Source of the DNA: Okamejei kenojei
Taxonomy: Eukaryota
Direction of reading: 5' to 3'
DNA length: 64,000 nt
NCBI GenBank assembly: GCA_035221665.1
Contig: CM069146.1
Location: 43,648,001 to 43,712,000, forward strand
Each line of letters opens with the position of its first letter. The first letter of the stretch is position 1. A model generated the notes under the pieces. That model saw only the letters and a program-made list of their open reading frames with translations, searched no databases and was not told where the DNA came from. Of this stretch, positions 1 through 64,000 are shown in pieces. Both the position numbers and the translations under genes were made by a program.

Positions 1-479
1 AAGCTGATGAAGAAAATCAGAAAAAAGTGATGCATAAGAATACACTGCAATTTATTGTCTGTTTAGATGGGCTAGATATAATTACAAAAATATAAAATAT
101 ACCATTAAAAAAATTACTTATGCTATTAAATAGTAGGCTTAACTCTGTGGTGAGTTTAATTGCCTAATTATGAATACATTTCGCAATTTTGAAATGCAAA
201 GTGGGGTTAAAATTGGCTTTTCCCAAAGGCTGATAGAGGAGCAATTCATTCTGTGGTGTGTCAATTCACAATTCATTGGTAATTGCTGCCTCATAACTGA
301 TCCTTGCATTAACATTAAGTGCCATCAAACCCTCTGCTATTCTGGCAGCAAAGTCTAAGCTTAATGTGCCTGAGCACCACCAAAGAGTTGTTTTAACGTG
401 CTACCAGTTGAGCTTATAGGACTTGATATTACAATCCCTACTATAATTGGCACCATTCTTAATATCTTGAGTGGGGGTA

Positions 480-1590
480 GGGGTAAAGACTTCATTGGGG
501 TCATCAGGTGGGCACCCTCCTTCCTTGGTGTTTTGTTGATAGGCCCACGACACCTCCAGAAGCCTCAACAGCTCCACTCCGTTTTACCCCTCTTGCTGAT
601 CATTTTGCTGCCCAGTTGGAATCCTTCCTCTTCAGCCACAGCCAGTTGCTGCTTTGCTCGGCATCCTCTGCCAGCGACATGACGGCTGGCCGGAAGGCCT
701 GTCTTCGAACTCCCATTCCCTTCAGGAGTCTGTCTGGTTGTTGACATGGCTACAAAGGTTAAGGGACAGAGGTTTCGGGGTAATGTGAGGGGGAACTTCT
801 TTACTCAGAGGGTGGTGGCTGTGTGGAATCAGCTTCCAGCAGAAGTGGTGGAGGCAGGATCGATTTTAACATTTAAGAGTAAAGTGGATAGGTATATGGA
901 CGTGAAGGGAATGGAGGGGTATGTTCCGAGTGCAGGTAGATGGGCCTAGGGGAAAACAAATGGTCGGCACGGACTGGAAGGGCCGAGAGGGCCTGTTTCC
1001 ATGCTGTAATTGTTATATGGTTATATGGTTATATGGTTACAAATCCTCCACAACCAACCTCTACAGTAAGCACCTGGGTACGCCAGCCACGTTGTTCTGC
1101 CTTGGCTGCTAAGCCTGAATACTTCAGACATTTGCATTCATGCACTTCACCAACTGCAGCCTCCCAAGGCACAGTTAACTCCACGAAGTACAGGGACTTC
1201 TGTGAGGTTGACCACAAGATCAGGTCCGGCTTGAGATTAGTTGTGATGGTCTCTGGTGGAAAGATGATCTTCTGGTCTAGATCAGCCTGCATTTTCCAGT
1301 CCTGGGCAGTGTCCAGGAGGGTCGGTTCCTTTCTTGCAAATGGCTTCTCTGGAAGTTGTCCTGCCTTTACAAAAGGGTGGTGTTTGAGAAACCAGACGTT
1401 GGGGGAGGGAGGGCATTGGTGGTAGTTCTCCTTCCTTCCAAGGTAATCGCCAGTTGTCGCAGGACCTGATTGTGCCTCCAGGTGTAGCGGCCTTGTGAAA
1501 GACTGGTTTTGCAGCCAGTGAGGATGCACCGTAATGTTGCTGGAGTTTGGCAGAGAGAACATGATGGATTAAGCTGTAATTTAATCTCAC
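480..1590 (-). mobile_element. 3' fragment of an RLE-endonuclease non-LTR retrotransposon (HERO-like, R2 superfamily), frameshifted and split by a CR1 insertion
   Basis: Minus-strand peptides: Zn-knuckle CSLCQTPATLRCILTGC followed by RYTWRHNQVL; PDLILWS..YFVELTVPWE..KY..L..GW..VEVGCGGF (PD-(D/E)xK restriction-like endonuclease). After the insert it continues as ..LKGMGVRRQAFRPAVMSLAEDAEQSSNWLWLKRKDSNWAAK* (stop at 600-602). Confidence 0.85.
757..1032 (+). mobile_element. 5'-truncated CR1-clade LINE 3' end inserted into the RLE element
   Basis: FFTQRVVAVWNQLP CR1 C-terminus, (TTATATGG)3 tail at 1013-1036, flanked by ATGG(C/T)TACAAA at 746-756 and 1033-1043. Confidence 0.9.
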
Positions 1591-1677
1591 GAGCAGTGAA
1601 TTTAAAGAATTTAAGAACTACATAATCTGACACTCCATCACCAAAGAATCCAAATTAGGTATTCATCATGTAAAAAC

Positions 1678-1842
1678 AAAGAACTGTGGATGCTGCTCTA
1701 TACCGAAGATAGACACAAAGTGTTGCCGTTACTCAGCGGATGAGGCAGCATCTCTGGATTCATACTGGTCCGAAGTAGGATCCTGACCCGAATGAAACGT
1801 CACCCATCCTTTTTCTCCAGACATGCTGCCTGACCAACTGAA
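1678..1842. mobile_element. Penelope-derived fold-back terminal repeat fragment
   Basis: gaactg..gatgctg..actcagcgg..ggcagcatctctgga arm and its inverted counterpart, with a degenerate hammerhead-like core; same family as 51400-51545. Confidence 0.7.
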
Positions 1843-1874
1843 TTCATCATGTTATATCACTGTGTGGAGTAGCT

Positions 1875-1995
1875 TCACAGTGTTGCAGCGGTAGACTTGC
1901 TGCCTTTTAGCTCCGGAGACCTGGGTTCGATCCTGACTACGGGTGCTTGTCGGTACGGAGTTTGTTCTTTCTCCACATGACCTCCATGGGTTTCC
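1875..1995 (+). mobile_element. tRNA-derived V-SINE (HE1-like), 5' part
   Basis: A-box-like gcagcggtaga, B-box GGTTCGATCC at about 1924-1933, V-domain ggagtttg..tctcc. Confidence 0.8.
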
Positions 1996-2260
1996 AGGAG
2001 AACATGGAAGACATGGATAGGTGACGTTTTGAATCGGGACCAGGATCTGACCAGCAGTGCGGACTGATCTGTTGAGTTATCCCAGCACTTTGTGTACTTT
2101 TCAGCTAATTAAGATATTTGGATTGGAATCTATTTACATTAGACCGTATTAGGCCGGGTTTTCCAACGTACAGCAAAATTAAAGTTTTATATGTCTATTT
2201 ATGGGACGATATCCCTACCCAACTTCTCTTAGGAATAATTTGACCTTTCCTCTGTGACCC

Positions 2261-2662
2261 GGATGAGCGTTTGACGGCACTGAGCCTGTACTCGCTGGAG
2301 TTTAAAAATGATGAGGGGGGACCTCATTTAAACTTACTGAATAGTGAAGGGCTTGGATAGAGTGGATATGGGGAGGATGTTATAGCCTCAGAATTAAAGA
2401 ATGTTCCTTTAGTAAGATGAGGAGGAATTTCTTTAGTCAGACGGTGGTGATCTGTGGAATTCTTTGCCATAAAAGGCTGTGGAGGCCAAGTCAATGGATA
2501 TTTTTAAGGCAGAGATAGATAGATTCTTGATTAGTACGGGTGTCAGGAGTTATGAGGAGAAGGCAGGATAAAGTAGAGAGAGATAGATCAGCCATGATTG
2601 AATGGTGGATTAGATGATGGGCTGAATGGCCTAATTCTGCTCCTATCACATGTGACCTTATG
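2261..2662 (+). mobile_element. CR1-clade LINE 3' fragment
   Basis: Degenerate LYSLEF..RGDL..FFSQ.VV.LWNSLP coding sequence plus 3'UTR (gatcagccatgattgaatgg..tggcctaattctgctcct). Confidence 0.85.
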
Positions 2663-4929
2663 ACCGAATTGCAGCTTCTCTTGCCACTCACTACTACAAT
2701 TGGTTCCCTCTCCCAAACATGACGTGTTATCGAGCTTCCAGTCTCCAAAATGCTGATCTCAATTTGCCCGGAAAGTCATGAATTGTAAGCCATCTTCCTG
2801 ATTTCTGATGGCTTTGCCCTTTGGCGCTGTCTCCAGCCACATGCTGCTAGGATCTACGATGAGTAACCGGTTTTCATGCTTTGCACATGGCTGCCCTTTG
2901 TCCAATTATTAGACATGGAAAAGGACAAGAAGAGTGTGGAATTCTGCTGTTCAACTTGGCAGCATTTTCTCATCCTTAGTCTTCATGAATTTTCACAGTG
3001 TTACCATGTTCTGCATGGTTTCCCCTTGATATAAGACACTGTGTTTCAAAGTCTGAGACTACCAGCATCTAAGGGAACTGAAACCTCTTTAGGCTGGTTA
3101 TTATGTTGAAGTGTTGTCAGTCATTTATCGTTATAATGAAATAGCCTCCAGTATTGCAGCATTAAATCTACTCACACGCCAGCAGCAGCTTTATACCAGG
3201 CTGGTATTATTACTGAAATAAATACTTCTCTGTCTACCATTGTGTGCCCAATTCCCACTACACAAACTTCCTTTCGTTTTAATGTATTGCCTTAAAAAAC
3301 TATAATGCTTTTCACTATATTTACTTGACTATATATTTAAAATGTATAAACATATATTTAAAATATTTTCAATATTTAAATATATCCTTGACTTATTATT
3401 CTGATGTCTAATGGTTGCACTAGTCATTTTGAAAGTGAGCTTGTATAAACATTTTCATGTCCATCAAAGTTGAAGCTGGGATGAATCTCGTAACCACATT
3501 CTAAACACAATCAAGCTGAATTGTTGCACAAGTTCAAAATGAAAAGCAGTCGTGTTGATTGTGTTGTCACTAGCTCTGAATGACAATTAATATCCAAGCT
3601 GAAGAAATCAATGATAATCATTATTCTTTTCATTCTCAGATAGTGCAATGGAAATGGGTGGAAATTATTTCTATATTTTTTCTAACATAGAATGGCCACT
3701 TTTTAAACATACTGTAGTTGCAAGGCTGATTTATACTTTTATATCTTTGAGTATTGTAACATTGTCCACAATAAACTTGAATATATCAGACACTGTGGCA
3801 ACCCTCAAGTTGCACCTGTACTCTGTATGTAAATACAGCTCCACAGTTATTTTTATTCACAGTATAACCCTCATCTACATGAGTAGTTGAAAAATGCATG
3901 CATTCTGCTGCATAATATTTCTGTTGGATGTGAAATGTGATTGTTTTGTAATTTTAGAGGTTAATTAGTTTAGCAGAAATGACATGCAGCAAGTGGAATA
4001 AAAATTGATGTATTAAATGGTTGCTGAACTTTGAGCTCACCGTGGACATGAATTACTTCAGTAAAGTCGAATGAAAAAATATCTTGTAATTCATCAAAAT
4101 AAATACATAAAAAGCACTGCGGCACAAATTCTCTGGAACTTTTAAATTACAAAGACCTGTGAGGTAAAGGGCAAAAAAAAAAATCATTAAATGAATCGTT
4201 GGTTGTACACAATTGTCACAGCACAGTATTCTCAATACAAATAATTTAATCTGTTCACTGTGAGGTAAAACTGAGCTCTCTTTGATCTGAACAACTCACT
4301 TTTTACAGTCTGCATTCTATGTAAAATGAAACATCTGCAATCTGCCCTAATAAATCAAAGTTCCTGCTTCAGTGGGTGACAGTAAGCAAATGATGTCTGA
4401 AATAAATCAGCCTTGCAGCTACAAGTTATAAAAGGTGCCCCAGGGCAGTGACCTGAATTTATTTGCATCAATCTTGGCTTTCCTTATGCCGAAACATAAA
4501 AACCTAAAAGTGTGCTCTTGTGTACAAGATGATTCACAGTGATTAGTTACTCCACTCCCAAATCCCTAATCCACTGCCCAACACTCTGCAATCTTTGCAA
4601 AGGTGGGAAATGGATAAGGAAAGATCTTTATGGAAATGTTTGGATGTTCAAGGGCAATTCCGATGTACATGAGCCCAGTAGAACATTGGAACCTCAATCC
4701 AATTTGGCATGGCTGCCAAATGTATGACTTTGCAAAGCATGAAAATAAATATTTTTAACTCAAATTAGCGATCATTACAAAAAAGTGAATTTAGTTTTGA
4801 TTTTATGCCAATGGACTGAAGTAATGCATGGGCATGATTACTAATTCCCATGTAAGCGTGGATTGGATGGAGTAATAGAGATGTCAAGGAATTTGTTTTC
4901 CTTAGCCATGACCAACACAGAAAAGGATT

Positions 4930-5125
4930 ATGTAAGAAGGAACTGCAGATACTGGTTGAAACCAAAGATAGACTCAACATGCTGGAGTGACTCAGCGGGA
5001 CAGGCAGCAACTCTGGAAAGAAGGGATGGGTGACATTTTGAAGAAGAGTCTTGACCCGAAACGTCACCCATTCCTTATCTCCAGAGATACTGCCTATCCC
5101 GCTGAGTTACTCCAGCATGTTGTGC
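4930..5125. mobile_element. Penelope-derived fold-back terminal repeat
   Basis: Inverted arms gctggagtgactcagcgggacaggcagc / tgcctatcccgctgagttactccagc around tgaagaagagtcttgacccgaaacgtc. Confidence 0.8.
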
Positions 5126-5499
5126 CAATAAAGGAATAATTGGTTTCAACAATGGTATTTATATGCTTACCTATTGAAACCAAAATTTGGTCAAATTAAT
5201 TTAGCAGGACTGGTTTAATGTCCTTGAACGGTCATTTCCAATCATGCTCAGGATGCAAGGCTCCAGTACCTCGTAGCAAATGAACAAACCATCTGGCGTT
5301 ATTTCAAGAATTATGTGGCACATTTACAAATGAATCATTTCCTGACCGAAGCATTTGGGCCATGAATTCTACAGCTGGAAATATGTTGCGAGACATCATA
5401 ATTTTCATTGAAGTTATTCAACGAGGGGGAAAAAATAAAATCTGCAATGCTTGCACTGATAACTATGGCAAACAAATTGCCACAGATGTTAGTTTCGAC

Positions 5500-5820
5500 A
5501 GTTTAGTTGAGTTTCACAGATATAGCGTGGAATCAGGCCCTTCGGCCCACCGAGCCCATGCTGATCATCAATTACCCGTGCCCTCATTATATGTTATTCC
5601 AGTTTTGTTTCTGACATACTAAGGACAATTTTCAGAAGCCATCTAACCAGCCAACCTGCATGCTTTTGGAATATAGGAGGAAAGTGGAACACCCAGAGAA
5701 AACCCACGCAGTCACAGGGAGAACATAGAAACTCTGCACGGAGCGCACCCATTACCAGGATTGAACCCGGGTCTCTGGCGCTGTGAGACAGCAGTTCTAC
5801 AACTGTGCCACTGTACCGTC
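5500..5820 (-). mobile_element. V-SINE (HE1-like), near full length
   Basis: Reverse-complement tRNA head (B-box gggttcaatcc), V-domain, CR1-derived tail gggcctg.ttccacgct.tatct ending in (AAACT)n. Confidence 0.85.
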
Positions 5821-7077
5821 CAGGGTGGTCAGCATGAACCTGATGGGCTGAAGGGTGCCTTATGTGGTTATAATGGTGATGAAAGTGTCAGCATTTAGTG
5901 TGGCTTCTTGCAAAACTGAGGGCAAGTTATGAACCAAGTGCAGGAGCAGTTAATCTGAAAACTAAGAAGTTCTTGTGATTGATTCTGTGCTATTCGAAAT
6001 AAAAGGTTGGCTTCTTCAATATAATATTTCAGAACTCATTGGATTGTGTGCAATGTAGATATTTATGAATTGTTTGCTGGTGAACTGTTGTTCAGTATCC
6101 TGTAAATATTATGTGTGTTATCTGTGATATGAACAATTTATTATCATGCTGAACCATAACTGACTTTGCAAATGAAATTCCTCGTATGTTGCAAAACATA
6201 CTTGGCTAATAAAGTATTATTGTGATTGTGATTAATGCTGCACAACTTCTATTGTCCTAAAAATAAACAAGTTTTATAAGAGGATTATAAATCAGATATC
6301 CACTAATCACTTCAAAATGTAATAGATATCAACAATCTTAGCAAGTAAAATAGACAGATAAAAGGAACTGCAGATGCAGGTTTACAAAAAAACACAAGGT
6401 GCTGGAGTAACTCAATGGGTCAGGCAGCTTCTCTGGAGGACATGGAGAGGTGATGTTTCAGATTGTGTTATAAGCAAAATAATGATCAGCATTTAATTTT
6501 GTACAATTGTATACAAAGTGTACAAGGAGGACATTTGACCTGTTGACAGTGAAATCCCATTCCGCTTTTAATTTTCCCTGTCATCTAATGCATATCCACA
6601 TTTTCACTAATTTCCAGACTTCCCTATACTGGGGGCAATTTAGAGTGGCTAGTTATCAATCCACAATTCTTTTGGAATGTGAGAAGTCTTCCATTGGTTT
6701 GGATGCTCAGCCTGCATGATGTGTTGGATTGTGGTTGATCAAACCACCTCTTGTGCTCATGCACAATATTGCACGGTATTCCTGCAAATCTACGGGACTT
6801 CACACAGATCTACAAGCTGAACCAATTTCCATGTCTGGCTATCACTGTTGTCCATAAGTAGCACCCGGACCTGGGATGATGAAAACAGAAAGTACCAGAG
6901 ATAGTCAGAGGATGAGGTAACATCTATAGACATTTCAAGTCAGAGAGCATTGATCAAAACTGGGCAAGAGAGAAAAATTGCACAGAGAGTGGGGGAGGCA
7001 TGGCGAGGGCAAAAAGATTACAGTATCTCTGAAAAGCTGATGCTCGGGTTTTCGTGGAGTTAAGCTATGGAGTTACA

Positions 7078-7330
7078 GCTGCTATCAGGCAACTGAACCA
7101 TCCTATCAATAAATAGTCCTGAGCTACTATCTACCTCATAAGAGACCCTCTGATTATCTTTAATCAGACTTTACTGGACTTTATCTTGCACTAAACGTTT
7201 TTCTCTCTATCATGTATCTGTGCACTGTGGATGGCTCGATTGTAATCAAGTATTGTCTCTGCATTGACTGGTTAGCACGCAACAACAACAACACTGTACC
7301 TCAGTACATGTGACAATAAACTAAAATAAA
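7078..7330 (+). mobile_element. Rex1/Babar-like LINE 3' end
   Basis: cagctgctatcaggcaactgaac ORF end and 3'UTR ending cactgtacctcagtacatgtgacaataaa; homologous to 16885-17165. Confidence 0.65.
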
Positions 7331-7531
7331 ACAAAAAACTGTGTTTGCTAAGGACAGTTTGAGAGAGAAAAACAGCAAGAGATATAAAAGCTGTGAAATA
7401 CAGAGCAAGTATGAAATGTCCAGCAGGGCAGGTCATGCCAGTGGAAAGCAATGAAATGAACCAATGTTACAGATGGATGAGGTGGCATTATGATGTGGAC
7501 AGAGAAAACAAAAATGTTCAAACTAGACCTT

Positions 7532-7872
7532 CAAGTCAAGTCAAGTTTATTCAGTGAAATGAAAAGTGCCAATGCTTGTGGATTATGCAAAAAACTACAA
7601 AACAGAATGGAACAATCAGTAATTACATATTTGTGGTGAAAAAAAGAAAAAACAGCAATTTTTAAAAAAGACACCACACAGCAGTAAATTGGTACAGTAA
7701 GTTAGTCCCTGGTGGGATAGGAGTTTACAGTTCTAATGGCCACTGGGAAGAAACTCCTTCTCATCCTCTCTGTTTTCACAGCATGGCAATGGAGGTGTTT
7801 GCCTGACCATAGCAGCTGGAACAGTCTGTTGCTAGGGTGGAAGGGATCCCACATAATGTTGCTGGCTCTGGA
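7532..7872 (-). mobile_element. Rex1/Babar-like LINE 3' fragment
   Basis: (GACTT)n tail; minus strand encodes HP.NRLFQLL.SGK.L..HAV.TERMRRSFFP.AIR-like C-terminus. Confidence 0.6.
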
Positions 7873-8271
7873 TCATTCATTCATATCCTGCTGGCCTCTT
7901 GAAAGCTCTTGCTGATAATGGCTTCATTTTCCAAAATGTTATTATCAGGGAAGATCAGAGACATTTAAAAACAATTGAGACAGATTTGAACAGTCAAAAA
8001 AACTATTACAAAATAACACATAACTTATGATTTAAACATTTTTATAACCTTAATTACCTGGAAAATAAACAACAAACCAGTCACCCATATTACTTTTCTA
8101 ATGTAGACAAATGAACGCTGTTCAAATGAATGGGTCTGTACTAGATTCAACACCCAAGACTAGTGTAAAGCTGTGGGGGTGGATGCACTTTGCAAAGTGA
8201 TTCAACTTTGCTTGACAAGGGTCTGCTCAACCCCGAGTCCAGCAATAAAATTAGATGCCAAATGTGTTTGG

Positions 8272-8520
8272 TAAAATGTGTAGGAAGGAACTGCAGATGC
8301 TGGTTTACACTGAAGATAGGCACAAAATACTGGAGTAACTCAATGCAACATCTCTGGAGAGAAGGAATAGGTGATGTTTCAGGTCGAGGCCCTTCTTCAG
8401 ACTGAGAGCACTCAGACCCACTTATTCTGAAGAAGGGTCTCGACCCAAAACGTCACCTATTCCTTTCCTTGGAGTTGCTGCCTGACCCGCTGAGTTACTC
8501 CAGCATTTTATGTAAATCTG
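8272..8520. mobile_element. Penelope-derived fold-back insert with two opposed hammerhead-like cores and a TSD
   Basis: Inverted arms; cores at 8373-8400 (-) and 8427-8454 (+); flanked by AAATGT(G/A)TTTGG at 8260-8271 and 8521-8532. Confidence 0.85.
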
Positions 8521-9382
8521 AAATGTATTTGGCTCTTGTTCTCTGGTGCATTCTTGACATGCTCTGCAGCACAGACACAAACACCAGGCATCGGCTCCCC
8601 AGTGCTCTGCAGTTAGCCAGAGGATCTCAATGGAACTGCTAAGTGATGATCAGTACTTTTCAACCGCATGGCAAAATTATTGTTGCAATCAAGGGATACT
8701 GTTAATCTAATGCTTTAAACTACATCGTTGAAAGCAACTTTCTTTCAGATCACAACCATGTGCTAATTGCAAAGTCCAAGGTATTACATTTTGTTCACAT
8801 ATTTTACAAGCCATTGATTATGATTGTTCCTCTGACCACACTGAAGAATTGCTGAAGGATATTTAAAGAAATACCTAAGCCACAGTTTTCCACGTGATGC
8901 ACAGCCAAGAGAACTCTTTATTCCCTGCCACATTTTATATATTCTTTCCTCTTTGAAAGAGAGTCGTGAATGTTTGAAGTATTACGCTTTAGCAATTAGT
9001 AAATTTATTATTTTAAATATTGCTTGTTGCAACTTGGTGATATTTATCCTTGTCCACGATGATTATGGATGTTAAGAAATCGATGGTCTTATTCTAGACT
9101 GTGTTATACAGCCGCTGTGCTTTTTTAAATTATGGAGAGATTGTGAGCCCACCAGAAGTTTTTGAGATGAGGCCATCAGTATTCTGATTGCCAAAAATAG
9201 TGAGCTTCTGAGCACAGACAGGAGGAAAAGTACACTGAAACACGAAGGGGAAAAAACTTGCACTTGTAAGTTGGAAAAAGTCTTGTTCCAGGTATTAAAT
9301 CAGACAGGCCCTTCGAGGAATATAAAGAAAGCAGTAAAGAGTTCAAACAGTGAATTAGGAGGGGCAGGTGGCATTTGTGGTT

Positions 9383-9940
9383 AGAAACATAGAAACATAG
9401 AAATTAGGTGCAGGAGTAGGCCATTCAGCCCTTCGAGCCTGCACCGCCATTCAATATGATCATGGCTGATCATCCAACTCAGTATCCCGTACCTGCCTTC
9501 TCTCCATACCCTCTGATTCCCTTAGCCACAAGGGCCACATCCAACTCACTCTTAAATATAGCCAATGAACTGGCCTCAACTACCCTCTGTGGCAGAGAGT
9601 TCCAGAGACTCACCACCCTCTGTGTGAAAAAAGTCTTTCTCATCTCAGTCTTAAAGGATTTCCCCCTTATCCTTAAGCTGTGACCCCTTGTCCTGGACTT
9701 CCCCAACATCGGGAACAATCTTCCTGCATCTAGCCTGTCCAACCCCTTAAGAATTTTGTAAGTTTCTATAAGATCCCCTCTCAATCTCCTAAATTCCAGA
9801 GAGTATAAAACCGAGTCTATCCAGTCTTTCTTCATAAGACAGTCCTGACATCCCAGGAATCAGTCTGGTGAACCTTCTCTGCACTCCCTCTATGGCAAAT
9901 AATGTCCTTCCTCAGATTTGGAGACCAAAACTGTACGCAA
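9383..9940 (-). mobile_element. Young CR1-clade LINE 3' end
   Basis: ORF 9479-9835 YSLEFRRLRGDLIETYKILKG..FFTQRVVSLWNSLP..GYGEKAGTGY*; 3'UTR and (TTTCTATG)n tail. Confidence 0.95.
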
Positions 9941-10300
9941 AAGAATTTCACTGTGCTGTGCATACGTTACTATAAAAAAAACCCATTGAACAAAAGCGAC
10001 GAATTGCAGATGTGAAGTTCGTATTTAGCACCTTCTTTCCTCTGACGTCAAGCATACATTTACTACTTTGTCCTTGGGCCTCTTCCAAGTGAACCTTTAT
10101 TTTTTTTTAATGTATCTGTAAAATGCCTCAGGATTCTCTTCAATCTGCGCGCCAATGACATTTCATGGCCATTCCTGCCCCTCTCAATTCTCTGCTTGAG
10201 CTCTTTCCTGCTTTCTTTCTTTTCCTCAAAGGCTTGTGATTTCATTTTCCCAAATCTTTAAGGTTGGATTTGAGTCATTTTACACAAGCATAGACAGTTG

Positions 10301-10363
10301 AGCCTTAATTTCATCCATACAATAGTATGTTAAGCCTTAATTCATCCATACAATAGTATGTTA
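10301..10363. repeat. Tandem duplication, 32/31-bp unit
   Basis: agccttaat(t)tcatccatacaatagtatgtta present twice. Confidence 0.9.
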
Positions 10364-10739
10364 AAAGGAATTTTTTTTGAAAGATTGAAAATTTTCACCT
10401 TTGCCAACACTTTTTCTTTAAAAAGTTAAATTGAATTAGTATACTGAATTTCATTGAAAAATTGGAATTGTAACAGGAACATTTCCAGCTGCAACATATA
10501 CCACTTCCAGTAAAATGTAAAAGAAAATTAAAGCAGTAATGAACTTTTGAATGGAAACTGATAATTATTGTGAGCCAAAGATATAAACATGATGTGTTGT
10601 TTTGCAATTCAAATAACGATGTACAGGAAATCACAGTGAATAAAATTATGGATATTGTGCTATGTTTTCATTTGACATTTGGCTTGCAGAATTAAGTTTA
10701 AAGTTTTGGGAACCGTACTTTTCTGCTTTCTTTAGTAAG

Positions 10740-10890
10740 GGTAGAGGTCTGATTAGTAATGGTGTCAGGGATCATGGGATGAAGGCAGGAGAACGGGGCT
10801 GAGAGGGAAAGATAGATCAGCCATGATTCAATGGCAGAGCAGACTTGATGGGCCAAATGGCCGTATTCTGCTCCTATCACTTATGAACAT
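10740..10890 (+). mobile_element. CR1 3' end fragment
   Basis: gatcagccatgattcaatggcagagcagacttgatgggcc..ttctgctcctat 3'UTR. Confidence 0.8.
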
Positions 10891-11321
10891 GAATATTATC
10901 TGGGCAATATTGTTGAAAGAGTTTGGTATGTCCTGGAATGGTAGTTGCCAAAATGAATGTTATTGCCTTTTATCTTGTGGATGTTTTTTTTTTCATGTAC
11001 AAACTCAAAGTGATGATGTAAAGTAGTCTGCATCCCATGTAATTTAAAATAAAAGGGTTTGTGCTGCACCATTTTCATGCATAATTGTAAATAGATCAGT
11101 TGGATGTAATCAAATTGAATATGATATTGAAGCTGGCTGTTTCCACAAAATTTACAATAACTTTGTTAATTACAGATGGTAAATCAACAATTTCAGGGTG
11201 ATAGACTGAAGAATGGGAGACTATATTGATGGAAAAAAATATTGAAAATCAAAGATAATAAGAGAAATGTCTAAGATCAAAAACATTGATTCCAGAAAAT
11301 AAATGGTTGTGTGATAAAGCT

Positions 11322-12446
11322 ACTGAGACGATCCTGAGGGGCAACTTTTTTCCACAAAGGGTGTTAGATGTACGGAATGAGCTGCCGAAGAAGTTAGTTC
11401 AGGCTTGTACTGTCACATTTAAGAAACATTTAGACAGGTGCATGGATAAGATAGGTTTAGGAGGAAATGGGGCAAACGCAGGCAGGTGGGACTAGTGTAA
11501 ATGAAACATGGTCACTAGGGGCGCTGCACTGCCAGCAGCCTCTGCCTGCAGCCCGATTGTTTTTACATTTTTTTTTAATAAAAATTTTTATTCTGTTAAA
11601 AGTTTGTTTTTGGGGGAGTCTATAACTTTTCTATGTGGGGGAGGGGGGCAGGGTAAGGGGGAAACTAACTCCCAGTCGCTTCCTGGCGGGGACGCGACTT
11701 TCTCCGAGTCGCGTCCTCGCCCCCCACCTCGTGGCCTACCTCCTGGATCGGAGCGGCCTTTCCTGCCGGGGACCGGGAACCGGACCAGAGCTGCAACAGC
11801 GGCGGCGCTGCGCTGGAGTCACTGCGGAGCGGGCGATGCCTACCTGGGTCGTCTTTGGAGCTCCGGAGCGTTGAGCCGCTGCTCCAACATCATGGAGTTC
11901 TGGTTTGGAGAGCTCCCAACGCGGGTGGCGCTGACCGTCATCGTGGAGTCCTGGGGCCCTTTGCCGAGGGCCTCCAGCGTTGCATCTCCACCCGGCGTGG
12001 ACTGCGGACTTTGGGAGCCGCGGACTCCGGTAGGAGGGGGCCGATTCGAGGTCCAGGCCGCTGAGGACATCCCCCAGCCCCGACGTCGGACTTACATCAC
12101 CCCAGCGAGCGGGCCTGAACATCCGGCCGCCCGTAGCGGCGACAGCGGAGGGCTCGGGGAGGCCCTGACCACGGGGGAACAGTGGGGAACATCAGGGGAA
12201 GAGACTGACTTTGGTGCCTTCCCTCACAGTGGGAAACTTTGATCCTGCTGTGAGGGGATGTTTTATGTTGAACTTCTAGCTACTCTATGTTGTGTTCTTT
12301 TTTTTTCCTGTATGGCTGTATGGTGATTTCATTTCACTGTGCCAATTGGCACATGTGACAAATAAAATGTATCTGTATCTGTATCTGTATGTCAGCCAGC
12401 ATGGATAAGTTGGGCCAAAGGGCCTGTTTCTTCACTGTATGACTGT
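11322..12446 (+). mobile_element. CR1 3' end split by the GC-rich insert at about 11515-12389
   Basis: LRGNFFPQRVLDVRNELP..GRWD* at 11322-11495; 3'UTR resumes at about 12390 (gcatggataagttgggccaaagggcctgtttc). Confidence 0.8.
11515..12389 (+). mobile_element. GC/CpG-rich non-autonomous retroelement with a Rex1-like 3' tail
   Basis: Interrupts a CR1 3'UTR; ends cactgtgccaattggcacatgtgacaaataaa plus (TATCTG)n; 3' part homologous to 38480-38670; no recognisable protein. Confidence 0.65.
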
Positions 12447-12893
12447 AAAAGCCCTGTCTCACTGTGCGATCCACCCAAGAGTGACTCCAAGTGAAAGAAA
12501 AAAAACAGACTCGTTATGTACGAGATTCCAAGTTTATGTTCAAGTGTTTAACCGAGTTCTCTGCCTGACCCGCAGAGTTACTCCAGCATTTTGTGTTGGG
12601 CATCAAACAAACCCTCGTCCAGTCATTCTGCTTGTTTTCCAGATCGGCTAAGTATACATTTGTTCCCCTGATTACCCCACCCCTCTCCTCACTTTTACCG
12701 TAGATGCACTTACTAACCCTCGTCCTGTACTGACTAATCTATTTATTTAAAATGCCAAGCAACATATTTCCTACTGCTTCCTCTAATTCCCATTCCTCGA
12801 GAAAAGGTTGAAGCATTAACTTATCACAAAAGGTCACAAAATGTTGGAATAACTCAACGGGTCAGGCAGCATCTCTGGAGAAAATGGATAGTT

Positions 12894-12920
12894 GACGTTT
12901 CGGGTCGGACTCTTCTTCAG
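12894..12920 (-). ncRNA. Minimal type I hammerhead ribozyme core (Penelope-associated)
   Basis: Minus strand CUGAAGA-AGAGUCCGACCC-GAAAC-GUC: intact CUGANGA and GAAA boxes, GUC triplet, palindromic ACGU helix III; helix II imperfect. Confidence 0.6.
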
Positions 12921-12925
12921 GGCCT

Positions 12926-13214
12926 TTAGTTTAGTTTAGATACAGTATGGAAACAGGCCCTTTGGCCCACCGAGCCCATGCTGACCACAATCACCCGGAC
13001 ACTAGTTCTATCCTACACACTGCGGGGCAATTTACAGACGACAATTAACATACAAACCTGCACGTCTTTGGAATGTGGGAGGAAACTGGAGCACCCGGAA
13101 AAAATCTACGTGGTCACTGGGATAACGTGCAAACTCCGTACGGACAGCACCAGTCGTCAGGATTGAACTCGGGTCTCTGGCGCTGTGAGGCAGCAACTCT
13201 ACTGCTGCGCTGCC
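12926..13214 (-). mobile_element. V-SINE (HE1-like), near full length
   Basis: Reverse-complement gcagcagtagagttgctgcctcacagcgccagagacccgagttcaatcc head, V-domain, CR1-like tail with (AAACT)n. Confidence 0.9.
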
Positions 13215-13989
13215 AATGTGACATTCCAAGTTTTAGAATGAAGTTAGCCGCTTACAAATTCCATTCTCTGCCCAGCGTGGAGAATCATGAATTGCCAAGA
13301 CACAAGGCACTATAGATGTTGGTTCCTTTTTTTAAAATCACAAATTCAAAGTTATCTATTCAAGAATAATGTAGTGTGGTTCTTTGGATTTGTCCATACT
13401 CAACTTAAAATTGTCCAATATCTGTAACTTAAAGTTTTTTTAAAGCATCTAGTGAAACACTACCCCCCCCCCCCCCCCCCTTCCTTCCCCTCCCAACTCC
13501 AGTCCTGTCCCGACCCCCTGAGAAACAGAAGGGAGCGACAATCAACTGCCACAGATACAAATAATGTCATACACAAGAACGGGCAGATGCTGGTTGACAA
13601 AAAGTGAACACATGGGGCTGGAGAAATTTGGAAATGTCATCCCGTCATCCATTCCTTCTTTCCAGAAATGCTGCCTGCCCGCTGAGTTAAAGAGTTCCCA
13701 CGGTAGACTCACGAATCACCAAGGTAAACGCACGGGCCACTACGTTATTACAACGAGTTTAAATGTTTCAATTTTTAACTTGAACAGTAAATTTGACTCG
13801 TGGAAAACATCAAACATGTTTGAATTTTTTCACGAGTTAACAAGTTTCACGGGTACCTGCTGTTAGCGCCACGAGTCGCTAAGTTGCGCGTGCAAGTTCC
13901 GACGTTCCCACTACGTTAATTGTACGTGATTACGGCGAGTGAAAACCCGGGGTCATTGTGGGTCAACTCGCACCGTGAGACAGGCCATT

Positions 13990-14168
13990 GTGGAATAGAT
14001 GGAAGAATTGAGAGTAGGGAATAACATCTTCACAAGAGGTAGGGTGAGAGAAAGTGGAGTCTAGATAACTGTGGGGGTCAGTAGGTTTATAATAGATGTT
14101 AGTTGATAGTCTGTCTCCTGTGACAGAGACAGAGAGATCAAGAAAGGGAAGCGAGGGGTCCGAGATAT
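13990..14168 (-). mobile_element. Penelope-like reverse transcriptase fragment
   Basis: ISDPSLPFLDLSVSVTGDRLSTNIYYKPTDPHSYLDSTFSHPTSCEDVIPYSQF, matching the PLE RT thumb motif LPFLD..YYKPT..YL..S.HP. Confidence 0.9.
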
Positions 14169-14747
14169 AGTATAGTGTTGCAGCTGGTATTATAGTAACA
14201 TTAATCATGCTATCTTTTTGGTTCCATAAATTTGCTTTTGAAGAAATGCTGCTGAGGTTGACTGAGCATTTTGTAATCCATTCCATTTTGTTAATTGTAG
14301 TGATGAGGGTTAATTTCATAGCAAGGGAAATGGAAACAGAGGAACTGTCCCCATTGGGTTCAAGTGTTTCAATGTATGAAAAAGAATCACCTCTCAATAA
14401 GAGAGCACACAGGAGGGATTCAAAGTAGCTGTAAGATGACTGATTTTGACATTGCATGGAATGTAAGGGAAGATAGGAATGGCACCTGACAACGTTTTTT
14501 TTTAAAAGGCTGCAAAATGATTTCCTTGTTCAAGTTTCATTGACACATCATCATGATTAGGCTAACTTTAAAGGCAAATAAAAAATGTTTCCACAGATTC
14601 AGATCCTTTGGACAGTCCAGCACTGCCATGTGACTGACACCTATCTTCAAGTTGAACACATTTCTTTTACCTGGGTCATGGAATTTTCAGTAAAATAATA
14701 AACAAATGCTTCTTGGATGTCATGAAGATAATTGTTTGTTCATCAGA

Positions 14748-14930
14748 TTTTAGTTTAGTTTTGAGATACAGTGTGGAAACAGGCCCTTTGAGTCCGCACT
14801 GACCAGCGATCCTCACATATTAACACTATCCTATACACACAGGGGGGACAATTTTACATTTATATCAAGCCAATTAACCGACAAACCTTAACGTCTTTGG
14901 AGTGTGGGAGGAAACCAAAGATCTCTGAGA
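14748..14930 (-). mobile_element. V-SINE 3' half
   Basis: tttagtttag..gagatacagtgtggaaacaggccc tail and core aagccaattaacc.acaaacc..gtctttggagtgtgggagg. Confidence 0.85.
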
Positions 14931-15367
14931 ATCCTGACACAGTTCAGTAATCATCCAGACAATTTGATGAGCCATGATGAAACCAATTAACATTTAACTA
15001 AATTAAAAAAATATTGGCTGAGATGTTGGTCTGTAAACATTTATCCTATTTGCATTAAAAAAAAAACATGTGTTACTTGAAGTCAAAACCAGGTTCAGGT
15101 TACGTATGGGGCAGTTGATATCCACATGATGGGATCACTTCAATATTGTTGAAATCGCAGGCTTAAAAGCTAAACTATGCAAGCATTGCAGCCTTTGGTG
15201 AACAATTATATATTTGCATTCCCACAGCAGTCAAATTTCCTTTTTGTTAAAATTGCTGGAAGATTTACAGGGTAAAAGATAACTCAGAGTATAGAAATGC
15301 TGCTGGAACAACAACCGTACTCTCAATGTAATTAAAACCAAGGCCACAGATTCTTAAACCAGTCTTC

Positions 15368-16005
15368 ATTGACGGGTTGATGGTCAACAGCTTTAAGTTC
15401 CTGGATATGCATATATCTGACAATTGCCCTGAACCCAGCACATTGATTCACTCATAAAGAAACCCCATCAATGTCTCTATTTCCTTGGAAGTTTGAGGAG
15501 TTATGGAGGTCAACGAATAATTTCTCGAAGTTCTAATGGTGTATGGTGGTGAGTATAGAATAGAATGCTATTTATTGTCATTATTGTCATTCAAACAGGT
15601 TTGAACGAAATTGCATTTTCTACAGTTTTTTTACATTACAAAAAAACCCAAGACCCACACTTAGCACAAACATCCATCACAGTGAGTCTCCAATACGTCC
15701 TCACTGTGATGGAAGGCAAAGTCTTATCTCTTCCCTTTGTTCTTCACCCCAATATGATTGATTGCATCACGGCCTGGTTTGGCAACTTAATCACCCTGGA
15801 ATGAAGGAGATTACAAAAAGTGGTGGATGCTGCCCAGTCCATCGCAGATACCTCCTCAATGTCGAATGGATCTATAGGATGCATTGCCTGAAAAATTGCT
15901 TCAACAAAGAGCCACACCACCCGAGCAACACTCATGCTTTTGAGAAGCGGGTGTAGGAGTCTGAAAACCGTGACCTCCTAGTTCAGAAATGGCTTTGTCC
16001 CACAG
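15368..16005 (+). mobile_element. Decayed Rex1/Babar LINE RT C-terminal fragment, with an opposite-strand insert at about 15556-15745
   Basis: FKFL..HIS, CITAWFGNL and RLQKVVDAAQSI motifs. Confidence 0.8.
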
Positions 16006-16884
16006 GAAGTGTGGCACATACCCACCTTGACTTGCTGGTCATGCCCTGCTCTTTTAATTTTGCAACTCCTACATTCATTTGCCTATGTTATTTTGACTAT
16101 GTTTCACCCTCTATCTGCCTCCATTGACCTGATAACCCTGTTGGCATGTTATCCCCTTGGTCACCCTATTGTAGCCATCCATTCTTCTCTATACTCCCTG
16201 CAGCTTAAGAAACGTATTTTCCCTTTTTCTCTGCTCTGACGAAGGGCCATAAAATCCAATTCTCTTCCCACAATATGCCCTGATCTGCTAGAATTTCCTG
16301 CGTTTATTTTAGATTTTAAACATCTGCAGTTTTTAATATAATTTTCCATTGCTACATGTTTTCTGTGCCCCTACATCACGTTGCAGCAGCAAACAAGAAT
16401 AATAAGCAGTAATAATACCTTAAAGACCCATTATATATTAAATGTTTAGCTTTTGATTGTATGCTCAGCTATACTGATAATTCTTTGTAGTCCCAAGCCA
16501 CTTAAGCTGATTGAATTGAGAACATTTTTTTTCCTTTACATCTTAATTCACATGCCAAGCCTAAAGCGTTATAAATATTCCGAGAACAGAAATAAAAAGA
16601 TCTGCTTCACTAAGTTCATGGTAATGGAAAGACATTCCTCCCTGGGAAACAAGGATGAAACATGACAATTTGTTGCTGGTCTCCGTTCATCTGCTTGTCA
16701 AGTTAATTTTGTTATGGAAATAGTTCCTGGCTTCTGCTGAGCACAGATATCTGGCACAGTACCTTTGCTTGTAATCCTGCTTTTAATTGCTCACAGTGCA
16801 AATTTATTTGTGGGTGGCAGTATGACATCATTGTTCCGCCATCATTCCAGGTAAAATAAAGTGGGGATTAGAAAAAATACAGAA

Positions 16885-17168
16885 ACTGTTTCTTCCCAGC
16901 TGTTATCAGGCAACTGAACAGTCATTTCATCAGCTAGAGTACGATCCTAACATCCCATTTACCTCATTGGAGACTTTTAAACTTTCTTCAATCAGACTTT
17001 ATTAGTTCTCAATGTGATATCTTTATGCCAAATGCTCTACCTTTATCCTTTATCTTTGCACCGTGGACAGCTTGATTGTATTCATATATAATCTTTTTTT
17101 TAACTGGATAGCATGCAATTGAAAGCTTTTTACTATATCACAGTGCACATGACAATAATAAACTAAAT
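16885..17168 (+). mobile_element. Rex1/Babar-like 3' end
   Basis: ttcttcccagctgttatcaggcaactgaac (FFPAVIRQLN) and 3'UTR ending gcacatgacaataataaac. Confidence 0.7.
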
Positions 17169-17917
17169 TAATAGAAATTTAAATATTTGTCAAAGAAATA
17201 TGTGTTTAGTTCTGTATAATTGATGACTTCTGCAAATATACAAATATGCAAAAAGTGTATAACGTGATAAAATATTATGTTATTCATTGCTGACAAGGAG
17301 TGCAACAGGATAACGAACAAGCAATAGTGTTTATTTTGGTTTTCCATTCAAGTCCTGCTTTTGTCTTGGGAAGAGATGCAGTGATTTGTCATTTCTGTGC
17401 TTCTAACTGAACATTTTTAATGAAGCTGAATGCATGTGCCTTAAAACAGTCATTTCCAGATGCCTTCTAATTGTGAAAACAAAATTGAAGATGGCATGGG
17501 TCTTGTTTTTTGCCTGTGGGTAGGAGATGGGAAATGACAAACGGATTAAGTTCTCAGAGTAAAACCATGCAATGATTGAATACATTGACCAAGAGAGCTT
17601 TAGTTACAAATCTCTGCTGATGAAGAATTGTTTATAGGAATACTTATGACTTTAAAGAAAATAAGTAATTGGAGTTTCCTTTCCTCTATCACGAATCACT
17701 CACCTGGAAATATGTTGAATGACGGAGCTGCAGTTGTGCTTTCTGCACTGCTTACAATATGATCCCTTTATGTTGACATTATAAAACATCTTAAATTTAA
17801 GATTATAAGATACCTTAAGCTTGCATTCACTATTCTCTCTGTACCTAACAGTAGAGAACAAGGTGCTTTGTATTTAGATCTAATCAACAATCAACTGAAC
17901 GGATTACTCTCAAAACT

Positions 17918-17956
17918 GATTAAGTGTGTAGTAAAGAGATTAAGTGTGTAGTAAAG
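17918..17956. repeat. Tandem duplication, 20-bp unit
   Basis: gattaagtgtgtagtaaag(a) present twice. Confidence 0.9.
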
Positions 17957-18240
17957 CAACACATATGGATGCAAAAAGTGAAATTAAAAGAACCAGGCAG
18001 TATTGGAGAATAACACAGACCCATTCCTTACACAGCACACGTTTAGTATGCAACAGCGGTTTCCCTCGACAATATTCCCTCAAATATGTAACACATAGAG
18101 GAATTCCTTCGTGTAGACATTTGTTCTTGTTGCTTGCACTCAGCACACAGCTTTGTAGTGACTGTCATTGTACATCTTTTCCAATGGTTTCTATAAAAAA
18201 AATTAAGGATGAATTCAGTCAAAAGACATTCTTAAAGTTT

Positions 18241-18324
18241 CTCGACCCGAAACGTCGCCTATCTCCTTCGCTCCTTAGATGCTGCTGCACCCGCTGAGTT
18301 TCTCCAGCTTTTTGTGTAACCCCC
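18241..18324 (+). mobile_element. 84-bp Penelope terminal fragment with a 14-bp TSD
   Basis: CATTCTTAAAGTTT at 18227-18240 and 18325-18338; insert begins with half a hammerhead core (ctcgacccgaaacgtc). Confidence 0.85.
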
Positions 18325-18624
18325 CATTCTTAAAGTTTTGTCAGACAATTGAGTTTTGTAACCATTATTAATAATGGTGAATGAGTGTCAGAAAGATTAT
18401 ATTTTAATCTTAAATCCGCAGTTACACATTTTAAATGCTGTTTTTACATGATGCAAACATTACAAGTGACTCAAACATATATCTTTCTATTTTTTTAAAC
18501 TTAGTATTCTCCCAAGGTTTAGTTTTTCTATTTGATAATTGACTTTATTTTTAATCATACTGATATGTTGAGAAAAGAATGACATACATAATTTAGTCAA
18601 AGCCACTGTTTATCAGTATGGAAG

Positions 18625-18850
18625 ACAATAGACAATAGACAATCGATGAAGGAGTAGGCCATTTGGCCCTTTGAGCCAGCACCGCCATTCAATGTAATCA
18701 TGGCTGATCATCCACAATCAGTATTAAAGAAGGAACTGCAGATGCTGGAGAATCGAGGGTACACAAAAAGCTGGAGAAACTCAGCGGGTGCAGCAGCATC
18801 TAAGGAGCGAAGGAGATGGGCGACGTTTCGGGTCGAGACCCTTCTTCATC
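18625..18850 (-). mobile_element. CR1 3' tail with (TTGTCTA)n, adjacent to a Penelope terminal fragment
   Basis: gacaatagacaatagacaat..ggagtaggccatt (18625-18722), then gaaggaactgcagatgctgg..gacgtttcgggtcgagacccttcttca. Confidence 0.8.
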
Positions 18851-19427
18851 CAGTCTGAATTTTTCTTGAATTTTACCATGTTGCCAGTTTAAATGTATGA
18901 TGGAACCTTCATGGATGATGAATGAAGGAAGGAATGAAGGCAATAGCATAGAGGCACAAAGAACTGCAGATGCTGGTATACAGGAAAAAGCCCCAAAGTG
19001 CTGTAGTAACTCAGCAGGTCAGGCAGCACCTCAGGAGAACATGGATAGGTGACATTTCAGATCAGGACCCATCTTCATAGCATAGATTTGCCTTCAAAAT
19101 GAGTTTCTGTGGAAATGTATACTTTTAAGAATAATCAAAATGAATGAAATTCCAAGTGCAATTTAGTCCAAACTCGGCAATACCACGAGTTGAAATTCTT
19201 ATTTGTGTAAAAATGTGTCAAGAATATACAATTATATGAGATAAACATGATTTGTAGATGTAGGGAGGGGGCTATATTTTGTAAATAAGCAATATAAAAG
19301 ACAGAATGCATGAACGATTTTCATAATTTGTTCTCTTTATACTATTGGATCAATCAAACTGTATAATACCAACAATTCTGAATGAAATCACTGGTGTTTA
19401 TCTATTTGAACTGTGCTGGGGTTGGAA

Positions 19428-19902
19428 TGGATCCAGAGGAAGTTTACGAGAATGATCCCAGGGATGATTGGGTCAATATATGAGGAGCGATTGAAGTCTC
19501 TGTACCTGCACTCACTAGAATTTAGAATGATGGAGGAATCTCATTGAAACCTACCGAATAATGAAAGGCCAAGATAGAGTGGTGTGGAGAGGATTGCGTG
19601 GTTTCCAGTGTTGCGTGGGTCTAGGATCAGAGGGCACAGCCTCAATCAAAGGACATACTTTTAGAATGGAGATGAGGAGGATTTTTTTTAACCAGAGTGT
19701 GGTGAATATATGGAATGCATTGTCACAGACGGCTAAGAATCTGAGTCATTGGGTATATTTAAAGTGGAGATTGATGGGTTTTTGATTAGTAAGGATATCA
19801 CAGGTTACAGCTGGAAGGCAAGAGAATGACAGACATGATTGAATGGCAGAGCAGACTCGATGGGTTGAATGGCCTGATTTTGCTCCTATGTCACATGGTC
19901 TA
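19428..19902 (+). mobile_element. CR1 3' fragment
   Basis: QRKFTRMIPGM..YEERL..LEFR..FFNQSVVNIWNAL plus 3'UTR. Confidence 0.85.
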
Positions 19903-20715
19903 AACAATATTGATCAGGACTCTATCTGATGCAGATTTACAGTTTATACTGTTTCAAGACTATAATTTGATCAGTTTCGTATGAAACAAGTTTGAAGTGC
20001 ATAAATCGTCACACAGTTTCAGAAGATAAAATTCACATAGGTAAATACTATTTCAAGTTGCATTAACTTAATTTCTGATGCATTTTTTGTTCATTATGTT
20101 AGAAATCTTTGAACGTTTAAGTGATGCACGTTATGTTGAAGCAGGGGTAGGCCTTTGTCAGTTGACAAAAATGTTATGTGTTCTAGCGCACAGCATCCCC
20201 AGAGGGCCACAGTTGAGTTGTCATCACTGACGCTATACCGCTGGAAACTAAGAAGCTTTGCATCCTGCATGGCTTCCTGCCAATGCAAGCTGATGTACTG
20301 AACGGCTGCTTCCCGTACCTAATATTGCATTGTTCATCAAGGTAAAATGGGCAGCAGGACTAGGAAAAAAAATAGTTCTATTACACTGCCTATTATGTTG
20401 ACCGGCCAGTAAGCGTGCCTGCTGTCAATGTAACTGGGAGATCAGTAGCCAATGTAATTCTTTTCCTTGATTTGCTTTCCAGAATTTGCGTACAGAAAAC
20501 CTTTGCACATTAATCAACCATCCTTTCCCCAGTAGACTGATAATGATTCATAGAATGCATCAATGATGGAGGTTGGGCAGTGGGCTAGAACAGGATGAAA
20601 TGATTTATAAAGTATTGTGGCCAATTAATTGTAGCTTGTTGCTAGATGCTGACAAATTATGTCAGGTTCCAATTGAGATTGCAAATTCTTTAATATGCAG
20701 CTTCAGAAATCCATA

Positions 20716-20952
20716 GTTTAGTTTAGAGATACAGCATGGAAACAGGCCCTTCGGCCCACCAAGTCAGCACCGACCATGATCCCCGAACATTAATACTATC
20801 CTTCATACACTAGGAACAATTTACACATACGCCAAGCCAATTAACCTCCAAGCCTGTATGTCTTTGGAGCACGGGAGGAAACCGATCTCGGAGAAAGCCC
20901 ACGGGAAAACGTACAAACTCCATACAGACAGCACCCGTAGTCAGGGTTGAAT
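20716..20952 (-). mobile_element. V-SINE
   Basis: Same tail, core and V-domain as the other copies. Confidence 0.85.
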
Positions 20953-21775
20953 TTCATAAAAGTATAATCATAGTATGGCTGACAAATTGTGCATTAAACT
21001 TTGCACTACAGTCTGTAAATCTTAGCTTTGATAGACAGCAGAGGTTAATACTTAGAATTAATCTCTCCACAGGGATTGAGTTCACCAATCCTCAGTCACT
21101 CATGTTGATGTCCAGACACTGAAGGCTGTGGTCTGACTCTGGGAGTAAAAGAGGAGAAAGGTCACCTTCTATTTCAGACTACTTGATTGTGACTTCTGGA
21201 TTTTTATCTTCTTAACAGATGATAGTGTAAGCAAACAGTGAATAGGTCATCAAGACGTGGAAGTAACCCGATATATATGAGAATGAATTCAGTCAAACAG
21301 GATGAAAAACGAATGATGAGGAAACATTGGATTGAATGGTATTGTTAAACATGTTTGCACTTGTGAAAAATATTGTTGTCCCTGCAATATATTGACTTTA
21401 TTACTCTGTAACATATCAATTGATATGTTAAACAAAAGACTCTGAACCAACATTTAGTACAACTTAATTTTACCTCAGCACACGTGCAAACTACTGACTT
21501 TTAATAACTTTGCATTTGATTTACTGTTCTAGCCACATAACACGTATATGTTTATTAAATCTCATACCTGCATTTTTTATGTCTTCAAAAATAGCATTGA
21601 GTTGTTGTTTCAAGTTGTTGTTGTTGTGTTATATACATCTGGACATGACAGCTCCAACCCCAGCACAATTCAAATAGATAAACACCAGTGATTTCATTCA
21701 GAATTACTGGTATTATACAGCATGGCAGCATTTCCAGTCTTTTTCACATACCAACGTCAAATAGTTAAAGGAGGT

Positions 21776-22105
21776 TTTGTTTAAGTTTACGTTTAGAGAT
21801 GCAGCATGGAAACAGACCTTGCGGCCCACTGAGCCCATGCCGACCATTGATCACCCCTTCACACGAGTTCTTTGTTTTCCCATTTTCTCATCCACTTCCT
21901 ACACTTTAGGGACAATTTTGCAGAGGCCAATTAACCTACAAACCCACATGTCTTTGGGATGTGGGATGAAACCAGTGCACCCAGAGAAAACCCACATAGA
22001 CAAAGGGAGAACATGCAAATTCAACACAAACATCATCTGAGGCCAGGATCAAACCTGGATCTCTGACACTGTGAGGCAGCAGTTCTACCAGATGCGACCA
22101 CTGCG
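21776..22105 (-). mobile_element. V-SINE, near full length
   Basis: Same head, core and tail as the other copies. Confidence 0.85.
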
Positions 22106-22435
22106 TTGGTCATGAAAGATGGAGAGGAGGGTTTGAAGAGTCAAGAATGTTTTATTGTCTATTGTCCCAGATAGAACAATTAAATTCTTACTTGCTGCAG
22201 CACAACAGAACATGTAAACATAGTACACTGTAAACAATATAATAAACAAGGGAGAAACTTATGCATTATCAAGCATTTATGTTCGTAAGTACTTAATCTC
22301 ATGTAAAGAAGAAATGAAGGTAATGCAGAACAAAATATATTTAATTCTATTGTGTACAGATAGTTGTGGATTTAATTAATGCCACATATATTTGAAATCA
22401 AGAAAATGATCAGTTATGGTAGTGAACTACAGCAA

Positions 22436-24062
22436 CAGTGGCTTGCAAAAGTATTTATATCCCTTGAACTTTTCCACATTTTGTCACGTTACAACCACAA
22501 ATGTAAATGTATTTTATTGGGATTTTATGTGATAGACCAACACAAAGTGGTGCATAATTGTGAAGTGGAAGGAAAATGATACATGGTTTTCAAATTTTTT
22601 TACAAATAAAAAACTGAAAAGTGTGGCGTGCAAAAGTATTCAGCCCCCTTTACTCTGATACCCCTAAATAAAATCCAGTGCAACCAATTGCCTTCAGAAG
22701 GCACCTAATTAGTAAACAAGAGTCCACTTGTGTGTAATCTAATCTCAGTATAAATACAGCTGTTCTGTGAAAGCCTCAGAGGTTTGTTAGAAAACATTAG
22801 TGAATAATGACACCATCACGAAGCCCAAGGAACACACCAGACAGGTCAGGTTATAGGGATAAAGTTGTGGAGAAGTTTAAAGCAGGGTTAAGTTATAAAA
22901 AAATATCCCAAGCTTTGAACATCTCACGGAGCACTGTTCAATCCATCATCCGAAAATGGAAAGAGTATGGCACAACTGCAAACCTAACAAGACATGGCCG
23001 TCCACCTAAACTGACAGGCCTGGCAAGGAGAGCATTGATCAGAGAAGCAGCCAAGAGGCCCATGGTAACTCTGGAGGAGCTGCAGAGATCCACAGCTCAG
23101 GTGGGAGAATCTGGCCTCAGGACAACTATTAGTCATGCACTCCACAAATCGGGCCTTTATGGAAGAGTGGCAAGAAGAAAGCCTTTGTTGAAACAAAGCC
23201 ATAATAAGTCCCATTTGCAGTTTGCCACAAGCCATGTGGGGGACACAGCAAACATGTGGAGGAAGGTGCTCTGGTCTGATGAGACCAAAATTGAAGTTTT
23301 TGGCCTAAATGCAAAACGCTATGTGTGGCCGAAAACTAACACTGCACATCACCCTGAACACACCATCCCCACTGTGAAACATGGTGGTGGCAGCATCATG
23401 CTGTGGGGATGCTTTTCTTCAGTAGGGACAGGGAAGCTGGTCAGAGTTGATGGGAAGATGGATGGAGCCAAACACAGGGCAATCTTGGAAGAAAAGCTGT
23501 TATAGTCTGCAAAAGACTTGCGACTGGGGCGGAGGTTCACCTTCCAGCAGGCCAACGACCCTAAACATACGGCCAGAGCTACAATGGAATAGTTTAGATC
23601 AAAGCATATTCATGTGTTAGAATGGCCCAGTCAAAGTCCAGACTGAAATCCAATTGAGAATCTTTGGCAAGACATGAAAATTGCTGTTCACAGACGCTCT
23701 CCATCCAATCTGACTGAGCTTGAGCTATTTTGCAAATAAGAATGGGCAAAAATTTCAGTCTCTAGATGTGCAAAGCTGTTAGAGACATACCCCAAAAGAC
23801 TTGCAGCTGTAATTGCAGCAAAAGTTGGTTCTACAAAGTATTGACTCAGGGGGACTGAATACATTTGCATGCCACACTTTACAGTTTTTTATTTGTAATA
23901 AAATTTGCAAACCATGTATCACTTTCCTTCCACTTCACAATTATGTGCCACTTTGTGTTGGTCTATCACATAAAATCCCAATAAAATACATTTACGTTTG
24001 TGGTTGTAACGTGACAAAATGTGGAAAAGTTCAAGGGGTATGAATACTTTTGCAAGCCACTG
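22436..24062 (+). mobile_element. Tc1/mariner (DD34E, IR/DR type) DNA transposon, copy 1, full length but defective
   Basis: About 210-bp TIRs starting CAGTGGCTTGCAAAAGTATT, with inner direct repeat gcaaaagtattcagcccc; TA on the right (24063-24064), AA on the left; transposase sequence inside. Confidence 0.97.
22818..23844 (+). pseudogene. Tc1 transposase pseudogene (339-codon ancestral frame; residual 232-aa ORF at 22807-23505)
   Basis: [30 protein letters not shown](A)NDPKH, SPD*NPIENLW, GSTKY*. Start ATG>ACG, 7-bp insertion, stops at 23503, 23590, 23644 and 23737. Confidence 0.95.
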
Positions 24063-25518
24063 TACATAGGTAGTACTATTTACATTGAAATCGTCTTTTA
24101 AAGCCTTTGAGATTGAAGGATTGAGAAAACAAAGAGACGAGAGAGAGAGAATTAATAGGGCAAGGTACCCACTATTAAGTTATCGATTTAAGTTTCTCGT
24201 GTATCCAATTGGTAATTTACATGCAAATCCAACACATCATGCACGGTAAAGGGACTTGAAGGTGCAGTCATATCTGGTGATGTAAACCTAACAGCAGAGC
24301 TGCTCGAATAGCTCACTAATTTGTGGCAAATCAGAATTCCAAGGAAATCCTCTTCCTAGTTGCAATATTTACACAATAATGATGATTGGCTTTTACATTC
24401 CTTTAAATCTTGCCATTGATGTACAGGTGCCCTGTCACTCCTTTCGATTCAGGTCAAGCCCCAAGTATATGCAAGGTGACTATGTGAAATGTTTTCAGAA
24501 ATGGCTGGACCAGTAATAACTCATTTGGAGACACTATTCTGATGTCAAATGACTGGTAGTTAGTAGTCAATTTCTAAAAATGGATTTCTTATAAATTAAT
24601 AGCAGTCATCTCAGCACACATACAATAAAATTAACACAGTTCTGCAGTAACAAATTGCTTCACCTATGACAAAAATAGTTTGACCTACTCTGTTGATATA
24701 TGTGTAAGGTGTGATTGCACTCGCTGTTCTATCACAGTGTGGGAATTATATAGGAATATGCTACCCACATGAATATTCCTATGTCAGTTCATATGTTATT
24801 AAATTAAACTTAGATTAAATTAAACATTAAATTACTTAAACTGCATAGCGGGATCTTGTGGATTGAGAAAATAAGTCAAAGATTAAGTGCTTTAAATAAA
24901 CCACCAGTTAACGATCATTGCATATTGAGAAATGTACTTTTGACCCAAATACAACCAGTTTAAGCAGTCTTTATGGAAATAAAAGCAACAAAAAGATTTT
25001 TTTTTTAAAAGGAGATTTTTTTGAGAGTTGGAAGATTTTTTGTTACATTCTTCAATTCTATATTCCTCAGTATTGTACATGATTTAAAATTGCTTTTAAA
25101 AAATAGAAAATATGCTTCCATGCATTGAAACTTGCCATTTTCCTTGATAGATCAGCATTTGATAGTCACTTCTGCATGTGAGACAGTTGGGATCATTTCC
25201 TTTGAAACTGTATTTTGAGAATAGTTTCAATAATGTTTCTGTCCGCACAAATATATTAAAATAATTCCTTTGCTCTTTTTTTTAAAAGGCCATATTGATC
25301 CGTCATGACAAACCAGCATTACTTTTCTGGGTAGAATTCATGGTGAGGGCCAGAATTTGAAATTGGCAGCAACCTGTTCACGCTCAATGCTGATCTCCAA
25401 AAAGGCTCTGACTTGCCATGTGAGGTTTCCCCAGCATAATTCACTCTCCTTCCATCACATTAAAGGCAATAGGGCATTTTGTTATAAGGAAGCAAGATTG
25501 GAATGAGGCAGGCAGGTA

Positions 25519-27103
25519 CAGTGGCTTGCAAAAGTATTCATACCTCTTGAACTTTTCCACATTTTGTCACGTTACAACCACAAACGTAAATGTATTTTAG
25601 TGGGATTGTATGTGATAGACCAACACAAAGTGGTGCATAAATGTGAAGTGGAAGTAAAATGATACATGGTTTCCAAATTTTATTACAAATAAAAAACTGA
25701 AAAGTGAGGCGTGCAAATGTATTCAGCCCCCCTGAGTCAATACTTTGTAGAACCAACTTTTGCTGCAATTACAGCTGCAAGTCTTTTGGGGTATGTCTCT
25801 ACCAGCTTTACACATCTAGAGACTGAAATTTTTGCCCATTCTTATTTGCAAAATAGCTCAAGCTCAGTCAGATTGGATGGATTGCGTCTGTGAACAGCAA
25901 TTTTGAAGTCTTGCCAGAGATTCTCAATTGGATTTAGGTCTAGACTTTGACTGGGCCATACTAACACATGAATATGCTTTCATCTAAACCATTCCATTGT
26001 AGCTCTGGCTGTATGTTTAGGGTCGTTGTCCTGCTGGAAGGTGAACCTCCGCCCCAGTCGCAAGTCTTTTGCAGACTCTAACAGCTTTTCTTCCAAGATT
26101 GCCCTGTATTTGGCTCCATCCATCTTCTCATCAACTCTGACTGGCTTCCCAGTCCCTGCTGAAGAAAAGCATCCCCACAGCATGATGCTGTCACCACCAT
26201 GTTTCACAGTGGGGATGGTGTGTTCAGGGTGATGTGCAGTGTTAGTTTTTCGCCACACATAACTTTTTGCATTTAGGCCAAAAACTTCAATTTTGGTCTC
26301 ATCAGACCAGAGCACCTTCCTCCACATGGCTTGTGGCAAACTGCAAACGGGACTTCTTATGGCTTTGTTTCAACAATGGCGTTCTTCTTGCCACTCTTCC
26401 ATAAAGGACCGATTTGTGGGGTGCACGACTAATAGTTGTCCTGTGGACAGATTCTCCCACCTGAGCTGTGAATCTCTGCAGCTCCTCCAGAGTTACCATC
26501 GGCCTCTTGGCTGCTTCTCTGATCAATGTTCTCCTTGCCCGGCCTGTCAGTTTAGGTGGACGGCCATGTCTTGGTAGGTTTGCAGTTGTGCCATACTCTT
26601 TCCATTTTCAGCTGATGGATTGAACAGTGCTCCGTGAGATGTTCAAAGCTTGGGATATTTTTTTATAACCTAACCCTGCTTTAGACTTCTCCACAACTTT
26701 ATCCCTGACCTGTCTGGTGTGTTCCTTGGGCTTCATGATGCTGTTTGTTCACTAATGTTCTCTAACAAACCTCTGAGGCTTTCTCAGAACAGCTGTATTT
26801 ATACTGAGATTAGATTACACACAAGTGGACTCTATTTACTAATTAGGTGACTTCTGAAGGCAATTGGTTGCACTGGATTTTATTTTGGGGTATCAGAGTA
26901 AAGGGGGCTGAATACTTTTGCACGCCACACTTTACAGTTTTTTATTTGTAAAAAAATTTGAAAACCACGTTCCACTTCAAATTATGCGCCACTTTGTGTT
27001 GGTCAATCACATAAAATCCCAATAAAATACATTTACGTTTGTGGTTGTAACGTGACAAAATGTGGAAAAGTTCAAGGGGTATGAATACTTTTGCAAGCCA
27101 CTG
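25519..27103 (-). mobile_element. Tc1/mariner transposon, copy 2, same family, inverted orientation
   Basis: TA TSD on both sides (25517-25518, 27104-27105); same TIRs as copy 1. Confidence 0.97.
25737..26736 (-). pseudogene. Tc1 transposase pseudogene
   Basis: MKPKEHTRQVRDKVVEK start; [12 protein letters not shown] and NPIEN (D-34-E spacing); several stops; 20-bp deletion between CATGTGG microhomologies at about 26325. Confidence 0.95.
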
Positions 27104-27894
27104 TATGGTGTAGAGCTAAGTGTGGTGCAGAGTGCAAGATCAAGTCAGAGCATTAAAAAGCAGCTGATCATCAAAGTGCTGTTTCAGTTAAGTTATGCTC
27201 CAGTTTGACCAGCTATTAATCTGATCAAAAGCACATTTTGACATTCAGAAACATTAAAAAAAAAAACTATTAACAGCTTTAATACATTTAAAACTTAAAT
27301 ATTAGAAAACACATTCAGTTCTTGAAATGTCAAAGTTGAATCATGTTTTGTTCCTCCCAGCCAACCCCCTCCAATGAAATCAGTGGAAAAGCTATCCATG
27401 TGTCATCTATAGTGGCACAGATTTTACAGGCAGGTTCACTGCCCAAGAAGCTGCTCCCACTTTGAGTTCCATTGGAGTGAACAGTTGCTTCAGTTTCAAG
27501 AATTGGGCATTTGTGCAGGGAAGTGATGATGAGAACGGTTACTGGGCAAATAACAGGAGTTACAGCAGAACTGCCGATATTTCCTTGTAAATCCAGGCCA
27601 CTCATTTATGAATACATTCTTCAGCAGCAACAGGTGCAACCATTATCAACAAGTTGCTCTCTGAGCTGCAGTAGTCTGCCATTTGTTTTATAAAACCATA
27701 TATTGTGATTTGCTTTGCCAGTGCGGTACAATACAGTACTGGACAGTTTCTGCAATAATTTGATGTTAGTCAATTAAATCTAACACCGATATTTAGGGTT
27801 AATATTTAGTGCACATCTCATTTTAACAGCATGACTATTATAATTAATACCAATCAAACTCTCTTGCACAGATTATGAACTTGCAATAAATGGG

Positions 27895-28205
27895 AAGCAC
27901 AGTGGCATATGAGCTACTGCTGCCTCTAAGTTTGTGATCTGGATTTCATCCTGATCTCTGGAGGATTTAGTATGGAGTCAATACGTTCTTCCTGACACTG
28001 CTTGAGTTTCCTCTGTGTGCTCTGATTTCCTCCCTCATTCCAAAACCATGCTATTTGCTAGGTTAATTGGCCACTAAATTGTCCCCTGAGTGGGTGGATG
28101 GCAGGAAAATTCAGGGGAAGATGATGGACATAGGTTATAAGAAAATAAGTTGAAGGGTGGGATTGCTCTGACCCATCATAGATTAGTTGAGGCCAAATGG
28201 CTGTC
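27895..28205 (+). mobile_element. Old, diverged V-SINE
   Basis: gcacagtggc head, ggag..tacgttct V-domain, ggttaattggcc..taaattgtccc core. Confidence 0.65.
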
Positions 28206-28499
28206 TTCTTTGCTTTAAGGAAGTATAAGATGTTTAGAGCCTCGTGTCTGAAAAGAAGCAATTAAAAGGAGTAGGTTTGAGACTCAGAAGAGAATAGAAA
28301 GTGATTAAAATGTCTGAGAAACCTGAGACTTCAGGAAGCATTTAATAGGAATGTGGTGGAGGGTTCTTCTGGTGGATCACGTGGCCAAAATTGAAAAATA
28401 GAATTTATAGGGCGTTATTCTGTCATTTCTTTTACCCGCATGCGCAATGGCAAAGGGGAAATAGGATTAGCAAAGTAAATGCACAGCTCTGAGCTCTGA

Positions 28500-29242
28500 C
28501 CTCAAATTCCCCATCCCATTCCCACACTGACCAGTCTGCCCTTTGCATCCTCCTCTGCCAATAGAGCCAATCATGAACTGGAGGAATGGCTCATCATATT
28601 CCTCCACAACCCAATGCCATGAATATTAAACTGTCCAATTTCAGATAACCCACCCCCTTCTGCCCTTTTCCCTCTCCAATTTACACTGGTCTATGATTCC
28701 AACAAGTATCTAGGTACATCTGACATTGAACCATTTTCCCACCATGCCACCCAGTCCCTATCACCCTCTTTCTTTAGTTTCCCTTCCCAACACAGTCCAC
28801 ACATTCTATCACTAGGTTCCCTTCTTCTCTCCCTCACACTGCTCACCACTCTCCTCCCTCTATTGCCCCATCTGCAACCATCCTTCGTTATTTGGTTCCA
28901 CACTTTGTTTGCATTTGTTTTCAAGTTCCAGTATCTGCAACATTTTGTTTTTCACTCATCACCTCCAACTTCTGCCAACCATGCTTCCCTCCCTCACTTA
29001 ACTATTGTCTGCCAGTCAAACCCTCCTCACCTGCACCTGCCTATTGCTTGTTAGCTCATGCCCCACCCCTCTTCCACACCTCTTTTACTGCCGACTTTCC
29101 TTCTACTCTTTCAATCCAGATGCAGATGTTTTGGTTCACGATCCAAAACATGAACTGTTCATTGCCCTCCACAGAGGCTGCTTAACCTGATGAGTTCATA
29201 CAGCAGCTATCCTTTTATTTTGATCTAGATTCCAGCATCTGC
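28500..29242 (+). mobile_element. Decayed Penelope-like element 3' end and terminal repeat
   Basis: cccattcccacactgacc..ctggaggaa..ctcatcatattc..atgaatattaaactgtccaatttcag, homologous to 51110-51245; pyrimidine-rich UTR. Confidence 0.7.
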
Positions 29243-29464
29243 AATCTGCTGCTCTTTGTACTGAAAACAGAGAGAGAAACAGAGGTCACATTTTTGGTCG
29301 ATCACCTTTCATCAGAAGTGAGAAATAGCCTCAGATTTTCTTTGGAAGGAATGCCACTTGCACACACGGTTTGTCTCAGATCAACTTGCATCATGAAAGA
29401 TAATTAAAAAACCTAATTGAGCATGGTCATAACTAACTAATTGCTTGTATCATTGTACACTAGC

Positions 29465-29830
29465 TGTAATGATGTTGTAGAGGTGTACAACATCATGAGA
29501 GGAGTAGTTTGGGTAAACGCACAGAGTCCCTTGCCCAGAGTATGTGAAATCGAGAGGATTAAAGTGAGAGGGGAAAGATTTATTAGGAATCTGAGGGGTA
29601 ACTATTTTACACAAAGGATGGTGGATGTATAGAACGAGCTGCAGGAGGAGGTAGTTGAGGCAGGTACTGTCACAACATTTAAGAAATATTTAGACGGGTA
29701 CATGGATAGGACAGGTTTAGAGGGATATGCGCCAAACACAGGCAAGTGGGGCCAGTATTGATGCAACATGTTGCTCAGTGTGAGCAAGTTGGGCCGAAGG
29801 GGCCATTTCCACACTGTATGACTCTGACTG
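29465..29830 (+). mobile_element. CR1 3' fragment
   Basis: EVYNIMRG..KVRGERFIRNLRGNYFTQRMV plus 3'UTR gttgggccgaagggg.catttcc. Confidence 0.85.
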
Positions 29831-31184
29831 GTAATGTCATACTCGTTGTATCAAAGTGTTGTCAGAATTGTGGAACAAAGTTGAAACAAATAATCCTCTC
29901 TAATAAAAAATCAAGTTGTTACTTCCATTTGACTTTGCTCAACCTTGGCTAATAGATTCAAGTTAAAGTGACATCACCATTCATCCTTCTGTCAGTCCAT
30001 TTATAACGGCTAACTGTTGAAGGATAGAATCCCAATAGATGGCTCAATCATTACCTGACCAGGTTGGACTTTTGAAAGAGGACGAGGAAGAAAGTGCACC
30101 AGATGTTCACCACGCCCAAATTTTCAAATGATCTTTGCCATATATTTGTCATTACTTGCTTCAAACTGCATTAAATATAATTTTGAAAATTGAAACTTAT
30201 TTAACCATTGATAAGATGATATGAATGTTTCATAGTTCCATCACTTTATTTGGTCAGGTGTGTTTTCTGTTGTGCAAGGTTGTTTTCAGATTCTAATTTG
30301 CAAGAATTTTATTGTCATGAGAGCATAGCTCTTATGACTTCTGTAATGTACTTTAATATTTAGCAAATGTTAGCCATAAGGTGCTAGATCCAAGGCCTGT
30401 TCTACTAATTTAAACAGACACCGGCTGTCATTACACAAGGACTGGATGAATTAATGGTTGCATCTTTTGTTTAAAGTGCTGAATTCAGGATGCAGCTGAC
30501 TTCTCAGGTGGGTTTACAAGGCATTATACAGAGGTTATTCAGAGGGTTTTCCTGACAACAGGACCAATATTTATTTGTCCATAGTTATTAGACCATTACT
30601 TTGTCATTATCTCATTGCTGTTTGTGGACTTCGTTATGTGAAAATTGACTTCCCTGCTTCCTATATTTTACATCAGTGTCTGGACTTCAAAAGGTAATTA
30701 CTGAGTTGGCTAAAATACTTATTAGATATTTGGTGACATCTATTAGAAGGGAAGAGAGTGCTGACAAAATATTGCAAAGTGGGGATGAAAGTCAGTGACC
30801 AGGATTTAGGGTAAAGTCTGTCTTTCCTTACAACGGGATAATAGACTGATTCTTATGGTTCGCAGCCTAGCTTGTTGAAGGAATGGCAGAAGGGCATGGA
30901 ATGTCCCAAGGGTACCCATAACCCAAGAGGGAGTAGGTGCTATTAAAATAGTTAATAAAGCACACTCTTCTGAGTTTTGCCATGGAAAGATATTTCCAGG
31001 TAGACCGTGGAAAAGATTCAATAATATGGACAAAGAATCCTATGAGAAATGCAGCATTCCCACTTATTGCAGAGAATCTCTGGCCCATGACCACTCAAAG
31101 TGGAAAAGGAGAATTCAGGATGCCATTGAGAATTTCATCCACATATCGTGAGCTCTGAGAAGTCTTCTACACACCCGTGCATAA

Positions 31185-31500
31185 CAAAGAACACTAAACA
31201 GCACAGCACAGAATAAGGCCCACAAGGTCATGTCTATTAAAACTAAAACTTTCTGCCTGCAAGTGTTCCATATCTCTTCATTCCCTGCATATTCATGTGT
31301 CTATCTAATGCCCTGACCATGAGGGCATGAGGGGGATGAGCATACCATATGCCTTCATTCCTACTATATCTACTTGTGTTACTGCACTTAGAACCCTTGT
31401 AGACTTGGACCCCAAGATCCCTCTGTTCAATGCTGTTAAGAAACCTGTTATTAACTGCACATTGAAACAATGTCTCTTCTTCACGATTAGCAATTCTTTC
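31185..31500 (-). mobile_element. CR1 fragments (internally deleted)
   Basis: LNSIEQRDLGVQVY and KAYGML motifs joined to the CR1 3' end. Confidence 0.7.
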
Positions 31501-31679
31501 AATTATTTTGAAGAACGAATCACTCTTCATGATGTAAACCTATTGTTTCTTATGCATTCTACACTTTTGCTCCTCGTACCACATTGTTAAATGTTCATTG
31601 TAATGGATTGCGCAGAACTGCTCAAAAGATGCAATGTTGGCCTAACCAATATTTGTAGCAGAGCTTAATATTAAAAAAC

Positions 31680-32015
31680 AAAGGACAGCAGATGGTGGCT
31701 AATACACAAAATTACACAAAAAGTCCTGGTGTCATTCAGTAGGTCAGACAGCATCTCTGGAGAAGATGGATAGATGGAACCTTTCTGCCCTCTTCTGCTC
31801 TTATCTATGTCCATGGTTCCAACCATCTGCCTATCTAAACCTCCCTTCGCCTATGTCCACCTGCCACACTTTGTCTTGCTTCTTTTCTTTTCCAGCTTTC
31901 TTCTCCCCCCCCCCCCATTCAATCAGTCTGAAGAAAGGTCTTGGCCTGAAATGTCACCTATCCATATTTTCCACAGATGAAACATGACCTGCTGAGTTAG
32001 TCCAGCACACTTTAT
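31680..32015. mobile_element. Penelope-derived fold-back terminal repeat
   Basis: Inverted arms with a hammerhead core at 31928. Confidence 0.8.
31928..31955 (+). ncRNA. Minimal type I hammerhead ribozyme core (Penelope-associated)
   Basis: CUGAAGA-A-AGGUC-UU-GGCCU-GAAAU-GUC: both conserved boxes intact, helix II pairs, GUC triplet. Confidence 0.65.
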
Positions 32016-34164
32016 CCTTTCGTAGCTGAATATATTTACCATCAATTATTGTTTTTATGTTTGATGCCATGTGTGTGAATTCTTGGATCCCAATTTATTG
32101 TCGACACTTGCGTGGTTGAAGGAATATGTATCTGCTCTATGTAATTTAATTGTTGTTCAATAATATCCTGAGTCTCTTTCCATTCATTGATCTTTATCCA
32201 AAATATACCTCGTCGCCATTCTATTAATTGAACTGTATTTACTACCTTTCTGCCCCCTCCACAAAGCTTTCTATACATTCACATATACATGTTCATATTA
32301 TTTATTTTAAATGAGAATCAAAAAGCTTTGCAAAATGTATCTTTGCTGCAGCAACACGCTTGGAACTTTTCAGAAAGCTAAAATGTTTTAGTTTTTACAC
32401 ATTTATTTGTTTTCGTGTCATTTTGAAATATGTGTACCTGCAACTGGTGATCTTCTTAGAATATTCTTACCTGCAGTCCTATAAATTACACTAGCTATTT
32501 CAGCAAAAATGTTGAAAATTGCATTAGATATGCAAGAATATTGTTAATAATAACTGCTGGTATTTGTTTAGTAACTTGACATGCATCAAATTAGACATAA
32601 CAATTTATGGCAAGTTTTTTTTCCCCTTCATCTTTGCTGTGACTTCAAACACATGGAACTTACACACAGACCAGAGTTGTGATTTTGAGAGCCATTTGTG
32701 TGAAGTTCACCTTGTTTGCCCTGCAGCACCTTCATAAATCTTGTTCTATGTCATTTATTATTATATTTAATTAATTATTGATCTTTAACCTTTAAACAAA
32801 CTATAACTGATTTGAAACTAATTTCTCAACAGATCAGCTAACATTTTAAAATGTGTTCTTAAATTCCACCACAACTGAACATGCAGAACAACATTCAGCA
32901 TCTTTAAGATGATTTATCACTTGGTTAAACTTTGATTCAGGAACTTCACAACCATCATTCTTGAAGCTCTCAGAAAAATAAACACCTCTGGTTCCAAGAA
33001 AAGTATTAATTTCTGTTGACAAATGAAACACTGTAAATGATTATGGTTGTAATGGATTCAATAGGTATTTTTGGTCTGGAATGAGTCCAATGACCAAATG
33101 TTGTGCCTTTTCACCAGGTAAAAATAATGATCTCTACTTTTTGTGGTTGGTATTATTGTTTAAGAAAATTGATATGTTCAGAAAGAAGTCACCACTTTAG
33201 ATTAACTTGGTGATTTATTTTCTAATTCTTAACTCGGCATCAAGAAAAAAGCCCTGATATTTAAATTAAGATTCTCTGTTCATATGTTAATGCAGATAAT
33301 TAATTATCACTTTTGTATGTTACATTCCATTCAGTTTTCTGCAAATTCATATCAGCGCATAAAGGTCACCAGAAGCAAGCCATAGATAAATGTCTGACAT
33401 TCAAAATGACAACTGAGATGTTATCATAAAATGATAATGCAGCAGAAGCCTCACTTACATTATTATAAAGCCATTATACAAATTTTCACCATTTGCTGAA
33501 TGGGAAGGATAATATAAAATAAATTTTCTTGGAAATCCCAAATGTCAGATGAGTACTCCAAATGGTAAACTCATTAGGATTGTCTCCTTTGAGATGAGAT
33601 ATGATTTGCAAATTCTTATGGTGTACAGAAAGCCCATTCATTGAGAAAACCTTCATAAAAATGGGAATAGATATCTCTCGTTCATTGATACCTATACAGT
33701 CAAAAATTATTCAACACAGAAAGGAAAAAAAAGACTGCTTGTGGTCTCTAACCATTCAGAAGTATGATTTAATATTATCAAACCTGAAAAATCAGTTCGC
33801 AGCTCATGATACAACAGCATTCAATTATTCTATACCCAAGTAATTATATTTCCAGATAAACACACCCTCAAATCTGTCAATTATTCTAAAAAAAAACTCA
33901 GTTTTGATATGTACTTTTATCAATCAAATTTATGACTAAGATAACAATGAAAGAAAGACTTTATTTGGAAAAGAGCCATGAGAGTAGCTATACTAGATGG
34001 ACTTTTATTAACAATGACAGCCTAATTTAATTTAGTTATAGAAATGGGCACAGCGCTCAGTGCTAAGAAGCCTAATAGATTCACTTAACAGCTGAAGTAA
34101 AAGGTTGGATACTTGGGGACCTTTGCTAATTCATGATCAAAGACTTAAGCATGATTTGGAGTCA

Positions 34165-35262
34165 GACTGTCATAAAGGATGGAAGCAGGCCCTTCAGCAC
34201 AAATTGTCCATGCTGACCAAGCTGCCCAATGGGCCGGCCTTAGGAGGTACGGCGCCCAATTGGGAACAATTTTGGTGAGCCCCAGGTTCCCAGCCAAGGT
34301 CTGTAAAATCATAGAAATATAAATAAAGTCTATTATAGGCTTTATATCTCTATGGTATAATGAAAGTAATCAAAATGTGCGCTTAAAAAGTGCCTGCGAA
34401 TTAATGGACCAAACAGATCTAAGCTACATTTTAATATAAAATTGCATACATGTAAGCTTACAAGTAACAAACAAAATGTGTAGATCACCTCTGAAAAGAA
34501 CATAGTTACAATACCACTGTTTTAGTGACTGTGAAATGAGGAAAAAAAAATAGTTAACTAGATCCTGGAAAACCAATAACTATTGGTGAAAAACCAGTCC
34601 AGGCATTGAATGTTGGGCTTCAACCCCATTCTAACATGTGTGCGTGTGCATGTACATGTGTGTGTGTTAGTTGTCTGTGCGTTATTTGTGTGTTTGTGTG
34701 TGGGAGGGAGGGAGGGAGGGAAGAAGGGAAGGGAGGGATAGAAGGGGAGGAGAGAAGGGAGGGAGAGGGCCGATGGCAGGAGGGGACGCCGGGATCCGGG
34801 CGGACGGGTGTTAACCAAGGCCGAGGTTTGTAAACGTTGCTCCAACTGCCGGCCTGGCCCTCCCTGTATTGTTCACTGCGTCTCCCCGGGGAGAGAACGG
34901 GGGGGAGCTGGGGCTGTGTGTGTGAAGCACCGCGACTGGAGGGGCAGGAGCGCTGCCCTGGGACTGTGAGGGAATGACCCACCTCCCCTTTCTCCATTCC
35001 CCCTCACGCCCCCTCCCCTTCTATCCCTTTCTTCCCCCTCCACCCCTCTACTCTCTGTCCACCCCTCTCTCCCCCCTCCACCTGGGGTAGATCTACCTGA
35101 GCCGAGAGTAGATTACTCTGGTGCGGGGCCCAATTGGGAGCAATTGGTCCAATCGGCTTAAGGCCGGCCCTGGCTGCCCACCTATACTAGTCCTACTTGC
35201 CCGCATTTGGCCTATATCCCTCTCAAACTTTCCTGTCCATGAACCCGGACAAATGTCTTTTA
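34165..35262 (-). mobile_element. CR1 3' end (34165-34228 and 35173-35262) split by the hAT insert
   Basis: gcaggcccttcagc..gtccatgctgaccaagctgccca | cctatactagtcctacttgcccgcatttggcc is contiguous CR1 3' sequence once the insert is removed. Confidence 0.85.
34229..35172. mobile_element. Non-autonomous hAT (Tip100-like) DNA transposon, 944 bp
   Basis: TIR (at)GGGCCGGCCTTA / TAAGGCCGGCCCTG, subterminal gcccaattggga repeats at both ends, perfect 8-bp TSD GCTGCCCA (34221-34228, 35173-35180). Confidence 0.92.
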
Positions 35263-36374
35263 ATAAATAAAAACCTTTGTGATTTTAAGTTGTGTGAAAG
35301 CAGCATGCCGAGAGAAACTTAGTTTTACCAACCGCAATGGAAGGAATGGCTATAATTTCATCTTAAGTACAATAAAGGAGATTAGCTTATTCATAATTTT
35401 GTTTTCATGAAGAAGATTTTCATTGATATGATACCATTCACAATGTTGGAAACAACTCCAATAGCTTTTGAACAATGAAGCAATTTTAGCACTGTGGTCA
35501 TTGTCGAGGAGTAGGAAGTTTAATAAGCAACAGATAGCCAGCATTGTTCATCGAAGGGGCGTTGATTGGCTTCAACAAAGAACGAGAGTTGAGGTTTCTG
35601 CCTGAAAATTAATATCTGATTCATCAGGTTTCTTTTAATGCACCAAGGTGATCTTGTGAGAAATCTCAAAAGTAGGCAAGGTGGACAAATGATTTCTGAT
35701 GTTCATGTGTGAAAATTGCATCTTTGCAATTGTTAGCCATGTTTTCAAGGAACTAAAAGGAATAGATGGGAGAGCACCTGGGAATATGCACTAGGATAAG
35801 AATATGCGATTAATGTATATTTATTTGACCCGCTCCAGGCTTCACGCAAGGTTCCAGAATTGCTTGTATTTCAACACTCAACCGGTGGTGTTCATACATT
35901 TGCACGTCACCATGTTGTCGAGTTTTGTGACTGGCGAGCAGCATTCAATCTAGCAAATTTCTATTCAGTGAACAGGTTGAATGCCATCAAGGACTTTTTT
36001 GTATTACCGTCTACAATTAATCATATTCGTGGCCATAAACAATCACTTCAGGTAGCTTTAATAAATGCATGGGTTAGGAGTTCTTCATTTAATTTAAATC
36101 ACTTTGTGCCTTAATCTGCCAAGCTAGATTTACATAAATCATTCACAACAGCCACAGTATTTATAAGACACCTTTGACAGCAAAATATGCCTCTTCGCAA
36201 GAGAGTTATCAAATAAAATGTGGCACCACGCCATGTCAGGAGTTATAAAAATGCGATTTTATATCTAGAATTTTATTATGTGGTAGCAGTTTCACAGCAA
36301 AAATTTAAGGCGCATCTTAAAGAAGGAATATGAGATACAAAGTCAGAAAGGTTTCAGTTTGCAACCTTATCAAA

Positions 36375-37874
36375 TAAATAGGAGGACTCTCTCTGACTTA
36401 TACAGGTGCACAGTAGAGAGCTTGCTGACCGGTTGCATCGTGGCTTGGTTCGGCAACTTGAGTGCCCTGGAGAGGAAAAGACTACAAAAAGTAGTAAACA
36501 CTGCCCAGTCCATCATTGGCTCTGACCTTCCTTCCATCGAGGGGATCTACCATAGTCGCTGCCTCAAAAAGGCTGGCAGCATCATCAAGGACCCACACCA
36601 CCCTGGCCACACACTCATCTCCCTGCTACCTTCGGGTAGAAGGTACAGGAGCCTGAGAACTGCAACGACCCGGTTGAGGAATAGCTACTTCCCCACAGCC
36701 ATGTAACTAGTAAAGCGTGGATAAAAACTGGACTTCCAGTATACAAACTTAAAGCATACGGTATTAGGGGTTCAGTATTGATGTGGATAGAGAACTGGCT
36801 GGCAAAAGGAAGTGAAAAAAAACGGGTCCAATATTTTTTCACAATGGCAGGCAGTAACTAGTGGGGACCGCAGGGCTCAGTGCTGGATGAGGGAATTTAT
36901 CTCCAAGTTTGGCGGATGACACTAAGCGGCAGTGTTCGCTGTGAGGAGGATGCCTGCAATGGTGACCTGGGTGAGTGGGCAAATGTTTGGCAGATGCAGT
37001 ATAATGTGGATAAATGTGAGGTTATCCACTTTGGTGGCTAAAAAGGAAAATTATTATTTAAATTTGGTTTAAAAAGAGATGCAAGCTGGGTGTCATGGTA
37101 CACCAGTCATTGAAAGACACAACAGACAAGTGAAAAAAAGCGAATGATGTTAGTTGTGTTTCATAGCAAAAGTATTTGAGTACTGAGCAGGGAGGTTCTA
37201 CTTCAGTTGTACAGGGTCTTGGTGGACCACACCTGCGTACAGTTTTGTCTCCAAAGATCAAGTATGTAGGAATTGGCTTGGGTCCTTAGGGTGTCAGGAT
37301 AGGAACTCACTCTCCTTATAGAAACTTACAAAATTCTGGACAGGCTGAGATGCAGGTAAAGATTGTTCCCGATGTTGGGGAAGTCCAGGGACAAGGGTCA
37401 CGGATGGAAATCCTTTAAGACCGAGATGAGAAAGACTTTTTTCACACAGAGAGTGGTGAGTCTCTGGAACTGCACAGAGGGGTAGTTGAGGGCCAGTTCA
37501 TTGGCTATATTTAAGAGTGAGTTGGATGTGGCCCCAGAGGGTATGGAGAGAAGGCAGGTATACTGAGTTGGATGATCAGCCATATTGAATGGCGGTGGCA
37601 CTCGAAGGGCCCACTCCTGCCCTAATTTCTATGTTTCATTTTTTTGGCCTTGCTATGATGAGGCTATTAAACCTGGCTCACTGACAAAACTCTGAACATT
37701 AATACCCCTCCATCTGTTATTTGCACTTTATTAATTTATTAATTAATGTGTGTATTTAAGTATATAATTGTAGTCAATGCCTACTATGTTCTGTTGTGCT
37801 ATGCAAAGAAAGAATGTCATTGTCCTGTCAAGGACACATGACAATAAACTCTTTTGACTCTTTTGACTTTGACT
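36375..37874 (+). mobile_element. Rex1/Babar LINE 3' end (36375-36702 and about 37657-37874) split by a CR1 insert
   Basis: LYRCTVESLLTGCIVAWFGN..KDPHHPGHTLISLLPSGRRYRSL..RLRNSYFPTA; resumes aggctattaaac; tail gacacatgacaataaac followed by (TTTGACTC)n. Confidence 0.9.
36703..37640 (+). mobile_element. CR1 RT-to-3'-end insert with many small indels
   Basis: Colinear CR1 motifs (DVTS, LKAYGIRG, WIENWL, SKFADDTK, WQMQYNVDKCEVIHFG, IETYKIL, tttctatg tail), broken by dozens of small indels. Confidence 0.9.
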
Positions 37875-38217
37875 GGAAGGAATTTGTGAAAAAAAAACAA
37901 GGATAGTTTTCTTTAATCAATATTTTGCTTCACCAATATTTCAAGCAGCTCCCAAAACACGAGTAATAGTTGACAGAAAATTAATCAAGTCAGGACGTGA
38001 TCAGCAGAAATTTGCATGACCTCAATTTTATGGAGAGTGTGAACTTGGAGCCTGACTTTATACGTTCTTTGGAATAATCAGGTCTGGTGTTAACAAAGGT
38101 GTGGATACGGATCTCGGCAGTAAGTGAGTTAAATCAGTGGTAAAGTCAGAGAGTTCCATGAATGTGCACATTCTTGACTTTAGCAATGGAATGCGGATTT
38201 CTGTAGGTACAACACTT

Positions 38218-38670
38218 AACAGAGCTTCTAGCCGCGGGTCTGCAGAGCTTCTAGCCACGGGCGCGGTATGGACTTTGAGAGCTCCGACCGCCGGACCTCG
38301 GCCTATAACATCGTGAAGCCCCGATCTCCAGTAGGATGTGGCCGATTCGGGACCTCCAAGCCGCGGAGTGTCCGTCCATCCCGAAGTCGGAGTTTCGAGC
38401 ATCCTGACGAGAGGGCCTGCACATCGGGCCATCCGTAATGGCGACTACAGAGGGTTCATGGCCCCGACCATGGATGAGCAAAGGAGGAGGACTGACAAAG
38501 TTATTGCCTTCCACCACAGTGAAGAATGTCGATTCCTCTGTGGTGGATGTTCATGTTATATTCTATTGTGTATTGTGCTCTTTTGTTCGTATGGCTGCAT
38601 GGTAAGTCAAATTCCACTGTACCTTAATTGGTGCATGTGGCAATAAATGTGAACTTGATCTTGAACTTGG
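38218..38670 (+). mobile_element. GC-rich non-autonomous retroelement 3' part with a Rex1-like tail
   Basis: CpG-rich body with agagcttctagcc repeated; 3' end cactgtaccttaattggtgcatgtggcaataaa plus (GAACTT)n; homologous to 12200-12370. Confidence 0.65.
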
Positions 38671-39714
38671 ACCCAAAACATCACCCATTCCTTCAATCCA
38701 GAGATGCTAGTCATCCCGCTGAGTTACTCCAGCATTTTGTGTCTTCTATATTATACAATTTAGTCAAGTCTAGATAAATCATATGCATAGAACGCGAGTT
38801 TTTAATGAGTGAATCTTGGCCATAGTCTAAAAAATATCAGCTCTTATGCATAAGGTGTGAATTTTTAATGATATTCCAAAGTATAATTACTGCTAAGCAA
38901 ATTAACAGGTCCAATAAAATAATCTTAAACAAAGTTCTTGGAATTTCCTAATTTTTCAGATAATAATGGATTTTATATTTAATTTTCAGCTGCTTTTTAC
39001 CATGGATATTCCAGTTTTTAATTAGTATATACAATGTTAATTTAAAATTGGTATATTATGTTTTTTTCCTGTGTGAAACTTATGGTAAGACTTGCTGCTC
39101 AGCCAGTTTGATGTGCGCAGCAGTGATTAGTACCAGATCAGTCCCTTGAACTGATACTTCATGAAAAACAATATCAGAATGGAGGAAGCGTATAACTGAT
39201 CAGTGACGAGGTAATTTGTGGAGAAAATGTCCAATTTTATTGAAAAATTATATACATTATGCTATTTATATTATAGCCCTTCAATTATTATTCGATACCA
39301 GAATGATAAATGTAGAGTTGATATTTTTACATAGCAATTCACAATGTAAATGTGACAGGAAACATTCAAATTACTAATACCAACCCAAGTTATTGATATA
39401 ATATTTTTAGATTGATTGCTACAACTAACCCATTCCTTCTCTCCAGAGATGTCATCTGTGCGGCTGAATTACTCCAGCATTTTGTGTCTATTTATTAACC
39501 ATCCAGTTTAAAGTAGTATTTCTCATAGATAAATACTATATACGCTGTTTTGAATTAATGTTAAGCTTTAGTTATTAGCAGTGAGCTATGGGAATCAAAT
39601 GGTATTAAAGAAAACAAAAATCAGATGAATTAACTACTTAGACTGTGATTTTTTTTTTTCTTCTATTTCTTTGCTCACGTGTCCACTTTATTAGTGACAT
39701 AAGCTTTTGAATAA

Positions 39715-40130
39715 GAATAAGAAATGGAAATAGGAGTGAATCATTTGGCATTTTTGCTTGCATCACCATTCAATAAGATCATCGCTAATCTTCCACCTAA
39801 GCCCCAATTTCATGCATTGATCGGTTATCTGTTGATTCCCTTAAGATCAAAAATGCTACCAATCTCTGTATGGAATAAACTAAGTAACTGAGCTCCACGG
39901 CCCATTTAGGGAATGAATTCCAAAAATTCGGCACTTTCTCGGTCAAAAATGTCTTTGAATTTTATTAGCCACCTGGTTCAAGACACTCCATCCAGGCGAA
40001 ACATCATCTCTGCATCTTCCCTGCCAAGCACTTTAAGAATTTTAATGTTTCATTTAAGTCACCTTTCATTCAGCTGAACTCATGAAACTATAGTTCTTGT
40101 CAGTGCATTCACTCCTCACAACAAATCTAC
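39715..40130 (-). mobile_element. Old CR1 3' fragment
   Basis: Diverged match to the 9383-9940 copy (ataagaaatgg..ggagt..catt..caccattcaataagatcat). Confidence 0.7.
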
Positions 40131-40869
40131 CATTTCAGGAGAAGGGTCCCGACAGCATATTGGTTAATTATACTGACCACTGGGCTAGATAGGCAAGCAC
40201 TACCCATGGTGCCCACGCCTAGTCCTCTGAGCCTACAACTGTGGAGCTGCTAGAGGGATTTGTGTGTTTAACCTGTATTCTGAATCTGGCTTTACTATGG
40301 GGCACAGTCACTCTCTTCATAAAGGCTCACATCAGAGCGGCTCTCAAAGAAAATCTTATGCTGCAGTAGTGAGTTTCTCAAATAAAGTCAATGCATTCAG
40401 GCCTTGACTATACGCATTGGGAAGCACTATGAGAGAGGACACAAACAGCTTTATTGACATATATATATATATTAGGAAAATATATATTATCCCCCTTGTA
40501 AAAGTTATAGAGATTTTACATTTATAATATAATCACCAGTAACCTACTTTTCTTTGTAGTCTTTGAACCTTGCATTATCTCTGCTGGCGTTGACTCCATC
40601 TGTCTGTTATTTGGGACTTATTCTTTCCCTAAAAGCCATTTCTCATTTACTCTAGGATCAGTTTTATTGCACTCAGCAACTCTTTGTTCCCGCTATCTCT
40701 GCTTTGCAAATGAAACACTTTCCTAATCTAATTACTGTCTTTTCCAACAAGACCTTTAAGTTACCTTCATGATGTTGGTCAAATTTCCCAATATTATTTT
40801 CCAGTATGTAATACTCTTGGGTTAATCATATTGCAAACTTGCTAAATTGTATAATCATTTTTAGAAATT

Positions 40870-41480
40870 CCTCTGTCAGAACCAGAAGTAGACCATATGA
40901 CCCCTTAACTCTGCTCTTCCATTGAAATGTGTCATGGTCTATGTGATTTGTGATTTCAACCCTACATTCCCATCTAGCTTTGGCAATCCTTCACCTCTTC
41001 ACTTTGCATGACTTTAAAAATGAGGCATCCCCCTGAGGAAGATTTCCAAAGACTCTGGGAAGAAAATAAAAGCTGCATCTTTATCTTAAATAGCTGAATA
41101 GCAAACAATGAGCTTTAGCTCTAGATTCTCCCACAAGAGGGAACAGCTTCTGAAAATCCACCCGTGAAAACACAACATGATCTCACTATCTCTTTCTAGG
41201 AAACGGCAGTGAACATAAGCTGTCCAACTTTTACGCAGAAGACAACCTGTCTATTTCAGATATGATACCAGTGAACCTTCTCTGAACTGCTATCAATGCA
41301 TTAACATCCCTCCATAATTAAAGAGACAAATACTCTACATTTCCCAGATGTGGTCTCACCAATCCACTTTTTAAATGACCTGCTTTTTGTATTGAATTCC
41401 CCTAGCAAATAAACCATTCAGTTAACTTTCCTAGTTATGGCTCTAGCTGTGTACTGAAATTGTGCATTGGGAAATCTAGA
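40870..41480 (-). mobile_element. Old CR1 3' fragment
   Basis: ctagattctcccacaagaggg, gtgaaccttctctgaactgc and ccagatgtggtctcaccaa landmarks. Confidence 0.7.
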
Positions 41481-41494
41481 TCTCTCCTCATTTT

Positions 41495-41920
41495 TGTATT
41501 GTATTGTCCATTATTTTCATGTATACCGAGATACAGTAAAAGACTTCTTGCATGCTCTCCAGTCAAATCAAATCAAATCGTGCCATACATTACAATCAAG
41601 CCATACACAAATACAACAGGTAGTGTGAAGAGAGAAATTACCAGAGTGCAAAATATAATGTTATAGCATTACAATAATAGAGAAAACTCCAGTTAAAAAT
41701 AAGTGCAAAGTTGCAATGTGGTAGGTTGGAAGAGCTGGACTACACCCCAGTTATGACTGTTCAGTAGTTTAATACTAGTGGGGAAGAAGCTGTTCCAGAA
41801 TCTGGTGGTAGGTGCTTTCAAGCTGTTGTAACTACTGCCTGACAAGAGGGAAGAGATGAGCGAATGACCAGAGTGAAAACAATCCTTCATTATGTTATCC
41901 GATTTCCCGAAACAGCATGA
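41495..41920 (-). mobile_element. Rex1/Babar 3' end
   Basis: KDCFHSGHSLISSLLSGSSYNSLKAPTTRFWNSFFPTSIKLLN plus 3'UTR. Confidence 0.85.
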
Positions 41921-43431
41921 AATATTTTTTCTCTGCTAAAATTGACAACTTCATATTTTTCCATGTAAGACTTTGCTTGCTTGATTTTTACCTCAACACA
42001 TTTACATCATTATGACCTTTCACAAATTGATTTCATGCATATCTTTGCATCAGTGGCAAATTTAACAATCTAACAATACATTTAATTAATAACTATAATA
42101 AATACAATTTGATTTAATTAATAAATTTAACAATAAAAAAAATCAACTTAACCTTCATCTATTTATATACATTTCAAAATGTTGAAGCCTACAAACAATC
42201 CCTGTGGGACACATCTTGCCAACCAGAACAAGTCCTGTTCATGCTTAATCCATTTCCTGCCAGCATACAATGTTCTGCTCTTCCCAAATGCACCTGGAGA
42301 ACAAATTGGACAGGCAATGTTTCTGGTTAGGACCCTTCAGACTGAAGAAGGGTCCCAACTTGAAACATCATCTATCTATTTCCCTCTACAAAAGCTGCCT
42401 GACCTGCTGAATTCCTCCAGCAGTTCATTTTTTTCCTCCATGATAAATACTGATGAGATATATTCGAAAACTCACCCATCTGCTGTGACTTACTCTCTTA
42501 TCTCCTTGGTTAGCCAGTATAAAATGTACTGTCTTTTTGTCATTTAATGTAATTAAAAGAAAAATTGTGAAAACACTCAGCAGGTCTACGGAATAAGAAA
42601 CAGTTGTGCCTTCAGGTTGAAAACCTTCCATTAAACCTGGAAAATGTCAGAGCTAAAACAATTTAAAAGTTCCAGGGGAAAAGAAGATGGGAGGAGAGGG
42701 GGAAAGTAAAGGCAGGTGAGTAGGTGGATGGCATGGACAATTAAATGACAAAAAGGACAGTCATACAGGGCAACAACGGAGAATAATGCGACAAGCAAAG
42801 GTAAAGCTGAAGAGGCCTCCAGGGGAAATGTGAAATCATTATGTGAAATTGCCAAATTCAGTCTCCATTTAAAACTCACAAATATCATGCTGCTACCAGT
42901 ACTAGACCTCATTTCCGACACACAAGCAGCCTCTTGCATATGTCAGTTGCATAGTCTCAAAGGGAATTGGATCTAAAGTTAAAAATGCAGAATTTAGAAG
43001 GCTTATGTTGAAAATCCAGGTGAGTGGAAGGATAAATAGGATTGGTCATATAAAACCTGACATGAGTACAAAAGGCTGAATGCTCTCTTCCTGTGCCAAA
43101 CCTTGACTTTCATGATCTGTACCACTGCGAAGACCACCTTTGTTGCTTATTTCTACTGAGCAGATCTGTTTAACGGATTGCAGTTGAATATTTCATATCA
43201 GATTGTGTAAGTCTATTGGAGTAATGTACACCCATTGTATCTTCATTGGTTTTTATAACTGGCTTTTCATCCAGTCTTACAGCAGAGAAGCAGGAGCTTT
43301 AGCCCATCGCATCTACACCATCCATCATACACTAATATATTAATCCTACACTTATCCAATTTCTATTCTCTCTTCATATTACTGCAATTCCTTCCCAATT
43401 GTAGACCACACCCACAAATAATGTGCAATTT

Positions 43432-43910
43432 AGATCAGAATAGATTAGATGCACAATACGTAAATACAACCAGGTCAAGCTCAATTACAATAGATAGAAG
43501 CAAATGGGCTACTTATAGAGTGCAGAATATATTTCTCATCATTGTAGTGTATCAGTTCCATAGAAAAAGTTCAATGTCTTCAAAGGGGGAAAGGTGAATC
43601 GAACAGGAACTTAGCTTATGGAAAGTTCATAAGCCTGAAAACGGAGGGGAAGAAGCTGTACCTGAGTTTGGTGGTGCATGCTTTCAGGATTCTGCACGTT
43701 TTGCTGAATGGCTGCAGGGAGTGAGGCAAGTCATTGATTATGTTGCCTGCCTTTCCGAGACAGCGTGAAGTGTAGATTAAGTCAAAGGTGGGAAGACTAA
43801 TCTATGTGATGGACTGGGCTACATCTACAACTCTCCGCAATTTCTTATTGTCTTGGGCACATCTGTTCCCACACCTGATGTAACCCGACAGTATGCTTTC
43901 TATTGTATTC
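43432..43910 (-). mobile_element. Rex1/Babar 3' fragment
   Basis: ESILSGYI..KKLRRVVDVAQSI..IYTSRCLGKAGNII..TTKLRYSFFPSVFRLMN-like minus-strand peptides. Confidence 0.8.
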
Positions 43911-44257
43911 TGACTATCATTACCAATTATTCACCTGGCTATGGTGGTATCATCGGTGATTTTAAAGATGGTATATTGATGATTTTGATACAATAAAGTT
44001 GAAACGATCCATTTTAGTGATGAGAAAATTCAACCTGACAAGAGGATTTTCCGCTCGTTGAGATTATGGCTTTTGATCCAGTGTACAGGATTGTCAATTC
44101 AATTCTTATAACTATAAAAAGAGAATGGTTCTAACAGGGCAGATTAAATCTGGCTGCAGAGAGCGCCTTTCAGAATCATGAAAAGGAGAGAAAATCAGTC
44201 TTCATCAGAATTCAGAGTTATTTTCTCACTTTGCCAGTTTTGTTTAAGGATATTCTG

Positions 44258-45172
44258 TTCAAGTGTTTTATTGCCATATGTACCAAAATGGAACAATTAA
44301 ATTCTTACTTTCAGCAGCAGCACCTCAGGTTTGTACCCAATAGATAATAGAATAAAGAAACAAAACAAATCATCAATAATTAAAAAGTAATAATATAGTG
44401 CAAGGCAAAAATAAAGTCCTGGGCAGTTCATTGTTTTGAGTTTAGTTGGAATTTGTTGCGTTCGATAGCCTGATGGCTGTTGTGAAGGAGATGTTTCTGA
44501 AACTGGACATTACAGGTTTCGGACTCCTATACCTTCTTCCCGATGGCAGGAGTGAAATGAGAGCCAGAGTGGTGTGGGTCCTTGATGATGCTGGCTGTCT
44601 TTTTGAGAGATCCTTTTGATGGATAGTGAGATCAGCACCCATGATGAATCGGGCAGTGTTGGCCACTTTTGTAATCTTCGTTCTTGGGTATTCGTGATGC
44701 CGAACCGGGCCATGATGCAACCAGTCAATACGCAGTCTACTGTACACCTGTTGATGTTCAAGAGGTTATCCTTCAACATCCCAAATCTCCTCAATCTTCC
44801 AAGGAAGTAGATGTGCTTTCTTTATGATTGCATCAATGTGCTGGGTCCAGGACAGATCTTCAGAGATATGCATACCCAGGAATTTAAAGTTATTGACTCT
44901 TTCCACCACTGACCCATTAATGAAGACTGGTTTTTAATCCTCAGTCTTCCTCTTCTAAAATCAATAGTCAGCTCCTTGGTTTTACTGATGCTGAGAGCGC
45001 GTTTGTCATTCTGGCACTAGATTGCAATCAGACGATCAATCTTCCTCCTATTCTCTGACTCATCAATGTCCATAATTTGTCCAACAATGGTGGTGTTGTA
45101 AGCAAATTTAAAGATGGAGTTGGAACTGTGTGTGGCTGAACAGTCATAGGTGTAGAATGAGTAGAGCAGTCC
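44258..45172 (-). mobile_element. Rex1/Babar RT C-terminal fragment and 3' end
   Basis: LFSHTQFQLHL/FAYNTTIVG region, TKELTIDFR, FKFLG, LRRFG..RCTV.CVLTGCIMARFG, LLPSGRRYRS. Confidence 0.9.
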
Positions 45173-45291
45173 ATCGATCTCTGTTCATCGATGTGGACTA
45201 ACCTGCGGAGTGTTTCCAGAACTTTTTTATTTTTATTCAGATTGCGGGCATCAGATTTCCTTTGATTTTTCAAGGTGAATTTGGAGATTCA

Positions 45292-45528
45292 AGGGCCTGT
45301 CCCACTTGGCGATTTTGTTCGGCGACTGCCGGCGCCATTTCAGGGTCGCCGAAAGATCTTGAACATTTCAAAATCGAGCGGCGAGAAAAAAAATGTTGCG
45401 ACACTTGTGGAAATAGCGCGCGTCAATACGTCACCACGCCGCGCCACACCACGACTTTTTTGAAGACCTGAAATGTCAGTCAATGATGACGGCACTCGCC
45501 GAAACAATCGCCAAGTGGGACAGACCCT
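45292..45528. mobile_element. PIF/Harbinger-type MITE, 237 bp
   Basis: 23-bp TIR AGGG(C/T)CTGTCCCACTTGGCGATT (22/23 match); 3-bp TSD TCA at 45289-45291 and 45529-45531. Confidence 0.9.
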
Positions 45529-46039
45529 TCATTCTACTGAGCTGTTCCAAACCCCATTCAGGTGCCAGCATAGCTTCTTATTGATCTTTGTGTCTGAGTA
45601 TTCAAATTGGGAAAGAGTGGCTCAAGGAATGAAGGGTGTAGTGAATGAATTATTGTATTCATTGAATGCCCTTTGCAACCAAGCCTGGAGAAGCTTTGAG
45701 AAAATTATGCAAAATTTTCCAATGATTTATACATGGGTTTCAAGGACATAAGGTCCACGCAAGCATTAAGCCAAATCAGTTTACTACAAACCTATATCAG
45801 TGCCATGTACGTTGAAATCTCAAGTGGTGGAACAGTTGGACAAGCTTCAGTCTCATGGTGTGTTAATCAAAACTGCAAAGCGAGTGGACAGCACCCATCG
45901 CTGGGTTGCGAAAAGAAAACAAAACTGTCTAACTGCAGACAACAAACAGTACATATTGCCCATGTAATAGGATCTGTACAGAGAGTGAGCAGGAGCCAAG
46001 ATCTTTGAGCATCCCCTCTTGAAGTTGGCTCCAAAAGAT

Positions 46040-46326
46040 TGGGTGGCTGTAGAGTTACTGCCTTCCAGCGCAAGAGACCCATTTTTGATGATGACTACGG
46101 GTGACGTTTGTATGGAGTTTGTACGTTCTCCTGGTGACCGTGTGGGTTTTTCCCAGGAGTTCCAGTTTCCTCTCACACTCCAAAGACGTATAGGTTTGTA
46201 GGCGAATTGGCTTTGGTAAAAATAGTAAATTGTCTTGGTATGTAGGATAGTGCTGGTATATGGGGATCGTTGGTTGGTGCAGACTCAATGGCCTGTTTCC
46301 ACGCTGTATCTCTAAACAAAACTAAA
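46040..46326 (+). mobile_element. V-SINE, near full length
   Basis: gtagagttactgcc head, ggagtttgtacgttctcc V-domain, tail ggcctgtttccacgctgtatctctaaac. Confidence 0.9.
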
Positions 46327-46589
46327 GAATGGGGCACATTGGATCCATGGATACTTGGTAGATTGGAATAAAAATGCTATAGATTTATTATTGTCACATG
46401 TACTGAGGTTCAGTGAAAAGCTTTGTTTTACATGCTATACAAACAGATCAGATACACCATACATAAATACCATCAGTTCAAACTCAAGTACAGTAGATAG
46501 AGCAAAGGGGAAAATACAGAGAATAGAATATAGTTCGATCAACGAGGAAGAAACAGGGTGCAGAATACAGTTCTCGCTCTGAATAAAAT

Positions 46590-47432
46590 TCTCTGCCTGT
46601 CCATAGAAGACAAAGGCAGTGACGGAGGGGTGATAGTCGGACTGGAGATCAGTGAACTGTGATATTCCACTGGGATCGGTGATTGGATTGATATATAATT
46701 TAGATGAAAATGTAGGAGTACTGATAAGCAGCTTTGCAGATGATACACAAATTGTGGAGTTGTGGATAGTGAGGAAGGTTGTCAAAGGATAGAACAATAT
46801 TATAGATCATTTGTAAATATGGACAAAGTAATGGCAGATGAGTTTCATCTGGACATGTAAGATGCAACACTTTGGGAGCCAAATCTAGAGGAAAGGATAC
46901 AGTAAATGGCAGAATCCTAAGGAGCATTGATATACAGAGAAATCTTGGAGTATATGTGCATAACTCCCTGAAAGTGGCAACACAAGTAGAAAGGGCTTTA
47001 AAGAAGGCATATGGCATTCTTGCCTTGATCGGTTGGAGTGTTGATGAGTGCAAAAAGTCATGTTGTAACATTTTGGTTTGGCAACATTTGGAGGAATGTG
47101 AACTTTGAATCAGTGCCTTACAAGAAGTATGTGGAGACTGTGACGAGAGTGCAAAATAGATCCACTGGGATGTTGCTTCGATTTGAGAGTATTACTTATG
47201 AGGAGTGCTTGAAAAACGGATTGATTTTTCTGGAATATCTGGAATGAGCTCTCAGGGAGGTGGTAGATGTGAAAGCAACATTTAAGAAGCTTTTAGAAGA
47301 GCACAAGAACAAGCAGGGGATGGAGGGATATTGTCTAATGCAGGCAGATGGAATTAGTTTAAATTGACATCATGGTTGGCACAAATATCACGGGCTGAAT
47401 GCCCTGTTCCTTTGTCGTACTTTTCTATGTTC
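46590..47432 (+). mobile_element. Decayed CR1 RT fragment and 3' end
   Basis: LDENV..LISSFADDTQI, WQMSF, QRNLGVYVHNSLKVATQVERALKKAYGILA. Confidence 0.9.
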
Positions 47433-47593
47433 AATTCCATGTGCTTATGCACCAATAAATGTGCTAAAACAAACTAATGATCAACATACAAAAGAGGATT
47501 CGTACCTATACCAAGCAGCCTTAAGGTGTGAAGTATTTCCCCATCATAATTTGGATCACATTGAGAAAAATAGTGAAAGGAGTTCAACATTAC

Positions 47594-47949
47594 CAGGGCT
47601 GCCAACGCTCAAGCGTGAGAATCACGCATTTGAAGAAACTCTCACACCCTCACTCTGATCAGAAATTTCTCACGCTCTGTGGTGAGAAATTCTGTGATCA
47701 TCGAAAATGTCAAAACTCAGATAAACTTCATGGTCCGCGGGTGTTGGAGAGCCGGGACTGAGGGAGGGATGGAAGCAGAACCAGCGGCGGGGGACAGATG
47801 CGGACGGAGAGCCGGGGCTGGCAAGTGTTTGCGGGGCCTGCGAGTCGCTCGCTGCAGCTCCGGCCACGGAGCAGTGCAAGAGTCCCGGGCCGATCGGAGG
47901 CGTCGGAAGCTGCCGCGAGAGTCTCTGTGCCGATGGGGCAGAGACTCTC
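47594..47949 (+). mobile_element. DNA-transposon-like (hAT-like) left end, copy A, carrying a degenerate 5' part of the TDP2-like exon
   Basis: Starts CAGGGCTGCCAAC; (T)CTCACGC/GCGTGAGA subterminal repeats; colinear with 49673-49980; no matching right end seen. Confidence 0.6.
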
Positions 47950-49672
47950 AAAGGGAGGTAGAGAGAGAGAGGGAGGAGACAGGGGGGAGGAGAGGGGGGG
48001 GGGGGGTGACAGGAGAGAGAGGGGAGAGACAGAGGGGGGTGTTATGGGGAGAGAGAAGAGGGGGGGGGGAGAGGGGAGGAGTGTGAGGTGGAGAGGGGGG
48101 GAAGAGAGAGAGCGAAGAAAGAGGGAAGACGAGAGAGGGAGTGGAGAGGCTATGAGAGAATGGGGAGAGAGGGGGGGGAAAGAGAGAGCGAGGGGAAAGG
48201 CGGAAAGAGAAAAAAACGGGGGAAAGAGAGGGAGATGGGGGGCAAAGAGAAATAGGAGCTAGAGGAGAAAGAGAGAGGGGGAGAGAGCAAGGGGCCAGAG
48301 TGAGGTGGGAGGGAGAAATGGGGGAGAGAGAGGGGGAGAGAGAGGATGAGAGACGGATGGTGAGGGGAGGAGGGAAGAGAGGAGAGGAGTGAGAGAGGAA
48401 AGAGAGGAGGGAGTGTGAGAGAGGGGAAGAGAGAATGTGGAGAGGGAGAGAGATGGGGGAGAGAGAGGGGAGAGAGAGGAGGGAGTGAGAGAAAAAAAGA
48501 GAGAGAGAGGGGAAGCGAGGGGGAGAGAGAGGAGGAGAGAGGAAGAGGGGGAGAGAGAGGAGAGAGAGAGTGGGAGGGGGAGAGAGAGGAGAAGAGAGAG
48601 AGAGAGGGGAGTGAGAGGGGAGAGAGAGGGGGAGAGAGAGGGGGAGAAAGAGAGAGAGGGGAGGAGGAGAGAGAGGGGGAGAGGAGGAGAGGGGAGAGAG
48701 GGAGAGGGGGCGGGGATGNNNNNNNNNNNNNNNNNNNNNNNNNNNNNNNNNNNNNNNNNNNNNNNNNNNNNNNNNNNNNNNNNNNNNNNNNNNNNNNNNN
48801 NNNNNNNNNNNNNNNNNNNNNNNNNNNNNNNNNNNNNNNNNNNNNNGAGGGGGAGAGAGAGGGGAGAGGAGAGAGAGAGACAGGGAAGAAGAGGGAGGGG
48901 GAAGAGAGAGAGAATGGGGGAGAGAGAGAGGAGAGAGAGGAGAGGGGGGAGAGAGGAGAGAGAGGAGGGAGGAGAGGGGGGAGAGAAGAGAGGGGGAGAG
49001 GAGAGAGGAGGGAGGGGGAGAGGGAGGGGAGTGAGTTTGAGGGGAGAGAGGAGAGGGAGAGAGAGAGAGGGGAGGGGAGAGGGGAGGGTGTGGGAGAGAG
49101 AGGGGGAGAGAGGGGAGAGGGGGAGAGAGGGGGAGAGAGGGGAGGTGAGGGGGGAGGGTGTGAGGGGGGAGAGTGAGGGGGAGAGAGAGAGGGGAGAGAG
49201 AGAGAGGAAGAGAGGGGAGGGGAGAAGGAGAGAGGNNNNNNNNNNNNNNNNNNNNNNNNNNNNNNNNNNNNNNNNNNNNNNNNNNNNNNNNNNNNNNNNN
49301 NNNNNNNNNNNNNNNNNNNNNNNNNNNNNNNNNNNNNNNNNNNNNNNNNNNNNNNNNNNNNNNNNNNNNNAGAGGGGGTGAGGAGGAGAGAGAGCAGAAG
49401 AGAGGGGGGAGAGAGAGGGATGAGAGTGAGCTGGGAGGGAGGGAGAGCGGGGGAGCAAAAGAGAGGTGAGGGGAGAGAGGAGGAGAGAGAGAGAGGGGGA
49501 CAGAGAGAGAGGAGAGAGTGGGGGAGAGTGAGAGGGGGAGAGAGAGGAGGGAGGAGAGAGAGAGGGAGAGAGAGAGAGAGGGGGAGAGAGAGAGGGGGCA
49601 GAGAGGGGGGGGAGAGAGGGGGGGTGGGGAGGGGGGGGAGAGAGAGAGGGGGGAGAGAGGGGGATAAAGAGG
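47950..49672. repeat. About 1.7-kb polypurine (G/A) low-complexity tract with two assembly gaps
   Basis: Almost purely G/A on the + strand; N runs at 48719-48845 and 49236-49370. Confidence 0.98.
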
Positions 49673-50165
49673 CAGGGCTGCCAACTCCCATGCACTGAGC
49701 GTGAGAAACACGCATTTCGCCAAATTCTCACGCTGATCACAAATTTCTCACGCTCTATTGTGAGAAATTCTGTGATGAACGAAAGATTTCAAAATTCATA
49801 TCAACTGCATGGGCCATGGGTGTTGGAAGCAGAAGCAGCGACGGGGACAGATGCGGACGGGGAGCGGGTCTAGCGAGTGTTTGCCGGGCTGGCGAGTCGC
49901 CCACTGCAGCTCCGACCATGGAGCAGCCTCAGTGCAAGGCGTCGGAAGAGTTGCGCCGCTGCCGTGAGAGTCTCTGTGCCACATTCGCCCAGGTGACCGG
50001 CATGGATCAGGCTGCTGCTCGGTGCATCCTGGAGGACAACCAGTGGCTGCTGGAAGTAAGTACCAGGCACTGGGTAGAAACGGTGGAAGATAGTGGACTT
50101 CAAGTGGGGGTGGTTGGAGAAAGCATCCTGCTTGCCTGCTCGATTTTCACTTACTGTAACTGCAG
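49673..50165 (+). mobile_element. DNA-transposon-like (hAT-like) left end, copy B, carrying the TDP2-like exon and intron start
   Basis: Starts CAGGGCTGCCAAC with the same subterminal repeats as copy A; right boundary unresolved. Confidence 0.6.
49918..50055 (+). pseudogene. TDP2: TDP2 (tyrosyl-DNA phosphodiesterase 2)-like exon-1 fragment encoding the N-terminal UBA-like domain
   Basis: ACCATGG Kozak; MEQPQCKASEELRRCRESLCATFAQVTGMDQAAARCILEDNQWLLE aligns with human TDP2 RRLLCVEFASVASCDAAVAQCFLAENDWEME (recalled sequence); phase-0 donor GTAAGT at 50056-50061; no downstream exon recognised. Confidence 0.75.
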
Positions 50166-50503
50166 GAAAAATGTTCCCGATGTTGGGGGAGTTCAGAACC
50201 AGGGGTCACAGTTTAAGAATAAGGGGTAGGCCAGTTAGGACTGAGATGAGGACAAACTTTCTTCACGAAGAGAGTTGTGACTCTGTAGAATTCTCTGCCA
50301 CGGAAGGCGGTGCAGGCCAATTCACTGGATGTTTTCAAGAGAGAGTTACATTTAGCTCACAAAATCAAGGGATATGGGGAAAAGGTGAAGAGGGACAGGA
50401 AAGAGGTACTGATTCTAGATGAATAGCCATGATCATATTGAATAGCAGTGCTGGCTCGAAGGGCCGATGGACTATTCCTGCACCTACTTTCTACGTTTCT
50501 ATG
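50166..50503 (+). mobile_element. CR1 3' fragment
   Basis: GKMFPMLGEFRTRGHSLRIRGRPVRTEMR plus 3'UTR and tttctacgtttctatg tail. Confidence 0.9.
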
Positions 50504-50573
50504 CTTGAGTATATGGCAATAAAACTCGATCACTTGATTTTGAAGCATTCATGCATGGTGGAGGTATAATGTG

Positions 50574-50765
50574 GTCATAGAGTGATACAGTGTGAAAACA
50601 GGCCCTTCAGCGCAACTTGCCCACACCCGCCAACATGTCCCAGCTACACTACCTACTTATTGGTCCATACCTCCAAACCTGTCCTATCCATGTATCAGTC
50701 TAACTGTTTCTTAAATGTTGGGATGGTCCCTGCCTCAACTACCTCTTCTCTGGCAAGCTTGTTCA
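50574..50765 (-). mobile_element. CR1 3' end fragment
   Basis: gtcatagagtgatacagtgtg..caggccctt..cctgcctcaactacctc. Confidence 0.8.
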
Positions 50766-50784
50766 GTATGTACAGTATGTAAAG

Positions 50785-51548
50785 GTGATCCCACCACTAG
50801 CCATCTCCAGCCCTTTCTAATATCCACAGGGACTATTCTCTCCGCAACTCCCTGGTTAACTTGTCTCTTCTCACCCAAACCACCCCCTCCCCAGGCATTT
50901 TCCCCAGCAACCGCAGGAGATGCAACGACTGTCCCTATATCTCCCCCCTCAACTCTGCCTAAAGACCACAACTGTCCTTTCAGGTGAGGTAGAGGTTCAC
51001 CTGTACCTGCTTCAACGCATCCATTGTATCCGCTGTTCCAGGTGTGGGCTCCTATATATCGGGCTGAACCTACCTGATCTCCCAGTTGCTAAACACTTCA
51101 ACTCCCCTCCCATTCCCACACTGACTTTTCTGTCCTACAGTGTCAGAGTGAGGCCCAGCACAAATTAGAGAAACAAACACCTCATATTTCGCTTGGGCAG
51201 CTTGCACCTCGGCAGTATGAATATTGACTTTTCTAACTTCAAGTGCCCCTTGCTTTCCCTCTCTCTCCATCCCTCCCACCTTCCCAGTTCTCCGGCCAGT
51301 CTGACTGTCCTCGTTTACATTTTCTCTCTGTTTGCTTTGTTGCTACCTTCTCCAAGCTAACAATCATCTATTCTATATTTTTCTTGATCCCCATCCCTGT
51401 TGTCTCATTTTCACACCTTACACTTTCTTATCTCTCTCTCCCCTGACTCAGTCTGAAGAAGGGTCTTGACCTGAAATGTCACCCATTCATTCTATCCAGA
51501 GATGCTGCCTGTCCCGCTGAGTTACTCCAGCATTTTGTGTGTATCTAT
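50785..51548 (+). mobile_element. Penelope-like element 3' part: GIY-YIG endonuclease remnant plus terminal repeat
   Basis: FP.NRRRC.DCPYI..FQVR.RFTC..IHCIRCSRCGLLYIG..LPVAKHFNSP..HLIFRLGSLH..MNIDFSNFK. Confidence 0.92.
51453..51480 (+). ncRNA. Minimal type I hammerhead ribozyme core in a Penelope terminal repeat
   Basis: CUGAAGA-A-GGGUC-UU-GACCU-GAAAU-GUC, in sense orientation downstream of the GIY-YIG remnant. Confidence 0.7.
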
Positions 51549-51920
51549 AGGGTATGGGGTGTGAGTATACAATTTACCTAACTTTGTGAATAAAGTTGGA
51601 AGGAACATTCTCGAAACAAGGAAAACATCATTACATGTCATTCAGAAGGAGCTGGTTCTGATTACATGAAAAAAAATGTGCTGAATATGGAAGGTAGATT
51701 GGAGATGAGAAAATTAGATATTTGAGAGATGGTGTTGCATAGTAGCCAAGAAATATTTTGTAAGAGCTTGAAACATGTTTGGAGAAGTTTGTAATCTTAG
51801 CACAAAAGCATCCATTGGTGAGGAAAATTAGAGTTTCACCAGATGCCAAAGATAAATGCACAATGGAAGAGGTGACAGAGAAAAATTGAGGTATTAATGG
51901 TGAATCTTCAGTGAATCCTG

Positions 51921-52057
51921 GGGGTGGAAGATTACAACCTTCACGTGGTCCGCCCTGTTTCGACTAATGCAATCAACTCGACGTGCACAAACAGAAGATC
52001 AAATAGAACAAGTTGTCCAACAACTTTAGGCTGTGCACGCCACACAAAAGAGGAAGA
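51921..52057 (+). mobile_element. 137-bp retroposed insert with an (AAG)n-like tail and 11-bp TSD (possibly RTE-related)
   Basis: AGTGAATCCTG at 51910-51920 and 52058-52068; tail aagaggaaga. Confidence 0.8.
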
Positions 52058-53379
52058 AGTGAATCCTGAAATTAATGCAACATCTGCAGCATTTCTTAAC
52101 CTCCAGAAGGAAATAAAGCAACATTGAAACCAGTGAGGAGGTTGAACAGAATTTAAAAATAAAACAGGGAAACTTGAAAGCATGTAAATGTGATTAAGCA
52201 AGTTTTACACTTTTTAAATGGAAAAGCAGGATATATTGCAGAATTCCAAACAATGCAGTGAGATAGTACCAGAGATTAAGCATCTGCAAATGTGAAGCTT
52301 ATTTTAAGAGGACCATTCTTTGCATTCGTCACCTCAGGGTCTGAGCAGGAAGCCGTTTGTCTGTTGCCTATCTTTAAAAAAAATGAGAATATTCTGTCGA
52401 ATGGAGCAATATTTATTACATCATTAAACATAATTCATACACTGAAATACAATCACAAATGCTGTGAACTGGCCCCGAAACAGGGCGAGCGATATTGAGC
52501 AAGAGAATGATGGTGGTGTATTACATTAACAAGGTCGCCCTCTGGTGTTTTCTTTAAAAAATGGTAGACACTTTGTTTGCAGGTCAGATATGAACTAAAG
52601 TGAATTACTGTGAGGAAAAAAAAATAGGCAATGTTAGCTTGATTTCATTGCTGGTTCAAAATAAATCACAGTCATGCTAATACTACACATTAAAAGACAC
52701 AAGAACATGGGAGAAGCTCCTTAAACCAAACATGGATACGTAACAAATCAATGAAATAAACTGAGAGATGTTCCACTTAAGTAAACTAAAGTCCAAGTTA
52801 AATGAGTCACTTTAAACATTACTTCTACAAATCTTGAAATAGAAATGATTTGGAGCAATACAATATCTAAGGGGCGAGAGCAGATAACCATGTCAGTTAA
52901 CACGAGAGACAAGAAGGAAAGTAACGTGGGCACCCGGAGAATGGGACTTTGGGCAACATTTTACCAGCTAGATGATTTTAGAGAGTGATTGGGATAGAGG
53001 AGAAATAAGCAATAATGTTCGAATTATATTGGTGCTTGGACTAATGTTTCAGATTGGTTATGAATTAGTTTACCATTACTGATTACATTAGTGGATATAC
53101 TGTAGATTGCATCACTTCCTTAAATGTACTTCAGTCATCCATTCCTTCCAACCTTTAATCCTATTGTTTCATGATGGTTTTGCTCCCATCAAATTACTTC
53201 AATTTATATTTTTCCTCAGCAGCACTAATCATTGCCTTACCTTGTTGACACAATACATGCAAAATAAAGTTTTAAAAAATACCAAAAGAAAAACCCCTCT
53301 GTCCCTGGGCAATGTTTTAATTACAGGTAGGTGACATCCCAAGAAATAGCCTAACATGGTGCAATGATTCATCTTGTCG

Positions 53380-53625
53380 ATCTCCAGTGATCTGGACCTG
53401 ACCTCCCACACTATCTGTGTGGAGTTTTGCATCGTGTGACCATGTGGATATGCTCCAGGTGTTCTGGTTTCCTCTCACATCCCAACATCTTGAAGGTTGG
53501 CAGGTTAATTCATGGCAGTGCGGGAAAATAAAATAGGATGAATTTCATGTTTGTGCAAATCAGTGCATGACGGTTGTCGTAGACTCGGTGCACTGAGTGG
53601 TCATTGTCCACACTGTATCGCTCCC
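53380..53625 (+). mobile_element. Old V-SINE
   Basis: tctgtgtggagttttgca..gtgaccatgtgg..ggtttcctctcacatccc..ggttaatt. Confidence 0.7.
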
Positions 53626-54506
53626 TGACCCTTTGAAAATTGAATGCCATCCTTTTTTTTTCCAAATGCCAAACTTGAAGTCACAATTGTTTAAAGTCAT
53701 CGTTGTTTAAAGGATGTAAATCATGACATTGCTTTCTTGAAGAGCTACTTGAACCCAACCTGCGCGCTTCTAACATTCTGCTGTTGCATAGACTTGCGGC
53801 AGCATTGATACCCCCACGCTTGGCTGGTGCTATGCAATGGATTTCTCTTTGTAAGTTTCAGATCATCAGCAAGGTCATGTCAAAGGAATTGTGTTTATGG
53901 AGGAGGAAGGAAATCATTTTAAAAAAAACAGCAGTGCGAGGGAGAGAAGAAAGAGATCTCACGAGTTGCCAGCAGGCTTCGGCTCTGAGTACGGATTTGG
54001 TTGACCATGCTCTCGGGTTGTAGCCTCCTGAGTCTCTTTATACAACCGTAGCATCAGCTGACAGATGGAAGCATCTACAATTTGTGAAGCCTTATTCTGC
54101 ATCCAGGGCTGCCTGCAATGGATTTTAATTTAAATAAAATTACACGAAATTAGGTTTAACATAAGAAAACAATACCATAAGGGGCAGAACACATTAAAAC
54201 AACTAATTTTCAATATAATGTCTTTCTTGTTGAACCTTATGATGATTATGTAGGCAGCTGATCAAGGATTTTTTGAGGCGGTTTCTATGTATCAACAGTA
54301 TGCTCATTGACGGCAGTTCATGAACAAAAATGCCTGGTCAGCGATATTGGCATTCTGCAGAATTCTGATAGGAAATAGTCATAGATTATTCCAGCATGGG
54401 AACAGGCCCTTCAGCCCATCACATCCACACTGACCAAGATGCCTTTTCTAAGCTTGTCCCATTTGCTCTGAACTAGTCCCTAATGACCAGCCAAAATTTC
54501 TGATGG

Positions 54507-54659
54507 TCGACAAAAATGCTGGAGAAACTCAGCGGGTGAGGCAGCATCTTTGGAGTGAAGCCTATTTCCTTCGCTCCATAGATGTTGCCTCACCCACTGA
54601 GTTTCTCCAGCATTTTTGTCTACCTTCGATTTTCCAGCATCTGCAGTTCCTTCTTAAAC
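54507..54659. mobile_element. Penelope-derived fold-back insert with a 13-bp TSD
   Basis: AAATTTCTGATGG at 54494-54506 and 54660-54672; about 50-bp inverted arms. Confidence 0.88.
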
Positions 54660-55489
54660 AAATTTCTGATGGGTAGCATTTCACCAGAAACTGTATGGAA
54701 ATTGTGCAAAGGGTGCCAGAGAAGCACAAAATGTATCCTCGGGCATTGAGGTTGTGTACCAAGCAGGTGCAGTAACAAAATGAATGAACCAGATTAATAA
54801 TCTTTTATTAAATTTGTATTTCTGAAAAAGTGTTGAAGGAGAAAAATGATTTGGTTCAGTATGTTAAAACAATGTGTTTCTGCAGTTTAACTTCCATTCA
54901 CAGTACTTGTGGCAGGAGCTCCCCCGACTCTTTATGGCCCCAGTCAATATATTCAAGGGATACAAAAATTGTCTCTATGTCCACAGGCCATAGATTAAAT
55001 GATTTATCTAATGCTCCTGCTCTTAATTGGCGCCTAGTGATTTGTGTTCAAAATTAGGCAGGAGTAAAGCATGAAGTACACATAAGATCTGATTGCTTGA
55101 GCTGTGATATTCCCTCCTGTCAAGTATTTTGCCAGCATTATTGCCTGACTTTGAGTGGAAAATGGGAGAGATGTCATGGGAGTGTAAGATTTTAGGTAAG
55201 ACACAGCTGCCAAGAGAAAAGGGCATTCTTAACATGTTTAAAACATTTTGGGAGCTGAGCATAATTTATGCCAAATTAGGTACTAAATTTGGTGTTCCTA
55301 CCAACGTGATATGGTGTTGAAGTGAAAAAAAAAAAATCTGTACATTTTTTCTTACACTCTCAGCATGTTCCTAAGCCAATAATGCACGTTTAAAGCTGTA
55401 GTTACTTGTATTACAATCTTTGCAGAGAAGGCCCCATTGATCAGAAATGTGATGATTTTGTAATTTGCTTTAGTGACATTCTCAGCTTG

Positions 55490-55879
55490 TTTTTTTTTGC
55501 GTTTTTTAAAAAATATTTGTATTTATTAGAGGTACAGTAAGTTACATCAGTGTACATCCCATATGTTTTATTACAATCATTGTACCCCTTCATTTTTTTA
55601 AGGCTTTTAGAGAGAAAAAAAGAATAGAAATAGAGAAAGTAGAGAAAGTGAAAAAGAATTGTTAAAGTGAAGAAGCGTGCCAAAGGAAAAGAAAAAAAAA
55701 ACAAAAAAATAAACCCCAGTCAAAGTGTTAGAGAAAGAAGATTAAGAGATAGACCCTAGGAAAAAAAAAGAGAAGAAAAAAGGAAAAGCCAATTACTTTA
55801 TTATAAACATCACACAAAGGAATCTACCAACTCGACAGTTTTTCGTCCCCCTTTACCAAGACCCGACGCCGGTACCTTT
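55490..55879 (-). mobile_element. Poly(A)-tailed retroposed insert (L1/Tx1-like 3'UTR) with TSD
   Basis: Minus strand has AATAAA then an A-rich tail; ACATTCTCAGCT at 55476-55487 and 55880-55891. Confidence 0.8.
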
Positions 55880-57839
55880 ACATTCTCAGCTGTTAAACAT
55901 CATTACAAAGGCATTCACTTAGCCTTTGCTAACTTAATTTTGTGAAAATATAGGAATATATGATACCTGTGTCTTAAAAATTAACAGGATGTGTATTTTC
56001 TTATCTACGTGTATTTCTGACAATAGGTATAACAGTTTGACATGATTATTTCAGTTTATTTGAAGATGCATAGAACTATAAATTATTTCTCAATTAGGAA
56101 ATTGAAGAAATTATCGTATAGACATTAACTGAGATATTTTAGATTTTTCTTTTTGCCAAAGTGAATTGAGGTCAGTTTTATCTAGCAGATTCCATCTGTC
56201 CACTAGGAACTGAATTAAGACAACCCTAAATCATTGCATTTAAATACCTCAAATAATTAATGGAAAGGCAAAACTTTAATCTTGCATCCCTCATCTTGTT
56301 AGAGTCCAAGATCCAAATAAGAATAATGCTGCATGTTTAATATCTCATCTACTCCCCCTGCAATCACAGCCGAAATATTCTCTGCAACGAACTTATCAGA
56401 GTTACTAAAAACATGGCGACATGGAACATAAAAAGATAGAATCAGTTATTAGTGTGTTTTTGTAACTTACGTGATTAAAGAAAAAAATCCTCTGATTCAC
56501 ATTCATATGCAAAAGATAAATTGCAGGGAGACCTGATGAGAAGTTGTTGAGAAGTTGTTGGTGGATTTTATTTCCACTAAAAATCGCCCCCCTCCCCAGC
56601 TTTACTGTACCTTAAAACAATTTTAAATTACTGCTCTGATTTCCTGCCACACCTCAAAAACATTGAAGTTGAAGTTTTAAAAAGTCGCAAAGTACTGGAG
56701 TAACTCAGCGGGTCAGGTAGCATCTCTGGAGAAAACGGACAGGCAATGTTTCGCATCAGGACCCATCTTCAGACTGGAATCAGTAAAGTACAATTCTAAA
56801 TGACAGAAATGACCTGGAAACAACGAGTAAAGTTTCAGAATTACATCATTCATGATTCCTGGTCCGGGGAGCAAAGTCATCCCAAGCACTGATCTTGCGG
56901 CCACTTCCACCATCTGTCATTTCTGATCTGAAGGCTGAGTGCTAGTGCTGATAAATTTCCTCCTCTGCTCTAGATCACATATAAAAATGAAATCATTCTG
57001 TTAGCAACAGTATATATCAGTAATACATAAGTTTCCAGCACTTCCTGGACTTAGTGGTGACTGTCATTTATAGGCATGTGGCTGAGTAATAGGCATGATA
57101 GTCTGTGTATTTAGCCACTGAGCAGAAGCTAGTAATGCAATATTGTAGTTTTCTGGTGTCTAACCATAGCAATGAGGTAGAGGAAATAAATATTTCTTGA
57201 GGCCTCATAGAAAATTCATAAGATGTTATTATTTCAAAAAGAGTTAGATCCATTGTTCAGGAGCCGGGAAAAGCACTTTCATTTTAATCTTTTCCTATCT
57301 TAGCTATTGCAGGCAACAGAGACAGTTATTTCATCAGTGAAGATTCAGATCACCTAACCCATTTTCTTGTCCTATTGAGTTTAAGTAGGAAATGTTATAT
57401 AGTTGTTCTTTGAATTGTTGTCATTGCCTTTGTCTTTTAAGAAGGATAATAACTAAAACCAGATACAACATCACAACTCTGGTACCATTTCCCAAGATAA
57501 CATCTCGTGGTGAGTTTGTGTAGCTGAGTATACTTCTTCCTTCAGTATATGAGACAATTATTTGGTTTAATTGTAACCAATATATGTAATCTACACAGCA
57601 TTGAGTACCAGGAATGTATATTAACAGCTTTTTTTCTTTAACTGCTGAAGTTGCTTTGATTGCAGAAAAAAACATTTACTCTTTTAAATGCTAGCGAGAA
57701 TAAAATGATAATTCCTATTGAAACATAAATTATTTGTACCTAGATCAAACATTAAAAGCAATTTTGAAAGTTAGATATATAGTCTATATTGAACATTCTA
57801 TACAGAGGAGCAGTATAGAATAAGCAAGGTAAAGATATC

Positions 57840-59055
57840 AGAAAAGTAACTCAACGGATCGGGCATCATCTCAGGAGAATGTCGATAGATGACATTTTGG
57901 GTCAGATTCCTTTTTCAAATTGATTATGGATGGGGGGGGGGGGGGAGGGGGAAGAAAGATAAATGAGAGGAAGGGCAGGACAAAGCCTGGCAAGTAAAAT
58001 ATACAGGTGAGGGGAGTTTATGATAGGCAGATGGTTGGACAAAGGCCAGAAATTAAAGTTGTGGGACAAAAGGATTGAAGAGTTGCAAATGGTGAAGCTT
58101 GAAAGGGGAAGGTGGAAGGGGAGGGAGAAGGGTCAAAATACTTGCAAGTCCAGGTCTGGCACAGGGGAGATGGGGGAGAATTAAAGGAGGTGGGGGGGGG
58201 GGGGGAGAATTATGAAATTATGAGGGAAGATGGGAGAAGGGGAGGTTGTTACCCAAAATTGAAGAATTCTGTGGTTATACCATTTGGCTGTAAACCACCC
58301 AAGCGGAATATGAGGTTATATTCCTTCAGTTTGCATGTGGCCTCAATCTGGCAATGGAGGAGACCAGGTCAGTAAAGGAATGGGAAGATAAGTTAAATTG
58401 ATTTTCAACCGGTGAGATCCAGTAGGCAAGTGTTCAACGAAACAGTCGCTGAGTCCACGTTTGCTCTCACTGATGTACAAGAGACCATATTGGGAACACT
58501 GGATGCAGTAGATGAGGTTAGAGGAAGTCCACGCCAACCTCTGTCTCACCTGGAATGACTGCTGGAGACCCCAAATGGAGATGAGGGAGGAGGTAGAGGG
58601 ACAATTGTTTCATCTTCTGCAGTTGCATTGGAAAGTAACTGGGGAAGATGTGGTTTCAGTGGGAGGGCATGAGCGAACCAAGGAGTTGTGGAGGGAGAAG
58701 TTTTTGCAGAAGGTGGAAAGAGGTGGAGATGGCAAGATGTGACTGGTGGTGGGACGACATTGGAGGTGATGGAAATGTTAGAGGATAATATGTTGGATGT
58801 GGAAGGTGGGTGGGCTGAAAGGTGAGGACCAGGGGAACTCTATCCTGGTTCTGTGTGGGAGGAGGGGGAGTGAGAGCAGAACTGCAGGACACTGAGGAGA
58901 CATGAGTGAGAAATCCATCTATGACTGCAGGAGGAAGCCACATTTACTAAAGAAAGAGAACATCTCGGATGTGCAGAGATGCTGCCTGACCCGCTGAGTT
59001 ACACAAGAACTTTGTGGGTTTTTTCATAAACCAACACCTGCAGTTCTTTTTGTCT
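57840..59055 (-). mobile_element. Penelope-like element 3' part with inverted terminal pieces
   Basis: DRVPLVLTFQP; RQRLAWTSSNLIYCIQCSQYGLLYISESKRGLSDCFVEHL (GIY-YIG); LIFRLGGLQPNG. Confidence 0.92.
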
Positions 59056-60491
59056 AAATATATGAGAGTATAGAAATCATTCATATTAACTTCAAGGCCC
59101 AACACTCCTCTCTAAGTCATCAGTGAATGTTTTATGATGAAATTGAAACCATTAAATATCCACATAGTTGTGATCTTAAATCTGACGTATAAGTGACATT
59201 CCATTATACTTTTCGGGAACTCCATGAGTGGAGGGAATTGTAGCAGAGGTCATCATAATATTCAAAATAGATGTGAGGCATCATGCAGAAAATTAAAGAC
59301 CAGTCAGCGGTCAGGAAAATGGCTAAACAGCTTTGACAGCCTTCCGTCATCATTCAACCAAAGGGCACAGAAACTATAAGGGAAATTTAGTTGAGCAGCA
59401 ATAGGTCACGGTTTTAGCAGCATTAGGTCATGCTTCATAAATCTACTGTAAGTGTCTGAGGAGCTAACCAGTAGAGTTAGAGACATGACCTTAGATTAAA
59501 ATTTAAATAATGTTATGGGTAATGGAAATATTAGCACCTTAGTTCACAGGATTGAACGCTTGCCAAATAGCATGTTTTGGAGCAGCACAAAAAATGGATG
59601 CCCTCTTTCAGAAGTAACAGGAACGTTGACTTAGGTCACATCTCTCTGTGTCTACAATTCATAATATTTCACACTGTGAATTTATTGTCAAAAATAAACA
59701 TGTTCAATGTCTTCAGCTATCTGCATGCAAGTGTTCTGACTTCCAATCTGCAAACATGAATTAGCTATTAGTTTCCTCGGCGATCAAGTCATTTAGAAGG
59801 CATGGATTTGGCTCAGGTTTAGCTCAGAGATAAAGCTCGCCAAAGCCCTCCAATTCTTGCATAGAAATTCACCAGATTCCTGTGTGGATTTTTCATTTCC
59901 TGATGTGAGTTGCTGTTGTTCAACAAGGGGATCCATAGCAACAACACTGGCAACTGAGCCGACTGATCAGCTGGAGTACTCAGCCAGGAAATAAAATGCT
60001 CTTGGGTTTTTTTTAACAGACATAACTATATGAGAGTTTAAAAGTTTTGATTAGTACTATACTTTTAAACATTCACACAATTATATCTGTGATATACTGA
60101 ACATTAAAGTGGATTTAAAATATCATTAATGACTATTAAGTAAAAATAAGTTTTGCACAATTGGATTTATTTTCACCCTGCAGCAACTTATCCAGAGGAG
60201 AAATAGTACTCCAGTGCATGCAATAAAACTCACTATATTGTCATAACAGTGGTGAAGAGACCTCATTTGGTTGGCCATGTTGCTGCTTTGCTTTTGCCTT
60301 AACTTCTCATGCTAAAATTATTCGTATTAATGGTAAAGAAAAGTGCTTTCTAAATAAAACTGAAAACTATGAAATTTTGAACTTTGACTTCCAAAAGCAA
60401 AACACAAACTGCTGAAGTAACTCAGCAGGTAAGGCAGCATCTGCGGAGGAAAGAAACAGACTGATTCCAACAATTTCTTATGTGCGTGCAT

Positions 60492-60690
60492 TTCTCTCTC
60501 TCTCTCTCTCTCTCTCTCACCTTCTCTTTCTCTCTTGTCGTCTCTCACCTTCTCTCGCCGTCTCCCTCACTCTCGCCATCTTTTTCTCTCTCACTGTCTC
60601 CCTCTCCATCTCAATTGTTGTTTTTTCTCTCTCTAGCCTTCACTTTCTCTTTCTCTCGCCTTCTCCCTCTCTTTCTTTGCCTTTCAATCT
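60492..60690. repeat. (CT)n microsatellite grading into a CT-rich degenerate minisatellite
   Basis: (ct)n at 60494-60518 followed by recurring ctctcgcc.tctccctc units. Confidence 0.9.
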
Positions 60691-60726
60691 CCTCAAGATC
60701 AGAAACTACCTAGAGTAAAAACTATA

Positions 60727-60946
60727 GGGCGGCACAGTGGAACTGTGGTTGAGTTGCTGCCTTACAGCGCCAGAAATCCTGGAGCTGTCTGTGCGGAGAC
60801 TCCTACACTCTAAATACATACAGGTTTGTAGGTTAATTGGCTTTAGTAAAATTGTAAATTGTCCCCAATGTGTAGGGTAATGCTCGTGTATGGCGTGATC
60901 ACTGGTCGGTGGGCCAAAGTGCCTGTTCTGTGTTGTATCTCTAAAG
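60727..60946 (+). mobile_element. V-SINE, internally deleted
   Basis: gggcggcacagtgg head; ggtttgtaggttaattggc core; tail tgtatctctaaa. Confidence 0.85.
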
Positions 60947-61287
60947 TCAGATATAAGGAAGGTAAAGGCTGAGTAGGATTCCACTGGTTACAATGTTAAG
61001 TGAGAATCACTAGTTTCAATAATCAACCTGTTTCTTGTTGTAATGTAATGACATAGCATGCATCTTACTGCTTTATCTCATGAACTACAATTCGCATCAT
61101 CTTGCTTTAATTGATGCAGCTGCAGAAATTATTAGTAATAATTGCAATACTGAAAAAAGCACTTTCAATTTAAAGGTGCATGGCCTATTATATGGCATTA
61201 ACTAGATTTTGTGATTTGAAATTAGTTCAAGACTTAATCAAAACAATTTAGATTGTTTATCTTGCGTGTCTCTCTCCCTCACACAAT

Positions 61288-61580
61288 GGCGGCACAGGGC
61301 ACAGTGGCACAGCTGGTAGAGACCTGGGCTCAACCCTGACCTCAGCTGTTGTCTGTGTGGAGTTGGCACATTCTCTGTGGCCGCATGAGTTTCCTCAGGG
61401 TGCTCCTGTTCCTCCCCACATTCCAAACATCTGTGGGTCTATAGGTTAATTGGCCTCTGTAAATTGCCCCTTGTGTGTAATACATGAGAGAGAAGGATAA
61501 CACACAATTAGTGTGAACAACTGATTGGTGGTAGGAGTGGACTCAAAGGGCCTGTTTCCAAGCTGTATCTTTAAACTAAT
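61288..61580 (+). mobile_element. V-SINE
   Basis: ggcacagtggcacagctggtagag head, V-domain, tail aagggcctgtttcca.gctgtatct. Confidence 0.85.
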
Positions 61581-62249
61581 TGTTGAAGAAGGCTGAATTT
61601 GCTGATCAAATTATTTTAATTATATTCTTGCTGCAATTTCATTCAGATAAACATTCATCAGAATTTGGAAGTACTCTTGCAGATTTGGACTATCAAATAA
61701 TCCTTTATACCCAAAAAGTAGCTTAGGAAAGTGCAATTCTTTACTTCTTGTATAATTTTCCCATGGTCATAACATAGAGAAATACAGAAAATAGATGCAG
61801 GAGTGAATCATTTCACACTTCCAGCTCCCGCTTTCAATATTATCCATGGTTGATCTAGCTTCCTTTTGATTGCTCATGCCCTGAGAATAAAACGTCCCAC
61901 TCTTTCTTGAATACATTTCATATATATTGGGCTATGAAAAAGAATGGAAACTGTATAGTGATTTTTCATACTACTTTAAATATGCTGTAAATTATGCATT
62001 AAAATATGAATGTTTTCCATTGACAGCAGCATTATTTTCAGTCAAATGTATTGGTGCAGAATTTGCAATCTGCCTGTGTCGTCTCTGAGTGGCAAATAAA
62101 GTTGCTATTTAATTTGCACAGTTCATTCAATGAGAATACATGGAGAGCTGTCAGCAAACCTTTACAGCAAGGCCCTATCTGAAAACAGGGCCTTGTGTAT
62201 GCAGGTTCTCTCTCATGGGAGGAGGGTGCCAGAACAAGCCTTATCCTAA

Positions 62250-62415
62250 GATAGACAGAAAATGTTGGAGTAATTCAGCGGGACAGGCAGCATCTCTGGA
62301 GAGAAGAAATGGGTGACATTTTGGGTTGAAATCCTTCTTCAGACTATCAGGGGAGAGAGAAGCTAGAAATATTGTATGGTAAGGTGTGAAAACGACAGAT
62401 CAAAGCAGATGAAGA
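62250..62415 (-). mobile_element. Penelope terminal repeat fragment with a degenerate hammerhead core
   Basis: ggagtaattcagcgggacaggcagcatctctggagag..gggtgacattttgggttgaaatccttcttcagact. Confidence 0.8.
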
Positions 62416-62578
62416 TTTGAATTGCTTACAAAACTGCATCTGATTTTTCAGTTGGAAATATCTGAGTGTTAAATGAATAATTTAGAAACATGGAATAAAA
62501 CACAATAAAAAAATTAAAAGCATAATATGCCATTCCTGATCATGCTCGTCCAGTAAAATCATCGGAGCAGCTATCGTG

Positions 62579-62678
62579 GGGGCGGCACAGTGGTGCAACT
62601 GGTAGGTCCGCTGTCTCACAATGTCAGAGAAGTGGGTTCAATCCTGACCTTGGGTGCAGTCTGAGTGGAGTTTGCACG
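62579..62678 (+). mobile_element. V-SINE head, truncated by the CR1 that follows
   Basis: ggggcggcacagtggtgcaactggtag A-box, gggttcaatcc B-box, ggagtttgcacgt. Confidence 0.85.
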
Positions 62679-64000
62679 TGGTATAATGGGTGACTTCAAT
62701 CTACATATAGATTGGGTGAATCAAATTGGCAGGGATGCTGAGGAAGAGGATTTCTTGGAATGTATGCGGGATAGTTTTCCAAACCAACATGTGGAGGAAC
62801 CAACGAGAGAGCAGGCTATTCCAGACTGGATATTGAGTAATGAGGAAGGGTTAGTTAGCAGCCTTGTTGTATGTGGCCCCTTGGGAAGAGTGACCATAAT
62901 ATGGTTGAGTTCTTCATTAGGATGGAGAGCGACATTGTTAATTCAGAAACACGGGTCCTGAACTTAAAGAAAGGTAACTTTGAGGGTATGAGATGTGAAT
63001 TGGCCAAGATCGACTGGCAATTGATTCTTGAAGGGTTGACGGTGGATATGCAATGGAAGGCATTTAAAGACTGCATGGATGAACTACAACAATTGTTCAT
63101 CCCAGTATGGCAAAAGAATAAATCAGGGAAGGTGGCGCATCCGTGGATAACGAGGGAAATCAGGGATAGTATCAAAGAAAAAGATGAAGCGTACAAATTA
63201 GCCAGAAAAAGCAGCCTACCAGAGGACTGGGAGAAATTCAGAGACCAACAGAGGAGGACAAAGGGCTTAAGGAAAGGGAAAATGGAGTATGAAAGAAAAC
63301 TGGCAGGAAACATAAAAACTGACTGCAAAAGTTTTTATCGATATGTGAAGTGCAAAAGATTAGTTAAAACAAATGTAGGTCCCTTGCAGTCAGAAATGGG
63401 TGAATTGATCATGGGGAACAAGGACATGGCAGACCAATTGAATAACTACTTTGGTTCTGTCTTCACTAAGGAAGACATAAATAATTTGCCGGAAATAGCA
63501 GGGGATCGCGGGTCAAATGAGATGGAGGAAATGAGTGAAATCCAGGTTAGCCGGAAAGTGGTGTTGGGTAAATTGAATGGATTAAAGGCCGATAAATCCC
63601 CAGGGCCAGATAGGCTGCATCCCAGGGTACTTAAGGAAGTAGCCCCAGAAATAACAGATGCCTTAGTGATAATTTTTCAAAACTCTTTAGATTCTGGAGT
63701 AGTTCCTGAGGATTGGAGGGTAGCTAATGTAACCCCACTTTTTAAAAAGGGAGGGAGAGAGAAAACAGGGAATTACAGACCAGTGAGTCTAACATCGGTA
63801 GTGGGGAAACTGCTAGAGTCAATTATTAAAGATGGTTTAGCAGAGCATTTGGAAAGTGGTGAAATCATTGGACAAAGTCAGCATGGATTTACGAAGGGTA
63901 AATCATGTCTGACGAATCTTATTGAATTTTTTGAGGATGTAACTAGTAGAGTGGATAAGGGAGAAGCAGTGGATGTGTTGTATCTGGACTTTCAGAAGGC
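62679..64000 (+). mobile_element. Young 5'-truncated CR1 LINE ORF2 (end of APE endonuclease, linker, start of RT), runs off the window
   Basis: IMGDFN..PTRE..SDH (one frameshift at about 62885), then an open frame to the window end: KSPGPDRLHPRVLKE..PEDWRVANVTPLFKKG..NYRPVSLTSVVGKLLE..QHGFTKGKSCLTNL..YLDFQK. Confidence 0.97.

Follow-up and report, generated by a model that had tools for sequence, protein, structure and literature searches.

A 3′-broken copy of a skate transposon family that very probably spread TDP2 exon 1 as a passenger

We analyzed a 64,000-nucleotide stretch of contig CM069146.1 of Okamejei kenojei (positions 43,648,001 to 43,712,000 of the forward strand; hereafter, the window), in which two colinear units, A and B, both start with CAGGGCTGCCAAC (at 47594 and 49673) and align to each other with a mean column identity of 80% (Table 1). 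The two TIR-like starts, the ATGs, the 46-codon frame and the splice donor described in an initial annotation of this DNA were all found where it had placed them. In unit B the ATG sits in a Kozak context (ACCATGG) and the open codons end in DNQWLLE, a frame that takes in the N-terminal two thirds of the UBA profile, helix 3 being absent. Unit A has an ATG at 47769 and one extra G, with MEAEPAAG in one frame and TDADGEPGLASVCG in the next; its second ATG is mutated to ACG and it has no donor. The annotation had taken unit A to hold the original N-terminus, and this N-terminus indeed matches that of Rhinoraja TDP2 (P0006) and that of the oldest nested subfamily of the element described below. 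The GA-rich spacer between the units contains two N stretches (48719-48846 and 49236-49370). While unit B starts where annotated, its proposed end at 50165 did not hold, since homology to the family extends to 50764. The captured intron contains a common repeat fragment at about 50161-50500, which we take to be LINE-like, and a second repeat from 50578; it aligned to the native locus at 74.5% over 573 columns and at 87.8% over 189 columns. The right TIR anticipated by the annotation was found neither in the window nor in the next 10 kb, and the window held no further match to a full-length copy; since this copy has no right end or TSD, its family assignment is by homology only. A Pfam scan of 141 of the 371 non-repeat open frames revealed no host gene, and hence no acceptor exon, around the copy (one sub-threshold match). 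Two inverted repeats of the window, at 54502-54627 (59 bp, 8-nt gap) and 45285-45535 (30 bp, 191-nt gap), probably represent a small TIR element or widespread repeats.

Table 1. Layout of the transposon copy in the window
Feature	Position	Strand	Basis
Left end of outer transposon, 13-bp TIR (47594-47606) and CTCACGC/GCGTGAGA subterminal repeats	47594..47728	+	Same start in 18/20 long loci
Left-TIR remnant of inner (likely capturing) element, 12 bp	47729..47740	+	Matches CATGGGCCGCGGA end of stand-alone inner elements and nested forms
Unit A: piece of TDP2 5′ UTR and 5′ part of exon 1	47741..47931	+	Alignment with unit B
Fold-back where unit A breaks off, 15-bp arms, 3-nt loop	47917..47949	+	≤3 mismatches in 14/18 unit-A ends examined
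GA-rich spacer between units	47950..49672	+	GA-rich DNA 5′ of unit B in 20/20 loci
Second (internal) copy of outer left end	49673..49807	+	Spacer-to-TIR junction at 667 sites (≤3 mismatches), control 0
Second left-TIR remnant of inner element, 12 bp	49808..49819	+	Sequence match
Unit B: TDP2 exon 1 lacking its first ATG; open for 46 codons from ATG 49918	49820..50055	+	Protein and profile matches
Splice donor GTAAGT	50056..50061	+	RNA contigs leave element here
Captured start of TDP2 intron 1: unique part and two repeats in native order	50062..50764	+	Alignment to native locus
Breakpoint; remaining ~1.3 kb of element and both right ends missing	50765	.	Compared with full-length copy

The peptide of the exon matched the Pfam profile UBA_4 (E 4.8e-6; profile positions 2-30 of 43), had TDP2 chain 6q00_B as its only PDB match at E≤10, and was 74% and 69% identical to the TDP2 proteins of Leucoraja erinacea and Rhinoraja longicauda, bearing out the annotated TDP2 identity. 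The native gene lies on another contig (G000:C2) of the 2.76-Gb genome, with exon 1 at 145,913,232-145,913,501 and exon 2 from 145,920,003; its exons are 80-93% identical to the Leucoraja protein, and matches to exons 2-7 occur on C2 (10/10) and nowhere else in the genome. Because native TDP2 sits there, no exon 2 follows the window copy, as the annotation had observed for the following 14 kb. The cargo could be traced to about 145,913,060-145,914,231 of C2, where the element aligns, collinearly and in the same orientation, with native exon 1, unique DNA of the intron and two repeats within that intron. The end of the exon in the element is the native exon junction, and contigs with the native junction in RNA runs X2 and X9 leave the element at 50054-50055. 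Since intron 1 DNA is retained together with its native repeats, we have direct evidence that the TDP2 5′ end was captured at the DNA level, as had been proposed. All subfamilies of the element carry identical indels relative to the native locus, which points to one capture, and the TDP2 piece was likely captured once. A dimer copy and a duplicated 5′ fragment with a common left flank (G000:C2:145,887,230-145,890,374 and 145,896,089-145,896,396) lie 17-23 kb upstream of native exon 1 on the opposite strand, with no TSD; since this dimer belongs to a late subfamily, it is not the capture site. Near the native gene, the same contig holds further copies, in part broken, of the final TDP2 exon (145,731,333, 145,757,021 and 145,967,569; L045, L042 and L046/L048), and Amblyraja has an annotated TDP2-like paralogue that lacks the UBA (P0008).

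A 32-mer over the exon end and donor had 412 exact sites and 1,505 sites within three mismatches (native gene included), while the reversed 32-mer had none, so these sites are not due to chance. A DNA search with 49673-50165 returned 3,183 candidates, and the 40 that were scored were 94-100% identical over the full length. The 32-mer tolerance took in 47 of 60 sampled copies; a family total of roughly 1,900 copies is suggested, a rough figure from biased samples. Four structural subfamilies, including an oldest nested form, a single-unit form with the whole 84-codon exon and the dimer, were distinguished (30 copies picked by an intron motif, and others). Median divergence from consensus was 6.5% for old nested copies (n = 23), 6.5% for single units (n = 10) and 3.3% for intron-picked dimers (n = 6), with four old loci excluded by hand and three loci lacking the exon end; the dimer is the youngest subfamily. 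The donor is GTAGGT in older subfamilies and GTAAGT in the window. Four copies lie within 400 kb at G000:C1:199.3-199.7 Mb, inside a zinc-finger cluster and, among the copies listed, denser than elsewhere on C1; two of them face zinc-finger exons in head-to-head orientation over a distance of 14-16 kb.

In 20 long loci (3.0-5.1 kb), the left TIR was present upstream of the spacer (18/20), as was a reverse TIR ~1.6-3.4 kb downstream of unit B (18/20), with both in 17/20. Since the TIRs flank the whole dimer in these loci, the two units of the window are parts of one dimeric element and not the two separate insertions that had been proposed; the junction between the GA spacer and the second left end marks the dimer at 667 sites. 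The outer ends read CAG[A/G]GCTGCCAAC, with TIRs of 13-14 bp. The outer TSDs of dimers were perfect in 13 of 17 cases (7 bp in seven, 6 bp in five, 5 bp in one), had one mismatch in three and were absent in one, and old nested copies with both ends had perfect TSDs in 4/4, giving 17/21 perfect outer TSDs of 5-7 bp. Many copies with both TIRs and TSDs had been rightly predicted, whereas their expected 8-bp length was seen in none of the outer (0/21) or inner (0/11) elements with both ends, which have mostly 6-7 bp and 5 bp, respectively.

The annotation had regarded the CAGGGCTGCCAAC element as the capturing one, but we found a different candidate. This stand-alone inner element of ~1.9 kb has its own ends, CATGGGCCGCGGA/TCCGCGGCCCCTG, and 5-bp TSDs; none of its 30 loci had the outer TIR and 11 had both own ends within 3.4 kb. 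Among these 11, the TSD was a perfect 5 bp in four, had one mismatch in one, was a perfect 4 bp in one and was absent from five, while shuffled end pairs yielded no perfect 5-bp TSD (0/110). The native DNA in the inner element includes ~100 bp of 5′ flank and reaches 90 bp deeper into the intron than in the nested forms. Its ends are also present inside the oldest outer-TIR form, and the nesting site has a 5-bp duplication with one mismatch in one locus (L164) and the left flank only in another (L165). The 1.9-kb inner element is likely to have been the capturer and to have then inserted into the CAGGGCTGCCAAC element, which would be the second carrier. In searches aimed at close copies (40 scored in each), all loci carried TDP2 DNA, bar a few deleted ones, and no empty, pre-capture inner element was seen.

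We consider it very probable that the window holds a 3′-broken member of a non-autonomous cut-and-paste family whose cargo is exon 1 of TDP2 together with the beginning of intron 1, likely captured once at the DNA level and spread as a passenger. From the element structures we infer the following order of events. A 1.9-kb element with inner-type ends and 5-bp TSDs would have acquired ~1.2 kb of the TDP2 5′ end, after which one inner copy would have inserted into an element with outer-type ends and 6-7 bp TSDs. Internal deletions would then have produced the single-unit form, and a template switch duplicating the left part around the GA-rich spacer would have given rise to the younger dimer, as in the window. 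The ending of unit A at a 15-bp fold-back in 14/18 cases fits a replication template switch, for which the FoSTeST model, as outlined in parts of PMC8277862, serves as a comparison. Transposases supplied from elsewhere would mobilise the family, with the TDP2 cargo as passenger. For the host, copies probably act as occasional 5′ exons, in which the Kozak ATG and strong donor would splice to a downstream acceptor; the outcome would be a short upstream reading frame rather than a fusion with a ubiquitin-binding domain.

Sections of PMC3014272 give the hAT superfamily an 8-bp TSD and YARNG ends, and passages of PMC4455052 describe hAT families with a 7-bp TSD. The outer ends (CAGGG/CAGAG) fit YARNG, and the short TIRs and subterminal repeats are hAT-like; the inner right end (CAGGG) fits as well, whereas the inner left end (CATGG) does not, the canonical 8-bp TSD is absent (6-7 bp outer, 5 bp inner), and no transposase is linked to the family. 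We found no definition of hAT subgroups with 5-7 bp TSDs in the literature searched. No outer end in common was detected within 1.5 kb of the best 30 PF05699 loci (150 scored of 1,801 candidates; the query included inner subterminal DNA), and the filler DNA of the oldest nested form led to no autonomous partner. The P superfamily has TSDs of 7-8 bp, and the outer TSDs here are 6-7 bp; none of the 15 PF21789 loci shared an end with the family in the 1.5-kb flanks examined. These P-type transposase loci (L200-L214) have open frames of up to 566 codons and are 77-96% identical to one another. Two isolated loci with a hAT domain and open frames of 667 and 709 codons (L170 and L171), unlike the repeat clusters, are perhaps domesticated genes.

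Runs X2 and X9 contain the native exon 1-exon 2 junction and thus spliced RNA. In X2, a single contig of 93 nt (depth 9.6), which differs from the window at three positions, leaves the element at the donor and runs on into 28 letters of foreign sequence, consistent with the usable donor at 50055 that had been predicted. The 28 letters have 24 exact sites in G000 and 483 within two mismatches, and at all 24 exact sites a pyrimidine-rich tract and CAG precede the start of a C2H2 zinc-finger exon. Since the join coincides with both splice sites, splicing explains it most simply; the two sides have a few letters in common, so the chimeric contig could also stem from a template switch. The chimeric frame stops 13-47 codons on, before the zinc fingers, at 24/24 acceptor sites (in-frame fusion 0/24), and the source locus of the contig was not pinned among these 24. 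The zinc-finger exon family with this acceptor (L058-L063; 483 sites) is clustered on G000:C40 and near contig ends. In a poly-A run, X24 (~6% read), 83 reads covered 49800-50150 on both strands, level across the donor and with no loose end at the donor among the rows listed; such even two-strand coverage fits read-through.

The annotation had seen in the exon a functional exon-shuffling cassette, which would add a ubiquitin/SUMO-binding module to downstream exons and so create new proteins. Of 30 intron-picked copies, 11 are still open from the second ATG and have kept a GTRRGT donor, making the open frame of the window ordinary for a young copy, and the strengthening of the donor from GTAGGT to GTAAGT in younger subfamilies and the spliced junction to a foreign exon would also suit this reading. 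So would an automated Amblyraja radiata granzyme K-like model (P0007), which starts with an element-like, partly frameshifted piece of TDP2 exon 1, a start that is likely an annotation artefact or a chimeric transcript. The other matches of our three protein searches were TDP2, read-through frames and the paralogue, and no in-frame fusion protein occurred among their 3, 4 and 5 matches (P0009 left aside). The mobile exon lacks the complete three-helix UBA core (UBA_4 2-30 of 43); passages of PMC5137425 describe Phe62 in helix 3 of the TDP2 UBA as critical for ubiquitin binding and report that no SUMO binding was detected. Since helix 3 with Phe62 lies in exon 2 (which begins RALNSYF or TAVNSYF and contains ALNSYF), the exon is not the complete binding module it had been taken for. 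In 45 copies with the exon end, 156 nonsynonymous changes were observed where synonymous and intron rates, taken by mutation class, predict 158.9 (12 shared-variant columns dropped), and the copies appear to decay neutrally; the ratio against synonymous sites alone was 0.81, which leaves room for weak constraint. Together with the absence of an acceptor that reads through to the zinc fingers and the level X24 reads over exon and intron, this speaks against shuffling at the protein level, which we regard as improbable.

Recruitment of copies by the host as promoters or alternative first exons, for instance for C2H2 zinc-finger gene clusters, is a less remote but still doubtful reading. It could account for the exact donor-to-acceptor junction with a zinc-finger exon, and in older subfamilies ~100 bp of the native 5′ flank is retained; among bat Helitrons, according to parts of PMC4224331, those that captured the 5′ ends of genes have become the most numerous. 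One acceptor also has an intact, equally oriented copy 17 kb upstream (G000:C9:105,277), but this locus mismatches the contig at the first base of the acceptor and in the exon, and it is the only one of the 24 exact acceptors with a same-direction copy upstream (5.7-20 kb examined); chance alone would place a few copies in this way among 483 acceptors. Moreover, the dimer has lost most of the native 5′ flank. A broader reading is no less doubtful: that the family is a mobile first-exon kit of skates, with hundreds of copies that have a working Kozak ATG and a donor strengthened as the family spread, some being recruited as host promoters or first exons, notably in zinc-finger clusters, and that relay to a second transposon brought capture to Helitron scale in a cut-and-paste family of a vertebrate. 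A retroposed copy, paralogue or segmental duplicate of TDP2 that a transposon end adjoins by chance would recall the partial paralogue pieces near the native gene and Amblyraja P0008, and has next to no probability: the intron and native repeats are retained, copies are dispersed with differing flanks and TSDs, and the loci with TIRs and TSDs and the confinement of exons 2-7 to C2 (10/10) refute it.

The element also records an earlier state of the gene. The oldest nested consensus was compared with native exon 1 and its donor (G000:C2:145,913,232-145,913,507; L051:3032-3307), and over 240 columns we counted 23 A/T-to-G/C differences and one G/C-to-A/T difference; decay of CpG sites in the element could explain 9 of the 23. 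The proteins of Leucoraja and Rhinoraja have the residues of the element (MEQPQC, MDQ or MGDQ, CIL or CIM), so that most of the change falls on the native branch. The native intron 1 donor is GCAGGT, and the RNA junction in X2 shows this GC donor in use. The element preserves the ancestral TDP2 exon 1, while the native exon has moved to GC and to a GC donor; GC-biased gene conversion is a likely cause of this shift.

Of the features by which multicopy Pack-TIRs are recognized, the family has TIRs at both ends, distinct TSDs, a parental host locus and a kept intron, and, as in those described in sections of PMC8277862, the TIR element carries the 5′ end of a host gene as GC-rich cargo and forms chimeric transcripts with neighbours. 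According to those sections (Tan et al., 2021), multicopy Pack-TIRs numbered four cases in 100 animal genomes, capture being nearly always single-copy, and Pack-hAT-N8_XT carries the CAPSL 5′ UTR at three loci; the TDP2 family, in contrast, occupies ~1,500 sites, carries an entire coding exon along with its donor, and involves two carriers, one nested in the other, and four structural subfamilies. This is far above the copy numbers that those parts of the literature report for animal Pack-TIRs, although the supplements of PMC8277862 and PMC4224331 may list higher ones. We found no mention of sharks in the same sections of the survey (PMC8277862), whose pipeline very high-copy Pack-TIRs may have escaped as ordinary repeats. 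HelibatN3 and other bat Helitrons, as portrayed in parts of Thomas et al. (2014, PMC4224331), are alike in cargo and scale, but they are rolling-circle elements without TIRs (PMC3014272, in part), and a Helitron assignment was rejected since TIRs and TSDs of 5-7 bp are present in the TDP2 family. Plant Pack-MULEs and Pack-TYPE elements, as sketched in passages of PMC8277862, resemble it in DNA-level capture with introns and non-autonomous spread, whereas the TDP2 family resides in a vertebrate, has 13-14 bp TIRs and amplified one capture to very high copy. No published report joining TDP2, a transposon and skates was found among the matches listed; Repbase or Dfam may hold the family as a plain repeat.

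The path from one capture to ~1,500 sites through two nested carriers indicates that vertebrate cut-and-paste elements can do what bat Helitrons do. As a fossil of ancestral TDP2 exon 1, the family brings to light how strongly the native gene has shifted from AT to GC and that its donor has changed from GT to GC. Its copies can mislead gene annotation in skates, as P0007 illustrates, and they provide hundreds of natural replicates for testing whether a dispersed ATG-plus-donor exon rewires neighbouring transcripts.
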